A DNA stretch of 64,000 nucleotides from Hyphomicrobiales bacterium (GTDB lineage: Bacteria; Pseudomonadota; Alphaproteobacteria; Rhizobiales; Beijerinckiaceae). The stretch lies in assembly GCA_027483505.1 (NCBI GenBank), contig JAIXUP010000062.1, positions 64,724-128,723 on the forward strand, read 5' to 3'. Made by a program: the position numbers and the translations under genes. Positions 1-64,000 of this stretch are shown one piece after another. Under the pieces are notes generated by a model. It worked only from the letters and a program-made list of their open reading frames with translations, made no database searches and was not told the DNA's origin. Position 1 is the first letter of the stretch, and the number at the start of each line of letters is the position of its first letter.

Positions 1-82
1 GACCGACGTGACCATGCGCTCGCTCGACTATGTCTTCCGGCAGGACAATCCGTTGCTCGACCGGCTGATGGCGCGCCTCTGA
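1..82 (+). CDS. 3' end of a CDS entering from the left edge (...TDVTMRSLDYVFRQDNPLLDRLMARL*), product unassigned
   Basis: Open frame from position 2 to TGA at 80-82 with GC-rich codon usage. Confidence 0.6.
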   Translation, partial: TDVTMRSLDYVFRQDNPLLDRLMARL

Positions 83-100
83 GCAAAACGGCGCACACAC

Positions 101-200
101 GAAAAAAAGAGGCCACCCCGGGGGAGAGGTGGCCTCACAGGTACGATCCGGCCGGGGGAGTGGCCGATCGTGATGGGGAAGGAAGTCCCGAAGGGCTTCA
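101..200 (-). ncRNA. Putative small RNA with three hairpins, C-rich anti-SD loops and a Rho-independent terminator (cuckoo/alpha-r14/AbcR-like architecture)
   Basis: Minus strand: GAAGCCC-UUCG-GGACUUC, linker CUUCCCC, CGAUCGGCC-ACUCCCCC-GGCCGGAUCG, GAGGCCACC-UCUCCCCCGG-GGUGGCCUC then U7. Upstream TTGATC-N17-CGTATA promoter-like spacing (235-207). Confidence 0.6.
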
Positions 201-281
201 TGAGGGTATACGTAGTCTCCCGTAGGCCGGATCAACAACCGCCTAAAAAATTTTCAGCGGCTGCGTCATGTCGGCTTCGGG

Positions 282-1883
<1,602 letters not shown>

Positions 1884-1963
1884 CGTGCGACTCCTTGAAT
1901 AACGGCTGCGACGCTTATCGCGCGACCGTACTTTCTCCGGAAGTAGCCCAAGAGGGCGATCAC

Positions 1964-1981
1964 TGTTTCCAATTTGGAACA
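1964..1981. promoter_or_regulatory. Palindromic operator candidate upstream of aceB (TTCCA-N3-TGGAA)
   Basis: TGTTTCCAATTTGGAACA, an AT-rich dyad about 80 bp upstream of the aceB start. Confidence 0.4.
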
Positions 1982-2036
1982 AATACATCGTCCACGGCCG
2001 CGGACCCGCGACCGGCGCGCTGCGTGCCGCTAAGGA

Positions 2037-2837
2037 TCACCCGAGCGCGATGATCAGCGCCAGCCCAATGCTGCCGACCGCGATGCGCCAGTAGGCGAAG
2101 GGCTTGAAGCCGTAGTTCGAGACGATGTCGAGCAGCTTCCTGACCACGACAAGGCCCGCGAGGAAGGCCGAGATAAAGCCGATCGCGATCAGGACCACAT
2201 TGTCGGTGCTGAGCTGCTTGTAGCTCTTGAGAAGATCATAGGCGAAGGCGCCGGCCATGGTCGGCATGGCGAGAAAGAAGGAGAACTCGGCCGCCGCCCG
2301 CTTGGACGCCCCCAGCAGCATCGCTCCGACGATCGACGAGCCCGAGCGCGATACGCCCGGCACCATGGCAAGGCACTGGATCAGGCCGATCTTGAGGTAC
2401 ATCAGCGTTGGAAACGCCATGGCGTCATCATGCTTCACCTCAAGGTCAAGGTCATCGACGACAAGAAGGATCAGTCCGCCGGCGATCAGCGTGCAGCAGA
2501 CCAGGAATGGGTTGAACAGCACGCCCTTGATGAAGCCGTGCAGCAGAGCGCCGAAGAAGGCGGCCGGCAGGAAGGCCAGCAAAACGCCCAGCACAAAGCG
2601 GCGCGAGGCGGCGCTCGACGGCAGCGTGATGGCCACGTGCCAGAGCTTGCCGAAATAGACCGAAAGGATGGCGAGGATCGCCCCAAGCTGGATCAGGACG
2701 GCAAAGGTCTTGCCGAAATCATCGTCGCCAATGCCGAGAAAATGGTCGAGCAGCAGCAGATGGCCCGTCGAGGAGACGGGGATGAACTCGGTCAGCCCCT
2801 CGACCAGCCCCAGAACCAGCGCCTTGATGTAGTCCAT
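2037..2837 (-). CDS. uppP: Undecaprenyl-diphosphate phosphatase
   Basis: [19 protein letters not shown] and PGVSRSG motifs, hydrophobic. Confidence 0.95.
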
Positions 2838-3011
2838 GTCGCGACAGGCCCTTTCCCCGGCCAAGCTGATCGCCTGCCCATACACACCTTCACGGCAATA
2901 CCCGAATCGGGTTGTGGGCAACGCTTCCGGGTTCTATACGCGGGGACCCTTCCGCACCACCCGGCGCATGCTCCAGTCCCGCGCCGGGCAACCCAGACGC
3001 CAGAAGACTTC

Positions 3012-3704
3012 ATGCCGCGCCTCCTCCATGCCCCGTTCTGCCCGCACTCACGATTCATCCGTCTCGTCATGGGCGAGATGGGCATGGAGGCGGAGCTGGC
3101 GGAGGAACGCGCCTGGGAGCGGCGGCCCGAATTCCTGAGCCTCAATCCGGCTGGAACGACGCCCGTCCTGATCGAGGAAGGCACGCTGGTGGTGCCCACC
3201 GCCGATGTCATTTCCGAATACCTCGACGAGACGCGGGGGCTCGCGCTCGGCGAACGCCGGCTTCTGCCCGACCCGCCAGCAGAGCGCGTCGAAGTGCGCC
3301 GGCTGACCAACTGGTTCAACCACAAGTTCTTCGACGAGGTCTCCGGGCCGCTGACGCTGGAAAAGATCAACAAGCGCTTCATGCGCAATGACGAAGGCGG
3401 CGGACCGCCTGACACAGTCTCGATCCGGGCCGCGCGCAACAATGTGCGTTACCATCTGCAGTATATCGGCTGGCTGACCGCACGGCGGAACTGGCTTGCG
3501 GGACCCAACATGTCCTATGCTGATCTTGCTGCCGCAGCCCATCTGTCCTGCGTGGACTATCTCGGCGACGCGGCCTGGGATGAGAGCGAAGGCGCGCGCG
3601 CATGGTACGCGAAGATGAAGTCCCGCCCGAGCTTCCGCCCGCTGCTCGCCGACCGCGTGGCCGGGATGGCGCCCTCGGCGACCTACGACAACCTCGACTT
3701 TTGA
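3012..3704 (+). CDS. fzlA: Glutathione S-transferase family protein, FzlA (FtsZ-binding)-like
   Basis: GST N-terminal [15 protein letters not shown] and [10 protein letters not shown]; C-terminal [16 protein letters not shown] and [10 protein letters not shown]; uppP-GST-queG context. Confidence 0.7.
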
Positions 3705-4828
3705 CGCCGGCAGCCCTGAAGCAGGCGGTTCTGGCGCGGGCGGAGGCGGAAGGCTTCGACATCGCGCGCGTGACCACGCCTTCGGCTGTTCCGGATGCCG
3801 CCGGCCGGCTCAGGCAATGGCTCGATGCCTCGCACCACGGGACGATGGACTGGATGGCCGACCGGGCCGACTGGCGCGGCGACCCAGCCAGGCTCTGGCC
3901 GGAGGCGCGCTCGGTGATCATGCTTGGCCTGTCCTACGCGCCGCCGCACGACCCGCTGGCGGTCCTCGCGGAGCCCGCGAAAGCCGCATTGTCGGTCTAT
4001 GCAGCCCGGCGGGACTATCACGATGTGATCAAGGGCAAGCTCAAGACAGTGGCCGGAGCGCTGGCCGCCAGCAATGCTGCCATCAAGGTCTTCGTCGACA
4101 CCGCGCCAGTGATGGAGAAGGCGCTGGCCGAGGCCGCGGGGCTCGGCTGGCAGGGCAAGCACACAGTGCTGGTGTCGCGCGAGCATGGCTCCTGGCTGTT
4201 CCTGGGCGCGATCTTCACCAGCGCCGAGCTGCCGGCGGATGAAGCCGGAATTGACCATTGCGGCCGCTGCACGCGCTGTCTCGACATCTGCCCGACCAAG
4301 GCCTTCCCGGAGCCTTATGTGCTCGATGCGCGGCGCTGCATCGCCTATCTGACCATCGAGCATGCGGGCCATATCGACCGTGACCTGCGCCCCGGCATCG
4401 GCAACAGGGTTTTCGGCTGCGATGACTGCCTCGCAGTCTGTCCGTGGAACAAGTTCGCTGGCGCCGCCCGCGAATCACGGCTGGCCCTTCGGGAGGACCT
4501 TCTCGGGATGCCGCTGTCCGCCCTCGCGGCGCTCGATGATGCATCCTTCCGCAGGCTGTTCGCGGGGACGCCGGTCAAGCGGACGGGGCGGGATCGTTTC
4601 GTGCGCAACGTCCTGATCGCCATCGGCAACTCGGGCGCAGCCGAACTGGGCGACGTCGCGCAAGCCCGGCTTGACGACGCCTCGCCATTGGTGCGCGCCA
4701 TGGCGGTCTGGGCGCTGGCGCGGCTGGCGCCAGGGCGCGCGCGTGAGCTCGCCGCCGGATTGGTGCACGCGGAGACCGATGCCGCTGTGCAGGCGGAGTG
4801 GCGCACCGTGCTGGACGGTGCGGCATGA
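3701..4828 (+). CDS. queG: Epoxyqueuosine reductase
   Basis: [13 protein letters not shown] and [23 protein letters not shown] Fe-S motifs. TTG start overlapping upstream stop. Confidence 0.92.
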
Positions 4829-5706
4829 GGCTCGTCGTTCTCGGCATGGGTTATTCGGCGGCGCAATTCGTGGCGCAGGGGCGCGCGCGCTTCGCCAGTG
4901 TCAGCGTCACGGTGCGCAGCGCGGAGAAGGCCTCCCGCCTGCGGGCCGGCGGCTTCGAGGCCTTCGTCCTGTCCGGACAGATGGTTGACCCTGCGCTGGA
5001 GACCGCGATCCGGGATGCAGACGCGCTGCTGGTCTCCATTCCAGCGGAAGATGGCGGGGACCCTGCCCTGCCGGTGCTCGGCGAGGTGATCCGGACAGCG
5101 CCGCGCCTTGGCTGGATTGGCTATCTCTCCACTGTCGGCGTCTACGGTGATCATCAGGGCGCGCTGGTCGACGAGACCTCCGCCTTGCGGGCAACCTCGG
5201 AGCGTGGGCTCAGGCGGATCGCGGCCGAAATGGGCTGGCTCGATCTCGGCGTGGCCTCCGGCAAGGCCGTCCAGGTTTTCCGGCTCGCGGGGATCTACGG
5301 GCCGGGACGCAACCAGCTTGTCTCGGTCGCGGACGGATCGGCGCGGCGGATCATCAAGGCCGGCCAGAAATTCAGCCGCATCCATGTCGAGGACATCGCC
5401 GGGGCCTGTCTCGCCTCGCTCGACAGGCCCGATCCGGGCGCCGTCTACAATGTGGCCGACAATGAACCGGCGCCGCCGCAGGACGTGATCGCCTTCGCGG
5501 CCGGGCTGCTCGGCCTTCCGGCGCCACGCGAGGAGCCGTTCGACAGCGCGACGCTCTCGCCCATGGCGCGCTCCTTCTACATGGACAGCCGCCAGATCTC
5601 GAATGCGAAGCTGCGGACGCGGCTGGGCTATGTGATGCGCTATCCGACCTACCGCGAAGGCCTCGCTGCCCTGTTCCGGGCGGGCGAAGGCCAACGAAGC
5701 CGTTAG
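4825..5706 (+). CDS. Atypical SDR / NAD-dependent epimerase-dehydratase family protein
   Basis: LGMGYSA Rossmann start, [30 protein letters not shown]. Confidence 0.85.
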
Positions 5707-5723
5707 CCTGCCTAGCAGCACGC

Positions 5724-6368
5724 CTATTTCGTGCCGAACATCCTGTCGCCGGCGTCGCCGAGCCCCGGCACGATGTAGCCGTGATCGTTGAGATGGCTAT
5801 CGATGGACGCGGTCCAGATGCGGACCTCCGGATGTGCGTCGCGCATCTTGGCGATACCCTCCGGGGCCGCGAGCAGGCACACGAAGCGCAGGTCTTTCGC
5901 GCCGCGCTCCTTGAGGCGGTCGACGGCCGCGATGGCGGAGTTGGCGGTGGCCAGCATCGGGTCCATCACGATGACCATCCGGTCGGCGATGTCGGAGGGA
6001 GCCTTGAAGTAGTATTCGACGGCCTGCAGCGTCTCGGGATCGCGGTACAGGCCGATATGGGCCACGCGGGCTGCCGGCACCATCTCGAGCATGCCATCGA
6101 GGAAGCCGACGCCGGCGCGCAGGATCGGGGCGAAGACCAGCTTCTTGCCGGCGATGATCGGGGCCTGCATCTTCTGGAGCGGCGTCTCGATTTCGGTCAT
6201 CGTGATCGGCAGATCGCGGGTGACCTCGTAGCACAGCAGCATGCCGATTTCGTTGAGCAACTGCCGGAAGCTCTTGGTCGAGCGCTCCTTGTCGCGCATC
6301 AGGGTGAGCTTGTGCTGCACCAGCGGATGATCGACGACCGTGACGCCGGGGTCTTTCTGACTTGCCAT
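5724..6368 (-). CDS. upp: Uracil phosphoribosyltransferase
   Basis: [25 protein letters not shown] (PRPP motif), [17 protein letters not shown]. Confidence 0.96.
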
Positions 6369-6391
6369 GCTCGCATTCCCTTCCAAGACTC

Positions 6392-7630
6392 TCAGAATAC
6401 CGTTCCGTCGCTGATGATGGCCAGCGGCGGGCCGCCATCCGCACGCTTTTCTTTCGCGATCCGCCGCCCTGCCGCCCAGGTGCCGCCTTCGAGCACCTTG
6501 GCGAGCGGCAGTTCGTCCGCGCTCAGCCCGAGCCGCGCGCGCATCTTCGCAGCAATGATGTCGAGCAGCGCCACGGTCAGCGCGCGCCACTCGACGACGA
6601 GTGCGGACGACACGTCATGCCTGCGCGTCCAGTCAGCCGGGTCCTTCAGGGACAGCACGCCGAAATCGAGCAGCAGGCCGCCGTTGCGGTACTCGGGAAG
6701 ACCGGTGAGGCCATCAATGTCGCGGACATCGTGACCGGCCCATTGCAGCGGCTCGATCAGCGAGTAGGTCAGCCATTGCGACAGTTTGTGGAAAGGTACC
6801 GCGCTGCCATGCCCCGGGAGCGGCATGCCGTGCGGATGAAACCACGTATCGCCGCAGCCGGGGACGGCGCCGGCGCGCTCGGGCCAGATGCCGCTGAATT
6901 CCTTCAGAACCTCCACCAGCATCATCGACGCCAGCAGCGGATTGCCTGACTCCAGCGTTTCGAGGAACAGGTCTGCAAGGATCGAGGGCCGCTGATTGCC
7001 GGGCTGGTCGGCATGGCGGTCGGCCAGTTCCTCGCCAAGCCGGTGCAGCAGCGCGGTCCGCCCTTCAAGGCCGACCAGCGGATTGTCTGCTCCGACCTGG
7101 AAGCCGCGGCGCAGGTCGCCGACCGAGAGTCGCTGCAGCCGTTCGGCATCGACCCTGAGCGGTTCGCCCGGATGAGCCGAAAACAGGCCCTCCCGGAACA
7201 TGGTGAAGGAGGCCAGCCCGAGCCCCTCGGACTTGCTGGCTTCGACGCGCGTGATCGGCTCGACAAAGCGCCAGCCCATCCCGGCCCCTGCATCCAGCAG
7301 CACGCTGACAATCACAAGGTCATAGGCGGCCTTGACGCGCGCCCGCTGCGACGTCCAGGCCGTCGCCTTGTCGAGTTCCGCCCACAGATCGCGGCCGCCG
7401 GCGCGGAAATGCCGCCAGCGCGCGTGAAACGGGATCTCGCCTGTCGGATAGTTCGCGCGCGTCGTCTCGATGACGTAGTCGACCACCGCATCGAGGCGGC
7501 TCTCGTCGAGCGACAGATGGGCCAGTTCGCCGGCGCGGGCATGGTCGAGCAGCTTGCGGGCGGCCATGCGCACCGCTCCGCTGTTCATGAGGCGCTGGTT
7601 CAGGCCATGATGGCTGAGAATGCCGGACAT
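6392..7630 (-). CDS. URC4/Urg3 family (DUF1688) protein
   Basis: [66 protein letters not shown]; located between URC1-like gene and upp. Confidence 0.85.
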
Positions 7631-7633
7631 CGC

Positions 7634-8893
7634 TCAGAACTTGTCCAGCCCGCGGCCGACCGTGGCCTTCAGCGCATTGTCGCCGGGCGCGCCCTCGGGC
7701 GCATAGTAGCCGGCGGCCTTCTTGGCCTCCATCTCGACCGAGGCATCCTGCGGGATCAATTCGGGCGGGATCGGCACACGTTCGCCGATCTCGATGCCGG
7801 ACTGGACCATGGCGTCGTACTTCATGTTGGACATCGACATCAGCCGGTCGATCTTCGTCACGCCGAGCCAGTGCAGGATATCCGGCATGAGCTGCTGAAA
7901 GCGGGCATCCTGCACGCCGGCCACGCATTCGGTGCGCTCGAAATAGGTGGCGGCGCTATCTCCGCCCTCCTGCCGCTTGCGGGCGTTGTAGACGAGGAAT
8001 TTCGTGACCTCGCCGAGCGCCCTGCCCTCCTTGCGGTTGTAGACGATAAGGCCGACGCCGCCGCGCTGGGCTTCGATGGTGGCTTCCTCGATGCCATGGG
8101 TGAGATAAGGCCGGCAGGTGCAGATGTCGGAGCCGAACACATCCGAGCCGTTGCATTCGTCATGAACGCGGCAGGCGAGCCGCTTCTTCGGATTGGCGAG
8201 ATCGGCCACGTCGCCGATCACATAGGCCGTCATCGAGCCGATCGGCGGCAGGAAGACCTTCATGTCCGGCCGCGTCACCAGTTCGGTGAACATGCCGCCC
8301 GTCTGCTCGAACAGGGTGCGGCGCAACTCGTTCTCGCTCGTGCCGAAACGCTCGGCGACGCCCGGCAGCCACCAGACCGAATCGACCGCGATCTTGGTGA
8401 CCGAGATGTCGCCGGAGGCATGCAGGATGCGGCCATCAGGCGCGAGCCTGCGGGCGGCCATGGCGGCCGTGATCTCGGGCAGGTTCAGCCGCGCCTTCGT
8501 CACGGCAATGGTCGGGCGGATGTCGACGCCCTCGGCGATCTCGCGGGAAAAGTCGCGCGCCACGCGGTGGCCCCATGGATCGAGCGAGACGATCTTGCCG
8601 GGCGTCGACCATTGCGGATAGGGCCCGATCTCGGCAGTCGGGTAGGTGTTGGTGAGGTCAGGCCGGGCCGACGGGTTCATGGCGCGGGCAGAGACCGCCA
8701 GTGCCCGATAGAGCGAATAGGCGCCGCCATAGGCGCCGATCACGTTGCGGTCGAGCGGCGTCGTCGTCGCCCCCACAACGGGACCGCGCTCCTCGATCGT
8801 GGCGGCGTCCCACTTCACCGGAAAGCGCGAGGTCGCCGTGCCCGGTTCAGGGTGGGAGGTGAGGCGGATATGAGTGGACCGGTTGGCGGTCAT
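7634..8893 (-). CDS. GTP cyclohydrolase II-like protein with long N-terminal domain (URC1/Urg1 family)
   Basis: RVHDECNGSDVFGSDICTC Zn-binding motif, EGRALGE, SMSNMKYDA; ~250 aa N-terminal extension not found in canonical RibA. Confidence 0.85.
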   Translation of the reverse strand: MTANRSTHIRLTSHPEPGTATSRFPVKWDAATIEERGPVVGATTTPLDRNVIGAYGGAYSLYRALAVSARAMNPSARPDLTNTYPTAEIGPYPQWSTPGKIVSLDPWGHRVARDFSREIAEGVDIRPTIAVTKARLNLPEITAAMAARRLAPDGRILHASGDISVTKIAVDSVWWLPGVAERFGTSENELRRTLFEQTGGMFTELVTRPDMKVFLPPIGSMTAYVIGDVADLANPKKRLACRVHDECNGSDVFGSDICTCRPYLTHGIEEATIEAQRGGVGLIVYNRKEGRALGEVTKFLVYNARKRQEGGDSAATYFERTECVAGVQDARFQQLMPDILHWLGVTKIDRLMSMSNMKYDAMVQSGIEIGERVPIPPELIPQDASVEMEAKKAAGYYAPEGAPGDNALKATVGRGLDKF

Positions 8894-9131
8894 CACGGGG
8901 CTCCAAAACAAATGTGGCTCCGGACGCAAGAGGCCGGAGCCGTTCGATCAGGTATCGCAGCGCCTGACGACCGTAAGTTGGCGCGGCGGAAGCCTGACGT
9001 CAACGCCGGCGCGCCGCCATCACGGGCAGCGCCCTCGGAATCGCGCAAAAATGCCGCGATCCCACACCCAGAGGCCCGGAAGATGCCAGTGGTCTCTCGA
9101 CGGCGCCCATTGTCGGGCTTAAACAGGCGTC

Positions 9132-9560
9132 ATGACAGACATGCCCTTCGCACTCGATCCGCGCCTTGAAGGCGACACCTATCTTGTGGCCGACTGGCCA
9201 CTGTGCGAGGTCCGGCTGATCAAGGACGCGCGCTATGTCTGGCTCGTGCTGGTTCCGAAGCGCGCCGGCGTCACCGAGATCGTCGACCTGTCAGCGATTG
9301 ACCGCGTACGGCTGAGCGCTGAGATCGACAGGGCCGCGCTTGGCCTCAAGGCGTGTGTGCCCTGCGACAAGCTCAACATCGCGGCGCTCGGCAACATGGT
9401 GGCACAACTGCATGTGCATGTGATCGCGCGGCGCAAGACCGACGCCGCCTGGCCCAAGCCCGTCTGGGGCCTCGGCAATCCGGAAGCCTATGACAAGGCC
9501 GAACTGTCCGGGCTGATCGCACGCCTCATCGCAGCCTTCGACTCAGGCGGTCGCCCATGA
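9132..9560 (+). CDS. HIT family hydrolase
   Basis: KLNIAALGNMVAQLHVHVIAR histidine-triad-like motif. Confidence 0.9.
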   Translation: MTDMPFALDPRLEGDTYLVADWPLCEVRLIKDARYVWLVLVPKRAGVTEIVDLSAIDRVRLSAEIDRAALGLKACVPCDKLNIAALGNMVAQLHVHVIARRKTDAAWPKPVWGLGNPEAYDKAELSGLIARLIAAFDSGGRP

Positions 9561-10504
9561 ATCCGTATCTGCCGATCACGGCGCGCGCCGAGCTTTCGGC
9601 CCGCACGGGCTTTGCCGCCAACCTGTTCGACCGGGCCGCCGAACTGCGCGATTCGCCGGAGGCGCAAACCGCGCTGCGCGCCGGGCCACTGGCGCGGTTT
9701 GCGGTGGTGGCCGGCGAACGGCCGGTGCTTCGCCGGGTGGGCGATGGCTTCACGGTCTGGCATGATGCGCAGGCGCTGGCCGAACTCGGCGATGCGGAAC
9801 ACGAGATCCTGCTGGGGCGCGACGATGGCGCGGGGCGGTTCGGCGTCCGCATAGCCGCAGCGCTCGGCGATGCGCTGAAGGGCAGGCCCGAGCTTCTGGT
9901 GCTCGACCTGCGCTCGCTGGCCATTCAGGGGCTGGTGCCTGTCGCGGAGCTGGGGGCGGTCGGCGAGACCAAGGCGATGACCGACTGGCATGCGCGCCAC
10001 CGTTTCTGCGCCAATTGCGGCCAGCCCACCGCCGCCAGCCCCGGCGGCTGGAAACGCGAATGCAGCGCCTGCGCCGCGCAGCATTTTCCCCGCACCGACC
10101 CGGTGACCATCATGCTGGTGACCCATGGCGATCGGTGTCTGCTGGCCCGCCAGGCGCGCTTTCCGCCCGGCATGCATTCGGCCATCGCAGGCTTTGTCGA
10201 GCCGGGCGAAACCATCGAGGACGCGGTGCGCCGCGAGACACTGGAGGAAACGGGGCTTGCGGTCGGCAAGGTAACGTATCTTGCCTCCCAGCCCTGGCCA
10301 TTTCCCTCATCGCTGATGATCGGTTGCCTGGCAGAGGCTCTCCATGACGAGATCACGCTCGACGGGACGGAGCTTGAGGCCGGACGCTGGTTCAGCCGTG
10401 AGGAGGCCAGGCTGATGCTGAAGGGGCAGCATCCGGAGGGCCTGACAGCGCCGGTGCATATCGCCATCGCGAACACCCTGCTGACGCATTGGCTGGCGAA
10501 CTGA
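9557..10504 (+). CDS. nudC: NADH pyrophosphatase / NAD+ diphosphatase
   Basis: Zn ribbon CANC..CSAC, Nudix box GFVEPGETIEDAVRRETLEETG, SQPWPFPSS. Confidence 0.93.
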   Translation: MNPYLPITARAELSARTGFAANLFDRAAELRDSPEAQTALRAGPLARFAVVAGERPVLRRVGDGFTVWHDAQALAELGDAEHEILLGRDDGAGRFGVRIAAALGDALKGRPELLVLDLRSLAIQGLVPVAELGAVGETKAMTDWHARHRFCANCGQPTAASPGGWKRECSACAAQHFPRTDPVTIMLVTHGDRCLLARQARFPPGMHSAIAGFVEPGETIEDAVRRETLEETGLAVGKVTYLASQPWPFPSSLMIGCLAEALHDEITLDGTELEAGRWFSREEARLMLKGQHPEGLTAPVHIAIANTLLTHWLAN

Positions 10505-10540
10505 GCCGGGATGGCGCGATGGCCGCGCCAAGCGTCGTCG

Positions 10541-11386
10541 TCAGCCTTCCTTGAAGCTTTCGCGGAAGGGGTGGGCCGGGTAGACGCCGAGGATTTTTAC
10601 TTCGCGCGAAAAGTACTCCAGTTCCTCGAGCGCGCGCTTGAGCGCCGGATCGTCCGGATGGCCGTCGACATCGACGTAGAACATTGTGGCGTAGAAGTGC
10701 CCGTCCAGCATGTAGCTTTCGAGCTTGGTCATGTTGACGCCATTGGTCGCAAACCCGCCCATGGCCTTGTAGAGCGCTGCCGGAATGTTGCGCACGCGGA
10801 AGACGAAGGTGGTGATCGTCGGGCCGCCGCCTGCCCGGGCATATTCGGGATACTTCGACAGGATGACGAAGCGCGTGGTGTTGTGCTTTTCGTCCTCGAC
10901 ATCCTCCGCGAGGACATCGAGCCCGTAGATCTCGGCGGCGAGCTTCGAGGCGAGCGCGCCACGGGTGGGGTCCTTCGCCTCCGCGATGATCCGGGCTGAG
11001 CCCGCGGTGTCGCTGGCGACCACGGGGCTGAGGCTGTGCTTGCGGATGAAACCCATGTTCTGGCCGAGCGCCACGACATGGCTTTCGGCGGTCTTCAGGC
11101 CATCCAGCGTCGCGCCCTTCACGGCCATCAGCTGGAAATGGATCGGCAGGAAGAACTCGCCGATGATGTGCAGGCCCGATTTGGGCAGGAGCTGGTAGAT
11201 GTCGCCGACGCGGCCCACGGTCGAATTCTCGATCGGAATCATGCCGTAGCGCGCGGTTCCATCCTGAACCGCGGCCAGCGCGTCCTGAAAGGTCGGGCAC
11301 GCCAGCGGCGTGCAGTTCGGGAAAACCTCCAGCGCGGCGGCCTGGCTATAGGCGCCGGGCTCGCCCTGGTAACAAACGACGGTCAT
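10541..11386 (-). CDS. pheA: Prephenate dehydratase with ACT domain
   Basis: YQGEPGAYS, PIENSTVG, NTTRFVIL, GVNMTKLESY. Confidence 0.92.
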   Translation of the reverse strand: MTVVCYQGEPGAYSQAAALEVFPNCTPLACPTFQDALAAVQDGTARYGMIPIENSTVGRVGDIYQLLPKSGLHIIGEFFLPIHFQLMAVKGATLDGLKTAESHVVALGQNMGFIRKHSLSPVVASDTAGSARIIAEAKDPTRGALASKLAAEIYGLDVLAEDVEDEKHNTTRFVILSKYPEYARAGGGPTITTFVFRVRNIPAALYKAMGGFATNGVNMTKLESYMLDGHFYATMFYVDVDGHPDDPALKRALEELEYFSREVKILGVYPAHPFRESFKEG

Positions 11387-11396
11387 GAAGAACTCC

Positions 11397-12131
11397 TCAG
11401 TGTGCCGCGAGGGCAGCGCGGGCGCGCACGAGATCGTCGGGCGTGTCAACCCCGCGCGGGACATGGGCGATGATGCGCGCGTCAATGCGCATGCCATCCT
11501 CGAGCGCGCGCAGTTGCTCGAGCTTCTCGCGCAATTCCAGCGGCGAAGGCGGCAGCGCCACGAAACGCTCCAGCGCGCGGCGGCGATAGGCGTAGACGCC
11601 GACATGGTGGTACAGCGGCCCGTCGCCGTAAGGGGCCGTGGCGCGGGTGAAGTAGAGCGCGCGCATGCGGCCCGGGCTGATCATGCTGCCCACCAGCTTG
11701 ACCACGCTTGGAGCCGCCCTTTCGTCCTCTTCGACAATTTCCGCTGCCAGCGTCGCGATCTGAACGGCTGGATCGGCCAGCGGCTCAATCGAGATCGCAA
11801 CGGCGCCCGCATCGATCGTCGGGAAGTCGCCCTGGAGATTGACCACGATGTCGTGCCGTCCTTCGGGGTCGAGCACGTCCGCCGCCTCCTTGATCCGGTC
11901 CGAGCCCGACTGGTGGTCGGAACGGGTCATCACCGCTCGGCCACCAACAGCCTCGACAGCGGCGACGATCTCGGCCGAATCGGTGGCCACCGCCACCGGT
12001 CCGATGCCGGCCGCGATCGCCTTGCGCCAGACTCGCACGATCATCGGCTCGCCGTTGATATCGGCCAGCGGCTTGTTGGGCAGGCGTGTGGCAGCCATGC
12101 GGGCAGGGATCAGGACAAGCGGGTCGGACAT
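11397..12131 (-). CDS. kdsB: 3-deoxy-manno-octulosonate cytidylyltransferase
   Basis: [38 protein letters not shown]. Confidence 0.95.
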
Positions 12132-12309
12132 CGGGGTCTAACTTTGGTCGGCGTCAAAAAGTCTCAAACGGTTACGTGCTTATAGGAGTTGCAAACACAA
12201 GCGCAAAGCGGCTAATCAGCAGGGAAATCAGGGCGGCGGTGGCCGTCCTTGGACGAAGCGCGCGTTCCGGCGGCCATCACGGCCCGGGAAGCGGCAGACG
12301 AGGGTAACG

Positions 12310-12834
12310 ATGGACTCGTTCGAACTGAACAAGATCGCTGGCGCCGTGCTGGGCGTTGCGCTGGTGGTGATGGGCCTGAACATGCTGGGAAGCATCGTCG
12401 TCAACCCGTCCAAGCCGAAGGTGGCAGGCTATGAACTCCCCGGCGGCGAAGTCGCGGCCGCTCCGGCCGCCGGCCCGGCCGCCGCTGCCGACACGCCCAT
12501 CGAAGAGCGCATGAAGGTGGCTGATGCCGGCCGCGGCGAACGTGCCGTCGGCTCATGCAAGGCCTGCCACTCCTTTGAAAACGGCGGAGCGAACAAGGTT
12601 GGCCCGAACCTGTGGAAGGTTGTGGACGGACCCAAGGCGCACATCGACGGCTTTGGCTATTCGGCTGCGCTCAGGGAGCGCAAGACCAAGGGCGAAAAGT
12701 GGGGCGTCGCGGAGCTTGACGGCTTCCTCAAGAACCCGAGGGCGTATCTCTCCGGAACGTCCATGAGCTTTGCGGGCATTGCGCGCCCCGACCAGCGCGC
12801 CGACATCATCGCCTATCTGTCATCGCTGAAATGA
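12310..12834 (+). CDS. cycM: Membrane-anchored cytochrome c (CycM-like)
   Basis: N-terminal TM helix MDSFELNKIAGAVL, CKACH heme motif, VGPNL, GTSMSFAG. Confidence 0.88.
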   Translation: MDSFELNKIAGAVLGVALVVMGLNMLGSIVVNPSKPKVAGYELPGGEVAAAPAAGPAAAADTPIEERMKVADAGRGERAVGSCKACHSFENGGANKVGPNLWKVVDGPKAHIDGFGYSAALRERKTKGEKWGVAELDGFLKNPRAYLSGTSMSFAGIARPDQRADIIAYLSSLK

Positions 12835-12870
12835 GTTTCAGTCCGGTTCCAGCGGCATCGTGATCCGAAC

Positions 12871-12896
12871 AAGCCGGGCCGAACGCCCGGCTTTTT
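12871..12896 (+). terminator. Rho-independent terminator after cytochrome c gene
   Basis: AAGCCGGGC-CGAAC-GCCCGGCTT followed by T run. Confidence 0.75.
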
Positions 12897-12996
12897 CATT
12901 TGCGGCGTCAAGGCGACTGGCAACGCAAGCGGTTCGCGACATATTGTTCAGGCGAATCAGACGCGGCGGCAACCCGACCACGACAGGAGGCGGCGC

Positions 12997-14874
12997 ATGG
13001 CACGATGGACACGGCGCGAGGCGTTGAAGGGAACAGCGGCCGCGCTCGCCCTGCCTGCGCTCGCGTCGCCGGCGCTGATCAATCCGGCTTTCGCCGAGAC
13101 CGGCTGGACAGAGACCCATGGTCTTTCGACCTTCGGCGAGCTTGGCCTGCCGGCGGATTTCAAGCACTTCGCCTATGTGAACCCCGCCGCTCCCAAGGGC
13201 GGCTTCGTCACGATCCAGCTCAGGAGCGGCGGCGGCAACCAGAGCTTCGACACCTTCAACACGCTCAACTCCTTCGTCGACAAGGGCGACGGGGTGGGCG
13301 GCACCGAACTCATCTTCGACAGCCTCGTCACCAGCCATGCTGATGAGCCGCTGACCGCCTATGGCCTGCTGGCCAAATCCATCCTGATTGCCCCGGACAA
13401 ACTGACCTACCGCTTCAAGCTGCGCGAGGAAGCCCGCTTCCATGATGGTTCGCCGCTGACAGCGGACGATGTCGTCTTCTCGATGAACATCATCAAGACC
13501 AAAGGGCACTCATCCTATCGCCTCTTGCTGCGCGAACTGGAGAGCGCCACTGCCGATGACCGTCACACGGTCACCATCAAGCTGACGCCGAAGAAAAGCC
13601 GCGACCTGCACCTGCTGGTCGGGTCGCTCAATGTCTTCTCGCGAAAGTTCTGGGAAGGGCGTGATTTCGAGGCCGCGATCCTCGAACCCATCCTTGGTTC
13701 GAGCGCCTACCGGATGGGGCGTTTCGAACAGGGGCGTTTCATGGAGTACGAGCGCGTGGCGGATTACTGGGGCAAGGATCTTCCGGTCAGCCTCGGCCTC
13801 AACAACTTCGACCGCATCCGCTACGAGTATTTCCGCGACCGCAATGTGGCCTTCGAGGCCTTCAAGGCTGGCACCATCACCTTCCAGGAAGAATACACGG
13901 CACGGCAATGGGCCACGGGCTATGACTTTCCGGCGCTGCGCGATGGGCGGGTCAAGCGCGAGGAACTGCCGCGCACCGGCACCACTGCGGCGCAAGGCTG
14001 GTACTTCAACACCCGACGGGAGATGTTCAAGGACAAGCGGGTCCGGGAAGCGATCGCCATCTGCTTCGATTTCGAGTGGACCAACAAGAACATCATGTTC
14101 GGCCTGAGGGCGCGCACGACGTCCTTCTTCGAGAAATCAGACAAGAAGGCCGAAGGGCTGCCCTCGCCGGAGGAACTGGCGCTTCTCGAACCCTTTCGGG
14201 CCACGCTCGACCCGGAGGTCTTCGCCGCGCCCTGGGTGCCGCCGGTCTCGGACGGTTCGGGCAATGACAGGACATTGCTGCGCCGCGCCAACGAACTGCT
14301 GTTGGCCGCCGGCTGCAAACGCGACGGCGCCATCATGCGCCTGCCCGACGGCAAACCTTTCGAGATCGAGTTCCTCGATTCCAACCCTGCCCTGCACCCG
14401 CACACCCAGCCCTTCATCGCCAATCTGAAGAGGCTTGGAATCGAAGGGCGCTTGCGCACGGTCGATCCGGCGCAATACCAGAACCGCACAAACGGCTTCG
14501 AGTTCGACATGGTCAGCCTGGCGCTCGGCGGCTCGCAGATCCCCGGCGACACGATGCGCCTCGTGATGGGCTCGGAAGCAGCGAAGACACCCGGCTCGCG
14601 CAACTATGCCGGCATCGCCGACCCGGCCATCGACGCGCTGCTCACCGTGATCGCCAACGCGACCTCCTACAAGGAGGTTGTCGTGGCCTGCAAGGCGCTC
14701 GACCGCGTCTTCCGCGCCGGACGCTACTGGATACCGATGTGGCATGCGCCAAGCGTGTGGCTGGCCTACTGGGACATGTATGAGCGGCCCGAGACCCAAC
14801 CGAAATTCGGTGAGGGCGCCCCTTCGACCTGGTGGTTCAACCCGGACAAGGCCCGCCGGATCGGGAGAGCGTGA
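12997..14874 (+). CDS. yejA: Peptide ABC transporter substrate-binding protein (YejA family), Tat-exported
   Basis: TRREALKG twin-arginine signal, HFAYVNPAAPKGG, NNFDRIRYEYFRD. Confidence 0.85.
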   Translation: MARWTRREALKGTAAALALPALASPALINPAFAETGWTETHGLSTFGELGLPADFKHFAYVNPAAPKGGFVTIQLRSGGGNQSFDTFNTLNSFVDKGDGVGGTELIFDSLVTSHADEPLTAYGLLAKSILIAPDKLTYRFKLREEARFHDGSPLTADDVVFSMNIIKTKGHSSYRLLLRELESATADDRHTVTIKLTPKKSRDLHLLVGSLNVFSRKFWEGRDFEAAILEPILGSSAYRMGRFEQGRFMEYERVADYWGKDLPVSLGLNNFDRIRYEYFRDRNVAFEAFKAGTITFQEEYTARQWATGYDFPALRDGRVKREELPRTGTTAAQGWYFNTRREMFKDKRVREAIAICFDFEWTNKNIMFGLRARTTSFFEKSDKKAEGLPSPEELALLEPFRATLDPEVFAAPWVPPVSDGSGNDRTLLRRANELLLAAGCKRDGAIMRLPDGKPFEIEFLDSNPALHPHTQPFIANLKRLGIEGRLRTVDPAQYQNRTNGFEFDMVSLALGGSQIPGDTMRLVMGSEAAKTPGSRNYAGIADPAIDALLTVIANATSYKEVVVACKALDRVFRAGRYWIPMWHAPSVWLAYWDMYERPETQPKFGEGAPSTWWFNPDKARRIGRA

Positions 14875-14877
14875 GGC

Positions 14878-15990
14878 ATGTTGGCCTACATCGCCCGCCG
14901 CGTGCTGCTGATGATCCCGACCCTGTTCGGCATCATGCTGATCTCGTTCGTGCTGGTGCAGTTCGCGCCGGGCGGGCCGGTCGAGCGCATGATCGCGCAG
15001 CTGCAGGGCCAGGATTCTGGCACCTCGAGCCGCCTCGGCGGCGGGGGCGGCGATGTGGCGGGCGGCGCGCCGGCGGCCGGAGCGGGAACCGGCGGGGATG
15101 TCACCTCGGCCTATCGCGGGGCGCAAGGGCTCGATCCGCAGTTCATCAAGGAACTGGAAAAGCAGTTCGGCTTCGACAAGCCGGCCCATGAGCGGTTCTT
15201 CAAGATGCTGGTGGACTACTCCACCTTCAATTTCGGCAAGAGCTATTTCCGCGATGCGCCCGTGCTGCAGCTGATCAAGGAAAAGCTGCCGGTCTCGATC
15301 TCGCTCGGGCTGTGGATCCTGATCATCGGCTACGCGGTGTCGATCCCGCTCGGCATCCGGAAAGCGGTGTCGGATGGCTCGAAATTCGATGTCTGGACCT
15401 CGGGGCTGGTGATCCTCGGCTATGCCATTCCCGGTTTCCTGTTCGCCATCCTGCTCATCGTGCTGTTCGCGGGCGGCTCGTTCTGGCAGGTCTTCCCGCT
15501 GCGCGGGCTGACCTCGGACGGCTGGAAGGATATGCCGTGGCACCGCCAGATCCTCGACTATCTCTGGCACATCACGCTGCCGGTGACGGCGATGGCGCTC
15601 GGCATCTTCGCCACCAAGACGCTGCTGACCAAGAACTCGTTCCTCGATGAAATCCGCAAGCAGTATGTGCTGACCGCGCGCATGAAGGGGCTGAGCGAGA
15701 CCGGCGTGCTCTACGGCCATGTCTTCCGCAACGCGATGATGATCATCGTGGCGGGCTTTCCGGGCGCGTTCGTCGGCGCGCTGTTCACGGGCTCCCTGCT
15801 GATCGAGACGATCTTCTCGCTCGACGGGCTCGGGCTCCTGTCGTTCGAAGCCATCGTCAACCGCGATTATCCCGTGGTGTTCGCGACTCTGTTCATCTTC
15901 TCGCTGGTTGGGCTGGTGGTCCATCTCATCTCCGACCTCATGTACACCTGGATCGATCCGCGCATCGACTTCGAGACGCGGGAGACCTGA
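14878..15990 (+). CDS. yejB: Peptide ABC transporter permease
   Basis: [36 protein letters not shown]. Confidence 0.9.
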
Positions 15991-17138
15991 TGATGGATGC
16001 GATTGTCTCCTCGGCGAACGTCATTCCGCCGCCTCCGCCGAAGCGGCCCTTCCTGACGCCGATCAACCAGCGACGGCTGTCGAACTTCACTGCCAATCGC
16101 CGTGGCTACTGGTCGCTGGTGATCTTCATGGCGCTGTTCGTGCTGTGCCTGTTTGCCGAACTGATCGCCAATGACCGCCCGATCTTCGTCAAGTACAAGG
16201 GCGAGTTCCTGATCCCGATCGCCGTCGATTATCCGGAAGAGAAATTCGGCGGCTTCCTCGCCCGCACCGACTACCGCGACCCGGTGATCCAGAAGGAAAT
16301 CGCCGCGCATGGCTTCGCCATCTGGCCTCTGATCCGCTTCAGCTATTCGACCCACAATCTCGACCTGCCGGTGCCCGCCCCTGCCCCCCCGACCTGGCTG
16401 CTGAAGGACGAGCAATGCAAGGTGCAGGCGCAGAAAGCGGGCGGCAGCACCTGCCGCGACATTGAGTGGAACTGGCTCGGCACCGATGACCAGGGCCGCG
16501 ATGTGGTGGCGCGGCTGATCTATGGCTTCCGGCTCTCGGTCCTGTTCGGCCTGACGCTGGCGATCATCTCATCCGTCATCGGCATCGCGGCCGGCGCGGT
16601 GCAGGGCTATTTCGGCGGCTGGACGGACCTGATCTTCCAGCGCGTGATCGAAATCTGGACCTCAATCCCGTCGCTTTATCTCCTGATCATCATCTCGTCG
16701 GTGATCACGCCAAGCTTCTGGGTGCTGCTGGGCATCCTTCTGCTGTTCTCATGGGTGGCGTTGGTCGGCGTGGTGCGCGCCGAATTCCTGCGGGCCCGCA
16801 ATTTCGAGTACGTCCGCGCCGCCCGCGCGCTCGGCCTCTCCAGCTCAAAGATCATGGTCAAGCACCTGTTGCCCAACGCCATGGTGGCGACACTGACCTT
16901 CATGCCCTTCGTGCTCAACGGCTCGATCACGACGCTGACCTCGCTCGATTTCCTCGGCTTCGGCCTGCCCCCCGGCTCACCCTCGCTGGGCGAGTTGCTG
17001 GCGCAGGGCAAGAACAACCTGCAGGCGCCATGGCTCGGCCTTGCGGGCTTCCTGGTGATCTCGCTGATGCTGTCACTGCTGGTCTTCATCGGCGAGGCGG
17101 TGAGGGATGCGTTTGACCCGAGGAAGACGTTCGCGTGA
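15990..17138 (+). CDS. yejE: Peptide ABC transporter permease
   Basis: NRRGYWSL, LGTDDQGRDV, EFLRARNFEYVRAARALG. Confidence 0.9.
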   Translation: MMDAIVSSANVIPPPPPKRPFLTPINQRRLSNFTANRRGYWSLVIFMALFVLCLFAELIANDRPIFVKYKGEFLIPIAVDYPEEKFGGFLARTDYRDPVIQKEIAAHGFAIWPLIRFSYSTHNLDLPVPAPAPPTWLLKDEQCKVQAQKAGGSTCRDIEWNWLGTDDQGRDVVARLIYGFRLSVLFGLTLAIISSVIGIAAGAVQGYFGGWTDLIFQRVIEIWTSIPSLYLLIIISSVITPSFWVLLGILLLFSWVALVGVVRAEFLRARNFEYVRAARALGLSSSKIMVKHLLPNAMVATLTFMPFVLNGSITTLTSLDFLGFGLPPGSPSLGELLAQGKNNLQAPWLGLAGFLVISLMLSLLVFIGEAVRDAFDPRKTFA

Positions 17139-18766
17139 CCTCCCCCCTCCTCGCCGTCGAAAACCTCTCCGTCGCCTTCAGCCAGGGCGGCCAAAACACG
17201 CTCGCGGTCGACGACGTGTCATTCACCCTCCAGCCCGGCGAGACGCTGGCGCTGGTGGGCGAGTCGGGTTCCGGCAAGTCCGTCACCGCCCTGTCGATCC
17301 TCAAGCTGCTGCAGTATCCCTCGGCCTCGCATCCTTCAGGCCGCGTGATGTTCATGGGCCGGGATTTGCTCAGCGCCAGCGAGGACGAGCTCAGGCAGGT
17401 GCGCGGCAATGACATCACCATGGTGTTCCAGGAGCCGATGACCTCGCTCAACCCGCTGCATACCATCGAGAAGCAGATCGGCGAGATACTGGCCCTGCAC
17501 AAGGGCCTGACCGGCGAGACTGCCCGCAAGCGCACGCTGGAACTGCTCGACCTTGTCGGCATCAGGAATGCTGCCGAGCGGCTCGACGCCTATCCGCACC
17601 AACTCTCCGGCGGACAGCGCCAGCGCGTGATGATCGCCATGGCGCTGGCCAACGAGCCCAAGCTGCTGATCGCGGATGAGCCGACCACGGCGCTCGATGT
17701 CACCGTCCAGGCGCAAATCCTCAAGCTGCTCAAGGAGCTGCAGCAGCGGCTCGGCATGGCCATGCTGTTCATCACCCATGACCTTGGCATCGTGCGCCGC
17801 ATCGCAACCCGGGTCTGCGTGATGCTGAAGGGCAGAATCGTCGAGGAGGGCAAGGTCGCCGAGGTGTTTGCCACGCCGCAGCATGCCTACACCCAGCGTC
17901 TGCTGGCGGCGGAGCCGAAGGGCAAGCCGAAGCCGATACCGCCGGATGCGAAGACCATTCTCGAAGCCGGCCCGCTGAAAATCTGGTTCCCGATCAAGAA
18001 GGGTTTCCTGCGCTCCACGGTCGGCCATGTGAAGGCGGTCGACGGCGTCTCGATCACCATCCGTGAAGGCGAAACCGTCGGCGTGGTTGGGGAATCCGGC
18101 TCCGGCAAGACCACGCTCGGCCTCGCCATCCTGCGCCTGATCTCCTCCGAAGGACCGATCGTGTTCCTGGGCGAGAACATCAACGGGCTCAAATCCGCCG
18201 CGATGCGCCCAAAGCGCCGCGCGATGCAGGTCGTCTTCCAGGACCCTTACGGGTCGCTCTCGCCTCGCCTGTCGGTTGCCGGCATCGTCGAGGAAGGCCT
18301 GCTGGTGCAGGACAAGGGGCTGACCTACGAGGAGCGCCGCGCCGTCGTCGCGCGGGCCCTGACGGATGTCGGGCTCGACCCCGCCGCAATGGACCGCTAC
18401 CCGCACGAGTTCTCCGGCGGCCAGCGCCAGCGGATCGCCATCGCCCGCGCCATGGCGCTCGACCCCGGCTTCGTGGTGCTGGACGAGCCGACCTCGGCGC
18501 TCGACATGTCGGTGCAGGCGCAGATCGTCGACCTGCTGCGCGACCTGCAGGACAGGCGCGGGCTCGCCTACATGTTCATCAGCCATGACCTCAAGGTGGT
18601 GCGCGCGCTCTCGCACCGCGTGCTGGTGATGCAGAACGGCAAGGTGGTCGAAGAGGGCGAGGGTGAGGCGATCTTCGCCGCGCCGCAGACCGACTACACC
18701 AAGGCGTTGTTCGCCGCCGCTTTCAACCTCGACGCACACGGGGCTGCACACGCGGTGCGGGAATAG
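17135..18766 (+). CDS. yejF: Peptide ABC transporter ATP-binding protein, two ATPase domains
   Basis: Two Walker A motifs ([16 protein letters not shown]) and two SGGQRQR signatures. Confidence 0.9.
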
Positions 18767-18769
18767 GCC

Positions 18770-19990
18770 ATGCCGCGCGCCATGATCATCGTGCTCGACT
18801 CGGTCGGCTGCGGCGCGTCCGCCGATGCCGCCGATTATGGCGACGCGGGCGCGAACACTCTTGGCCACATCGCCGAACACTGCGCGGCAGGCAAGGCGGA
18901 CAGGGCCGGGCTTAGGTCAGGACCGCTGAACGTGCCGAACATGGCGGCGCTCGGCCTCAGCGGCGCGCACCTCGCCTCCACCGGTGCCCCGCTGGCGGGC
19001 GTGCCGGTGCCGGACAAACCGGCTGGGGAGTATGGCTGCGCCCTCGAGATCAGCCAGGGCAAGGACACCCCCTCCGGCCATTGGGAGATCGCCGGCTGCC
19101 CGGTGCCGTTCAAATGGGGTTACTTCCGCGACAGGGACAACAGCTTTCCGCCCGATCTCGTGGCTGGCATCCTCCGCGAGGGCGGGGTTCCCGGCATTCT
19201 AGGCAATTGCCACGCGTCCGGAACCACGATCATCGACGAACACGCCGCCGAGCACATGCGGACGGGCAAGCCGATCTGCTACACCTCGGTCGACAGCGTG
19301 CTGCAGATCGCCGCGCATGAAGCCACCTTCGGTTTGAAACGCCTCTACGAGCTGTGCAAGACCGTGCGGATCCTGGTCGATCCGCTCAACATCGGACGCG
19401 TCATCGCGCGACCCTTCATCGGCTCGCCGGAAGCAGGGTTCCAGCGGACGCCCAACCGCAAGGATTTCGCGGTCGCCCCGCCAAACGTCACGATCCTCGA
19501 CAGGGCGCACGAGGCCGGCCGCGCCATCGTCACCATCGGCAAGATCGGCGACATCTTCGCCCATCGCAACACCCAGACCGAGCGCAAGGCCGTCAGCAAC
19601 GACACGCATTTCACGATGGCGGTCGAGACCATGCGAGAGATGCCGGATGGCGGCTTCGCCTTCGTCAATCTCGTCGACTTCGACACCGAATTTGGCCACC
19701 GCCGCGATGTGCCCGGCTATGCGGCGGCGCTGGAAGCCTTCGATCGGCGGCTGCCGGAACTGCAGGCGGCGCTGAAACCCGGCGACCTTGTCCTGATCAC
19801 GGCCGACCACGGCAATGATCCGAGCTGGCCGGGCACCGACCACACGCGGGAGCATGTGCCGATCCTTGCCTTCGGGCCCGGCATCGCCGGCAAGGCCATC
19901 GGCAAACGGGCCAGCTTCGCCGACATCGGCCAGCGTGCCGCAAGCCATCTTGGCCTTGCCGCGCTGCCAGCCGGGACAAGCTGGAGATGA
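18770..19990 (+). CDS. deoB: Phosphopentomutase
   Basis: [56 protein letters not shown]. Confidence 0.93.
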
Positions 19991-20077
19991 TGGGTTGATT
20001 TGGTAACCCCCATCGTCTATCCAGCCGCTGCTGACGGTTGTTCGCGTGTCTCTTGCGTTCGATCAACCCTGTGCGGC

Positions 20078-20152
20078 GCTGCGGTAGCTCAGTGGTAGAG
20101 CACACCATTGGTAATGGTGAGGTCGAGAGTTCAATCCTCTCTCGCAGCACCA
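20078..20152 (+). tRNA. tRNA-Thr(GGT)
   Basis: 75 nt cloverleaf: acceptor GCTGCGG/TCGCAGC, anticodon arm CACCA-TTGGTAA-TGGTG, GTTCAAT T-loop, encoded 3' CCA. Confidence 0.97.
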
Positions 20153-20306
20153 GCCACTCGCATGGGAACCGATGATGTTCCGGTTCTGGCAGAGAAGGCT
20201 GGCGACTTCCGGGGTTTAGGCAAAGGCCCCGCACGCAGAGAGAGCCAAAAGCAGAGAGTTTCGGACGCTTCCTGGGACCGCATTGAGGGCAATTCTCGGT
20301 ACTCAA
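20147..20306 (+). repeat. Left copy of ~160 bp diverged direct repeat
   Basis: Hand alignment to 28218-28376: 99/130 identical without gaps over the first 130 nt, then one 1 nt indel. Confidence 0.85.
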
Positions 20307-20569
20307 GTGGGTGTTTTCCTACTGTGCCCGGTGCGCGAACCAGAGAGCGGTTCGAGTTTCCGCAGAGATTGGTTTGAATGTCAGGGATGCTGACGTTGCC
20401 CCCGCTTCCGGCTTCCGGTTTTTCAGCATTCGCCGCCTCACAGGCTAGAAGGCGACCACCAATCGGCAACCGGCATTTTCGATCATTCTGGGAAATGTTC
20501 CGCTTGGAATGCGGTCCGTTACAATGGACGCGCACTCGTCCAACTTCCCGAGAACGAACGTTGCGACAC

Positions 20570-20950
20570 GGGAGAACTTCGTGTGGTCGGCAAGCAAGAC
20601 AGGGTGTCTCGAATTGAGCAGCATGGCTCCGGGAACCCTGTTCCTGTTGCCGTGGCTGATCATGTTCACCAAGCTCGTGCTTGTGGGAAGCCATCTCGAG
20701 CTGATCCTCACGCACGCCGCGATCACCTTGCCGGTCGTGATCTGGGTGCTGCTGCCATACATGGATGCTTTGCCGCGCGAACTGGTCGAATCTGCGCAGA
20801 TTGATGGTGCCCGGCAGGACCAGATCCTTCGGCTGGTCGCGATTCCCATCGTTTCAGGCGGGATGGTCGTTGCGGCGATCCTGAGCTTCGTCTTTTCTTG
20901 GAACTATTTTATCTTCGCCCTCGTCCTGTCAGACATCAGGACCAAGACGG
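20570..20950 (+). pseudogene. Fragment of carbohydrate ABC permease (MalG-like)
   Basis: MAPGTLFLLPW...LPRELVESAQIDGA (EAA loop)...SFVFSWNYFIFALVL; lacks N-terminus and ends abruptly after RTKT; boundaries approximate. Confidence 0.75.
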
Positions 20951-21332
20951 CGATTGTTGCCAGCACGGCAACAGGCCTTCTGTCCTGTGACGCAGCATCG
21001 ATAACTGTCTGCGCCATGTGGATGATCGGCACCTTTGCCGAAGCAGCAAGCTGATCATACCAGGCATGCGCCGTGTTGCAGGCAATGGCGATCGCCTCGA
21101 CACCCGCCTGCTCCAGCGTCCTTATTCCGGTGAGCATGGCCGGCAATGGTTCATCGGTTCCGGCAATAGCTGCGCCAACCCGGTCAGGAATCTGCGGAAC
21201 AGAATAGACAATCAGGGGAACGTGATCCTGTTCGTGTTCAGCAGGTGTCGTCTCCATCACCTTCTGCATGACGTCAACTGTGGCCAGAGGGCCCATGCCG
21301 CCCATTATCCCGATCAGTCAGCGCCTCGCCAT
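20950..21332 (-). pseudogene. Aspartate/glutamate racemase family pseudogene
   Basis: MARR*LIGIMGGMGPLAT (in-frame TGA at 21318-21320), IACNTAHAW; truncated after PVAVLAT, so the second catalytic half is missing. Confidence 0.8.
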
Positions 21333-21382
21333 GCAGTTAGTCCTTTGCAGATCGAATGCGGCATCGCCGGCCGGGACCAATG

Positions 21383-22702
21383 TCAGCGGCTGACACCCCG
21401 AGAAACCTGCTCCGCAAAATCCAGCAACCTGGCGTCTGCACCATGCCAGGACATCAGCTGTAAACCTGTGGGCAAGCCCGTCGAGGTGATGCCGTTCGGA
21501 ATGCTGATCCCGCAAAGATCAAGGTAATTCCCTGCTCTGGTGTAACGGGACATCGGGATCGTCGATTCATCGACCGTGTTGACGGGGACTGCTGGCAGAG
21601 GCGTGCTCGGCAGGGCGATGATGTCGAAGCGGGCCCAACCTGACCTGAATTCAGCAATCGCTGCCACACGATCCTGCACGAGCGCCGCGTAACGTGCATC
21701 ATCGATGTCGCGTCCGGCCAGAATGCGTTGGCGGACATGAGGATCCAGCGGCGTTGCAGGGTCCTCGGCGAGTGCTTTATGCTGGCGATAGGCATCATGG
21801 GCAACGATGCTGCCGTTGAGCGCCTGATACGCGGTCATCTCCCTGGGGAAAGAGAATATTTCGACCGTATGGCCAGCCGAGCGCATGGCCTCAATCGATC
21901 GTTCGAAGTTCGCAAGCACCTCAGGGTCGCAAGGCGCAAGCTGATCGGCGGCGGGCACACCGACATGCAGCGAGTTTCCGCTTACCATTTCCGGCACAGG
22001 CAGTCCAGCCATCACGCAGAACAGCAGCCGTGCATCCGCGACGGTTTGTGTGATCGGGCCGAGCGTATCGAAAGCCGGGCCAAGGGGGGCAATACCTTCC
22101 AGCGGGATTCGGTCAAAGCTCGGCTTGAACCCTACAATCCCGCACAGCGACGCCGGAATGCGGATTGATCCCCCGGTATCGGAGCCGATGGCTGCGGGCA
22201 CCAATCCGGCAGCAACAGCGACCGCAGACCCGCTGCTTGATCCGCCGGGCACGCGATGCACGTCACGATCGACCGGGTTCCATGGCGTGCCCATCGCATG
22301 GTTGGTTCCCCAGCCGCCGATGGCGAACTCCACCATCTGTGTCATGCCGATGATGACAGCCCCCGCGTCAATGAGGCGCTGGATGGCCCGGGCGGTCATT
22401 GCGCCTCGCTGCGGCGGATAGCACTTCGACCCAAACCCCGGTGATCGATCCCCGATTTGCGCGAGGTCTTTGACAGCGATCGGCACGCCGTGCAGGGGGC
22501 CAACAGGACCACGCTGCGCTGCAACCCGATCCAGCTCTTCGGCCCGCCGTATCGCGCCTTCAGCAAAAACCTCGACGAAAGCGTGCAGTTTGCCGTTCTC
22601 TGCGTTGATCGCTTCGAGACAACGCCGCACGACCGAAAGGGCTGATAGCTGGCCACTCGCAATCTGGCGCTCGATGTCCTTCATGGAAAAGTCCAAGCCC
22701 AC
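21383..22702 (-). CDS. Amidase signature family protein
   Basis: GVPIAVKD, PGGSSSGSA, GSDTGGSIRIPASLCG (Lys-cisSer-Ser triad motifs); GTG 22702 or ATG 22684 start. Confidence 0.92.
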   Translation of the reverse strand: MGLDFSMKDIERQIASGQLSALSVVRRCLEAINAENGKLHAFVEVFAEGAIRRAEELDRVAAQRGPVGPLHGVPIAVKDLAQIGDRSPGFGSKCYPPQRGAMTARAIQRLIDAGAVIIGMTQMVEFAIGGWGTNHAMGTPWNPVDRDVHRVPGGSSSGSAVAVAAGLVPAAIGSDTGGSIRIPASLCGIVGFKPSFDRIPLEGIAPLGPAFDTLGPITQTVADARLLFCVMAGLPVPEMVSGNSLHVGVPAADQLAPCDPEVLANFERSIEAMRSAGHTVEIFSFPREMTAYQALNGSIVAHDAYRQHKALAEDPATPLDPHVRQRILAGRDIDDARYAALVQDRVAAIAEFRSGWARFDIIALPSTPLPAVPVNTVDESTIPMSRYTRAGNYLDLCGISIPNGITSTGLPTGLQLMSWHGADARLLDFAEQVSRGVSR

Positions 22703-22940
22703 CGCGCTGTCCCTTCTGATTGATGCTGCCCGCAAGCGAAATGTGAGCCTACTCTAGGCAGTCGGCGCCTATGGCTCAATCCCGGGCTTCGAGAGCACGT
22801 GGCATCAAATCTGCCGATGCACGCATGAGGAGAGGCTCACAAGAACAGTCGTGTCGTTCCGGCTCTGGGACTGGCGAAAATCACCGAACTGAAACGATGC
22901 GGTCAGCCTGGCAGACCTTTACGTCGGTAGCGTCGATCCA

Positions 22941-24428
22941 TCAACCCGCCAGGCCAGAGCCGATCGGACCCGAAGACGTGTTGAACAGCATCATGCCGTC
23001 CGGCGCCGTGCGGCGATCGGGCCAGCCGGGGCTTCGGCCATGGCAGAAGTCGACCCAGGCCGACTGCACAGCCTCTGTGACAGTGCGCATCTCGGCCGGG
23101 TCCGCGCCAGCCATCATCGGGGCGACGGGCCAACAGTCAATATTGCCGAAGACGAAGGGGATTTCGATGCAGTGACACGCTCCATAGCGGGCGTCCGGCG
23201 CTGGCTTCCAATCGAAACGGTAGACCCAAGCCTCGCCGCCGAGCGCTGCGCGCCTGTCTGCAACTGTTTTCGCCGCCGAGCCGAAGACGTGCTCGGTCAG
23301 TTCCTCGCTGAGTGCGAGCCAAGGCGCCAGGCCGCCGGCGATCCGCGCCTCGATCCGCGCAAGGCTGGCATCCGGCAGGCCGATCGCCGGCGGCAGCACC
23401 TTCAGTTCGGCGAGCCCGGTGGCAGCCATCATGCGCGCGTCCTGCGCATGCCAGGCGTGCATCTCGTCGAGCGTCCAGCCTAGCATCAGAGGAATGTGGG
23501 GCGAGGCGCCTTCAGCGGCAGCGGTCGACGGCGTCCGTGGGAGTTCGGGCAGGCCGGATATGAGCTGCCAGGGCAGCAGCCGGCCTGGACGCTGGGCGAA
23601 GGCCATGACGACCGCACCCTGCGCAGCAAGGATGGACTTTACATCCAGGGCCCGCAACGCCTGGACGTCGCCATCGCGCAGGCCGGCCTTCTCGAAAAAG
23701 TGGCTGGCGATCTCGCGGGCCTGGGACAGGTCAAGGCTCGCGCCCGGCGCGCTCTGGACGATCCCGCGCTGGAGGAGACCACTCGCCAACGGGCTCGAGA
23801 GCAGGCCGAAGAGCGCCCCGCCACCGGCTGACTGGCCCGCCACCGTCACCCGGTCAGGATCTCCACCGAACGCTTCGATATTGTCCCTTATCCAGCGCAG
23901 CGCGGCGATCTGGTCCAGCAGGCCGCGATTGGCCGGCGCGCCTCCCTCCGCCTCGATGCCGGGCAGGTAGAGATATCCCAGCGCGCCGAGCCGGTAGGTG
24001 ACAGTGACCACCACCATGTCCCCGCGCTCGGCCAGATGGCTGCCGGCGTAGAAGGGCTGGCTTCCGCCCCCGCTCATGTAGGCCCCGCCATGCAGCCAGA
24101 CCATCACGGGCCTGCGCGCGCCATCGGCGGCGGGCGTCCAGATGTCGAGATGGAGGCTATCCTCCGACTGCTCGAAGGAAGCGATCCCCATCACCGCGTC
24201 GAGCCGCGAGGCGTTCTGCGGGGGGCTCGGGCCAATCCGCGCGCAGTCGCGCACGCCCTCCCAGGCCGAAACAGGCTGGGGCGGCGCGAAGCGTAAGGGC
24301 CCGACAGGTGGCGCGGCGTAGGGCACCGCGTGGAAGGCGGTCACGGCACCCCTGCTCACCCCGCGCGCAAGCCCGGCTCGGGTCCGCACCACTGGCATCT
24401 CCATCGTTGGCTTGTCTGTCCCCGGCAT
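22941..24428 (-). CDS. Type-B carboxylesterase (para-nitrobenzyl esterase-like)
   Basis: VPYAAPPVGPLRFAPP, SEDSLHLDIWTP, WLHGGAY, GQSAGG nucleophile, GACHCIEI. Confidence 0.92.
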   Translation of the reverse strand: MPGTDKPTMEMPVVRTRAGLARGVSRGAVTAFHAVPYAAPPVGPLRFAPPQPVSAWEGVRDCARIGPSPPQNASRLDAVMGIASFEQSEDSLHLDIWTPAADGARRPVMVWLHGGAYMSGGGSQPFYAGSHLAERGDMVVVTVTYRLGALGYLYLPGIEAEGGAPANRGLLDQIAALRWIRDNIEAFGGDPDRVTVAGQSAGGGALFGLLSSPLASGLLQRGIVQSAPGASLDLSQAREIASHFFEKAGLRDGDVQALRALDVKSILAAQGAVVMAFAQRPGRLLPWQLISGLPELPRTPSTAAAEGASPHIPLMLGWTLDEMHAWHAQDARMMAATGLAELKVLPPAIGLPDASLARIEARIAGGLAPWLALSEELTEHVFGSAAKTVADRRAALGGEAWVYRFDWKPAPDARYGACHCIEIPFVFGNIDCWPVAPMMAGADPAEMRTVTEAVQSAWVDFCHGRSPGWPDRRTAPDGMMLFNTSSGPIGSGLAG

Positions 24429-24616
24429 CGTCAGTCCCTTGCGCCTCGATCACGACAGGACAGGGCAGACTCCGGGCAGTGTCAATCGCCAAATACAGCT
24501 TGACCGCGCGCGGCAAGCAGGCTGTTTTAGCTTCAGTGTCCGGTCGCTGGCCCGGGCGGGCATTTTTTCGTGCAAGGAGCGTCCATGCCCCGCGCCGCCG
24601 AAAGGCTGCTGAGCCG

Positions 24617-25396
24617 ATGACGGACGCTATCCGCTTCGAGGGCGTTTCGCTGAAATTCGGAAGCGAGACGATCTACGACCGCCTCGACTTTCATGTTGGC
24701 CAAGGGGAATTCGTCTGCTTGCTCGGACCTTCGGGCTGCGGAAAGTCGACGGCGCTCAGAATCATTGGCGACCTGCTGCCTGCAGATGGCGGGACAGCGC
24801 TGGTCAACGGTCGCCCGCCGGGGGAATGCTGGAGCGACATTGCGTTCGTCTTCCAGTCGCCGCGGCTCGCACCTTGGCGAACTGCGATAGACAATGTCCT
24901 GCTCGGTGCAGAATTGCGCTTCGGCGCGCGCGAGGCTGAGGCGCGACGCCCCAAGGCAGAGGCGCTGCTCGCGCTGGTCGGGCTTGCGGATTCGGGCAGC
25001 AAGTATCCACCGATGCTCTCGGGGGGCGAACGCCAGCGGGTCGCGATCGCCAGAGCGTTGTGCGTGGATCCGTCGATCATCCTGATGGACGAGCCTTTCT
25101 CCGCGCTCGACCCCAACAGCCGCCGCCGGCTGCGCGCCGAAATCGTCAGCATCTGGCAGGAGACACGGCGCACCGTCCTGTTCGTCACCCACGACATCGA
25201 AGAGGCCCTGACCCTGGCCGACCGCATCGTGCTGCTGTCCAACAAGCCGACGCGGGTGCTGGAAACCGTCGTGATCACCGCCCCCCGCCCCCGTGACGTC
25301 GCGCGCGACCCCGACATTGCGCGGCTGCGCGACACGTTGAGCGCGCTTTTCCGCACGCTGGAGCCGAATTCCGAGACCGAAGAGGAGATTGCATGA
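24617..25396 (+). CDS. NitT/TauT-family ABC transporter ATP-binding protein
   Basis: GPSGCGKST, LSGGERQR, ILMDEPFSALD, FVTHDIEEA. Confidence 0.9.
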   Translation: MTDAIRFEGVSLKFGSETIYDRLDFHVGQGEFVCLLGPSGCGKSTALRIIGDLLPADGGTALVNGRPPGECWSDIAFVFQSPRLAPWRTAIDNVLLGAELRFGAREAEARRPKAEALLALVGLADSGSKYPPMLSGGERQRVAIARALCVDPSIILMDEPFSALDPNSRRRLRAEIVSIWQETRRTVLFVTHDIEEALTLADRIVLLSNKPTRVLETVVITAPRPRDVARDPDIARLRDTLSALFRTLEPNSETEEEIA

Positions 25397-26400
25397 TGGA
25401 ACGAAGGACTTTCCTGCGGGTGGCAGCGGCCGCACCGGCCGCGCTATCCGCCACGCTGTCAGCCCCTTGGGTCGCCCGCGCTCAGGGCCGGCAGAAGATC
25501 ACCTACGCCTATCTCCTGGACCCGGTCTACGACGCCGCGCTCTGGGCGATCCGCAAGGGCATCGTCAAATCCGACATCGTCGACATCGAGGCCACGGGCG
25601 CGAACATCCCCACACTGATTCAGGCGACCGCGACCAAGCAGTTCGACGTCGTGATGACGGCCGTGATCGGCGTGCCGGCTGCAGCCGCGCGCGGGCTCGA
25701 GTTGAGGATCCTGTCCGCGGCGCTCTACGCCTCGGCGGTGGGCGAAGGTGGCGGCGTCTGGGTCAGGCGCGATAGCCCTCTGCGCGATCCGGCGCAGCTC
25801 AAGGGCCGTATGCTCGCCTCCTACGGCCTGCGCTCGACGGGCTATCTCTTCATCCGCGAGGCGCTGGCGCAGCGCTTCGGACTCAACATGGCGCTGGAGG
25901 GCGGAGACGTGCGCCAGGTCGAGGTGGTCGCGCCAAATCTGCCGGCCGCTCTCGCGACCAGCCAGACGGATGCGGCTACGCTGATCCACTCCCAAGCCTT
26001 CCGCGCCCGGCAGGCGGGCGATTTCGTCAATATCTGCGAAACGGGCGTGATCCTGAACGAGATCCATGGCCGGCTGGTGTCGGCGGTCAATGTCGCCTAT
26101 CCCGAGAGGCTCTCGGCGCGTCCAGACCATTACCGTGAGTTCAACCGCATGATCCGCGAGTCGGTGCGCTACGCGCTGGCCAACCGCGACGAGGTTTTCC
26201 CTGACGTGGCCCGGCAGGCCAACATCGCGCGAGAATTCTTCGATTGGTGGTTCGACCGCACGACGGAGGTTCCTGGCATGTTCGGAGAGGAGCATGCGCG
26301 GGCCGTCACAAAGGCCTGGGAGATCGGTCAGCGCTTCGCCATGATCCAGCGTGTTCCCGACGTAGGCCAGTTGACCTGGGAGCACACGCTCCGGTCCTGA
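25393..26400 (+). CDS. NitT/TauT/SsuA-type ABC substrate-binding protein, Tat signal
   Basis: RRTFLRVAAAA twin-arginine signal; located between ATPase and two permeases. Confidence 0.8.
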   Translation: MMERRTFLRVAAAAPAALSATLSAPWVARAQGRQKITYAYLLDPVYDAALWAIRKGIVKSDIVDIEATGANIPTLIQATATKQFDVVMTAVIGVPAAAARGLELRILSAALYASAVGEGGGVWVRRDSPLRDPAQLKGRMLASYGLRSTGYLFIREALAQRFGLNMALEGGDVRQVEVVAPNLPAALATSQTDAATLIHSQAFRARQAGDFVNICETGVILNEIHGRLVSAVNVAYPERLSARPDHYREFNRMIRESVRYALANRDEVFPDVARQANIAREFFDWWFDRTTEVPGMFGEEHARAVTKAWEIGQRFAMIQRVPDVGQLTWEHTLRS

Positions 26401-26402
26401 CG

Positions 26403-27179
26403 ATGGCAGGCGAGGCGGGAACAGGCGTCAAGGCTGGCGTCGCGGCGGGGTGCGCAGCGATGATAGCGATCGGCTGGGTTTACGCCTCGGCGCGCGCACC
26501 GTCCTATCTTCTGCCACCGCCTGCTGTCGTCTGGGAGGCGGCAGTCAACTTCTTCACCAGCTCACGCCAGCTCGGGCACCTCGGCGCGACGCTGTTCCAC
26601 ATCGGCTCCTCGATTTCTGTCGCTTTTGGCGTCGGGGCGGCGCTCGCGCTGCTGGCCCATTACGCCGCCTGGTCCGCGCCAGCCATCCGTGACCGGCTGA
26701 CGCCGTTCCTGAACGCCTTCTCGGGTATCGCCTGGACGCTGCTCAGCGTGATCTGGTTCGGCGTCTCCTCGACGACCGTGATCTTCACCATCACTGTCGT
26801 ACTCCTGCCTTTCGCCCTGGTGAACCTGCGCGAGGGGCTCGACGCGCTCGACCGCGAGACCGATGAGATGGGCCGCAGCTTTACGCGCAGCCGGCTGCGC
26901 GTCTTCCGGCTCCTCATTCTGCCGGCACTCATGCCCTTTGCGGCCGCGACGCTGAGGATCATGTTCGGCGTCGCCTGGAAGGTAGCCTTGACGGCCGAGC
27001 TTTTCGGGGGCGACAGGGGGCTGGGTTTCCTCGTGAACCTGGCGCGCCAGGAATTCGCAACCGAGACGATCTTTGTTGTGATCATCTTCATCATCGTCTC
27101 GGTCTACTTGGCCGACCGGCTGGTCTTCATGCGCTTCGAGCGCGCGGCCGCCCGCCGCTACGGTGGGAGAACGGCATGA
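26403..27179 (+). CDS. NitT/TauT-family ABC permease
   Basis: LLPPPAVV, LREGLDALDRE..EMGRSF, WKVALTAELFG. Confidence 0.85.
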   Translation: MAGEAGTGVKAGVAAGCAAMIAIGWVYASARAPSYLLPPPAVVWEAAVNFFTSSRQLGHLGATLFHIGSSISVAFGVGAALALLAHYAAWSAPAIRDRLTPFLNAFSGIAWTLLSVIWFGVSSTTVIFTITVVLLPFALVNLREGLDALDRETDEMGRSFTRSRLRVFRLLILPALMPFAAATLRIMFGVAWKVALTAELFGGDRGLGFLVNLARQEFATETIFVVIIFIIVSVYLADRLVFMRFERAAARRYGGRTA

Positions 27180-27931
27180 GCCTCGCCGGACGCAGCCCCG
27201 GACGCTGGCTCGCCGACGCGCTTGTGCTGGCGGCGCTGCTTGCCTGGTATGTCGGGGCGCGGCATCTTCCCGAATTCGTCCTGCCGGGGCCCGTCGCAGT
27301 CTTCCAGAGGCTGGTCGTGCTCTTCGTTGACCCCGATTTTCTCCAGCATACGCTGGCCTCGACGCTCCGGGTCGTGGCCTCGGTGTTGGCGGCGCTGGTT
27401 ATTGGCGGCGGACTTGCCTTGCTGCACCGGGCGGTCCCTGCGCTCGACTGGGTCATCCGCGGCGGCATACAGCCGGTGCTGAGCTCGTTTCCTTCTATCG
27501 GCTGGGCCATCCTGGCCGCGATCTGGTTCCCGCCGGGCCATCTCTCGATCATCTTCGTGCAAGTGGCGATCCTTATACCCTTCTGCCTGATCAACATGGC
27601 CGAAGGGCTTCGGCAGATGGACCGCGAGATGCTCGAAATGGCGCGGAGCTACACCCGCCTGGGGCGGCGCGTTGTGCTGCGCGTAGCCTTGCCTCTGATC
27701 ATGCCCTACGTCATCGGTGCGCTGCGCATCTGCTACGGCATCGGCTGGAAGATCTCGCTGGTGGCCGAGTTGTTGGGCTCCTCCTCCGGTCTCGGCTTCC
27801 TCATGCTGCGAGCGCAGGGGGCCGCCGACATGACCACTGTCGTGGCAGCGAGCTTCGCCATCGTTCTTCTGTTCGTAGCCGGCGAAAAGCTGTTGATCGC
27901 GCCTTTGGCCCGCCGCTATGCGCAGCGCTGA
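27176..27931 (+). CDS. NitT/TauT-family ABC permease
   Basis: VLPGPVAV, EGLRQMDREMLEMARSY, WKISLVAELLG. Confidence 0.85.
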   Translation: MSLAGRSPGRWLADALVLAALLAWYVGARHLPEFVLPGPVAVFQRLVVLFVDPDFLQHTLASTLRVVASVLAALVIGGGLALLHRAVPALDWVIRGGIQPVLSSFPSIGWAILAAIWFPPGHLSIIFVQVAILIPFCLINMAEGLRQMDREMLEMARSYTRLGRRVVLRVALPLIMPYVIGALRICYGIGWKISLVAELLGSSSGLGFLMLRAQGAADMTTVVAASFAIVLLFVAGEKLLIAPLARRYAQR

Positions 27932-27986
27932 GGCGCAGACGCAGGTCGCCATGGTCAGCGGGCAGCGCATCTGGCATGCAATGCCC

Positions 27987-28180
27987 AATCCCTGTTTGTA
28001 CAGGCTAAATCCCCGCAGGGCGGATCACGTTCCCAGGTCAGCTGAATGAGATTTCCTGTTCCTCGACCCAGGGAAATCGACCTCGAGGATAGTGATCTTG
28101 CGCCGCCAATCAGACGAAAATTCTGAGTCAAGGCATCGAAATTCAAGGCAATTCCCTGTTCATTCCCTGGAAACAGGGAA
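27987..28180. repeat. Cluster of direct and inverted (T)TCCCTG(TT)/CAGGGAA motifs
   Basis: AATCCCTGTT 27987, ACAGG 28000, ATTTCCTGTT 28051, CAGGGAAAT 28069, AATTCCCTGTT 28150, ATTCCCTG 28162, AACAGGGAA 28172. Confidence 0.6.
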
Positions 28181-28217
28181 AGCAAGCCGCGAGATTGGTT
28201 CTCACGGACTGCCTCCC

Positions 28218-28376
28218 GCACCCGCCATTCTCACGCGAAGCGATGATTGTCCGGTTCCGGCTGAGAGGGCTGGCAATTTCCGGGGTTCTGGCAAGAGCCC
28301 TCCTTGCAGACAGAGCGGAACACAGAGAGCATCGGGCGCTTGCGGGGCCGCATTCGGGGCCTTTCGCGGTATCCAA
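28218..28376 (+). repeat. Right copy of ~160 bp diverged direct repeat
   Basis: Aligns to 20147-20306 at about 76% identity by hand count. Confidence 0.85.
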
Positions 28377-28640
28377 CATGCAGTCTCCGAGCGCGGCAGG
28401 CGCGCGAGGCCTGGTCGCCGTTCTGAGGACGGTCGTGGGTTCGAAGCGGCATGCATCGACGATCCGACTGGCTTTGTCGATGCACCCAGCCCGAGAACGC
28501 GGTCCGGCCGGGCGGCTGCAGCAGTGCACGAAAGAGCGGGTGCGGGGTGGGAGAGTTCATCATGCCATGGGCGATGATGAGTGTTCATCTGCCCGTCTTG
28601 AGGGTGCTTCCGCAGCAAGGCGGGATGACCGGATGTCCGG

Positions 28641-28814
28641 TCAGTTCAAACCCGGCAAGATGCCATTGAACATGCCATTGACCCTGGTGCCGATCACGCC
28701 GACAGAGGCGACGGCGCAAATCGAGATGATCGAGGCTATGAGCGCGTATTCGATCGAGGTGATGCCCCGTTCGTCGCGCACAAACCGTCTGATCAGGGAC
28801 CGCTCACCATTCAT
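28641..28814 (-). CDS. Flp/Fap (type IVc/Tad) pilin
   Basis: 57 aa; RFVRDERG|ITSIEYALIA prepilin cleavage and Flp motif followed by a hydrophobic helix. Confidence 0.88.
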   Translation of the reverse strand: MNGERSLIRRFVRDERGITSIEYALIASIISICAVASVGVIGTRVNGMFNGILPGLN

Positions 28815-28966
28815 GACGGGAAGGATGCCAGCAACGGCTTCGCGAAAAGTTAACAGCGCCCGGCTTTTTCGCCGAGCTGGCAGCATGCTTGCTGCAGCGT
28901 GAACGGCTTTTGCGCAATGCGCTTGATCCCCGCATGATGCCGGGATGAGCCTGTCTCGTGCCCGGC

Positions 28967-30340
28967 CTACAGTGCGTACTCTGTGAACGCCGGATCGATG
29001 GACCCCTGCCACGGACCGTGGAATGACGCGATCAGATCGTCCGCAACCGTCCGCCCGCTGGCGACGATCACATCAAGCGGATCAAGGAACCGGGTTTCGT
29101 CGCGGCCGGACGGATCGGTGAAACCACGCCGCGCGAGGCCGGACCGAGCGAGCCTGAGCACATCAGATGCGATTTCCCGAACCGTGCGCCCCTGGATGGC
29201 CGCCGCAAGCCCCTGGGCCGGCACAGCGTCGCGAAGGGCCTGACGCTCTGCGGCAGTCCAGCCCTTGACGAGTTGCCAGGCCTGGTCCAGCGCGGCTTGA
29301 TCATACAGAAGCCCGGTCCAGAAGGCCGGCAGGGCGACCAGATTGGCGGCAGGCCCCGCATCGGCGCCGCGCATTTCGAGATAGCGCTTCAGCCGCACCT
29401 CGGGAAACAGGGTCCCCATGTGGTTGGCCCAATCCGCAATCGTGGCCTGCTGGCCCGGCGCTCCGGCCAGCCTGCCGGCCATCAGGTCGCGGAACGAACC
29501 GCCGGACACATCATGATAGGTCGCGCCGCGCTTGACGAAATACATCGGCACGTCGAGCGCCCAGTCGACATAACGCTCATAGCCCATGCCATCCTCGAAG
29601 GCGAAGGCGAGCATGCCGGAGCGGTTATTGTCGGTGTCGCGCCAGATTTCAGACCGCATCGACCTTTGCCCGTTGAGCCGGCCCTCGGTAAACGGCGAAG
29701 CGGCGAACAGCGCCGTCGCGACAGGCTGGAGGGCGAGCGAAACGCGCAGCTTCTGCACCATATCCGCTTCGTTGGAGAAATCGAGATTCACCTGCACCGT
29801 GCAGGTGCGGAACATCATGTCCCGTCCGCGCGTGCCCACCTTGGGCATGTAGTTGCGCATGATCTGATAGCGCGACTTGGGCATGATCGGCGTCTGCTCA
29901 AGCGACCATTTCGGACTGTGGCCAAGGCTGAGGAAGCCGATTCCAAGTGGCTCGGCCAGTTGTCTGAGCTGCGCCAGATGCGTGTTCAGTTCATTGCTGG
30001 TCTGGTGCAGCGTTTCGACCGGCGCGCCCGACAGTTCGAACTGTCCGCCAGGCTCGAGCGAGATGGCGCCGCCGCCCGTGACGTCGGCCAGCCCGATGGG
30101 ATGGTCGCCTTCCATGATCGGCTCCCAGCCGAGAAGCCAGGACATCCCGTCGAGCAGACGCCGGATGCCGCCGCGCGGGCCGTCATAGGGCACCGGAGCG
30201 AGATCGGCGCGGTAGAAGGGGAACTTCTCGTGTTCTGTCCCAAGGCGGTAGCGCGCCCTCGGCTTCTCCCCTGCCGCGATCCACGCGACCAGATCGTCGC
30301 GGGAGCCGAGCGGAGTCGGATCGGATTGGTCACGGGCCAT
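28967..30340 (-). CDS. gshA: Glutamate--cysteine ligase (alphaproteobacterial/plant type)
   Basis: LGTEHEKF, ISLEPGGQFELSG, MPKSRY, MMFRTCTVQVNLD, YLEMRGAD. Confidence 0.93.
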   Translation of the reverse strand: MARDQSDPTPLGSRDDLVAWIAAGEKPRARYRLGTEHEKFPFYRADLAPVPYDGPRGGIRRLLDGMSWLLGWEPIMEGDHPIGLADVTGGGAISLEPGGQFELSGAPVETLHQTSNELNTHLAQLRQLAEPLGIGFLSLGHSPKWSLEQTPIMPKSRYQIMRNYMPKVGTRGRDMMFRTCTVQVNLDFSNEADMVQKLRVSLALQPVATALFAASPFTEGRLNGQRSMRSEIWRDTDNNRSGMLAFAFEDGMGYERYVDWALDVPMYFVKRGATYHDVSGGSFRDLMAGRLAGAPGQQATIADWANHMGTLFPEVRLKRYLEMRGADAGPAANLVALPAFWTGLLYDQAALDQAWQLVKGWTAAERQALRDAVPAQGLAAAIQGRTVREIASDVLRLARSGLARRGFTDPSGRDETRFLDPLDVIVASGRTVADDLIASFHGPWQGSIDPAFTEYAL

Positions 30341-30687
30341 GCGGTTCTCAGGTCAACAGATGGGATGGGCGGCAGGCGCGTTGATGGAGAGATCATCCCC
30401 AGAACCGCCTAGCCGCCCTTGTTGGATACCGAGATATGGCTGGATTGGCGACAATGCAACGACAATAGCCGAAGATGACCGATCCGATCTTGCATCTGCG
30501 CATAGATCCCTGCTGACGGCGCAAACGGACCCTTTGCATGGCCGGGCGTCCGGCGTCGCCGCTCTCGCCGTGCGGGCACGCCGATTGCGTCGCCGGGTCG
30601 ATCGCTCGGACCAGACCAGAGCTGATGCCGGCCTTTCGGCATCTGGCAACGGTGCAAACGCGGCACCGTCCTGTACGGCCGCCGTGT

Positions 30688-31872
30688 TCAGTGCAGCAGT
30701 TGCGGCGCCATGCCGGGAGCCCTGGCTGACTGCCGCTGGCCCGACCGGGTTTCGGAGGCGAGCCAGTCAACCACGACGCCGAGCGCCTGCTCGGAGTTGC
30801 GCAGGCGGTTGCGCGCCTCCTCGAACACCGCAAGCTGGGTGTCGGCGCTCGTGCCGCGGCTGAGAATGTCCCGCAGCGACAGCAGTTGCGGCAGACAGCC
30901 AAGCTCGCGGGCGTCGTCCTCGAGCAGCGCGATCGTGTCCTCGAGGACATCGGCAACATTGCGCATGCTGGCCGTCCGCTCGTCCACGAAGGCGCCGTGG
31001 ATGCCATAGCGCTGGGCGCGCCAGACATTCTCCGCCGCGATGGCGCGCGTGGCGGCGGACATCTCGGCATTGATCGCGCCATTGAAATCCAGACGCCGCA
31101 CCAGACAGCGGTACAGGGCCGCGATCGCGATGGTGTCACCAAGGCGGGTGCAGCTGTCGGCGATGCGCAGTTCAAGCGTCGGATGCTGGCGCGAGGGCCG
31201 GATCGCCCACCAGACGAAGCTGGAGTTCTCGATGGCGCGGGCCGACACCATGATGTCGAGATAGCGCCGGTAGTCGGCGGCGTTCTCGAACACTTCCGGC
31301 AGCCCGGTGCGCGGCAGTTCGCGATAGGCCGCCAGGCGGTAGCCCATCAGTCCAGTGCGATGGCCCTGCCAGAAGGGCGATGAGGTCGAGAGCGCCAGAA
31401 GCAGGGGCAGGAAAGGCAGAATCCGGCCCATGATGCTGATGCGCCGGTCTTCATCGGCGATTTCGACATGGACATGCAGGCCGCACACCTGGTTGCGCGA
31501 GCCCAGCATCTGCAGGTCGCGCATCATGCGGTCATAGCGCGCCGCTGCCGTGACGCGCTGGCGCAGCCAGGTCGCGCTCGGATGCGTGCCCGACGCCATC
31601 ACCAGAAGCCCGTGATCGCCTGCAATCGCGGAGATTCCCTGCCTGAGCCCGCCAAGCGCCGCTTCGGCGTCGCTGAAGTCCAGCAGCGGCGGCGTCGCCA
31701 CCTCAAGCTGGCACTGCAGCATCTCGCGCTGGACTTCGACCGGATAGGCCGCGCGAACCGCCGCAATAAATGAAGGATCGACACGGCCAACCGCAGCTTT
31801 TGTAACAGCATCTGACAGGAAATATTCTTCTTCGATGCCGAACTGATATGTATTTGATTTTGTCATGGACAT
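30688..31872 (-). CDS. Carboxylate-amine ligase, YbdK/GCS2 family
   Basis: FGIEEEYFL, EMLQCQLE, CGLHVHV, LALSTSSPFWQG, WWAIRPS, TLELRIAD. Confidence 0.88.
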   Translation of the reverse strand: MSMTKSNTYQFGIEEEYFLSDAVTKAAVGRVDPSFIAAVRAAYPVEVQREMLQCQLEVATPPLLDFSDAEAALGGLRQGISAIAGDHGLLVMASGTHPSATWLRQRVTAAARYDRMMRDLQMLGSRNQVCGLHVHVEIADEDRRISIMGRILPFLPLLLALSTSSPFWQGHRTGLMGYRLAAYRELPRTGLPEVFENAADYRRYLDIMVSARAIENSSFVWWAIRPSRQHPTLELRIADSCTRLGDTIAIAALYRCLVRRLDFNGAINAEMSAATRAIAAENVWRAQRYGIHGAFVDERTASMRNVADVLEDTIALLEDDARELGCLPQLLSLRDILSRGTSADTQLAVFEEARNRLRNSEQALGVVVDWLASETRSGQRQSARAPGMAPQLLH

Positions 31873-32018
31873 GAACCTTTCTGACAAGATTTTGTTTTGC
31901 AAAAACTTGCTTTGACTCCTGCCCAGACTAGCGGCGATCAAGGCTCAATTGCGACCCGATCGCAGATAATTTAACTGTTTGATCTTTCTCTGTTTTTGAG
32001 AGCGACGCAGAGCGCCGG

Positions 32019-32768
32019 TCAGCGCCAGTCACCCAAACACGCCTGAATGATGGCGAGCGCCGCGACAGCGGCGGTGTCCGCCCGCAAGATGCGCGGGCCG
32101 AGCGACAGGCGGACGGTTCGGGGCTGGGCCAGCAGAAGCCGGCGTTCCACGTCATCGAAGCCGCCCTCCGGGCCGATCAGCAGCGCGAGCGGCTGATCGG
32201 CGGCGGCAGCGGCGCGAGCGACCGAAAGCGCCTCCAGGGGACTGGCCACAGGCGCATCCTCGTCGCAGAAGATCAGCAGTCGGCGCTCATCACGCTCCGC
32301 CAGCGCGCGTTCCAGCTTCATCTCCTCCGCCACCGGGGGCACGCTGAGCAGGCCGCATTGCTCGGCGGCCTCGACGGCATTGGCGGCAAGCCGCCCGGTG
32401 TTGATCCGTGACACCTGGGTGCGGCGCGTGAGAACGGGCTGGAGCAGCGTCGCGCCCATTTCGACCGCCTTCTGCGCCATGTAGTCGAGCCGGGCCGATT
32501 TCAGAGGCGCGAACAGGTAATGCAGATCGGCTTGCGGAGGCTGCGTCCGCGTCTGCCGCCGCGCGCGCAGGACGACATCCTTGCGGCTGACCGGCTCGAT
32601 TTCGCAGCGCCATTCGCCGTCACGCCCGTTGAAGGCCAGCACAGGGTTGCCGGCGCCAAGGCGCAGCACGTTGACCAGGTAGTTGATTTGATCGCGGTCG
32701 AGCGCGATGACCGCGTCGCCCTTGAGGCCGCCTGCGACAAACAGTCTTGGGCCGACGGGTTTTTCCAT
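32019..32768 (-). CDS. rsmE: 16S rRNA m3U1498 methyltransferase
   Basis: NYLVNVLRL, QKAVEMG, EAAEQC, IGPEGGF, LGPRILRADTA; start uncertain. Confidence 0.92.
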   Translation of the reverse strand: MEKPVGPRLFVAGGLKGDAVIALDRDQINYLVNVLRLGAGNPVLAFNGRDGEWRCEIEPVSRKDVVLRARRQTRTQPPQADLHYLFAPLKSARLDYMAQKAVEMGATLLQPVLTRRTQVSRINTGRLAANAVEAAEQCGLLSVPPVAEEMKLERALAERDERRLLIFCDEDAPVASPLEALSVARAAAAADQPLALLIGPEGGFDDVERRLLLAQPRTVRLSLGPRILRADTAAVAALAIIQACLGDWR

Positions 32769-32981
32769 GGCAGGCCAGATCTTTCCGTTCCCCGCCCCTT
32801 GTGGCGGGCCGATCGCGGGTCTGTCTGCCATAAACCCGTCGCGATTTGAACCGATGACAGGGGCCGACAGCCGCTCGCGGTTTGGGGACGGGTGGAATCA
32901 TCCGCCAAGCGCTGCTATAGGGGCGAGAGGAACAGCTGGCGTGCCAGGCCGCAAGGCCGCACCCATGAGAGGAAGAAGCCG

Positions 32982-33461
32982 ATGTTCAGGCGTATGTTGC
33001 TTGCCGGTGGCATGTCCATGGCGATGCTTGTGCCGTTGGCCGGGTATTCGGGCGCGCTGGCCCAGTCCAATGTCTGCGAGCAATTGGCGACGCTGCTGAA
33101 GCAGCGCCAATCGCTGATGGAGCGGGTGAACAATCTCGGGCGCAAGCGCGTTGACCCGAACGTGGCCTGCAAGGCTTTCAGCGAGTTGGCCAGCAATGGC
33201 ACCCGCACGATCGCCTTCCTGAAGGACAACAAGGAATGGTGCCAGGTTCCGGACGAGTTCGCCAATAATGTGAACAGCAGCCAGGGCCAAATCGTGAAGG
33301 TGCGCGGCCAAGCCTGCAATGCGGCCAAGCAGCAGGCAACCATGCTGCGTCAGGCCCGCGAACAGCAGCAGCGCCAGGCACAGGGGCAGGACAACAGCAC
33401 CTTTGGCGGCATTGACGGGTTTTCGGGCGGCCCGTGGCGGGTGCCCCAAGGCGCGCTGTGA
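32982..33461 (+). CDS. Hypothetical exported protein with four cysteines
   Basis: N-terminal signal peptide (…GALAQ), RBS GAGAGGAAG, stop overlaps ubiA start. Confidence 0.7.
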   Translation: MFRRMLLAGGMSMAMLVPLAGYSGALAQSNVCEQLATLLKQRQSLMERVNNLGRKRVDPNVACKAFSELASNGTRTIAFLKDNKEWCQVPDEFANNVNSSQGQIVKVRGQACNAAKQQATMLRQAREQQQRQAQGQDNSTFGGIDGFSGGPWRVPQGAL

Positions 33462-34462
33462 GCGCCAGCGGCTCCGGCCGTCCTGACGCAAACGGGATGA
33501 CCCAGTCCTCGTCCCTGCCTGATGCAAGGCGCGGCAACTGGGTCGACACGCTCGCCCCGCCAGCAGCGCGCCCCTATCTCAAACTCGCGCGCCTTGACCG
33601 GCCGATCGGCTACTGGCTTCTGCTCTTGCCATGCTGGTGGGCCGCCGGTCTCGCCGCCATGCAGGTCGCCACCCTGGCGCCTGCCGGAACGCCTGTCAGC
33701 GCGGTGCTCCCCAACCTGTGGCACATGGCGCTGTTCTACATCGGCGCCGTGGTCATGCGCGGCGCCGGCTGCACCGGCAACGACATCGTCGACCGCGATC
33801 TCGACCGGCAGGTGGCGCGCACGCGCAACCGCCCGCTGCCGGCCGGCGAGGTCAGCACGCAACAGGCGGTGGTCTGGCTGGTCGCGCTGTCGCTGGTTGG
33901 CCTTGCGGTTCTGCTGCAGTTCAACGCGTTCACGATCGTGCTTGGCGCGTCCTCGCTGGTGATCGTGGCGATCTATCCCTTCATGAAACGGGTCACCGGC
34001 ATGCCGCAGGCCGTCCTCGGCCTCGCCTTCTCCTGGGGCGCTCTGGTCGGCTGGAGCGCAGTCTTTGGCTCGCTCGCGCTGGCGCCGGTCCTGCTTTATG
34101 CTGCGGCCGTGTTCTGGACGATCGGTTATGACACGATCTATGCGCTCCAGGACATCGAGGATGATGCCGTGGTCGGCATCAAGTCATCGGCCCGCACGTT
34201 CGGCGGCCATGCCCGGCTCGCCATCGGCCTTTGCTATGGACTGACCGTGCTGCTGGTCCTCAGCAGTGTCATGGCGGTGGGCGGCGGGCTGGTTGCGCTT
34301 GGAGGGCTCGCCCTGTTCGCCACGCATCTGATGCTGCAGGTTCGCGCCCTGTCGCGGCCGAACCCGGCGCTCGCGCTGGCGCTGTTCCGCTCCAACAGGA
34401 CAGCCGGCCTTCTGCTCACCGCCGGCCTGTGCCTCGATCCGGTCGTCCGGATCGCGCTCTGA
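33458..34462 (+). CDS. ubiA: 4-hydroxybenzoate polyprenyltransferase
   Basis: LARLDRPIG, NDIVDRDLDRQVARTRNRPL, YDTIYALQDIEDD. Confidence 0.93.
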   Translation: MSASGSGRPDANGMTQSSSLPDARRGNWVDTLAPPAARPYLKLARLDRPIGYWLLLLPCWWAAGLAAMQVATLAPAGTPVSAVLPNLWHMALFYIGAVVMRGAGCTGNDIVDRDLDRQVARTRNRPLPAGEVSTQQAVVWLVALSLVGLAVLLQFNAFTIVLGASSLVIVAIYPFMKRVTGMPQAVLGLAFSWGALVGWSAVFGSLALAPVLLYAAAVFWTIGYDTIYALQDIEDDAVVGIKSSARTFGGHARLAIGLCYGLTVLLVLSSVMAVGGGLVALGGLALFATHLMLQVRALSRPNPALALALFRSNRTAGLLLTAGLCLDPVVRIAL

Positions 34463-34469
34463 GCACGCT

Positions 34470-35036
34470 TCAGGCGACGCCGCCGCGCGACAGTTCGTGA
34501 CCGAGCACCGCGATCGTCTCGAGGCGCGGGCGGACACTCTTGCGCCGCATCAGGAAGCGCGGGCGGCGATGGCGCAGGAACGAATGTTGCCGGCGCAAAT
34601 GCAGCGGGCCAAGCGCGACAGGGCCGATTTGCGGATAAGGATTGGACATGGCGCCGTCCGCGGCCTGCAGCAGCAGCGGCAGCGACGTCGCCTTGCCGGC
34701 GCTGCGCCAGGCCGCGATCGCGTCATCCTCGTCAAGCACCGCGATCACCAGATCGCGCCCTCCCCCCGCTGTGAGGAAGACCTCGAACAGGCTGGAGGCC
34801 AGATCGTGATGCTGGAGGCGCAGGCCGACGCCGCTCCAGTTCATCGCCGGCCAGATGATACGGACGCCCTCAATGCGCCGGATCGGGGCGGAAGCGGCCG
34901 CGGCAAGCGCGGGCATAACCGCAACCGGATCTCCGAGCGACGGTTCCGATGCGGGGCCTATCTGGTCGATCAGGTCCGGCCGGTTGTTGCGGCCGGACCT
35001 GATCTGCGACGAGCGGTTCGCCATGTGACGCCTCAT
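34470..35036 (-). CDS. Conserved hypothetical protein, DUF6101-like
   Basis: 188 aa ORF with Arg-rich C-terminus (RRQHSFLRHRRPRFLMRRK); family recalled, not searched. Confidence 0.55.
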   Translation of the reverse strand: MRRHMANRSSQIRSGRNNRPDLIDQIGPASEPSLGDPVAVMPALAAAASAPIRRIEGVRIIWPAMNWSGVGLRLQHHDLASSLFEVFLTAGGGRDLVIAVLDEDDAIAAWRSAGKATSLPLLLQAADGAMSNPYPQIGPVALGPLHLRRQHSFLRHRRPRFLMRRKSVRPRLETIAVLGHELSRGGVA

Positions 35037-35225
35037 TTTCCCTGCAGACGGGCCGCTTTTTGTGTGGTGCGGCCTCGTTCTGACATTGCCGACGATGGCC
35101 TACAGCGATGGTCAACGCCTTAAGGCATTGCGTTAAAAGGAGGTTTCAGCGCTGGTTTTGGGCGGTATGCTTGACCAAAGTTTAGAAAACCTGCGCAAAT
35201 GCGCCGTACCGCCCAGAACGAGCCG

Positions 35226-36050
35226 ATGATCGACCTTTCGCCGCATGGACTAGACCGCCTGCTTGCTGAATCCGTGCGCGTTGCAACCGCCGCCGGCGAC
35301 ATGGCGATGCGGTACTTCAGGCCCGGCGCAGCCACGTCTGCCCGCATCTGGAGCAAGGATGGCGGCTCGCCGGTGACCGAGGCCGACATCGCAGTCGACA
35401 ACTTCCTGAAGGCCCGCTGCGGCGACATCGTTCCGGCCGCGCGCTGGCTTTCGGAAGAAACAGTGGATGACCCTGCGCGGCTTGGCCACAGGCTGGTCTG
35501 GGTTGTCGATCCCATCGACGGCACACGTGCGTTTATGGCCGGACTGCCCGACTGGGGCGTCTGCGTTGCTCTGCTGGCGGACAACCAGCCGGTCCTCGGC
35601 GTCGTGCATGCACCGGCCCTGGAGGCGACCTATGCGGCCAGCCTCGGCCGGGGCGCGACCCGCAACGCCGGCGAGATTCGCGCCCGGAGCCTGCATGAAG
35701 GACCGCCGCGCATTGCGGGCCCGAAGCCGATGCTCGAAGTGCTGGCCAAGGTCTATGCCTTCGACGCGCAGCCGAAGGTGCCGTCGCTGGCGCTGCGGCT
35801 CGCCCGCATCGCGGAGGGATCGCTCGATGGCGGTCTGATCTCGCCTGATTCGCGCGATTGGGATCTGGCCGCCGCCGACCTCATCCTCAGCGAGGCCGGC
35901 GGCACGGTAACCACCCTGGCTGGCGAGCGTCTGGTCTTCAACCGCGCGCGCCCGGTCCACGCGACGCTGGTGGCAGCGGGCCATGGCGGCCACCCCGCCC
36001 TTCTGGCTGCGGCGAACGCCATGCGGGACCATGCCTTTTCACGCAATTGA
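35226..36050 (+). CDS. cysQ: 3'(2'),5'-bisphosphate nucleotidase / inositol monophosphatase family
   Basis: SPVTEAD, LSEE, VVDPIDGTRAF, WDLAAADLI. Confidence 0.8.
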   Translation: MIDLSPHGLDRLLAESVRVATAAGDMAMRYFRPGAATSARIWSKDGGSPVTEADIAVDNFLKARCGDIVPAARWLSEETVDDPARLGHRLVWVVDPIDGTRAFMAGLPDWGVCVALLADNQPVLGVVHAPALEATYAASLGRGATRNAGEIRARSLHEGPPRIAGPKPMLEVLAKVYAFDAQPKVPSLALRLARIAEGSLDGGLISPDSRDWDLAAADLILSEAGGTVTTLAGERLVFNRARPVHATLVAAGHGGHPALLAAANAMRDHAFSRN

Positions 36051-36137
36051 CGGTCCGGCCAACGCGCTGGCCTCTCGCAAGAACCGGCGCGATAGCGTAT
36101 CGCAGCCTGAATGAGGCCATTGCATCGGGGAGCGCCC

Positions 36138-36374
36138 ATGGTTGATCCAACACCGCAGAAACAATTGCCGCACCTCGTGTTCGGCGGCGAACTGACCCAT
36201 CTCGACGGCGTCGAGTTCCGTGACCTGTCCAAGCTCGACATCGTCGGAATCTTTCCGAATTACGCCAGCGCCCATGCCGCCTGGAAGGCGAAGGCGCAGG
36301 CTTCGGTGGACAATGCCCACATGCGCTATTTCGTCGTGCACCTGCACCGCATGCTCGACCCCTCGAAGCCCTGA
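36138..36374 (+). CDS. Small conserved protein, DUF4170-like
   Basis: HLVFGGEL, DIVGIFPNYASA..AWKAKAQ, DNAHMRYFVVHLHR. Confidence 0.75.
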   Translation: MVDPTPQKQLPHLVFGGELTHLDGVEFRDLSKLDIVGIFPNYASAHAAWKAKAQASVDNAHMRYFVVHLHRMLDPSKP

Positions 36375-36392
36375 GCGGAACCAGGCGGTCCG

Positions 36393-37160
36393 ATGGCGCT
36401 TGCGATCCTCAAGAAGCCGCTTGTCCAGGAGGCCGTTGGCCGCCTGCTGGCCGGCTATCTGCGGCTGGTGCAGAAAACCAACCGGATCACCATTGCGCCC
36501 GAAGGCGTCTATGAGACGAGGGTGCGGCCTGACCTGCCGGTGATCGTCGCCATGTGGCATGGCCAGCACCTAATGGTGCCTTACGGACGCCCGGACTGGA
36601 TGAATGCGTCCTCGCTGGTGTCGCGGCACGGGGACGGCGAATTCAACGCCATCGCCCTGCGCCAGCTGGGCATCGGCGCAATCCGTGGATCGGGAGCCCA
36701 TGGCCGCAAGGTGCGCGAGAAGGGCGGCATCAGCGCCTTCATGGCGATGACGCGGGCGCTGGCCGCGGGCCAGACCATGGTGCTCACCGCCGATGTGCCC
36801 AAGATCGCGCGGGTTGCGGGCGCGGGAATCGTGAAACTGGCCCAGGTCTCGGGCCGTCCGATCTATCCGGTCGCCGTCACGACCAGCCGCCGCTATTCGG
36901 CCCGCAACTGGGACGCGACGACCATCGGCCTGCCCTTCGGGCGCTGCGCCATTGTGGTCGGGGATGCGATCCATGTCGCGCGCGACGCCGACGAGGCCGC
37001 CATCGAGGCGGCGCGGCTGGCGGTCGAGGCCGGGCTCGACGCAGTCCATGCCCATGCCTTCGCCATGGTCGGGCGCGACGACCCTGCCGAGGCCATGATC
37101 GTCGCAAACCGCGCGCAGGCGGCTGCCAAACGCGCGCAGCAACCGGCGTCCCAATCATGA
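36393..37160 (+). CDS. Lysophospholipid acyltransferase family (DUF374) protein
   Basis: MWHGQH, LVSRHGDGE, IRGSG, LTADVP; precedes waaA. Confidence 0.8.
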   Translation: MALAILKKPLVQEAVGRLLAGYLRLVQKTNRITIAPEGVYETRVRPDLPVIVAMWHGQHLMVPYGRPDWMNASSLVSRHGDGEFNAIALRQLGIGAIRGSGAHGRKVREKGGISAFMAMTRALAAGQTMVLTADVPKIARVAGAGIVKLAQVSGRPIYPVAVTTSRRYSARNWDATTIGLPFGRCAIVVGDAIHVARDADEAAIEAARLAVEAGLDAVHAHAFAMVGRDDPAEAMIVANRAQAAAKRAQQPASQS

Positions 37161-38458
37161 CGCGCAGCCCATGGCAATTGCGGCTGTACCGGGCTGCCAC
37201 ACGTCTGGCCCAGCCGGCTGCCGGATTGATCCTCCGTCAGCGCCTGAAGAAAGGCAAGGAAGACCCGGTGCGTCTCAAGGAGCGCATGGGCGTCGCCGGC
37301 ATGGCGCGTCCGCAAGGTCCTCTGGTCTGGCTGCACGGAGCGAGTGTCGGGGAAACGGTCTCGATGATCCCGATCATCGAACGGCTGCAGGAGCGCGGCA
37401 TCCATGTGCTGGTGACATCGGGAACCGTCACTTCGGCACGGGTGATGGCCGAGCGGCTGCCGGCGGCGGCGCTGCACCAGTTCATCCCGCTCGACACGCC
37501 GGGCTTCATGCAGCGCTTCCTGAGCCACTGGCGTCCCGCCATCGGCGTGATGGTGGAATCAGAGTTGTGGCCAAACCTGATCGTGGAGGCGAACAAGGCG
37601 GACGTTCCCCTGATGCTGCTCAACGGCCGCATGTCGGAACGCTCCTATGCGCGCTGGATGAAGCAGCCGGGGATGGCCCATGCCCTGCTCTCGCGTTTCG
37701 ATGTGGTGATGGCGCAGTCACAACGCGACGGCGAACGCTTCTCGCGGCTGGGCGCGCCGCGCGTCATGCTGGGCGGCAATCTCAAATACGATGTCACGCC
37801 GCCGCCGGCCGATCCGGCCGCGCTGGCGATGCTGCAGGGCGTCACCTCGGGGCGGCCGATCTGGGTCGCGGCCAGCACCCATCCCGGCGAGGAGGAGATG
37901 ATCATCGACGCGCACCGGCGCGTCGCGGAGCGGCTGCCGGGGCTGCTCACCATCATCGCGCCACGGCATCCGCAGCGCGGAGCGCAGATCGAGGCGTTGG
38001 CGCTGGCCGAAGGGCTGGCGAGCGGCTGCCGGTCGACCGGGCTGGCCCCCGACCGCGCCTTCGACGTTTATGTGGCCGATACGGTTGGCGAGCTCGGCCT
38101 GTTCTACAGGCTGGCGCCGGTCTGCTATCTTGGCGGTTCGCTGGTGCCACATGGCGGGCAAAACCCGATCGAGGCGGCGAAGCTGAGCGCCGCGATCGTG
38201 CATGGTCCGCATGTCCACAACTTCATCGACGTCTTCGCCTCGCTCGATGACGGCGGAGGGGCGGTCAAGGTCCAGGATGCGGGCGCGCTGGCCGGGCAAG
38301 TCCTGCACTGGCTGACCCATGCCAACGATGCGCGGACAACCGGCAGGCTCGCCGCGCAGGGCGTTGCTGCGCTCACGGGGGCGACGGACCGCATCATGCA
38401 GGCCATGGACCCGCTGCTGGCGCGGTCGGGACTCTTGGCCCGGCGCGCCGAGCCGTGA
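37157..38458 (+). CDS. waaA: 3-deoxy-D-manno-octulosonate transferase
   Basis: WLHGASVGE, ESELWPN, AASTHPGEE, APRHPQR, HGGQNPIEAA. Confidence 0.93.
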   Translation: MTRSPWQLRLYRAATRLAQPAAGLILRQRLKKGKEDPVRLKERMGVAGMARPQGPLVWLHGASVGETVSMIPIIERLQERGIHVLVTSGTVTSARVMAERLPAAALHQFIPLDTPGFMQRFLSHWRPAIGVMVESELWPNLIVEANKADVPLMLLNGRMSERSYARWMKQPGMAHALLSRFDVVMAQSQRDGERFSRLGAPRVMLGGNLKYDVTPPPADPAALAMLQGVTSGRPIWVAASTHPGEEEMIIDAHRRVAERLPGLLTIIAPRHPQRGAQIEALALAEGLASGCRSTGLAPDRAFDVYVADTVGELGLFYRLAPVCYLGGSLVPHGGQNPIEAAKLSAAIVHGPHVHNFIDVFASLDDGGGAVKVQDAGALAGQVLHWLTHANDARTTGRLAAQGVAALTGATDRIMQAMDPLLARSGLLARRAEP

Positions 38459-39462
38459 TGCGCGCGCCAGCCTTCTGGTGGACGACCCCGCCCAGCCTGA
38501 CGGCGCGGCTGCTTCAGCCTCTGGCAACGCTCTACAGCGCCGCGACCTTGCGCCGGATGCGCCGGCCCGGCACGCGGGTCGGCTGCCCGGTGATCTGCGT
38601 CGGCAACTTCACCGGCGGCGGGGCGGGCAAGACGCCGACCGCGCTGCTCCTTGCCAACCTCTTGATCGCGCGCGGCGAACGTCCGGTGTTCCTGAGTCGG
38701 GGCTATGGCGGCTCGGTGCGCTTCGCGACGCGGGTGGACCCTTCGCGGCACAGCTCGGCCGAAGTCGGCGACGAGCCGCTGCTGCTAGTGCGGGCTGCGC
38801 CAACCATCGTGTCACGCGACCGGGTCGCGGGGGCGGCGAAGGCGCTGGAAGCCGGCGCCAGCGTGATCATCATGGATGACGGACTGCAAAATCCGGACAT
38901 CGAGAAGACGCTCACGCTTGCCGTGATCGATGGCCGGAGCGGTTTCGGCAATGGTTTGGCCCATCCTGCCGGACCGCTGCGGGCGGATGCAGCGCTTCAG
39001 GCCAGCCGGGTCAACGCTGTCGTCCTGATCGGCCCCGGCGAGGCCGGCGCGCATGCGGCAGCCCTCACGGGCCTGCCGGTCATCAGGGCGGAGTTGACGC
39101 CTTCGCCTGAAGCCGCTGCGCACATCGCCGGACGCCGCGTGTTCGCCATGGCCGGGATCGGGCTTCCTGACAAGTTCCGCGCCACATTGCGGGCCTGCGG
39201 CGCGGAGATCGTCGGCGAGCATATCGTGGCTGATCATGCGCCCTACAGCGCAAGCGATCTCGAACGGGTTGCGGCGACCGCCGCAAGCCTTGACGCGCTG
39301 GTGGCGACAACGACGAAGGACAAGGTGCGGATCGGGGCTGACCTGCCGCACGCCTTGCGCGGACGGCTCGTCGTCGTGGATGTCACGCTTGTCCCGGTTG
39401 AAGGCATGGACAGGTTGAACGGCCTGCTCGACGCTTGCCTCAGCGCTTCTGCGTCCGGTTGA
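38458..39462 (+). CDS. lpxK: Tetraacyldisaccharide 4'-kinase
   Basis: VGNFTGGGAGKTP, LSRGYGG, GDEPLL, MDDGLQN, PAGPLR. Confidence 0.93.
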   Translation: MRAPAFWWTTPPSLTARLLQPLATLYSAATLRRMRRPGTRVGCPVICVGNFTGGGAGKTPTALLLANLLIARGERPVFLSRGYGGSVRFATRVDPSRHSSAEVGDEPLLLVRAAPTIVSRDRVAGAAKALEAGASVIIMDDGLQNPDIEKTLTLAVIDGRSGFGNGLAHPAGPLRADAALQASRVNAVVLIGPGEAGAHAAALTGLPVIRAELTPSPEAAAHIAGRRVFAMAGIGLPDKFRATLRACGAEIVGEHIVADHAPYSASDLERVAATAASLDALVATTTKDKVRIGADLPHALRGRLVVVDVTLVPVEGMDRLNGLLDACLSASASG

Positions 39463-39661
39463 GGCGGGCCAGCACAGCGGCGGGCGAGGCATAGGCCTCG
39501 TTGAGGTCGACCGACCAGTAGCGCAATTCCTCGATCGGAATGCGCACGCCGGTGACCGCGCAGCGCACATAGGTTCCCTGCTTCAGGACAGCGAATTCGC
39601 CGTCGCCGAAACTGAGCACCGCCTCCTGTCCGCCCAGAAACGGCGTTTCATGCCGGTTCAT
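39440..39661 (-). CDS. Small conserved protein, DUF2093-like
   Basis: GDGEFAVLKQGTYVRCAVTG..IPIEELRYWSVD..EAY. Confidence 0.75.
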   Translation of the reverse strand: MNRHETPFLGGQEAVLSFGDGEFAVLKQGTYVRCAVTGVRIPIEELRYWSVDLNEAYASPAAVLARLNRTQKR

Positions 39662-39756
39662 TGCGCTCACTCCCCAATTTTGCAAGAGTGCGATAGCATG
39701 TCGGCATCATCGTTGGAATGTCCTGATTGCAGGACGTGCGTGGACAGGGATAGCGG

Positions 39757-40656
39757 GTGGCAGGCGCATTTCCGAAACTCCGGTCTGCCTCAACGGCCGC
39801 ACGCTGGTTTGCCGGAGGCCTTGCTGGCGTCGCGCTGATCGCGGGCCTGACACTGGACGCGGTGATCGGCGCTGTCAGGGCGGACGTGCTGCCCGAAATG
39901 GTTCGCATCCCGGCCGAAGACGTGGAACTGGCTGGAGCGCTGTATCGTCCCCAGGGTTCCGGCCCGCATCCGGCCGTGATCGCGCTGCACGGCTGCGGCG
40001 GCCTGTTCAATTCAGCCGGCCAGCCCTCGGCCCGACATGCTGATTGGGGCCAGAGGCTGGCGGCCAAGGGCTTTCTCGTGCTGATGCCAGACAGTTTCCG
40101 GTCGCGCGGCCTCGGCTCGCAGTGCGGCACCGTCAATCGGAGCGTGAGGGCGGGCCGCGAACGGGTCGCCGATGTGCTCGCCGCCAAGACATGGCTTCAG
40201 GCGCGCAGCGATGTGAAGCCAAACGCCGTGTCGCTTCTGGGCTGGTCCAATGGCGGGTCCACTGTTCTGGCCGCGATCCGCAAGGACCGCAGGCCGGCAG
40301 ACCTGTCCCCCGACCTTGCGCGGGCCGTCGCTTTCTATCCAGGCTGCCGGGGTCAAGCGGAATCGGCCGGGTTCAAGGCGCGCCTGCCGCTGCTCATCCT
40401 CATGGGCGAGGCGGATGACTGGACGCCGGCCGCGCCATGCAAGACCCTCGTCGAGGCCGCCACAGCCCGCGGAGAGGCTGTGGCCATCAAGCTTTATCCG
40501 GACGCTTTTCACGATTTCGACCATCCCGGCCGGCCGATGACCCAGCGGAGCGACCTCGCTTTCAGCGCCGATGGCAGCGGCACGGCCCATGCCGGCACCA
40601 ACCCCGCCGCACGCGCGGATGCGCTGGAGCGCGTGCCAGCCTTCCTGGCGCGCTGA
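39757..40656 (+). CDS. Dienelactone hydrolase family protein, probably exported
   Basis: LHGCGG, GWSNGG nucleophile elbow, AFYPGC, GEADDWTP, AFHDFD. Confidence 0.85.
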   Translation: MAGAFPKLRSASTAARWFAGGLAGVALIAGLTLDAVIGAVRADVLPEMVRIPAEDVELAGALYRPQGSGPHPAVIALHGCGGLFNSAGQPSARHADWGQRLAAKGFLVLMPDSFRSRGLGSQCGTVNRSVRAGRERVADVLAAKTWLQARSDVKPNAVSLLGWSNGGSTVLAAIRKDRRPADLSPDLARAVAFYPGCRGQAESAGFKARLPLLILMGEADDWTPAAPCKTLVEAATARGEAVAIKLYPDAFHDFDHPGRPMTQRSDLAFSADGSGTAHAGTNPAARADALERVPAFLAR

Positions 40657-40663
40657 ACCAAAG

Positions 40664-41125
40664 CTAGACGCCGCGCCTTTCGCGGAAAAAATTCCTGAGA
40701 AGGGCCGCCGCCTCGCCCTCAGCCATGCCGCCATAGACCTCCGGCGCGTGGTGGCAAGTCGGCGAAGCATAGAGCCTGACACCATTCTCGACCGCGCCGC
40801 CCTTCGGGTCCGCCGCTCCGAAATACAGCCGCCGGATGCGGGCGAACGAGATCGCGCCCGCGCACATCGGGCAAGGCTCAAGCGTGACGTGCAGATCGCA
40901 GCCGGTCAGCCGCTCGTCGCCGACGCGTTCGCAGGCGGCGCGGACCGCCAGCATTTCGGCATGCGCCGTCGGATCGTTCAGCTCGCGCGTGCGGTTCCCG
41001 GCGCTCGCGATCACCCGTCCCGCGCGCACCACCACCGCACCGACCGGCACCTCGCCGCGATCGGCGGCAGCCCGCGCCTCGGCGAGGGCCATCTGCATGG
41101 GCGACAGGATTTCGGTATCCGGCAT
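40664..41125 (-). CDS. tadA: tRNA adenosine(34) deaminase
   Basis: GEVPVGAV, TAHAEM, TLEPCPMCAGA. Confidence 0.9.
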   Translation of the reverse strand: MPDTEILSPMQMALAEARAAADRGEVPVGAVVVRAGRVIASAGNRTRELNDPTAHAEMLAVRAACERVGDERLTGCDLHVTLEPCPMCAGAISFARIRRLYFGAADPKGGAVENGVRLYASPTCHHAPEVYGGMAEGEAAALLRNFFRERRGV

Positions 41126-41229
41126 GGTTCGGGATTTTTCTCGCTCGGAGGGCAAATCCCTGTTACCACGCCGCCATTCCGGTGCGAAGCGCGTGAGCCC
41201 TCCGAGACACCGACACAGAAAGACACGCC

Positions 41230-43629
41230 ATGAGCGATGATGACAGCAGGCGCGGCGGCCCCAAGGGCCCGCGCGGACCGCGCAAGCCCGGAGGCTTCGG
41301 CGGAGGCTCCCGATCCGGCAGCGACTACAGGCCCGGAGCCTTCCGTGACGCCCCGCCTGCGGGCGAACGCAGCGAGCGGCCACGCCGTTTCGAGAGCGAC
41401 CGGACTGAGAAGCCCTATCGCAGCGAGCGGCCCGAGCGTGGCGAACGGCCCTTCAGCCGGCCACGCGCCGAGGGCGCCGAACGCCCTGGCAGGTCGCGGC
41501 AGGAGGGGACCGGCGACGGTTTCAAGCCAAGGGGCGCCGGCAAGAGCTTTGGTCCGCGCAAGGATTTCGGGGATCGCCCGCCACGCCGCGAATTCTCCGA
41601 CCGTCCGCCGCGGACAGATGGCGACCAGCCGTTCCGCAAGCCGCGCGTTGACCGTCCGGAAGGCGAGCGCCGCGAAGAAGGCTTCAAGCCACGCACGCCG
41701 CGAGGCGACGGACCGCGCCGCGATTTTGGCGACAGGCCGCCGCGCCGTCAGTTCAGCGACCGGCCGCCGCGCCGCTTCCGCGATGACGAGCGCCCGCAGC
41801 GCAGTGATGACCGTGGCGCGGAGCGTCCGCGCAGTGCTTCGCGGCCCGAGCGCCGCCCCTTCCTGCCGCGAGAAGGCAACCCCGAACGGCTGGCGGCAAC
41901 CGAGAAGGCCGGCGGTGTCGAGCGCATCGCGAAGGTGATCGCCCGGGCCGGCGCCGCTTCGCGGCGCGACGCCGAGGCGATGATCGAACAGGGCCGCGTC
42001 AGCGTCGATGGCGAGGTGATCACCTCGCCGGCGCTCGATGTGCTGCCGACGGCCAGGATCACGATCGATGGCGAGAAGCTGCCCGCGCGCGAGCGCACCC
42101 GGCTCTGGCTCTATCACAAGCCGTCAGGGCTGGTCTCGACCAACCACGACCCCGAAGGCAGGACGACATTGTTTGAAACCCTGCCCGAGGACCTGCCGCG
42201 GGTCATCACCATCGGGCGGCTCGACATCAACACCGAAGGGCTCCTGCTGCTGACCAATGACGGCGGCCTTGCACGCGTGCTCGGACATCCGGAAACGGCC
42301 TGGCTCCGGCGCTACCGCGTGCGCGCCTACGGGCTGATCACGCAGGACAAGCTCGACGCCGTGCGTGGCGGCGTCACCATCGACGGAGAGAATTTCGGCC
42401 CTGTGGTGGCGACCCGCGACCGCGAGGTCGGCGACAACACCTGGCTGACGGTTGATCTGCGCGAGGGCAAGAACCGCGAGGTCAAGCGCGTGCTTGAGCA
42501 TCTCGGCCTGACCGTGAACCGGCTGATCCGCATCTCGTTTGGTCCGTTCCAGCTCGGCGACCTGGCCGAAGGCGAGGTCGAGGAGGTCCGCACGAAGGTC
42601 CTGCGCGACCAACTCGGCGAGCAACTGGCCAGCATTGCGGGCGTCGACTTCGACGCCCCCGTCCGCAACGAGAACAGGCTTGACCGGCCCCATGCCCATG
42701 AAGACGAGCGTGGCGCGGGACGCAGACCGGACCGCGCTGCACCACGACGCGACGAGCGCGGCGAGCGTCCCCGCTTCGGCGACCGTGGCGAACGGCCCCG
42801 CTTCGAGCGCGACGCGTCCCCTGACAAACCCGCCCGCAAGCCGCGCGAAGGCGCCTACCACCGCGCCCGCGAGGAAAGCGGCGAGGCCCCGCGCGACATC
42901 CTGCTGCGTGCCGAGGAAGGCCGCGGCGCCATCTGGCGCGACGAGGACACGACCCAGATGAAACCGAAGCGCGCCGGTCCGCGCCGGGGCAGCGATCCGC
43001 GCGAGGAGCGGGCCCAGCGCGAGGCGGCAGGCGGTCGCGAGCGCGTCCGCGCCAAGCCGATCGAGGATCCCAAGGGACGCCGCGTCACCGTGGAGCGCGT
43101 GACCGGTTCCTCGCCTGACATTCCGCGCAAGCCGCGCTACACACGCGCCGATTTCGCCCCGTCTGGCGGTGACGAGCGTCCGGCGCGCCGGCCCCGGCAG
43201 GATGACGACAGGCCGCCGCGCCGCGCCTTTGCGGAGCGTGGCCCACGGCGCGAGGCGGAGGACAGGCCGCCGCGCCGGGAATTCGTCGGCGGAGCGCCCT
43301 GGGGCGGCGACAAGGAGCGGTCGCCGCGCACCGATGGCGACCGGCCTTTCAAGCCGCGCGGACCGCGCAGCGACGCAGGTCCACGCCGGGATTTCGCCGA
43401 TCGGCCGCCACGCAAGGATTCTGGCGACAGGCCGGCACGCGGGGCCCGCCCGCCGCGCGCCGAAGGCGAACGCAGCTTCCGCCCGCGCGAAGACGGCGAG
43501 CGGCCACAGCGCTCGTTCCGCGAAGGCGGCAAGGCGCCATTCAAGGGCGGGCCGCGTTCGGGGCCGCCGCGTTCAGGCGGTGCCGGCGGTGGTGACAAGC
43601 CGCGCGGGCCGCGCAAGCCGCGGTTCTGA
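41230..43629 (+). CDS. rluB: rRNA pseudouridine synthase (RluB/RsuA family) with long low-complexity tails
   Basis: S4 domain ERIAKVIARAGAASRR, IGRLDINTEGLLLLTNDG, EGKNREVKR; R/D/E/P/G-rich N and C extensions. Confidence 0.88.
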   Translation: MSDDDSRRGGPKGPRGPRKPGGFGGGSRSGSDYRPGAFRDAPPAGERSERPRRFESDRTEKPYRSERPERGERPFSRPRAEGAERPGRSRQEGTGDGFKPRGAGKSFGPRKDFGDRPPRREFSDRPPRTDGDQPFRKPRVDRPEGERREEGFKPRTPRGDGPRRDFGDRPPRRQFSDRPPRRFRDDERPQRSDDRGAERPRSASRPERRPFLPREGNPERLAATEKAGGVERIAKVIARAGAASRRDAEAMIEQGRVSVDGEVITSPALDVLPTARITIDGEKLPARERTRLWLYHKPSGLVSTNHDPEGRTTLFETLPEDLPRVITIGRLDINTEGLLLLTNDGGLARVLGHPETAWLRRYRVRAYGLITQDKLDAVRGGVTIDGENFGPVVATRDREVGDNTWLTVDLREGKNREVKRVLEHLGLTVNRLIRISFGPFQLGDLAEGEVEEVRTKVLRDQLGEQLASIAGVDFDAPVRNENRLDRPHAHEDERGAGRRPDRAAPRRDERGERPRFGDRGERPRFERDASPDKPARKPREGAYHRAREESGEAPRDILLRAEEGRGAIWRDEDTTQMKPKRAGPRRGSDPREERAQREAAGGRERVRAKPIEDPKGRRVTVERVTGSSPDIPRKPRYTRADFAPSGGDERPARRPRQDDDRPPRRAFAERGPRREAEDRPPRREFVGGAPWGGDKERSPRTDGDRPFKPRGPRSDAGPRRDFADRPPRKDSGDRPARGARPPRAEGERSFRPREDGERPQRSFREGGKAPFKGGPRSGPPRSGGAGGGDKPRGPRKPRF

Positions 43630-43640
43630 CTGGTCACGCC

Positions 43641-44201
43641 ATGCGGATCGTCGGCGGGAGCCTCAAGGGCCGTTCGCTGCTCGGACCAAAGGCCGGATCG
43701 CTCGCGATCCGGCCAACCTCCGACCGGCTGCGCGAGAGCCTTTTCAACATCCTCGGCCACAGCGCCGACGTTGCGCTTGACGGCGCGCGGGTGCTCGACC
43801 TGTTTGCGGGCACGGGCGCGCTGTCCTTCGAGGCGCTGTCGCGCGGCGCAAGCTTTGCGCTGCTGGTGGATGACGGCACCGATGCGCGCGGAATCATCCG
43901 CGGCAACCAGGAGGCGCTCGGTCTTGGCGGCGCAACCCGGATCTATCGCCGGGATGCGACGCGGCTTGGCCCGATTTCCGGCATGGACCCGTTCAGCCTG
44001 GTGTTCTGCGACCCGCCCTATGGCAAGGGTCTGGGTGAGCTGGCGCTGGCCTCCGCACGGGATGGCGGCTGGCTGAGCCCGGGCGCGTTCGTGGTCTGGG
44101 AGGAGACGGCGGCGGCGGAGCTTGAAATTCCGCCCGGCTTCGACGAGACAGATCAACGGAGCTACGGGGAGACGCAGGTGCGTTTCCTGATCGCACGCTG
44201 A
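43641..44201 (+). CDS. rsmD: 16S rRNA m2G966 methyltransferase
   Basis: MRIVGG, RPTSDRLRESLFN, LDLFAGTGAL, DPPY. Confidence 0.92.
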   Translation: MRIVGGSLKGRSLLGPKAGSLAIRPTSDRLRESLFNILGHSADVALDGARVLDLFAGTGALSFEALSRGASFALLVDDGTDARGIIRGNQEALGLGGATRIYRRDATRLGPISGMDPFSLVFCDPPYGKGLGELALASARDGGWLSPGAFVVWEETAAAELEIPPGFDETDQRSYGETQVRFLIAR

Positions 44202-44210
44202 AGGTTCGTC

Positions 44211-44462
44211 ATGCTGGTTTCCATCCTCGATGCCCTGGCCCTGATCAGCGCCCTTGCGGCCGCCTACCTGTGGTGGCGAGCCAGCGGCAATCTCGTCCGC
44301 CGCATCAGCCTGACCGAGGACCTGAACGCGCAGGATTTCAACCGCATGGCCATCGCCATGAACCGGTCCCAGAAGCTCAACAGACGCGCGGCTCTGGCGA
44401 CGGCCGTCTCGGCGCTGGCAATCGCGATGAAGTTCGCGCATGACCTTATCTTGGGTGGGTGA
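44211..44462 (+). CDS. Small hypothetical membrane protein
   Basis: 83 aa with two hydrophobic segments and GC-rich codon usage. Confidence 0.6.
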   Translation: MLVSILDALALISALAAAYLWWRASGNLVRRISLTEDLNAQDFNRMAIAMNRSQKLNRRAALATAVSALAIAMKFAHDLILGG

Positions 44463-44479
44463 ACTCCCGCACGCCGCGC

Positions 44480-46282
44480 TCAGCTTCTCCCGAACAGCCG
44501 CTCGATATCGCTCAGCTTCAGCTCGACATAGGTCGGGCGGCCATGATTGCACTGGCCAGACAGCGGCGTTGCCTCCATTTCCCGCAGCAGCGCATCCATC
44601 TCTTCGGGGCGCAGGCGACGGCCCGCGCGCACGGAATTATGGCAAGCCATGGTCGCCAGCACATGGTCGAGCCTGTTGCCCAGCTTGCTGACGCCATCAT
44701 CCGCCAGGGCATCGGCGACATCATGCACAAGTTGCCTGAGGTTGCCGCCGGCCAGCTCGGTCGGCGCTTCGCGGACCAGCACGGCGCCGGACCCGAAGGA
44801 TTCGATCGCCAGTCCCAGGCCCTCAAGTTCGGTGGCTGCCGCGGCGAGCCGGTCGGCGTCCACAGGGTCGAGTTCGACGACTTCCGGCACCAGCAGCATC
44901 TGGCGCGCGATGCCTTGTCCAGCGCGCGCGGCCTTGAGGCGCTCGTAGACCAGCCTTTCATGGGCTGCGTGCTGATCGACGATAATGACGCCGTCGGCGG
45001 TCTGCGTGACGATGTAATTGCCGTGGAGCTGGGCCCGCGCGACGCCGAGCGGAAAGGCTGCGGCCCGCAGCGCCGCGTCGTCCGCATTGGCGCGCGCGTC
45101 CGCGCTTGGCAGCGCCGCAAGATCCAGCCCCTGCTGGCGGCTTTCGGCAAGACCTGAGGTGACAGGCACTGCCTGATGGGTGCCGTTCCAGCCAAAGCTG
45201 ACCGGCCCGCCGCGCGCCTCTGGCGGCCGGAACAGCCCGCGCATCGCCTCGAGGGTGCGGGTGCCGCCGGTCGTGGCGGCACGATGGCCGGCGCGCGCCA
45301 GCGCCTCGCGGATCGCATTGACGACAAGGCCGCGCACCAGCGGCGCATCGCGGAACCGCACTTCGCTCTTGGCAGGATGAACGTTCACGTCGACCTGTGA
45401 TGGATCGCAGACCACGCCGAGCGCGATCGACGGGTAGCGATCGCCAGCCAGCACATCGGCATAGGCCCCGCGCACGGCCGAGAGCAGCAGCCTGTCCTTC
45501 ACAGGGCGGCCATTGACCGACAGGTGGATGGCGGCGGCGTTGCCGCGGTTGAAGGTCGGCAGGCCGGCAAAGCCGGTGATGGAGACCCCCTCGCGTGTCG
45601 CAGCGACGCCGACGGCGTTGTCCGGGAACTCGCGACCGAGAATGCGGGCCAGACGCGCGAGGGCGCCAGCTTCGCCCTCCCCTTCGCGCGGGAAGATGAA
45701 CGGAGTCAGATTGTCGCCCGCCAGCGAAAACCGCACATCGGGATGGCACAGCGCCAGCCGGCGCACCATCTCGGCAACGGCAAGGGCCTCCGAACGATCG
45801 GACTTGAGGAACTTCAGCCTGGCCGGCGTGGCGTGGAAAAGGTCAGTGACCTCGATGCGGGTGCCCCTTGCGGCGGCGGCGGGGCGAACCTCGCCTTTCT
45901 GCCCGGCATTGACCGTCAGTGCCGCGCCCCTGTCCGCGTCCCCGGTGCGGGTGAGGATGTCGAGCCGCGCGACCGAGCCAATCGAGGGCAGCGCCTCGCC
46001 CCGGAATCCGAGCGTATTGATGGCGAACAGATCACCGGCCGGCAGTTTCGAGGTGGCGTGGCGTTCGACGCTCAGCGCCAGGTCGTCCGGCCCCATCCCG
46101 GCCCCGTCATCCACGACGCGGATCAGCCGGCGCCCGCCGGCCTCAATGGTCACGTCAATGGAGCGGGCGCCCGCATCCAGCGCATTTTCGACCAGTTCCT
46201 TGACCGCCGCAGCCGGCCGCTCGATCACCTCGCCGGCCGCGATCTGATCGACCAGAACCGGATCGAGACGGCGGACGGCCAT
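44480..46282 (-). CDS. mutL: DNA mismatch repair endonuclease MutL
   Basis: IAAGEVIERP, KELVENALDAG, GFRGEAL, DQHAAHER, CNHGRP. Confidence 0.96.
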   Translation of the reverse strand: MAVRRLDPVLVDQIAAGEVIERPAAAVKELVENALDAGARSIDVTIEAGGRRLIRVVDDGAGMGPDDLALSVERHATSKLPAGDLFAINTLGFRGEALPSIGSVARLDILTRTGDADRGAALTVNAGQKGEVRPAAAARGTRIEVTDLFHATPARLKFLKSDRSEALAVAEMVRRLALCHPDVRFSLAGDNLTPFIFPREGEGEAGALARLARILGREFPDNAVGVAATREGVSITGFAGLPTFNRGNAAAIHLSVNGRPVKDRLLLSAVRGAYADVLAGDRYPSIALGVVCDPSQVDVNVHPAKSEVRFRDAPLVRGLVVNAIREALARAGHRAATTGGTRTLEAMRGLFRPPEARGGPVSFGWNGTHQAVPVTSGLAESRQQGLDLAALPSADARANADDAALRAAAFPLGVARAQLHGNYIVTQTADGVIIVDQHAAHERLVYERLKAARAGQGIARQMLLVPEVVELDPVDADRLAAAATELEGLGLAIESFGSGAVLVREAPTELAGGNLRQLVHDVADALADDGVSKLGNRLDHVLATMACHNSVRAGRRLRPEEMDALLREMEATPLSGQCNHGRPTYVELKLSDIERLFGRS

Positions 46283-46285
46283 GGC

Positions 46286-47569
46286 TCAGGTCAGCCCCAC
46301 CGGCTGGCCAACCGCCACCACAAGCTGGCGATCGGCGCCATAAAGCCGGTCCGCGACCCGCATCGCGTCATCCATGGTCACAGCCCGGAACAGGTCGTTG
46401 CGGCGCATGGTGTAGTCGATGCCGAGATCCTGGATGGCGAAGGAGAGCAGCTGGCTCGCGATCTTCGATGAGGTGTCGAAGCGCAGGGGAAAGGAGCCGA
46501 CCAGGTAGTCCTTGGCTTCCTTCAGTTCATCAGCCGTCGGTCCGGCCTTGGCGAGCGACCGCATTTCGCTCCGCATCACATCGAGCGATTCAGCGACGCG
46601 GTCATTCTTTGTCGCGGTCACGCCAACATGGATGGCCGCATGGCGCATACTGACGAGCGCGCTCGAGACGCCATAGGCGAGACCCCGCTTCTCGCGCACC
46701 TCGAGAAACAGCCGCGAGGTGAAGGCCGACCCGCCAAGCACGTGATTGACGATTTCGGCGGCAATGTAGTCGGGATCGGTGCGCAGCAGGCCCGGCGCAC
46801 CATAGCGCAGCGCGGTCTGCGGCACGTCCATCGTGGTGATCCGGACCTCGCCGAGCCCGGCAATTGTCGTCATCACCGGCGGCGCCAGCACGCTATCGGC
46901 GGGCAAGGGACCGAAAATCTCGTCCAGCGCCGCGATCAGTTCGGCTTCGGTGATGTCGCCCACCGCCACGACCCGGAGGTCCCTGCGCTGGAACACGTTC
47001 GCCACCAGCGCCTTGAGGTCAGAGGCCTCGATGGCCGCGAGGCTGGCCAGCGTGCCGCGCGTCTGCTGGCCGTAGGGATGGCCGGGAAAGGCGATCGACG
47101 AGAAGGCACGCCGGGCGATGCTGTCGGGGTCCTGCTCCTCGCGGCGCAGGCCGGCGCTGATCTGCGCCTTGACCCGCGTCACGGCATCATCGTCGAAGCG
47201 CGGTTTATGCAGTGCGAGCGCCAGCAGCCGAAACGCCTCGGCGCGGTGTTCGCGCAGGGTCTTCAGAGAGCCGCGGAACTCGTCGCGATCGGCCGAGAAC
47301 GACAGTTCGATGGCGTGATCGGCGAGCGCGTTCTGGAAGGCCTCCGCATCGAGGTCTCCGGCGCCTTCGTCGAGCAGGCCCGAGACGAGGTTGAGCGCGC
47401 CGGCCTTGCCCGCAGGATCGTGGCTGGCGCCGTGGAGGAAGGCGAAATCGAGCGCGATCAGCGGCAGGTTTCGGTCCTCGACCAACCACGCGGTGACGCC
47501 GCAGGGAGCCGTCACGGTGCGGATTGCGGGGCCGGTGCGGCCGACGAGGGTGTTTGCGGTCATGCTCAT
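46286..47569 (-). CDS. M16 family peptidase, non-catalytic partner subunit
   Basis: M16 fold features (GLLDEGAG, SRLFLEVREKRGLAY) without HxxEH. Confidence 0.85.
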   Translation of the reverse strand: MSMTANTLVGRTGPAIRTVTAPCGVTAWLVEDRNLPLIALDFAFLHGASHDPAGKAGALNLVSGLLDEGAGDLDAEAFQNALADHAIELSFSADRDEFRGSLKTLREHRAEAFRLLALALHKPRFDDDAVTRVKAQISAGLRREEQDPDSIARRAFSSIAFPGHPYGQQTRGTLASLAAIEASDLKALVANVFQRRDLRVVAVGDITEAELIAALDEIFGPLPADSVLAPPVMTTIAGLGEVRITTMDVPQTALRYGAPGLLRTDPDYIAAEIVNHVLGGSAFTSRLFLEVREKRGLAYGVSSALVSMRHAAIHVGVTATKNDRVAESLDVMRSEMRSLAKAGPTADELKEAKDYLVGSFPLRFDTSSKIASQLLSFAIQDLGIDYTMRRNDLFRAVTMDDAMRVADRLYGADRQLVVAVGQPVGLT

Positions 47570-47648
47570 CTGAATATGTCCAATGGGCGCCGCAGGAAGA
47601 TGCGGCCGTGTCTGGCGCTGCGGGGCATCAAGGAGCCTTGCGGCCCCG

Positions 47649-48968
47649 TCAGTCCACACCCGTCAACCTGCCAGTCACGCCACGCCTGAGGTCGATATGC
47701 TTGCGAACGGCCGCCGTGACAGCCTCGGAGCTGACCTTGGCCAGCCGGTCGGGCCAGCTTTCGATGTCGGCGATGCTGTCACCGACGCACAGCGACGAGC
47801 CGTACAGGCGGGCAAGGCTGGACTGGCTGTCGCGGTTGTAGATCGTGTCGGCGATCAGCCGCGTGCGGGATCGCCGCATCTCGGCCTCGGTGGGTCCGCT
47901 CTGCTGGAACCGCGCGATTGCTTCCGACAGGGCGGCATCGAGTTCATCGAGCGTCGCCGTCTCGGTGGGGGCGGCGCTGAAGGAAATCCGGCCGGAATCG
48001 AGCATCGAGCCCCAGTACGACCCACCCATGTGCGATGCGACCTGCCGGTCGACCACCAGCTCGCGGTAGAGCCGCGAGGTCGCGCCGCCGCCCATGATGT
48101 CGAGGGCCAGATCGAGCGCGAAGGCCTCGTCGCCTTCTGCGGTGCCGTAGTTGGGCGCAACGAACTGGCGGTAGAGAATTGGCTGGCGCACGCGCGGATC
48201 GGCCACGGTGATGGTTCGCGCGGCGCGCGCAGGAGGCTCGGCCAGGCGCTTGCGCACCGGCTTTGCTCCGGTGGGCGCGATCGGGCCGTAAATCCGGCCG
48301 GCCAGTTCACGCACCTCATCGGCAGCGACATCGCCGGCGACAATCAGGATGGCGTTGTCCGGCGTGTAGAAGCGCTTGTAGTAGGCAAAGGCGTCGGCAT
48401 AGTCGAGGCTGGCGATCTCATGCTCCCAGCCGATCACCGGCAGGCCGTAGGGATGATGCATGTAGAGTGCGGCGGTCATCTCTTCGGAGAGTTGCGCGCC
48501 CGGATCGGCGTCGACGCGCATCCGGCGCTCTTCGAGCACTACATCGCGCTCTGGCGCCACCACTGCCTCGTCGAAGGACAGGCCGGTCATGCGGTCCGCC
48601 TCGTAATCCATCACCGCCGGCAGGTGCTCCTTGGCGACGCGCTGGAAATAGGCGGTGTAGTCATAGGAGGTGAAGGCGTTCTCCTGTCCGCCAAGCCCCG
48701 CCAACTGGCGAGAGAAGGCCCCGGCCGGATATTTCGCCGTACCCTTGAACATCAGATGCTCGAGGAAGTGGGCGATGCCCGACTTGCCGGCCGGATCATC
48801 CGCCGAGCCATTGCGGTACCAGACCATGTGAGTCACGACAGGGGCGCGGCGGTCGGGGATGACGACGACCTGAAGCCCGTTGCCGAGGCTGAACGCCTCA
48901 ACGCGCGATGACGCGCCAGCGGCGGATGATGGTTGGCCTGCCTGGCCATATTCGGCAACACTCATCAT
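47649..48968 (-). CDS. M16 family zinc peptidase, catalytic subunit
   Basis: GIAHFLEHLMFKGT (HxxEH), NAFTSYDYT, VVLEERRMR. Confidence 0.9.
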   Translation of the reverse strand: MMSVAEYGQAGQPSSAAGASSRVEAFSLGNGLQVVVIPDRRAPVVTHMVWYRNGSADDPAGKSGIAHFLEHLMFKGTAKYPAGAFSRQLAGLGGQENAFTSYDYTAYFQRVAKEHLPAVMDYEADRMTGLSFDEAVVAPERDVVLEERRMRVDADPGAQLSEEMTAALYMHHPYGLPVIGWEHEIASLDYADAFAYYKRFYTPDNAILIVAGDVAADEVRELAGRIYGPIAPTGAKPVRKRLAEPPARAARTITVADPRVRQPILYRQFVAPNYGTAEGDEAFALDLALDIMGGGATSRLYRELVVDRQVASHMGGSYWGSMLDSGRISFSAAPTETATLDELDAALSEAIARFQQSGPTEAEMRRSRTRLIADTIYNRDSQSSLARLYGSSLCVGDSIADIESWPDRLAKVSSEAVTAAVRKHIDLRRGVTGRLTGVD

Positions 48969-49102
48969 GACACCTGCGGAAATGTTGCGGCCCAGAATCA
49001 AGGCGCGTCCGGACCACCATATAGGAATGCCGGATGACATCGTCACCCGGCGCAAGACTCACGTGGCGGCGAGATGCCGCGTATTGCGGTCCCGTCCGCC
49101 GA

Positions 49103-49801
49103 TCACGGCCTCGCGTTCTGGCGATTGAAGTCGTTGATCCCGAGCTCCTTGTCGCGCTCGCTGAAGATCGGACCGGCCTTGGGAGGCTCGACGCGCTGCG
49201 TCGCCGCACGATAGCCAACCGGCGGCTCGCTCAGGAAGCGCCTTGGCGGCTCGGCGCCGATCGGGCGTTCATTGGCAAGCTGCCTTGCGCGCGCGTCCTG
49301 CTCACGCATCTGGCGCATCGGATCATGCATCATCGCGGAGCCGCTGGTGCGGTCGTCGAGGATGGAGCCCTGACCGCCAAGCGGCCCGGTGACCTGCGCC
49401 GGCCCGGCGCTGCGGACGCGGGCGAGTTCATCCGGGCTCAGACGCAGCCGGCCGACATTGTCATCATTGTTGCGGCCCTTCTCCGAAAAAAGATAACCCA
49501 GCACGCCGTCATCTTCGGCTGCCGCCCTACGGCGCCTGTCAGGATCGGTCGGCCAGTTGGCGCGGGCGCGGGCGGCCTCGCGGTCCTGCGGCGAAGGCAG
49601 CGTCGATTTCGGCGGGACGACGAGCGGCGCGCGTTCGCGATAATCGATTTCCGGGCCAGAGCTGCCGCCGCCGAGCAGCGATGCGAAAATCCCGGCGAGT
49701 CCGGATGGACCTTCCTGGGCCTGGGCCGGAAGCTGGGCCAAGACCACGCCAAGGCCGAGGAGGGCCCCTGCGGTCCAACGCATCACCTGCACCTGAGTCA
49801 T
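49103..49801 (-). CDS. Hypothetical exported protein
   Basis: Signal peptide ending PAQAQ, IDYRERAPLVVPP motif, co-oriented between lspA and M16 pair. Confidence 0.7.
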   Translation of the reverse strand: MTQVQVMRWTAGALLGLGVVLAQLPAQAQEGPSGLAGIFASLLGGGSSGPEIDYRERAPLVVPPKSTLPSPQDREAARARANWPTDPDRRRRAAAEDDGVLGYLFSEKGRNNDDNVGRLRLSPDELARVRSAGPAQVTGPLGGQGSILDDRTSGSAMMHDPMRQMREQDARARQLANERPIGAEPPRRFLSEPPVGYRAATQRVEPPKAGPIFSERDKELGINDFNRQNARP

Positions 49802-49856
49802 CTGCCGTCCATCCTGTCCAACGCCTGAGCGGAAATGCCACCAGCTTGCGGCAAAC

Positions 49857-50402
49857 TCAAGGCAGCCCGGCCTTGCCGCTGCCCTTGCGCCATTCGCTTG
49901 CGACGCTGTCATACAACAGAGCGGCCACGCCGACAACAATGGCGGCATCGGCGATGTTGAACACGTACCAGCTGAACCTGCCCCAGTGCAGATGGACGAA
50001 ATCCGCGACCGCGCCATAGGCGATCCGGTCAATGACGTTGCCGAGCGCGCCGCCGATGATCAGCCCGAGCGCCAGCGCCTCCACGCGCCGCGCCGAGCGC
50101 CTGAGCCAAAGGCCCAGCCAGACCGAGGCCGCGATCGACAGGACGACCAGAGCCCAGCGGCCGATGTCACTCGTCTGCTGGAACAGGCCGTAGGAAATGC
50201 CGCGGTTCCAGACCATCACGAAATCCATGAAAGGCAGAAGCTGCCATGGCCCGGTGTCTTCCAGCCGGACCACGAACAGGATCCAGAGTTTGGAGATCTG
50301 GTCTGCCACGAAGACCGCCAGCGCCGTGGCCGCGCCGAAGCGTGCCGAGCCGCCCGCCGGCGCGGCCCCGGCGGATGCGGGCGATGGCTCGCCGGCCATC
50401 AT
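49857..50402 (-). CDS. lspA: Lipoprotein signal peptidase
   Basis: [36 protein letters not shown]. Confidence 0.94.
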
Positions 50403-53400
50403 GCCGCAGCGGCCTCGCGCTCACGCAGCGCCTGCGCATCGCGGGGCGTGATGTCGGGATAGGCCGGGTCCGCGCTGGCGGGATCGAAATACTTCCAAGA
50501 ACGGGCGCATTTGACACCATCGGCGCGCTGGAAGACGACCGAAACGCCTTTCACGTCATCGATCCGGAAGGCGTCGGCGGGGCCCTCACCTGCCACGATC
50601 CCAATGGCGGAGGTGATCGACACCTCGGCCAGATCGACGCCGGCCAGCGCCGCGAGCAGGTCCGCATCGGCGATGAAGACCTGCGGCGCGGCTTCGAGCG
50701 ACGAGCCGATGACCTTGGCGGCGCGCTGCAGTTCGAGCGCGCCGGTGACGACGCGGCGGACCTTGCGCACCGATTCCCATTTGGCGTCGAGCGCGTCATC
50801 ACGCCAGCCGGACGGCAGATCAGCGAAGGTTTCCAGATGCACCGAGCCGCCGCTCTCCTTCAACGACGGATAACGTTCCAGCCAGGCTTCCTCCGCCGTG
50901 AACACCAGGATCGGCGCGAGCCAGACCGAGATGCAGCGGAACAGGTGATCGACGACCGTCAGCGCCGATTTGCGGACATGGCTGGAGGCCGGGTCGCAGT
51001 AGAGCGCGTCCTTGCGTACATCGAAATAGAAGGCCGACAGGTCCGCCGTCATGAACTGCGACAGCAGCGCGATGACCTTCTTGTAATCGTAGGCCGCGTA
51101 GGCCGCCTTGACCTGCCCGTCGAGTTCGCTGAGCCGGTGCAGCATCAGCCGCTCCAGCTCCGGCATCGAAGCACTGTTCGCAACCCGCTCGGAGTCGTCA
51201 AAATGCGCCAGCGTGCCCAGCATCCAGCGGATGGTGTTGCGCAGCTTGCGGTAGGTCTCCTGCATGTTCTTGAGGATTTCCGGGCCGATGCGCTGATCGT
51301 CGGAATAGTCCACCGAGGCGACCCAGAGGCGCAGGATATCGGCGCCGGACTCGGCGATGACCTTCTGCGGGGCCACGACGTTGCCGAGCGACTTCGACAT
51401 TTTCTGGCCCTTCTCATCCATGGTGAAGCCATGGGTGAGCACCACATCGAAGGGCGGGCGGCCGCGCGTGCCGCAGCTCTCGATCAGCGAGGAATGGAAC
51501 CAGCCGCGATGCTGGTCCGAGCCTTCGAGATACATCACCGTGTCGCGCCCGCCATCGACCTTGCGCTTCGTTCCGGCGAGATCAGGGAAATGAACCGCGT
51601 CTTCCAGCACGTAGGCGTGGGTCGAGCCTGAATCGAACCAGACGTCGAGAACGTCATTGACCTTCTCGAAATCGGCTGCCCGATAGCCGAAGGGACTGAG
51701 GAAACGCGCGCCGTCGGAGCTGGCGAACCAGGCGTCGCCGCCATCCTGTTCAAAGGCTTCGCCGATGGCGTGGTTGACCCGTTCATCGCGCAGGATTTCA
51801 CCTTCCTTGAGGCCATGGGCCGGAAGGTCATGCCGCGCCACGAACACGGTGATCGGCACGCCCCAGGCGCGCTGGCGCGAGACGACCCAGTCGGGCTTGG
51901 CCTCGATCATGCCGCGGATGCGGTTCTCGCCCGAGGCCGGCACCCATTCCGTCGCCCTGATGCCGGCCAGCGAGGCCTCGCGCAGGGTCGGCATCGCGCC
52001 GCCTGCGGCGAACGGCTTGTCCATCGCGATGAACCATTGCGGCGTGTTGCGGAAGATGACCGGCTTCTTCGAGCGCCAGGAGTGCGGATACTGGTGCTTG
52101 AGGCGGCCGCGCGCGAACAGCCGCCCGGCGTCGATCAAGGCCTTGATCACCGCTTCGTTGGCGTCGCCCTTGTCGCCCTTGTCGGTGATGACGGAGCGGC
52201 CTTCGAAGCCGGGGGCATCCCTGGTGTAGAGCCCGTCCGGGCCGACCGTGTAGGGGATGTCGGTCGGGATGCCATGGGCGCGCAGCATTTGCTGCGTGTC
52301 CGCCCGCATCCAGATGTCGAAGTCCTCGCGGCCATGGCCGGGCGCGGTATGCACGAAGCCGGTGCCGGCGTCGTCGGTGACATGATCGCCGTCGAGCAGG
52401 GGCACATCGAAATCATAGCCATGGCCGGCGAGCGGATGGGCGCAGGTGAGGTTCGAGAGTGTGTTTGAACTCACCCCCATCACTCGGTTCAGCGTAACCT
52501 TCGCCTGCCCAGCGACGACCTCCGCCAACTTGTCAGCGAGAATGTAGCGTGCGCCGGGCTGTGGGCCGAAATCGCGCTCGGCAGCCGTCACTTCGTACAA
52601 ACCATAGGCGATCCTGTTGTTGAACGAGATCGCGCGGTTGCCGGGGATGGTCCAGGGCGTGGTGGTCCAGATGAGGATGGATGCACTTTTGATCAATTTG
52701 AATTGTTCAGTTGGGTTTGGATTGTCGCTCGCCCAAGCCGCCATGGCTTGTATGTCCTTCACCCCAAACGCCACCCAGACCATGTCGCTCTGATAGTCGT
52801 GGTATTCGATCTCGGCTTCGGCCAGCGCAGTGCGTTCGACCACGCTCCACATCACCGGCTTGGAGCCGCGATAGAGCAGGCCGTTCATCGAGAACTTCAT
52901 CAGCTCGCGGGCGATCTGGGCTTCCGCCGGATAGGTCATGGTGAGGTAGGGCTTGTCCCAGTCGCCCTCGACGCCGAGGCGCTTGAACTGCTCGCGCTGC
53001 ACGCCGACCCAATGCTCGGCGAAGGCGCGGCATTCCTTGCGGAACTCGATCAGCGGCACCTCGTCCTTGTTCTTGCCCCTGGCGCGGTACTGCTCCTCGA
53101 TCTTCCATTCGATCGGCAGGCCGTGGCAGTCCCAGCCCGGCACATAGTTGGAGTCATAGCCCGCCATCTGGGCGGAGCGGACCACCAGATCCTTCAGGAT
53201 CTTGTTGAGCGCATGGCCAATGTGGATGTCGCCATTGGCGTAGGGCGGGCCGTCATGCAGCACGAAGCGGTCGCGGCCCCTGGCGGCCTGCCGGAGCTGG
53301 CCGTAGAGGTTGGTCGCGGCCCAGCGTTCGAGCAGCAGCGGCTCGCGCTGGGGCAGGCCAGCGCGCATCGGGAAATCGGTCTGCGGCAGGTTCAGCGTGG

Positions 53401-53449
53401 CGGAATAGTCGCGCGCCTCACCGGCTGTGGTCTTGGGTGCATCGGTCAT
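50399..53449 (-). CDS. ileS: Isoleucine--tRNA ligase (type 1)
   Basis: [48 protein letters not shown]. Confidence 0.97.
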
Positions 53450-53648
53450 GGGTGTTCACTGGACTGGAATGATCGGGTCAGCGCGAGGCTGGCGGCATAA
53501 CGGCAATCCCGGCCCGTCGGCGCCCGTTACAGGGCGCGAGGGACCGGGCCGGTAATTCGCGAGGCTGCGGCGGATTGCCTGTGGCGCTGACACATCATGG
53601 CGCGTCCATAGCACCGCCGCGCGCGCTGCGGAAGGGCGCGCCGCCGTC

Positions 53649-55367
53649 TCAGGCAGCCTTGATGCTGGAGATGTGATGGCTGATCGCCTTGCGCAGCGTC
53701 TCGGCGGTCTCGACCACGCGGTCGGCCACCTGCTCGAGATCGGAGGCCGCGAAGGAGGTTTTGCTGGAGGCCGCATCGACGGCCACAATGGCGTTGTTCA
53801 CATCCGTGCTGGAATTGGCCGCGTCCATGATCGAGCGGGCGATCTCCTGGGTGGCGGCGCCCTGCTGCTCGACCGCGCCCGCGATCGAGATGGTGATCTT
53901 GTCGATGGTGGCGATGGTGTCGCCAATGCCGCCGATCGCGCCGACGGCCTGATCGGTCGCCGACTGCATTTCCTCAACCTGGCGACGGATTTCATCGGTG
54001 GCGCGGGCGGTCTGGCTGGCGAGCTGCTTGACCTCCTGGGCAACGACCGCGAAGCCGCGCCCGGCCTCACCGGCGCGGGCCGCCTCGATGGTGGCGTTGA
54101 GCGCCAGAAGGTTGGTCTGCTCGGCAATGCTGGTGATCAGGGTGACGACCTCGCCGATGCGGGCGCTCGACGAGGCAAGCACGCCGACAAGGCTGCGGGT
54201 CTGGTCCATGGCGCTGACAGCCTTGGCCGTGACCGATGAACCGCGCGAGATCTGCTGGCTGATGTCGGCAATCACGACGTTCAGTTCCTCGGCGGCTGCG
54301 GCCGCCGTGCGCACGCTTTCCGATGATCCGGAGGATGCGGTGCTGGCGGCGCCAAGCTGCCATGTCGTCATCTCGGCTGCGCCGCGCAACTGCTCGGCGC
54401 TCTGGCGCAGCATGTTGGTGGATTCCAGCACGCTGGCGACGGACTCGTTCACCACCATGTTGAGTTCGCCGGCAGCGGCCTCCAGCGCTCCGGCGCGGCG
54501 GGCCTGCGCTTCGGTTTCGCGGGCATTGTGCTCGTACATCATCGATTTCTCGATCAGCGACACCCTGAGCGCCTCCAGCGATCGGGCCATGATCCCGAAG
54601 GCGTCATCGCGGGTGCGGCCTTCCACGATGGTGGACAGCCTGTCCGCGCCGAGGTCGTTCACCGTCCGCGCCAGCGCCGACAGCGGCCTCAACCCCCATG
54701 TCACCATCAGAAAGCCAAGCACGGCGCCGGCACTGGCGAGCGCGACGCTGGCCAGGATGATGCCGCGGTCGATGGCGGCGGCCTGGGCAGACACATCCTC
54801 AATGCGCGTGCCGACATGCAGGGCGCCGACGACATCGCCGTCCGCCTGCAGGATCGGCACGAACAGCGTGTAGTAATCCGTTCCGTAGAAGCTGCCCTTC
54901 CCTCTCGCCACCTGCCCAGCCCGCAACTCGCGGAAGGCATGGTGCTCGGGGCCGAGCGTTTCACCGGTCGCGCGGGTGTTGTCCGTCCGCCGTATTGTGG
55001 TTGAAACCCGTTCGAATTCGCCGCGCGCACGATCCCATTTGAACAGGGCGACCTTGCCGCCGACAATGCTCAGGACCTGATCCACAAAGCGATGGTCGGA
55101 GATGTCGGGGAAGGCCGCGATGCGGATGCGATCCACACCCGCCGGGGAAAACAGGACGTCAGTGCCGGGATAGGCCGCGCGCATGATGTGCGCAGCGACG
55201 CGCATCGCCGTGTCCTGGGTCTGGAGAGACTGCCTGTAGATGCCATGTTCGACCGATGAGACGGCCCAGGAGCTGATCGCTGCCACGCTGGCCGCAACCA
55301 GCAACGCCACACCCATCGCCATCCTGATCCGCAAGGACACGCGCGACATCAAGCCAACCAATTTCAT
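53649..55367 (-). CDS. Methyl-accepting chemotaxis protein (TM - periplasmic Cache-like - TM - HAMP - MA)
   Basis: [34 protein letters not shown] signalling core; two TM helices. Confidence 0.92.
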
Positions 55368-55457
55368 CGCAGAACCACTCTCCTCGGCGACAAGGAGATT
55401 TGATCCAGTTTGGTTAACGAATGGACAACAAAGCGGCACGGCCGGCACGCGATCCGC

Positions 55458-56417
55458 TCATCCGAGCTGCCGCCTGGCCTCGGCTGAATCACACTGCATC
55501 TGCCCGATCAGGGCGTCGACGGAATCGAACTTCTGTTCGGCGCGGACGAAGCCGGCAAAGCGCACGTCGAGCACCTTGCCGTAGAGATCGCCGGCAAAAT
55601 CGAACAGAAAGGTTTCGAGGCGGGGCGCGCCGTCATCGAAGGTGGGACGCCGGCCAAAGCTTGCGACAGCCTGATGCCAGACATCGCCGAGCCTGACCTC
55701 GACGGCATAGATCCCGTGGCGAAGCTGGTTGTCGGCGGGCAGAACCATATTGGCCGTGGGAAAGCCGAGCAGGCGACCGCGCTTGTCGCCATGGACAACC
55801 TCGGCCCGGATGGTCCAGCGCCGCCCGAGCAGGAGATTGGCCGCAGCCACATCGCCGTCAGCGAGGGCCTGGCGAATGCGCGAGGACGAGATCACCTGCC
55901 CGGATGCGTCATGAACCGGGTCAAGCGCTCGCACGGGCCGCCCGATGCTGCCGAAAGCCGCTTTCAGCATCGCCACATCCCCAGACCGGGCCTTGCCGAA
56001 GGCGAAATCCGAACCCACGACCAGCGCTGCGGCATCCAGCCCCTCAAGGAGCAGTTCATCGATGAAGCCCGTCGCGCTGAGCGAGGCCACGTCGCGGTTG
56101 AAGGCGAGTTCCAGCACATGGGCGCAACCGTTCTCCCACGCCAGTTCGCGCTTGATCGGAGGCGGCGTCAGGCGGAACACCGGCTGTTCGGGGCGAAACA
56201 GGGTGCGCGGGTGCGGCTCGAAGGTCAGCAAGGCGAGCGGACGGTTCAACGCGGCGCCAAGGGCACGCCCCTCCGCCAGAAGCGCCTGATGGCCGAGATG
56301 CACGCCATCGAAGTTGCCGACCGCCAGGACACAGCCGCGCACCGGCGCGCCCTGCAGCCCTCGATCAGTCCAGGCGAGGGCTGATGCCTTGGCCACGGGG
56401 AATTCGTCAGTCGTCAA
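55458..56417 (-). CDS. ribF: Bifunctional riboflavin kinase / FAD synthetase
   Basis: GNFDGVHLGH, TFEPHP, ISSSRIR, GFPTAN, GRRPTF, LETFLFDF. Confidence 0.95.
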   Translation of the reverse strand: MTTDEFPVAKASALAWTDRGLQGAPVRGCVLAVGNFDGVHLGHQALLAEGRALGAALNRPLALLTFEPHPRTLFRPEQPVFRLTPPPIKRELAWENGCAHVLELAFNRDVASLSATGFIDELLLEGLDAAALVVGSDFAFGKARSGDVAMLKAAFGSIGRPVRALDPVHDASGQVISSSRIRQALADGDVAAANLLLGRRWTIRAEVVHGDKRGRLLGFPTANMVLPADNQLRHGIYAVEVRLGDVWHQAVASFGRRPTFDDGAPRLETFLFDFAGDLYGKVLDVRFAGFVRAEQKFDSVDALIGQMQCDSAEARRQLG

Positions 56418-56484
56418 GAGCGTCTCGATCTGTCAGCAGCCATATGGCGGCTTCGGTGACGTGAAGCCAAGCTTTCGTCAAGCC

Positions 56485-56525
56485 GTCAGCCCTGCGCCAG
56501 GGCTGACGCTTAACGCGTTATCAAC
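56485..56525 (+). promoter_or_regulatory. 10 bp inverted repeat followed by a near-consensus CtrA box upstream of cheY
   Basis: GTCAGCCCTG-CGC-CAGGGCTGAC (56485-56507), then TTAA-N7-TCAAC (56510-56525), one mismatch from TTAA-N7-TTAAC. Confidence 0.45.
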
Positions 56526-56618
56526 CCGCCTGAGCTATCTCCGAACGAGCATGGTCTGCTCTCTGGCCTGCAACTCACCATTGCTTGCCGTCGCCCATGC
56601 GTTCACGGAGTACGTCTT

Positions 56619-57002
56619 ATGGCCCTTGATACGTCTATGCCGATCCTGGTTGTGGATGATTACCAGACCATGGTTCGCATCATCAAGAACCTGCTCAAGC
56701 AGCTGGGTTTTGAGGACGTCGACGATGCCGCTGACGGAACCGCGGCGCTCGGCAAGCTCAAGGAGAAGAAATACGGCCTCGTCATCTCCGACTGGAACAT
56801 GGAGCCGATGACCGGCTACGAACTGCTGCGCCATGTGCGCTCCGATGACGGCCTGCGTTCGACGCCGTTCATCATGGTGACGGCCGAGTCGAAGACGGAA
56901 AACGTGATTGCCGCCAAGAAAGCCGGCGTGAACAACTACATCGTCAAGCCGTTCAACGCCCAGACGCTGAAGGCCAAGATCGAGGCCGTCGTCGGCATCT
57001 GA
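56619..57002 (+). CDS. cheY: CheY-like single-domain response regulator
   Basis: ILVVDD, LVISDWNMEPMTG, MVTAE, YIVKPF. Confidence 0.92.
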   Translation: MALDTSMPILVVDDYQTMVRIIKNLLKQLGFEDVDDAADGTAALGKLKEKKYGLVISDWNMEPMTGYELLRHVRSDDGLRSTPFIMVTAESKTENVIAAKKAGVNNYIVKPFNAQTLKAKIEAVVGI

Positions 57003-57034
57003 CGGATGCGGCGGCCCGTTCGAAAGGTGGAGCC

Positions 57035-57571
57035 ATGACGCCGGGCGGCGTAGACCAACGGCAGCCGGAACGGCCGGAGCCGGCGCGGGACCCAGGCGGC
57101 GCGGCAGCCTATATTGCCGAATTGAGGGCGGCGATCAACGGGCTGGGCCTGCTCGACCTTGCCGAACGCAACCTCGGGGCGGCCCACCTCGACATTGACG
57201 ACGTGCTCGGCCAGACCCGCAAGGTGGCCGATGTCATGCTCGAAACGGCCGAATGCCTGCTTGGCAGCACCGCCACAGGGCAGGCCTACAAAGCGCTGGT
57301 CGAGGATCGCATGATCGGCCTGATGGAGGCGAGCGGCTTTCAGGACCTGACGGGCCAACGCCTGAACCGCATCGTCCATTCGCTGCACGCCATCGAGGAG
57401 CGGCTTCGCCTTTTCGCGGCGCATGTCGAGGCGCAGGACGGCGAAATCCGCCTTGGCACCCATGAATTGCTGCGCAAGTCCCGCGAGATGGACCAGCTGC
57501 TCGCCGGCCCCGGCGCGCCGGGCGCCATGACCCAGGACGGCATTGACGCGTTGATGAGTCTGGCGGGTTGA
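57035..57571 (+). CDS. cheZ: CheZ-like phosphatase (alphaproteobacterial type)
   Basis: MEASGFQDLTGQR (DxxxQ catalytic motif), C-terminal LLAGP..MTQDGIDAL peptide; follows cheY. Confidence 0.8.
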   Translation: MTPGGVDQRQPERPEPARDPGGAAAYIAELRAAINGLGLLDLAERNLGAAHLDIDDVLGQTRKVADVMLETAECLLGSTATGQAYKALVEDRMIGLMEASGFQDLTGQRLNRIVHSLHAIEERLRLFAAHVEAQDGEIRLGTHELLRKSREMDQLLAGPGAPGAMTQDGIDALMSLAG

Positions 57572-57581
57572 GCAGGCCCAC

Positions 57582-58466
57582 CTACCAGCTCAGGCGGGGC
57601 ATCACGTAGCGCGGCCTGACCTGCTGGGTGGCGAGCCAGGGGCCGAAACCCCGGAGCCAGTCCTCGCCGCCGACATCGGCCCAGTGAATCCCCTCAAACA
57701 GCAAGATCGCCTCGATGCCGAACGCATTGGCGCCGGCCACATCGGTCCGCAGCGCATCCCCGACAGCGCGGACACGGGCGGGATCGGCCCGAGCGCCCCG
57801 TACATTTTCCGCAAGCGCCAGCGCGCGCTCGTAGACCGGGCGATGCGGCTTGCCCGCATAGATCGCCTGGCCGCCGAGCTGCTCATAAGCCAACGCCATC
57901 GCGCCAGCGCAGGGGATCAGCCGGTCGCCGCGCTCGACGATCAGGTCCGGGTTGGCGCAGATCATCACAAGTCCACGCTCCGCCATCCGGGCCAGCGTCG
58001 CCGCATAGTCCGCAGGCGTCTCGCGCTCATCGTCGGTGAAGCCCGTGCAGATGCAGTAGGAGGCCTCGTCGATTCCGGCCAGCGTCATGTCCAGCCCCTT
58101 GAACAGGGTGTGGTCGCGGTCCGGTCCGAGATGGAGCACCTTCTGGCCGGCGCGCTCCGTGATCAGCCCGCGCGTGACGTCGCCGGAGGTGACGATGGCG
58201 TCGAAGACATCCCGCGGAACGCCAAAACCCATCATCTGGGGAATGACATCGACCGACGGGCGCGGCGAATTCGAGACCATGACGACGGTTCCGCCGGCGG
58301 CGCGAAATCGCTGCAAGGCCGAGCAGGCGGCGGGGTGGGCGCGGTGGCCGTTGTGGACCACGCCCCAGACATCGCAGATCAGCACATCAGTGCTGGCGGC
58401 GAGCCCGGCGAATCCGGACAGGAGTTCGGGCCTGTCGCCACGGTCCGCCACAGTCTGGCTCATCAT
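57582..58466 (-). CDS. HAD-superfamily class IIA hydrolase (TIGR01459-like)
   Basis: CDVWGVVHNG, VSNSPR, CANPD, GKPH, VGDALRTDVAGA. Confidence 0.88.
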   Translation of the reverse strand: MMSQTVADRGDRPELLSGFAGLAASTDVLICDVWGVVHNGHRAHPAACSALQRFRAAGGTVVMVSNSPRPSVDVIPQMMGFGVPRDVFDAIVTSGDVTRGLITERAGQKVLHLGPDRDHTLFKGLDMTLAGIDEASYCICTGFTDDERETPADYAATLARMAERGLVMICANPDLIVERGDRLIPCAGAMALAYEQLGGQAIYAGKPHRPVYERALALAENVRGARADPARVRAVGDALRTDVAGANAFGIEAILLFEGIHWADVGGEDWLRGFGPWLATQQVRPRYVMPRLSW

Positions 58467-58567
58467 CGTCCCTCAAGGCTCGTTGCGGGACGGCCGCCCA
58501 CATCCATCACCAAAGCGACGTTGCAGTGGCCGAGAGCGCCCTCATCGTCAAGTGCCGCCCGCGCGTC

Positions 58568-60052
58568 TCAGGCGCTGGCGCGGCGCAGGGTGGCCCTGAA
58601 CGGAATGCGCTCGGCTTCGGGCTCAGGACGGCGCACGGCCGGCGGCGCCGCGGGCTCCGCCGGCGCGGCCTCGGCTGGCGGGCGGCTGGCCTGCTGCGCG
58701 GCAGGCAGGAAGACATCCGGCCGCACCGGCCTTGGCGCCGATATGGCGAGGCCCTGCGCCAGCCTTACGTCAAGGTCGAGCAGATCGGCCACCTGCCTGT
58801 CGCTCTCGGCCTGCTCGCCGATGATCTCGATTCCCGCCCGCCGCATGAGCAGCGCGAAGTCAGCCATATCGACATCCAGGCCGGCGTTCCCCGCTGCTTC
58901 CCCCGCCAGAACCCTGGCCGGCAGCTTGACGAAACGGACGCCGCGCTCGGACAGCGAGGCCGGATCAAAGCGCAGGTCGACGACCTGATCGACAGCGAAA
59001 CGGATGCCTTTGGCAGAGATCGCGCCGATGATGCCGAGCCGCGTGGGATCGAGCTGGCGGAAAATTCGTTGCGGAATGTCGATCACGAGGCGCGCGGCGT
59101 GGCTCTGGTAGGCTTCGAGGACGCGCGCGATCGAGCCGAGCGAGCGGGCCTCCGCCCAGGTGCTCGGCGACAGGTTGATCGACAGGAATTCGTCCGCGCC
59201 CTTGGCGTTGAGATGGCCCGCAATGGCCAGCGACTGGGTGAGGACCTGGGCGTCGAGGCTGGCGGCCTGGCCGGTGCGCTCGATGACGGGAATGAACTCC
59301 CCCGGCATCAGCAGGGCGCCGTCGCCCAGACGCAGGCGCGCCAGAACCTCGTAGCCGACGGTCCGGCGCTGGGGCAAGGCGGCGATGGGCTGCAAATGCA
59401 CCTCGACGCCGCCGGCATCGAAGGCATCAATGATGGGCTGCAATCTTGCCTGCTCGCGGCGCGCCATGTCCGCGTCGACGACGTGGGCCGGCTCGGCCGT
59501 CAGCACGGGCTGTGAGGCTGGCTGGGCGGCAGGTTTGGCAGCCGCGCCGCCGGGGTTCGGCCTGCCCGCTGACGCCCGCGCCTCCTCCGCATCGGCGATC
59601 CGCCTTTCATGTTCCGACACGGCCGTGGCGACGTCACGCAGGACGCCGCCCAGAAGGCCGACTTCCGCCGTCAACTCCGACAGGGCCAGCCGTGTCGGCG
59701 CGATGTCGGCCTCCCTCAGCGGTTCGGAGTTGATCCGCGACTGCAATCCTTCGAGCTTGATCCGGGTGGCGCCGAGCCGCACGTTCAGCTCCCCGACATT
59801 GCGCGCGATAGCCTCGGCCTCCCGGCGGCGGCCAGCGTCCAGAGCCAGCATGGCGGATAGAACCGACAGGCCGAGCACGACGATGGCAGCGGGAAGCGCA
59901 AAGGCCGCCGGCAGGACCATGGCGAGGCCGGCGCCCGCAAGCATGCCGACCACGGTGCTGATGAGGGGGGCGCGCAAGGCAGGTTCGATGCGCGGCAGCA
60001 GGCGGCGCTCGCCGTGTCGCGCAAGGGATATCGAATCGGGCGCATCAGCCAT
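58568..60052 (-). CDS. Membrane protein with coiled coil and degenerate EAL domain (TipF-like)
   Basis: Two N-terminal TM helices, coiled coil, LQPI..YEVLARL, SINLS; loop 6 is VDQVVD rather than DDFGTG. Confidence 0.75.
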   Translation of the reverse strand: MADAPDSISLARHGERRLLPRIEPALRAPLISTVVGMLAGAGLAMVLPAAFALPAAIVVLGLSVLSAMLALDAGRRREAEAIARNVGELNVRLGATRIKLEGLQSRINSEPLREADIAPTRLALSELTAEVGLLGGVLRDVATAVSEHERRIADAEEARASAGRPNPGGAAAKPAAQPASQPVLTAEPAHVVDADMARREQARLQPIIDAFDAGGVEVHLQPIAALPQRRTVGYEVLARLRLGDGALLMPGEFIPVIERTGQAASLDAQVLTQSLAIAGHLNAKGADEFLSINLSPSTWAEARSLGSIARVLEAYQSHAARLVIDIPQRIFRQLDPTRLGIIGAISAKGIRFAVDQVVDLRFDPASLSERGVRFVKLPARVLAGEAAGNAGLDVDMADFALLMRRAGIEIIGEQAESDRQVADLLDLDVRLAQGLAISAPRPVRPDVFLPAAQQASRPPAEAAPAEPAAPPAVRRPEPEAERIPFRATLRRASA

Positions 60053-60305
60053 GCTTCAACCTCAAAAAGACGACAATCCGCATCGTGTCAGCGCGCGCGA
60101 ATCACCAAGCTGAAGCCTACGACAGGTGCCGGATTATCGACAGCCACGCCGTTCCCGGCGGCACTGGCCAGCACACCCGCGCGATCACGCTGCCAGCGGG
60201 GCCCCAGCCATGCCGCCGCAGCGGTTTACTTGGGCGGCAAGCTTGGTACGGTGCGTCACGACACGCTGACCTTCCACCGCACGCGCCATCCGTCAGGAGC
60301 CTTCC

Positions 60306-61646
60306 ATGTCGCCGTCCAGCCCGCGCCCAGCCGAACAGCCGAATGATCTTGAGTCCTTCTGGATGCCGTTCACCGCGAACCGCGCGTTCAAGAAGGCGCC
60401 CCGCATGATCGCCAGAGCGGAGGGCATGCACTACTACACCACCGACGGAAAACCGATCATGGATGGCACCGCCGGCCTATGGTGCTGCAACGCCGGCCAT
60501 GCGCGCAAGCCGATCATCCGGGCGATCCAGGCGCAGGCCGAAGAGCTCGATTTCGCGCCGACCTTCCAGTTCGGCCACCCCAAGGTGTTCGCCGCCGCAG
60601 CCCGCGTCGCGGCGCTGGCGCCGGGCGATCTCGACCATGTCTTCTTCGCCGGTTCAGGCTCGGAGGCCGTCGACACCGCGCTCAAGATCGCGATCGCCTA
60701 CTGGAACGTCACCGGCAAGGGCTCGAAGACCCGGCTGATCGGCCGCGAGCGCGGCTATCACGGCGTCGGCTTCGGCGGCATCTCGGTCGGCGGCATCGTC
60801 AACAACCGGAAGTTCTTCGGCTCGCTGCTGGCCGGCGCCGACCACATGCCGACGACCTACAACCGCGAGAAGCAGGCCTTTTCCAAGGGCGAGCCGGAAT
60901 GGGGCGGGCATCTTGCGGATGAGCTTGAGCGGATCGTCACCCTGCATGACGCCTCGACCATCGCAGCCGTGATCGTCGAGCCGATGGCCGGGTCCACCGG
61001 CGTGCTGCCGCCGCCTGTCGGCTATCTGAAGAAGCTGCGCGAGATCTGCACGAAGCACGGCATCCTGCTGATCTTCGATGAGGTGATCTCGGGCTTTGGC
61101 CGCCTCGGCTATGCCTTCGCCGCCGAACGCTACGGCGTCATTCCGGACATGATCTGCTTTGCCAAGGGCGTCACCTCCGGCGCCGTGCCGATGGGCGGCG
61201 TTCTGGTGCGCAAGGGCATCTACGACGCCTTCATGAACGGGCCGGACCACGCCATCGAACTGTTCCATGGCTACACCTATTCGGGCCATCCGCTCGCCGC
61301 CGCCGCCGCGCTGGCCGCCCTCGACATCTACAAGGAGGAAGGCCTGTTCGAAAACGCCAAGCGGCTGGAGCCGCTCTGGGCCGACGCGATCATGTCGTTG
61401 AAAGCGGAGCCAAACGTCGTCGACATCCGCACGCTCGGACTGGTCGCCGGCATCGACCTCACGCCGCATGCCGACGGCCCGACCAAGCGCGGCTTCGCGG
61501 CGATGGACCATGCCTTCCACAATGAAGGGCTGATGTTGCGCTACACCGGCGACACGCTGGCGCTGACGCCCCCGCTGATCATCACCGAAAGCCAGATCGA
61601 CGAGTTGGTGGAGAAGGTGAGGCGCACGATCAGGGCGGTGGCGTAA
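60306..61646 (+). CDS. Class III PLP aminotransferase (omega-amino acid/beta-alanine--pyruvate type)
   Basis: FWMPFTANR, DGTAGLWCCNAGH, RGYHG, IFDEVISGFGR, FAKGVTSG, HGYTYSGHP. Confidence 0.9.
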   Translation: MSPSSPRPAEQPNDLESFWMPFTANRAFKKAPRMIARAEGMHYYTTDGKPIMDGTAGLWCCNAGHARKPIIRAIQAQAEELDFAPTFQFGHPKVFAAAARVAALAPGDLDHVFFAGSGSEAVDTALKIAIAYWNVTGKGSKTRLIGRERGYHGVGFGGISVGGIVNNRKFFGSLLAGADHMPTTYNREKQAFSKGEPEWGGHLADELERIVTLHDASTIAAVIVEPMAGSTGVLPPPVGYLKKLREICTKHGILLIFDEVISGFGRLGYAFAAERYGVIPDMICFAKGVTSGAVPMGGVLVRKGIYDAFMNGPDHAIELFHGYTYSGHPLAAAAALAALDIYKEEGLFENAKRLEPLWADAIMSLKAEPNVVDIRTLGLVAGIDLTPHADGPTKRGFAAMDHAFHNEGLMLRYTGDTLALTPPLIITESQIDELVEKVRRTIRAVA

Positions 61647-61660
61647 GCGCCAGCGAGGCA

Positions 61661-61686
61661 CCGGCGCGCCATTGCTGACGCGCCGG
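61661..61686. terminator. Hairpin between convergent aminotransferase and qor genes
   Basis: CCGGCGCG-N10-CGCGCCGG. Confidence 0.45.
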
Positions 61687-61694
61687 GATTGTTG

Positions 61695-62669
61695 TCATGG
61701 GATCAAGACGATCGAGCCGGTGGTCTTGCGGCTTTCGAGGGCAATGTGGGCCTGGGCCGCGTCCTTGAGTTTGTACTCGACCGGCTTCTGGATCTTGACC
61801 ACGCCCGACATCACCACCTTGAACACGTCGCGGGAGCTGGCGAGCAGGTCCGGGCGGGTGGCGATGTGGTGGAACAGCGTTGGCCGGGTCAGCGACATCG
61901 ACTTGCTGGCGAGCATGCCGGGCGAGATCGGGTCCGGCGGGCCTGAGGCGGCGCCGTACAGCACCATGTGGCCGCGCAGGGCGAGGCACTCGAGCGACTT
62001 CAGGAACGTGTCCTTGCCGACGCCGTCATAGACGACCGCAACACCCTTGCCGCCGGTGATCTCCTTCACGCGGGCGACAAAATCCTCCTTGGTGTAGATG
62101 ATCGGGTATTCGCAGCCATTCTTCTTGGCGAGCGCCGCCTTCTCCTCGGAGGAGGTGGTGCCGATGACGTGGCAGCCGAGATGCCGGGCCCATTGGCAGA
62201 GCAGAAGCCCCATGCCGCCCGCCGCCGCGTGCACCAGAATCCAGTCACCCTTCTTCACCTTGAAGGTCTGCTTGAGCAGATAGCGGGCCGTCATGCCCTG
62301 CAGCATGATCGCGGCGCCGATCTTGTCAGGGATCTCCTTCGGCAGTTTGACCATCTGGGCGGCATTGAAGATCCGCTTCTCGGCATAGGCGCCGGGTCCG
62401 CCTCCGGCATAGGCGATGCGGTCGCCGACCTTGAAACCGCTGACATCCGGTCCGAGCGCCTCGACCACGCCGGCGCCTTCCAGGCCGATCACGCCGGGGA
62501 GCGCGGGGAGCACATAGGCCCCGGTGCGCTGGTAGACATCGATGTAGTTCACGCCGATCGCCGTGTGGCGGATCAGCACCTGGCCCGGCCCCGGCTGGCC
62601 GACCTCGATATCCTCATAGACCAGGGCGTCGGGGCCGCCGGGTTTGTGAATGCGCACTGCCTTGACCAT
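61695..62669 (-). CDS. qor: NADPH:quinone oxidoreductase (zeta-crystallin family)
   Basis: GVNYIDVYQRTG, GLEGAG, HAAAGGMG, VYDGVG, LTRPTL, RKTTGSIVL. Confidence 0.9.
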   Translation of the reverse strand: MVKAVRIHKPGGPDALVYEDIEVGQPGPGQVLIRHTAIGVNYIDVYQRTGAYVLPALPGVIGLEGAGVVEALGPDVSGFKVGDRIAYAGGGPGAYAEKRIFNAAQMVKLPKEIPDKIGAAIMLQGMTARYLLKQTFKVKKGDWILVHAAAGGMGLLLCQWARHLGCHVIGTTSSEEKAALAKKNGCEYPIIYTKEDFVARVKEITGGKGVAVVYDGVGKDTFLKSLECLALRGHMVLYGAASGPPDPISPGMLASKSMSLTRPTLFHHIATRPDLLASSRDVFKVVMSGVVKIQKPVEYKLKDAAQAHIALESRKTTGSIVLIP

Positions 62670-62851
62670 CGCTGTCACCTTCTTGTGGCTGTCATGTGCA
62701 CGCGAAGGGGAAGCCTGACGGGCAGGCCGCTCGCCCTCTGGCGTGGGGCGAGACCATGGCCCTGAACCGGTGTGAATCGCAAGCCCGCCGGGCCGGGCCG
62801 CGCTTGACGCCACTTGCAGGGATGGCACAACCATCGGCCATGGAGACCCTC

Positions 62852-63181
62852 ATGCGCCGTCTGATTCCCGCTGCCGCCCTCGCCCTCGGCCTTGCCGCCT
62901 GCACCAGCAGCGGGCCGCCGCCGGCCCCTTCGCCCCAGAACGCTCCGACCGGCGTGACGCCGAACACCTTCGTGCTGCCGACCGGTTCGGGCTGCGCGGG
63001 GGAGATCGCGCGCTTCCAGGCCGTCATGGACAATGACCTTGCGACCGGCCACACGACCGCCGGCGTGCATGGCCGGGTCTCCGCCGAAATCGCCACGGCG
63101 CGGTCGACCTGCGCTGCGGGCAATGAAGGCGGCGCCATCGGACAGCTCAACGCGACAAAGGCGCGGTTCGGCTATCGCTGA
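62852..63181 (+). CDS. Small lipoprotein
   Basis: MRRLIPAAALALGLAAC lipobox, GGAG RBS. Confidence 0.8.
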   Translation: MRRLIPAAALALGLAACTSSGPPPAPSPQNAPTGVTPNTFVLPTGSGCAGEIARFQAVMDNDLATGHTTAGVHGRVSAEIATARSTCAAGNEGGAIGQLNATKARFGYR

Positions 63182-63207
63182 CGGTGTGCGGCGGGTAGGA
63201 TCTCGCG

Positions 63208-64000
63208 ATGCGCCTGCGCGTCGGAACCTTCAATGTCGAGAATCTGGTGACGCGCCAGCGCTTTGGCGGCGCCCAGAGGTTCGGCGATACTGCGGCCGCC
63301 CTGTCGCTGTTCAACTTCCCGCAGGCTGACCAGCGCGACGCGGTCGAGCAGTCGCTCGCCGTGGCTCTGGAGGATGACAAGCGCCAGATGACCGCGCTCG
63401 CCATGGCGGAGGGCGCCGCAGACATCTGGTGCCTGCAGGAGGTGGACTCGCTCGCCAGCCTGCAGGCCTTCTTCGCCAACTACGTGCACCGCATCTCGGA
63501 TCACCGGTTCGGACATTTCGCGCTGCTGAACGGCAACGACCGGCGCGGCATCGAGGTGGCATTCGCGGCGCGGCGGGATCTGATCATGCCAGCCGGTGTG
63601 ACAGTGACCAGCCATGCGGACGCAACCTATGGCGATCTGGAAGTGCATGACAGCGCGCTTGCAGAGGCCGGCATCAAGCGCGCGGACCGGCTGTTCAACC
63701 GCGACTGCCTGATGGTGGAGATGGGCTGGGCCGACCGGGCGCTCACGCTGTTCCTGTGCCATTTCAAGTCGATGAACAATGGCTCGGATGATGGCCGGGC
63801 CGCGACCTTGCCGGTGAGGCGCGCGGAAGCGCTGGGTGTGACCCGCATCATCAAGCGCCATTTCGGGCCGGGCTGGCGCGATGCGAACTGGATCGTCGCC
63901 GGCGACCTCAACGGCTTCCGCGAGGCCATCGGCCCCCGGGGCGCGCTGCAGGATGAAGGGCCGAGCGGCATCGAGCCGCTGCTGGACAATTTCGCGACCG
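63208..64000 (+). CDS. Endonuclease/exonuclease/phosphatase family protein (partial, runs off the window; missing from the ORF track)
   Basis: MRLRVGTFNVENL, CLQEVD, GNDRRGIEV, FNRDCL, CHFKSM, VAGDLN. Confidence 0.85.
   Translation, partial: MRLRVGTFNVENLVTRQRFGGAQRFGDTAAALSLFNFPQADQRDAVEQSLAVALEDDKRQMTALAMAEGAADIWCLQEVDSLASLQAFFANYVHRISDHRFGHFALLNGNDRRGIEVAFAARRDLIMPAGVTVTSHADATYGDLEVHDSALAEAGIKRADRLFNRDCLMVEMGWADRALTLFLCHFKSMNNGSDDGRAATLPVRRAEALGVTRIIKRHFGPGWRDANWIVAGDLNGFREAIGPRGALQDEGPSGIEPLLDNFAT

Follow-up and report, generated by a model that had tools for sequence, protein, structure and literature searches.

The question raised by this locus is what a GTP cyclohydrolase II-like protein, a protein of the DUF1688 family and a uracil phosphoribosyltransferase do together in one tightly packed gene cluster. 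The cluster lies in a 64,000-nucleotide stretch of DNA from a Hyphomicrobiales bacterium (this whole stretch is called the window here), and an earlier note, made from the sequence alone, had read it as a bacterial URC1-URC4-upp cluster for the catabolism of uracil by way of its nucleotide. This is still the best reading, and all three family assignments agree with it. We consider the locus very probably to be a bacterial URC (uracil catabolism) operon, with a predicted route that would run from uracil to a nucleotide, then through ring opening to urea. The cluster is an ordinary copy of an already described kind of bacterial operon and not a new discovery; as quoted in PMC3869809, conservation of URC1 and URC4 in many bacteria was reported in 2008.

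Organization and conservation of the gene cluster

The three open reading frames, urcA, the DUF1688 gene and upp, are all on the minus strand (Table 1), and the list of reading frames reproduces exactly the gaps of 3 nt and 23 nt on which the description of three co-directional, tightly packed genes was based. Independent gene calls in two close metagenomic relatives give trio lengths of 419/412/214 and 419/412/213 amino acids, and the urcA start codon has a GGAG 7 nt before the ATG.

Table 1. Coordinates of the genes, the leader region and the putative functional residues, numbered within the window
Feature	Position	Strand	Remarks
upp (URC6/urg2 homologue)	5724..6368	-	ATG 6368, stop 5724, 214 aa; uracil phosphoribosyltransferase
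DUF1688 gene (URC4/urg3 homologue)	6392..7630	-	ATG 7630, stop 6392, 412 aa; proposed Qng1-like N-glycosidase
DUF1688 F412, last residue	6395..6397	-	Carboxylate proposed to enter the active site like the terminal Tyr of Qng1
DUF1688 E313-Y314	6689..6694	-	hhalign pairs LTGLPEY with MTAFADY; at the invariant Asp-Tyr of the Qng1 set, equated with catalytic StQng1 D231-Y232
DUF1688 K282	6785..6787	-	hhalign pairs FHKLSQW with FHKLAQL; aligned with a Lys that is invariant in the Qng1 set and equated with the motif lysine StQng1 K199
DUF1688 D113	7292..7294	-	Column-by-column reading of the hhalign alignment; placed opposite an Asn that is invariant in the Qng1 set and equated with StQng1 N72, the proposed general acid
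urcA (URC1/urg1 homologue)	7634..8893	-	ATG 8893, stop 7634, 419 aa; predicted UTP cyclohydrolase
UrcA zinc-cysteine codons C247, C258, C260	8114..8155	-	Predicted ligands, aligned with C54, C65 and C67 of E. coli RibA (PDB 2BZ0)
Divergent intergenic region between urcA and a HIT-family gene	8894..9131	.	No recognised riboswitch or consensus promoter

Conservation of the trio was followed across 80 DUF1688 loci. In 75 of them the DUF1688 gene is preceded, on the same strand, by an urcA-like gene, directly adjoining in nearly all, and upp follows close downstream in about 66; the order of the trio is kept in most of the 80, in Alphaproteobacteria, Legionella, Cyanobacteria and Acidobacteriota. 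No further conserved partner emerged from these loci, no other neighbour being found in more than 10 of the 80. In some other bacteria the trio lies beside deoB, thymidine phosphorylase and cytosine-deaminase-like genes, a setting that points to nucleoside catabolism. The DUF1688 family itself occurs in about 5% of the sampled genomes of the source phylum, and in many fungi as well. At the present locus the neighbouring genes are of the housekeeping kind, and queG is found two genes from the DUF1688 gene. We considered queG as a meaningful partner of DUF1688 and set it aside, as it is kept only in the closest relatives and is absent beside the locus in genomes of the same family.

The leader of urcA offers few clues to regulation. 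Rfam searches recovered no riboswitch or leader RNA, either in the whole window at gathering thresholds or in the urcA leader at E-values up to 1; a scan for sigma-70 promoters and terminators gave nothing relevant, and inspection of the urcA leader by eye revealed no sigma-54 GG-N10-GC element. The leader does contain a GC-rich hairpin (8916-8941, minus strand), which is kept in the 92% relative (L106) and partly in the 78% relative (L108); we do not claim it as an attenuator because its folding z-score is only -1.14. Neither the neighbourhood of the locus nor the 80-locus survey revealed a linked transporter or regulator.

The first gene and the predicted opening of the uracil ring

The Pfam and HMM searches proposed in the earlier note matched every expected family. 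UrcA carries GTP_CH_N (PF12471, 6e-77) followed by GTP_cyclohydro2 (PF00925, 2e-17), and reaches 733 bits against a cut-off of 403 with NCBIfam NF005536, a model that bears the name 'GTP cyclohydrolase II'. Along its full length, UrcA is identical at 64% of positions (265/412) to PDB entries 7EJ3 and 7EEV, in which the molecule is likewise named 'GTP cyclohydrolase II'. The protein of these entries is built of the same two domains and does not differ in the zinc-site motif, RVHDECNGSDVFGSDICTCRPYLTH, although it comes from a different organism and the activity of the present protein is predicted. We take 7EJ3 and 7EEV to be the structures of UrcA, the UTP (not UMP) cyclohydrolase reported in 2021. 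Given its 64% identity to this homologue, the UrcA encoded here is predicted to be a UTP cyclohydrolase.

How does UrcA differ from the riboflavin enzyme with which it shares a name? Its C-terminal domain is homologous to E. coli RibA (2BZ0, E 4e-10), and Y302 and R331, the equivalents of Tyr105 and Arg128, are kept in the alignment. The altered motifs pointed out earlier are all found, as RVHDEC at residues 242-247, C-T-C at 258-260 and KEGRALG at 288-294. Compared with E. coli RibA, UrcA has an extra N-terminal domain of 200 residues and changed substrate-side motifs, with HDECNGSD in place of HSECLTGD at the zinc site and EGRALG in place of EGRNIG in the loop. Its scores lie below the cut-offs of the RibA models, at 52 bits versus 206 for TIGR00505 and 62 versus 148 for NF001591. 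A search for a separate canonical ribA, also proposed in the earlier note, located one on contig C81, so that UrcA is not the sole RibA-type gene; in addition, contig C16 encodes a RibB to which a degenerate RibA domain is fused.

PMC9499338 describes the hydrolysis of UTP by bacterial UrcA in two steps, PMC12507026 cites Zhang et al. (ACS Catal 2021), and in this literature UrcA is placed in the URC pathway. The earlier choice of UMP as the substrate for ring opening thus gives way to UTP, on the literature just cited, and this substrate implies the additional steps of UMP kinase and nucleoside-diphosphate kinase. The accompanying remark that the bacterial chemistry is not established no longer applies to the first step, for which structures of the 64%-identical protein exist, but it does stand for the DUF1688 reaction.

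The uracil phosphoribosyltransferase and the rest of the genome

Upp is assigned to the UPRTase family by Pfam (3e-75), by TIGR01091 (278 bits, cut-off 208) and by NF001097 (302 bits). A tblastn search of the whole genome with Upp indicates that upp is the only UPRTase copy, and part of the operon would therefore also serve plain salvage. The genome lacks an NCS2 uracil permease.

The absence of urea amidolyase and of a URC8 reductase from the operon had been remarked upon, and both observations extend or hold: no urea carboxylase exceeds the cut-off anywhere in the genome, which has a urease alpha gene elsewhere (732 bits), and a URC8 reductase gene is not among the genes linked to the trio. 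A gene for MmsA is present. As for the other pyrimidine-degrading routes that were to be checked (rut and pyd), RutA is absent from the genome, while three hydantoinase-family genes are present, and the reductive route may therefore coexist with the URC route.

DUF1688 as a probable relative of Qng1

The middle gene poses the harder question. Its product matches PF07958 across its whole length (1.5e-130), and bacterial DUF1688 proteins carry the NCBI name 'URC4/urg3 family', but in the searchable literature we found no biochemical assignment for DUF1688, URC4 or urg3. The AlphaFold model is of high confidence (pLDDT 94, pTM 0.93), except for a tail in which pLDDT falls to 83 and then 55. When the model was compared with the PDB by Foldseek, the significant matches were to Qng1/DUF2419 only (7U07, 7U5A, 7U91, 7UK3 and 7UGK; probability 1.0 for the best, E from 2e-9 to 4e-8, target-normalised TM 0.69-0.76), and the same search gave no significant direct match to DNA glycosylases, the best being TAG at E ~3. 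The model and the Foldseek matches together support the two-lobe Qng1 fold for DUF1688.

Profile-profile comparison leads to the same family. The hhalign alignment of DUF1688 with Qng1 (probability 96.8%, E 2.1e-10) spans 280 columns, brings the Lys, Asp/Glu-Tyr and ExRA motifs into register and stops short of the C-terminal 45 residues. The kinship was found only by fold search and profile-profile comparison: sequence identity is 16-19%, and PDB sequence searches with the protein or with the family profile did not retrieve Qng1. Weak cross-matches to PF10343 (Q_salvage) occur in 27 of 42 DUF1688 family members (best E 7e-8), and the present protein scores 13.5 bits against a gathering cut-off of 25, which marks DUF1688 as a sister family of Qng1 and not a member of it. 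A search of 401 genomes from the source phylum yielded no PF10343 protein, and the Qng1 genes used for comparison were taken from Acidobacteriota.

Does DUF1688 retain the catalytic apparatus of Qng1, the queuosine-5'-monophosphate N-glycosidase (DUF2419, PF10343; PMC9881137)? The two families share the fold, the alignment matches the lysine, the ExRA motif and the pair of acidic residue and Tyr, and in both a beta-hairpin precedes the lysine and the last residue is a conserved aromatic. Among 264 DUF1688 members, the position of K282 is Lys in 260, that of Y314 is Tyr in 262 and that of D113 is Asp in 263, while that of E313 is Glu in 261 and Asp in the other 3. The C-terminus is Phe in 260 of the 264 and reads GTVF in 222; in Qng1, a tag attached at this end abolishes activity. 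In Qng1, a role has been assigned to the helix-hairpin-helix lysine and the C-terminal carboxylate is functional in the active site (PMC9881137). DUF1688 departs from Qng1 in having Asp for the general-acid Asn, about 90 extra residues, and Glu for the catalytic Asp that is found in both Qng1 and the DNA glycosylases, the last being a conservative change that makes this Glu a putative catalytic residue. It also differs in its partners, urcA and upp, and in its presumed leaving group, which would be urea and not queuine.

The proposed chemistry, removal of urea from C1' of a pentose, is carried out on DNA by helix-hairpin-helix DNA glycosylases, endonuclease III among them. Their superfamily fold is common to DUF1688 via Qng1 (PMC9881137), but they act on DNA, whereas the reaction proposed for DUF1688 would remove urea from the pentose C1' of a free nucleotide. 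Considering the fold, the profile homology and the conserved residues, we favour, with modest confidence, the view that DUF1688 is a sister family of the Qng1 helix-hairpin-helix N-glycosidases that would convert 5-phosphoribosylurea to urea and ribose-5-phosphate, using a Lys/Glu-Tyr/Asp site closed by the C-terminal carboxylate.

A proposed route from uracil to urea

The route that these assignments suggest would begin with Upp, which by the established reaction of its family would convert uracil and PRPP to UMP. UMP kinase and nucleoside-diphosphate kinase, encoded elsewhere, would then raise UMP to UTP, and UrcA, a predicted zinc enzyme of GTP cyclohydrolase II descent, would open the uracil ring of UTP by hydrolysis in two steps. 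Ring opening is expected to yield a C3 fragment, for which malonate semialdehyde is the likeliest candidate, together with a ribosylurea nucleotide. Since the Tyr and Arg with which GTP cyclohydrolase II releases pyrophosphate are retained in UrcA, this nucleotide is probably the 5'-monophosphate. DUF1688/URC4, acting as a Qng1-like N-glycosidase, may next split ribosylurea-5'-phosphate into urea and ribose-5-phosphate. In this step K282 would bind the ribose, E313 would act on C1' by stabilising or attacking it, D113 would donate a proton to the departing urea and the carboxylate of F412 would close the site. Finally, urease could release ammonia from urea, and MmsA could take malonate semialdehyde to acetyl-CoA; both of these genes are present elsewhere in the genome, and we infer their tie to the URC route.

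The yeast systems provide the main precedent. The S. pombe homologues are clustered and induced by uracil (PMC2174524), and the yeast homologues are needed for the conversion of uracil to urea and 3-hydroxypropionate (PMC3869809). Yeast URC4 has been described as the ribosylurea-degrading step; in the searchable literature, this genetic role is the only one given to DUF1688/URC4 since the pathway was reported in 2008.

Alternative explanations

Perhaps the first gene is simply an ordinary riboflavin GTP cyclohydrolase II whose clustering with upp is incidental. The database names of NF005536 and the PDB entries would fit, as would the retained zinc cysteines, Tyr and Arg, but we regard this as very improbable: the scores with the RibA models are far under their cut-offs, the zinc-site and loop motifs are altered, a canonical RibA is encoded elsewhere, urcA is linked to DUF1688 and upp across the 80 loci at the frequencies given above, and UTP is the substrate according to PMC9499338. 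It is also conceivable that UrcA acts as predicted and that DUF1688 does something other than cleave ribosylurea phosphate: it could process another intermediate (a ureidoacrylate-type nucleotide), serve as a binding or chaperone partner of UrcA, or function in a queuosine-type salvage. The Glu in place of the catalytic Asp of helix-hairpin-helix glycosylases could be read in this way, as could the roughly 90 extra residues with their many invariant Arg and His; the nearby queG would suit a queuosine function, and a complex with UrcA would be in keeping with the predicted translational coupling over the 3-nt gap. However, it is with urcA and upp that DUF1688 remains linked across phyla, and not with tgt or que genes, the queG adjacency is limited to the closest relatives and lost in same-family genomes, the queuine-reading residues of Qng1 differ from those conserved in DUF1688, and the description of yeast urc4 is that of a ribosylurea-degrading function. 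On balance, another role for DUF1688 seems to us quite unlikely.

A different kind of alternative accepts all of the chemistry and disputes its purpose, which would then be pyrimidine-nucleotide homeostasis or detoxification (the removal of surplus UTP, or of pyrimidine nucleotides that are damaged or are analogues) instead of nitrogen nutrition. As the sole UPRTase gene, upp must be expressed for salvage in any case, and a cluster among housekeeping neighbours, with no linked transporter, regulator, riboswitch or nitrogen-type promoter, in a genome with no NCS2-type permease for uracil, could well serve such a function; moreover, deletion of urg1 in S. pombe caused no growth defect with or without uracil (PMC2174524). 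Yet the L. kluyveri homologues are needed for the use of uracil as a nitrogen source (PMC3869809), urease and MmsA are available here for both products, and the deoB, thymidine phosphorylase and cytosine-deaminase-like genes beside the trio in other bacteria speak for catabolism. We therefore hold a homeostatic role to be unlikely, if worth bearing in mind, and retain the catabolic reading of the operon.

Relation to the yeast URC pathway and significance

The three protein families encoded here are the same as those of URC1, URC4 and URC6 in Lachancea (Saccharomyces) kluyveri and of urg1, urg2 and urg3 in S. pombe, where the genes are clustered like the present trio, and both pathways are expected to end in urea and a C3 acid. 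Unlike the yeast URC genes, the trio forms a predicted bacterial operon with translational coupling. The urea amidolyase of yeast (URC3,5) is absent and urease is present instead, amidolyase being a fungal feature outside the conserved core; similarly, the fungal URC2 regulator has no linked counterpart here, and MmsA is the likely sink for the C3 product.

The operon adds a further bacterial case to a pathway that has been known since 2008, and the UrcA-type first enzyme was reportedly characterised and crystallised in 2021. The main value of the locus lies in its middle gene, since DUF1688 is still entered in Pfam as a protein of unknown function. If the proposal is true, a DUF1688 glycosidase would account for the last enzymatic step still missing from the URC pathway of both bacteria and fungi, and so round off the fourth pathway known for degrading pyrimidines. 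A further implication would be that the fold of Qng1 and the DNA glycosylases has been recruited for scavenging nitrogen from nucleotides.

The urcA-DUF1688-upp operon and its conservation

The three ORFs of the operon were described in the earlier note as tightly packed and co-directional, with gaps of 3 nt (urcA/DUF1688) and 23 nt (DUF1688/upp), and the ORF coordinates bear this out. The domain assignments proposed there were likewise recovered: the URC1-like protein (UrcA, P0001) matches Pfam GTP_CH_N (6e-77) and GTP_cyclohydro2 (2e-17) and NCBIfam NF005536 (733 bits), the second protein (P0002) matches Pfam DUF1688 over its full length (1.5e-130), and the upp product is a UPRTase (NCBIfam TIGR01091, 278 bits). 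The altered motifs claimed for P0001 are present as RVHDEC (242-247), CTC (258-260) and KEGRALG (288-294). Independent gene calls of two close metagenomic relatives agree with these gene lengths (419/412/214 and 419/412/213 aa).

Features of the operon, its flanks and the RibA-related genes of the genome
Feature	Position	Strand	Remarks
urcA (URC1-like), 419 aa	ATG 8893 to stop 7634	minus	GTP_CH_N + GTP_cyclohydro2
DUF1688 gene, 412 aa	ATG 7630 to 6392	minus	Pfam DUF1688
upp, 214 aa	ATG 6368 to 5724	minus	UPRTase, TIGR01091
Converging ORF, 302 aa	4798-5706	plus	stop 17 nt from upp stop; no Pfam match at 1e-5
queG (epoxyqueuosine reductase)	3602-4828	plus	two genes from the DUF1688 gene
GC-rich leader hairpin of urcA	8916-8941	minus	GGCTCCGG...CCGGAGCC, then ACATTTGTTTT
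Canonical RibA	contig C81		motifs HSACLTGD, CDCG, QEGRGNG
RibB-RibA fusion (L002)	G000:C16, 1483-2820	minus	cyclohydrolase domain without zinc cysteines

One genome per species was scanned with a family alignment built from 42 diverse DUF1688 proteins. At least 595 stretches encode DUF1688 relatives, and the neighbourhoods of the best 80 loci were examined by tblastn. These loci span Bosea, Microvirga, Bradyrhizobium, Kaistia, Methylobacterium, Phenylobacterium, Legionella and Rubrivivax, and include a Solibacteraceae genome and many cyanobacteria. In 75 of the best 80, DUF1688 has a urcA-like gene upstream in the same orientation, nearly always as its immediate neighbour; of the other five, four are on short contigs or at a contig end, and L030 (an Enterovirga MAG) has no urcA match despite 10 kb of upstream sequence. 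Close downstream of DUF1688, upp is found in about 66 of the 80, and divergently upstream in three more. Linkage of the bacterial URC genes to upp was reportedly noted by Andersen et al. in 2008. Apart from urcA and upp, no neighbour is shared by more than 10 of the 80 loci. Within the phylum the distribution is patchy, with DUF1688 in 21 of 401 sampled genomes. The bacterial cluster is already known, given the NCBI name "URC4/urg3 family protein" and the conservation of URC1/URC4 in many bacteria stated by Andersen et al. (2008), as quoted in PMC3869809.

There are hints of larger catabolic islands for pyrimidine nucleosides around some trios. Flanks in Microvirga (L010, L015, L024) and Bradyrhizobium (L019, L040) hold deoB, thymidine phosphorylase, a cytosine-deaminase-like amidohydrolase, or a hydantoinase with a carbamoylase-like gene. 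At L091 (G088:C7, 5553-6642), in the same family, only the C-terminal part of urcA remains (residues 292-415, 51% identity), and an unrelated 240-aa ORF separates it from deoB; DUF1688 and upp are intact. Compared with L090 (G220:C18), of the same genus, DUF1688 has diverged far more quickly than the other two proteins (58% identity, versus 81% for UrcA and 86% for Upp).

The flanks in the window are housekeeping genes: HIT and NudC genes, divergent, upstream of urcA, and an epimerase-like gene and queG downstream, converging on upp. The equivalent of the 302-aa ORF in the close relative L106 has only a faint Epimerase match. The whole neighbourhood is retained in two close metagenomic relatives (L106 and L108; 92% and 78% DUF1688 identity), while six same-family genomes share only the trio with the window. 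The proximity of queG to the Qng1-like DUF1688 gene (see below), kept in L106 but not in these six genomes, therefore looks coincidental. Neither a riboswitch nor a consensus promoter was found at the operon. The leader hairpin, a possible attenuator, is unchanged in L106 and shows partial compensation in L108, with a fold z-score of only -1.14.

UrcA and the separate RibA

The operon identity and uracil-catabolic pathway proposed in the earlier note stand; its views that the bacterial chemistry is not established and that UMP is the ring-opening substrate do not. P0001 aligns over its whole length with PDB 7EJ3/7EEV (E 4e-174; 265 of 412 columns identical), which places the first enzyme, by sequence, in an already characterised kind, UrcA. 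The PDB labels these chains only "GTP cyclohydrolase II"; we take them to be the structures that Zhang et al. (ACS Catal 2021;11:8895) obtained for UrcA. PMC12507026 gives this paper as its reference for the URC pathway. According to PMC9499338, UrcA hydrolyses UTP in two steps, which makes UTP rather than UMP the ring-opening substrate; the same is predicted for P0001.

The C-terminal domain of P0001 keeps the three zinc cysteines of E. coli RibA (2BZ0) as C247, C258 and C260, and RibA Tyr105 and Arg128 as Y302 and R331, but the motifs around the kept residues differ, and the NCBIfam RibA models score far under their cut-offs. In RibA, Tyr105 and Arg128 serve pyrophosphate release, and since their equivalents are retained, a 5'-monophosphate is a plausible UrcA product.

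The genome (3.9 Mb, 99.9% complete; window on contig C42) has three GTP_cyclohydro2 matches, on C81, on C16 and in urcA. The separate canonical ribA that the earlier note proposed looking for is the C81 gene, encoding a 405-aa protein with a long N-terminal extension. The C16 fusion is probably only a DHBP synthase, because its cyclohydrolase domain has lost the zinc cysteines. The C81 protein is the active RibA, and P0001, on this evidence, is not the cell's RibA.

Other steps of the pathway

The lack of a urea amidolyase gene, noted earlier for the operon, extends to the genome, in which no urea carboxylase reaches the cut-off. Urease alpha is present in two pieces at contig ends (G000:C72:1-1269 and G000:C52:25839-26318), which cover profile positions 2-418 and 410-568; the split most likely comes from the assembly, not from a disrupted gene. 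Urease is the likely substitute. MmsA (661 bits) offers a candidate route from malonate semialdehyde to acetyl-CoA. As to the rut and pyd routes, also raised earlier, RutA is absent from the genome; three hydantoinase/dihydropyrimidinase-family genes were found, and with them a reductive route for pyrimidines may operate beside URC. An NCS2 uracil permease was not found in the genome, and the operon upp is its sole UPRTase gene.

A predicted reaction for DUF1688

As the earlier note held, no published reaction for DUF1688 was found in the literature searched; in the yeast literature URC4 has a genetic role only, as the ribosylurea-degrading step. Neither P0002 nor the family profile has a sequence relative in the PDB. 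An AlphaFold2 model of P0002, built from the 42-sequence alignment (pLDDT 94, pTM 0.93), gave 11 significant Foldseek matches in the PDB, every one of them to Qng1/DUF2419 of Sphaerobacter or human origin (target TM 0.69-0.76, probability 1.0, E 2e-9 to 4e-8); below these, the best match had E 0.7. The Pfam Q_salvage model matches P0002 weakly (E 0.052), and 27 of the 42 family members with a best E of 7e-8. With a Qng1 profile of nine genes from Acidobacteriota, hhalign aligned the two families over 280 columns (96.8% probability, E 2.1e-10), ending short of the C-terminal 45 residues of DUF1688.

Qng1 is a helix-hairpin-helix-fold enzyme that converts queuosine-5'-monophosphate to queuine and ribose-5-phosphate. 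It holds the ribose through a motif lysine (K199) and places D231, an aspartate with a tyrosine after it, at C1'; asparagine N72 is the general acid, and the terminal residue of the chain, Y323, contributes its carboxylate (PMC9881137). The alignment pairs FHK(282)LSQW of DUF1688 with FHKLAQL of Qng1, LTGLPE(313)Y(314) with MTAFADY, and E347-x-R349-A350 with ExRA; read column by column, it places D113 opposite an invariant Asn of the Qng1 set. The acidobacterial residues presumably correspond to K199, D231 and N72 of the Sphaerobacter enzyme, given their invariance and a Lys-Asp spacing of 32 residues in both sets. Among 264 DUF1688 members, K282 is conserved in 260, E313 in 261 (Asp in the other three), Y314 in 262 and D113 in 263. 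The catalytic Asp of Qng1 is thus Glu in DUF1688, and its terminal Tyr is mirrored by a terminal Phe (260 of 264). The P0002 model and the description of Qng1 agree in two landmarks: a beta-hairpin immediately ahead of the lysine, and a strand that follows the acid at a distance of 13 residues.

From the profiles and the model we infer that Qng1 and DUF1688 are sister families, and that DUF1688 most likely hydrolyses the N-glycosidic bond in a ribosylurea nucleotide. Endonuclease III-type relatives of the helix-hairpin-helix fold excise urea residues from DNA, so urea-releasing chemistry would lie within the range of the superfamily. DUF1688 would then convert the ribosylurea nucleotide to urea and ribose-5-phosphate.

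Follow-up and report, generated by a model that had tools for sequence, protein, structure and literature searches.

Accretion of genomic elements in which some members have decayed and lack an integrase is a described process (PMC5704250; bioRxiv 10.1101/2020.12.28.424599). In the CIMEs and the tandem ICE-IME accretions of the ICESt1 family in Streptococcus thermophilus (PMC5704250), segments devoid of integration and transfer genes are held between att-like brackets beside a tRNA 3' end, with a newer insertion lying beside an older, decayed one. The tycheposon arrays of Prochlorococcus (bioRxiv 10.1101/2020.12.28.424599) build up by repeated tRNA integration, newcomers pushing older elements inward, and leave partial tRNA repeats and degenerate remnants strewn in a variable island with nutrient-uptake cargo. 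Classical tRNA islands, whose integrase is of the P4 type or another tyrosine integrase, also occupy a tRNA 3' position and are polymorphic among relatives in presence or content. The locus described here, beside a tRNA-Thr gene of a freshwater Bosea from a streamlined lineage (genome size ~3.9 Mb), probably resembles each of them in these respects.

The genome under study is denoted G000, its contigs carry C numbers, and G and L numbers denote the relatives' genomes compared, those of the subclade all being fragmented MAGs. All coordinates refer to the window, i.e., the whole analysed stretch of 64,000 nucleotides, in which the locus comprises the following features:

20078-20152, plus strand: intact tRNA-Thr(GGT) (ARAGORN; Rfam RF00005, 70 bits)
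20143-20152 and beyond, plus strand: left "core" GCACCAGCCA, the last bases of tRNA-Thr(GGT)
20147-20390, plus strand: E_L, left copy of the ~240-nt tRNA-Thr-linked module E (nhmmer, 12-copy profile, E 2.7e-69)
20391-21305, no strand: decayed left part of the cargo (Pfam, blastn)
20621-20963, within the plus-strand ORF 20509-21054: ABC-permease fragment of 343 nt, the intact locus occurring only in relatives (blastn)
20904-21305, minus strand: truncated Asp/Glu racemase, 118 of 211 profile positions (Pfam)
21383-22735, minus strand: amidase gene (Pfam PF01425, 7e-89)
22941-24428, minus strand: carboxylesterase gene (Pfam PF00135, 6e-86)
24308-27931, plus strand: ABC transporter, whole (Pfam)
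24308-25396, plus strand: ABC transporter ATPase, start uncertain (Pfam)
25393-26400, plus strand: NMT1/THI5-like binding protein (Pfam)
26244-27179 and 27176-27931, plus strand: two ABC permeases (Pfam)
28040-28227, plus strand: R2, a second, dispersed repeat (blastn; alignment of four genomic copies)
28218-28227, plus strand: degenerate right "core" GCACCCGCCA, overlap of the R2 end and the E_R start
28218-28454, plus strand: E_R, right copy of E, displaced and decaying (nhmmer E 5.5e-55)
28641-29012, minus strand: ORF with a Flp/Fap pilin gene (Pfam PF04964; synteny)

The interval between the E copies is a mosaic of gene fragments, the amidase and a module of carboxylesterase and ABC transporter, with a module boundary at 22939/22940 defined by homology breakpoints in G077 and G076. 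Its left 1 kb consists of pseudogene debris from metabolic genes, and the flp ORF represents the first conserved right flank common to G000, G077 and G076 by synteny. Base composition is ordinary (GC 0.58-0.69 inside the interval, 0.60-0.70 in the flanks). Tyrosine or serine recombinase domains were found nowhere on the contig stretch, either by Pfam on the larger ORFs or by genome-wide six-frame searches with PF00589 and PF00239, which bears out for these two recombinase classes the first-pass annotation of an interval free of integrase, resolvase and transposase. Conjugation or mobilisation genes, or fragments thereof, were likewise not seen in the scanned ORFs. The 8 kb beside tRNA-Thr are probably an old patchwork of imported genes, and the interval is most likely an ordinary island remnant bearing an exceptionally long end-piece.

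That end-piece had originally been described as a direct repeat of ~160 bp starting inside the tRNA 3' end. E_L indeed begins in the CCA end of tRNA-Thr(GGT), and the ungapped part (20147-20276 and 28218-28347) has 99 of 130 identities (76%); the gapped alignment of the two copies yields 76.1% over 155 nt, with an E value of 1e-24 against the whole 3.9-Mb genome. The pair is thus real, but the length was underestimated: the nhmmer profile of all copies reaches 20147-20390 and 28218-28454 (E 3e-69 and 6e-55), so that the repeat measures ~240 nt. G000 contains three copies of E, i.e., one after tRNA-Thr(GGT), one on contig C30 directly 3' of tRNA-Thr(TGT), and the orphan E_R. All E copies found start at a tRNA-Thr CCA end except E_R and its counterpart in G077. 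Among 185,579 species genomes searched, eight of eight pattern matches lie directly 3' of tRNA-Thr, as do both metagenome matches, and E is confined to one small-genome Bosea MAG subclade. The question raised beforehand, whether the repeat matches sit at tRNA 3' ends, can therefore be answered with tRNA-Thr in every instance, the orphan right copies excepted. tRNA-Thr(CGT), with its different T arm, is without E, and no free attP form of E was found in the viral and metagenome contigs searched. Negatives from the whole-genome DNA search have to be regarded as soft, because this search missed E_R in G000 itself.

This distribution bears on the idea of E as a small, gene-less, non-autonomous hitcher, inserted at tRNA-Thr 3' ends by a recombinase encoded elsewhere, with the cargo being unrelated material at a fragile site. 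In line with it, E stands solo, free of island cargo, at tRNA-Thr(TGT) in both G000 and G077; the 30-nt tRNA 3' end is tandemly duplicated in front of E in G077, giving a core-core-E order; and G000 encodes five tyrosine and three serine recombinases elsewhere, among them tyrosine recombinases at C87:57320, C53:3307, C71:19704 and C58:69648 and serine recombinases at C66:1550 and C70:1024. Moreover, E falls into two sequence types that sort neither by tRNA locus nor by host, at a weak tree support of 67-81%. Such a hitcher would nevertheless have to account for at most three copies per genome, for the lack of terminal inverted repeats and target duplications, and for not having been found off tRNA-Thr (E_R and its G077 counterpart apart) or in viral contigs. 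MITE hallmarks are missing as well, since the ends of E are not inverted repeats of each other in the alignment and its three copies are all at, or derived from, tRNA-Thr ends. In addition, copies within a genome are only ~76% alike, which argues against a recent burst, and we regard this explanation as unlikely.

At the right border, the long repeat had been noted to follow a tRNA-end-like sequence. The right copy does begin with GCACCCGCCA. The cores GCACCAGCCA and GCACCCGCCA agree at nine of ten nucleotides and are the sole shared sequence upstream of the long E repeat, but in the right core these ten nucleotides overlap with the conserved terminus of R2, the dispersed repeat. A tRNA copy was rejected as the origin of the R2 end, which matches none of the 44 tRNAs. 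R2 carries TTCCCTG..CAGGGAA hairpins and closes with the hairpin CCGCGAGATTGGTTCTCACGG (28187-28207) and CGCACC; promoter and terminator scans gave a single site, a hairpin resembling a terminator on the minus strand of R2. On contigs C37 and C82, R2 lies between ordinary genes. R2 as a right att arm beside the integrase of contig C58 was also considered and dropped, its copy there being located outside the attR of a classical tRNA-Ser island. The short motif GAGATTGGTT, previously reported near both ends, occurs exactly twice in the 64-kb window (20365 and 28191), compared with 0.03 expected occurrences.

Comparison with the relatives revealed that synteny across the whole interval, for which the first-pass annotation had asked, is not uniform. 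G077, the closest relative, matches G000 in cargo and gene order and has a further 22 kb, while the next relative, G076, carries 5.6 kb of other cargo between tRNA-Thr(GGT) and flp, without E, and harbors the carboxylesterase/ABC module in an 8.4-kb interval at tRNA-Gln(CTG), bounded by a perfect 20-nt repeat. The amidase module is common to G000, G077 and G112. The DNA after E differs in G009 (GHKL ATPase), L084 (PIN toxin and IS481-type fragment), L086, G102 and G076. An empty site for this exact locus was not found, flp-GCS2 adjoining tRNA-Thr only in G000, G076 and G077. Between G000 and G077 the cargo is 93-95% identical compared with 88-90% for the flanks; recent horizontal transfer of the cargo was rejected after a further 20 kb of core sample had given 92-94%. 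With core-genome identity at 88-94% overall, the cargo lies at the top of the core range and thus shows no recent-transfer signal. Against the same background of 88-94%, E_L shares 85% with its G077 counterpart and E_R 78% with its orthologue.

Part of this picture would also suit a history free of mobile elements, with E as the ancestral tRNA-Thr flank, copied by segmental duplication or gene conversion via the shared tRNA 3' homology, and with rearrangements and deletions generating the variable content. The native-looking cargo (GC 0.58-0.69), its vertical inheritance since the G000/G077 ancestor, and the dispersed intergenic repeat R2, which could mediate rearrangements, are all compatible with it. 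An ancestral flank is, however, at odds with three observations: G076 and most of the genus lack E behind this tRNA; G076 has the cargo module at tRNA-Gln, inside an interval bounded by repeats; and the identity of E to the distant host L084, at ~80%, exceeds that of the adjacent coding DNA (~70%). Furthermore, tRNA-Thr(GGT) is a proven insertion hotspot across the genus. We consider this history distinctly improbable.

In other Bosea, DNA of about 3-32 kb is inserted after tRNA-Thr(GGT) and delimited by a copy, 28-37 nt long, of the tRNA's 3' end; the sequence past the distal repeat of such inserts matches the DNA directly after the tRNA in G002, G008 and G013. At the tRNA-proximal end of the insert, G005 and G020 have an E-like segment that is collinear with E but only weakly homologous to it. 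The homology of E to the E-like segments of these large-genome Bosea is marginal (nhmmer E 9e-4 in G015; two collinear matches at E 0.1 in G005), and a pattern scan for the E-like end in 401 genomes of the family re-found only G005 and G015. The E-like inserts of G005 and G020, and the surroundings of those in G015 and G021, yielded neither PF00589 nor PF00239. The integrase adjoining tRNA-Thr in G014 has no homologue in G000, and an integrase-bearing element with E at its end was not found among the genomes searched.

Within E, two sets of conserved elements were defined:

20150-20202, plus strand: E1, a nested inverted repeat that includes the tRNA CCA end (RNAalifold, pair counts)
20190-20374, plus strand: five CAGAGA motifs, starting at 20190, 20236, 20252, 20341 and 20363 (counts, alignment)

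E1 comprises three stems, i.e., CCAGCC (20150-55) with GGCTGG (20197-202), CTC (20157-59) with GAG (20192-94), and AACCG (20167-71) with CGGTT (20181-85), which are constant in every tRNA-adjacent copy while the spacers vary; 98% of cells are paired. Three of the 14 pairs are broken in E_R. The CAGAGA motifs are conserved across the E copies and ~300-fold enriched (five in the 238 nt of E_L vs 0.07 per kb per strand genome-wide), with the last two arranged in tandem, at a spacing of 22 nt, as motif M (CAGAGAnnGGTTyGA). Directly past E1, in alignment columns 59-66, lie three independent homology breakpoints.

Conserved stems immediately behind a tRNA raise the possibility that E, or at least its first ~57 nt (E1), serves the tRNA-Thr transcript as a 3' trailer with a function of its own; it would act as a CCA-pairing RNA for 3' processing or termination, or as a small-RNA source, E_R then being the remnant of a copy of tRNA-Thr plus trailer. 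Across 11 copies, drawn from three tRNA-Thr genes, the 14 pairs of the three stems stay constant while spacers and loop vary, and any substitution in a stem of a tRNA-adjacent copy is compatible with G-U pairing on the plus strand. There is no terminator between tRNA-Thr and E, so that read-through transcription is likely, and conservation is higher in the tRNA-adjacent copies than in the orphan E_R. Promoter and terminator scans of E_L returned nothing. Yet covariation in E1 equals that of shuffled alignments (score 0.053 vs a shuffled mean of 0.056; the 14 pairs are conserved but invariant), E shows no excess fold stability (MFE z-score -0.7), and RNAalifold found no consistent folding past column 57 of the alignment. 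Against Rfam, the tRNA alone scores at the gathering threshold, and no family other than chance-level matches was obtained even at E<=10. Most Bosea possess an identical or near-identical tRNA-Thr(GGT) without E, which therefore is not needed by the tRNA, and a trailer would leave both the CAGAGA repeats and the coincidence with the borders of variable DNA unexplained. As an account of the locus, a trailer thus appears doubtful.

With moderate confidence, we favor a tRNA-Thr integration hotspot at which elements accreted in tandem, E being the tRNA-proximal end module of a family of integrative elements and E_R its older, decaying copy. E would constitute the attL-side arm of a family targeting the 3' segment common to tRNA-Thr(GGT) and tRNA-Thr(TGT), GAGTTCAATCCTCTC....GCACCAGCCA, and would act as a recombination arm at the DNA level, CAGAGA and CAGAGAnnGGTTCG serving as putative protein-binding repeats. 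The interval would be what is left of several rounds of site-specific insertion at the 3' end of tRNA-Thr(GGT), a Bosea-wide hotspot. The older E, now E_R, may formerly have lain directly against this tRNA, until a later insertion brought E_L and cargo and displaced the older copy by 8 kb to its present place, where a degenerate core precedes it. Loss of the recombinase and reshuffling and partial degradation of the cargo would have followed, and the G000/G077 lineage would have inherited the result as a whole. We infer the order of these events, as well as any residual ability for mobilisation in trans.

Accretion is in agreement with the strict tRNA-Thr linkage of E, its position at the edge of variable DNA, and the G076 module in its repeat-bounded tRNA-Gln interval. 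The inserts at tRNA-Thr(GGT) in other Bosea, the CAGAGA enrichment, the duplicated 30-nt tRNA end of G077 and the breakpoints just past E1 likewise speak for it. The lower identity of E_R (78% vs 85% for E_L) and its broken stems are expected of a displaced relic. Counting against accretion are the lack of an integrase-bearing E member, of a circular form and of an empty site, the E-like inserts without PF00589 or PF00239 and their marginal homology to E, the missing G000 homologue of the G014 integrase, the unremarkable GC, the cargo identity without a recent-transfer signal, and cores matching at only nine of ten nucleotides, the right one in overlap with R2; a solo E, e.g., at tRNA-Thr(TGT), is moreover impossible by precise excision and needs extra deletions. 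One of the first-pass proposals was the conserved end of a tandemly integrated, tRNA-targeting family that lost its recombinases; the tRNA-Thr linkage, the border of variable content, the faster decay of E_R and the presence of the module at a second tRNA in G076 lend it partial support. This is, however, not a discrete recent island, because G077 has the same cargo and order, base composition is ordinary, and the left 1 kb holds remains of pseudogenes.

A bolder alternative, which we judge improbable, takes E, and especially the 53-nt CCA-embracing palindrome with the CAGAGA and CAGAGAnnGGTTCG repeats, as a gene-less attachment module, a landing pad for DNA capture at tRNA-Thr recognised in trans by an unlinked recombinase or host factor, or else E1 as a new cis-acting RNA element governing tRNA-Thr 3' maturation. 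Should E actively serve in trans, as an arm or a landing pad, it would provide a simple model for gene-less, cis-mobilisable cargo; otherwise, the locus is a routine island fossil. Were the landing-pad reading true, the tRNA-Thr loci of this clade would be programmable gene-exchange sites without resident integrases. The locus itself probably illustrates how streamlined freshwater Bosea shuffle an amidase, a carboxylesterase and a NitT/TauT-type ABC transporter, as small modules for catabolism and transport, from one tRNA-linked hotspot to another once the recombinases are gone, and the lineage-specific ~240-nt family E marks the borders of tRNA-Thr insertions and is usable to delimit islands in these MAGs.

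Regarding known systems, the tRNA 3' external transcribed spacer is reportedly the source of the RNA 3'ETS-leuZ in E. coli (Lalaouna et al. 2015). Module E resembles it as a conserved non-coding segment directly 3' of a tRNA, with which E is probably co-transcribed, but is limited to a narrow clade, tied to island borders and structured in invariant stems only. As in CIMEs, integration and transfer genes are lacking from this interval; in contrast to them, its ~240-nt diverged arms share only a 10-nt degenerate core, it belongs to an alphaproteobacterial MAG clade, and no parent ICE/IME or integrase is known. Tycheposons are defined by a tyrosine recombinase and replication modules, neither of which is in the interval, and their repeats are partial tRNAs, whereas here a long conserved segment lies downstream of the tRNA. 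Classical islands exist in the same group, i.e., the 9.4-kb tRNA-Ser(GGA) island on contig C58 of G000 and the tRNA-Thr inserts in G014, G005, G010 and G020. The C58 island is marked by a perfect repeat of 14 nt, by AT-richness at one end and by an integrase adjoining attR, whereas the interval under study has none of these: it shares with classical tRNA islands the tRNA-adjacent position and the polymorphism among relatives, and departs from them in integrase and composition.

The long diverged direct repeats of the first-pass annotation were confirmed, 20147-20276 and 28218-28347 sharing 76% ungapped identity across 130 nt and a gapped alignment giving 76.1% across 155 nt, with an E value of 1e-24 when the full assembly (3.9 Mb) was searched. 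The annotated length of ~160 bp did not stand, as a profile built from 12 copies defines a module of ~240 nt, termed E. The second short motif described there was likewise recovered, GAGATTGGTT occurring twice in the window (20365 and 28191) vs 0.03 expected. A profile search extended the repeat observation to exactly three copies in the genome, the third being located on contig C30; the window itself is C42:64724-128723.

Features of the window and the genome
20078-20152: tRNA-Thr(GGT), sole tRNA in the window (ARAGORN and Rfam)
20147-20390: E_L, left copy of E (profile of 12 copies)
20150-20202: E1, first 53 nt, nested inverted repeat taking in the CCA end of the tRNA
20621-20963: ABC-permease fragment, 343 nt
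28040-28227: copy of a second repeat, R2, with several TTCCCTG..CAGGGAA hairpins
28218-28454: E_R, right copy of E (profile of 12 copies)
C30:36920-36744: third E copy, directly 3' of tRNA-Thr(TGT) (profile of 12 copies)
C37:3327-3500, C82:~11560-11835 and C58:~71100-71300 (inverted): other R2 copies
C58:61455-70932 (end covered by locus L103): tRNA-Ser(GGA) island, 9.4 kb, perfect 14-nt repeat CGCCCTGTCCGCCA

Within the genus, a DNA search found E in 7 of 111 genomes, absences being soft since the same search missed one true copy in the genome of the window. All seven are small (2.6-4.0 Mb), MAG-type assemblies, and every genome of the E subclade is a fragmented MAG. An exact-pattern scan of 185,579 species, one genome each, gave eight matches and a metagenome scan two, all of them directly after a tRNA-Thr gene with the anticodon GGT (two different anticodon stems) or TGT; viral contigs gave none. 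These two tRNAs have the 3' segment GAGTTCAATCCTCTC....GCACCAGCCA in common, and E is absent after tRNA-Thr(CGT), the T arm of which differs.

The E1 arms consist of CCAGCC/GGCTGG, CTC/GAG, and AACCG/CGGTT. Fourteen E1 pairs are unchanged in all tRNA-adjacent copies, with variable loop and spacers, and three pairs are broken in E_R. Beyond E1, E contains five CAGAGA motifs (genome average 0.07 per kb per strand), the last two standing in tandem as CAGAGAnnGGTTyGA at a spacing of 22 nt, an arrangement kept across copies; together with the CAGAGAnnGGTTCG motif, these could serve as protein-binding arm sites. Three independent homology breakpoints (G102, the TGT locus of G076, and E_R of G077) lie just past E1 and may result from use of the inverted core-like GGCTGG or, equally, from palindrome-mediated deletion. 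An RNA element in the 3' trailer of tRNA-Thr is an improbable explanation of E, and has little support: no Rfam model matched E, RNAalifold predicted no structure past column 57, covariation equaled the shuffled expectation, the MFE z-score was -0.7, and E held no promoter or terminator consensus. The unvarying E1 pairs count neither for nor against a structure.

In agreement with the initial claim, no recombinase was found between the copies, either by Pfam scans of the larger ORFs or by six-frame searches of the whole genome for PF00589 and PF00239. The interval is of ordinary GC content. Its decayed left part (~1 kb) is debris comprising the ABC-permease fragment and the remnant of an Asp/Glu racemase cut to half. 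Intact permease loci exist only in the relatives G077 (C128) and G076 (C60); the fragment is 94-96% identical to them and, the genome of the window otherwise being devoid of the locus, is evidence of reductive loss there. An amidase, a carboxylesterase, and a four-gene NitT/TauT-type ABC transporter (Pfam) form the remaining cargo. Positions 20951-22728 are also present in G112 and 22939-27940 also in G076, at another location, with 22939/22940 as breakpoint in both G077 and G076; by this comparison the interval is a mosaic.

At the right border, E_R had been described as following a tRNA-end-like sequence. The conserved R2 end ..GGTTC..GGACTGC....CGCACC (..CCAGAACGGTTCGCGCTGGACTGCGTGGCGCACCA) overlaps the start of E_R, so that GCACCCGCCA is the joint of R2 and E. 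R2 (~190 nt) is intergenic and dispersed, with four copies in the genome. Those on C37 and C82 lie between ordinary genes, and as 30 nt separate the end of the C82 copy from an ABC ATPase gene start, R2 may have a regulatory role or represent a REP/MITE-like unit. A role of R2 as att arm, suggested by the C58 copy near an integrase, was rejected, this copy being outside attR of the tRNA-Ser(GGA) island. The latter is of classical type; its left end is AT-rich, and a tyrosine integrase of 450 aa adjoins attR.

The closest relative, G077 (88-94% identity), is syntenic with the window up to 20372, followed by an IS-like contig end, and again from 28284. Its cargo is the same (contig C37, 93-95%). 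In place of 28077-28283, i.e., the second half of R2 plus core and E1 of E_R, it has genes for transporters and porins, ~22 kb in all. The partial E_R of G077 is preceded by TCGCTGCACCAGCA, matching the tRNA 3' end at 13 of 15 positions. Directly before its E_L (contig C108, L081:12453-12512), the last 30 nt of tRNA-Thr(GGT), GAGTTCAATCCTCTCTCGCAGCACCAGCCA, are perfectly duplicated in tandem, which could stem from a past recombination event or from misassembly. E_R is now the faster-evolving copy, with 78% identity between the two genomes vs 85% for E_L.

G076 retains the tRNA and the flp-GCS2 flank, with 5.6 kb of other genes and no E between tRNA-Thr(GGT) and flp. Its carboxylesterase/ABC module lies ~3 kb downstream of tRNA-Gln(CTG), in an 8.4-kb interval (L117:5501-13964, contig C48) bounded by the perfect 20-nt direct repeat CAGCCACCGCCTCTCCAAGC, which begins within the last 6 nt of this tRNA. 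Thus, sister genomes carry the same cargo in repeat-bounded intervals at two tRNAs. The G076 interval also holds an IS630-type transposase fragment. In the window, a pair of GCS2-family paralogues (glutamate-cysteine ligase 2) stands in tandem on the minus strand (28967-30340 and 30688-31941), downstream of the Flp pilin gene; GCS2 is kept across the genus, and flp adjoins it only in this genome, G076, and G077.

That E is an ancestral flank, spread through duplication or conversion, seems very unlikely to us. The E tree is poorly resolved. The content downstream of E is different in every other genome examined, e.g., a GHKL ATPase (G009), a PIN toxin with an IS481-type fragment (L084), or a TRAP transporter (L086). 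Content varies to the same degree at the tRNA-Thr(TGT) locus. The low-GC GHKL/HATPase-like gene of G009 directly follows E (contig C55, L087:3-1139, minus strand; >379 aa, truncated where the contig stops); such genes are frequent in defence islands.

Large-genome Bosea carry second copies of the 3' 28-37 nt of tRNA-Thr(GGT) ~3-32 kb downstream: G001 (L100), G005 (L092/L093), G010 (L096/L097), G014 (L098/L099), and G020 (L094/L095). Among these five, only G014 has an integrase directly after the tRNA. Among the inserted genes are those for an autotransporter, for HipA, and for a flotillin/DUF4153 protein. In G005, G020, G021, and G015, the segment after the tRNA is collinear with E, starting alike (GCCAyTCTC..AACCGnnGATTTTCC) and ending alike at 170-235 nt (ATTTTCCGAG...AGAGACGGGTTnG x2), with marginal homology (nhmmer E 9e-4 for G015; two collinear matches, E 0.1, for G005; local-alignment z up to 4.6). 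The E-like inserts contain no PF00589 or PF00239 domains. Mobilisation of E alone, as a gene-less element moved in trans, is an unlikely reading. In G005 a 32-kb insert has the E-like segment as its tRNA-proximal end, and the ~30 nt past the distal repeat match the sequence directly after the tRNA in G002, G008, and G013. On these comparisons, tRNA-Thr(GGT) is an insertion hotspot across Bosea.

Tandem accretion at this tRNA-Thr hotspot is the best-supported reading, and we favor it with modest confidence. In this view, E would form the tRNA-proximal end module in a family of integrative elements that targets the 3' segment common to tRNA-Thr(GGT) and tRNA-Thr(TGT). E_R would represent the older copy, displaced inward by the insertion that delivered E_L; the recombinase would since have been lost and the cargo reshuffled and partly degraded. 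The genomes searched held no integrase-bearing member with an E end, metagenome and viral contigs no attP form, and the relatives no empty site for this locus. E itself can be considered a newly defined, lineage-specific, tRNA-Thr-linked putative end module. In kind the region is ordinary, namely a decayed island without recombinase at a tRNA hotspot. The favored reading corresponds to the scheme of decay and accretion of elements by which CIMEs arise (PMC5704250), and, in newcomers pushing older elements inward, tycheposon islands (bioRxiv 10.1101/2020.12.28.424599).
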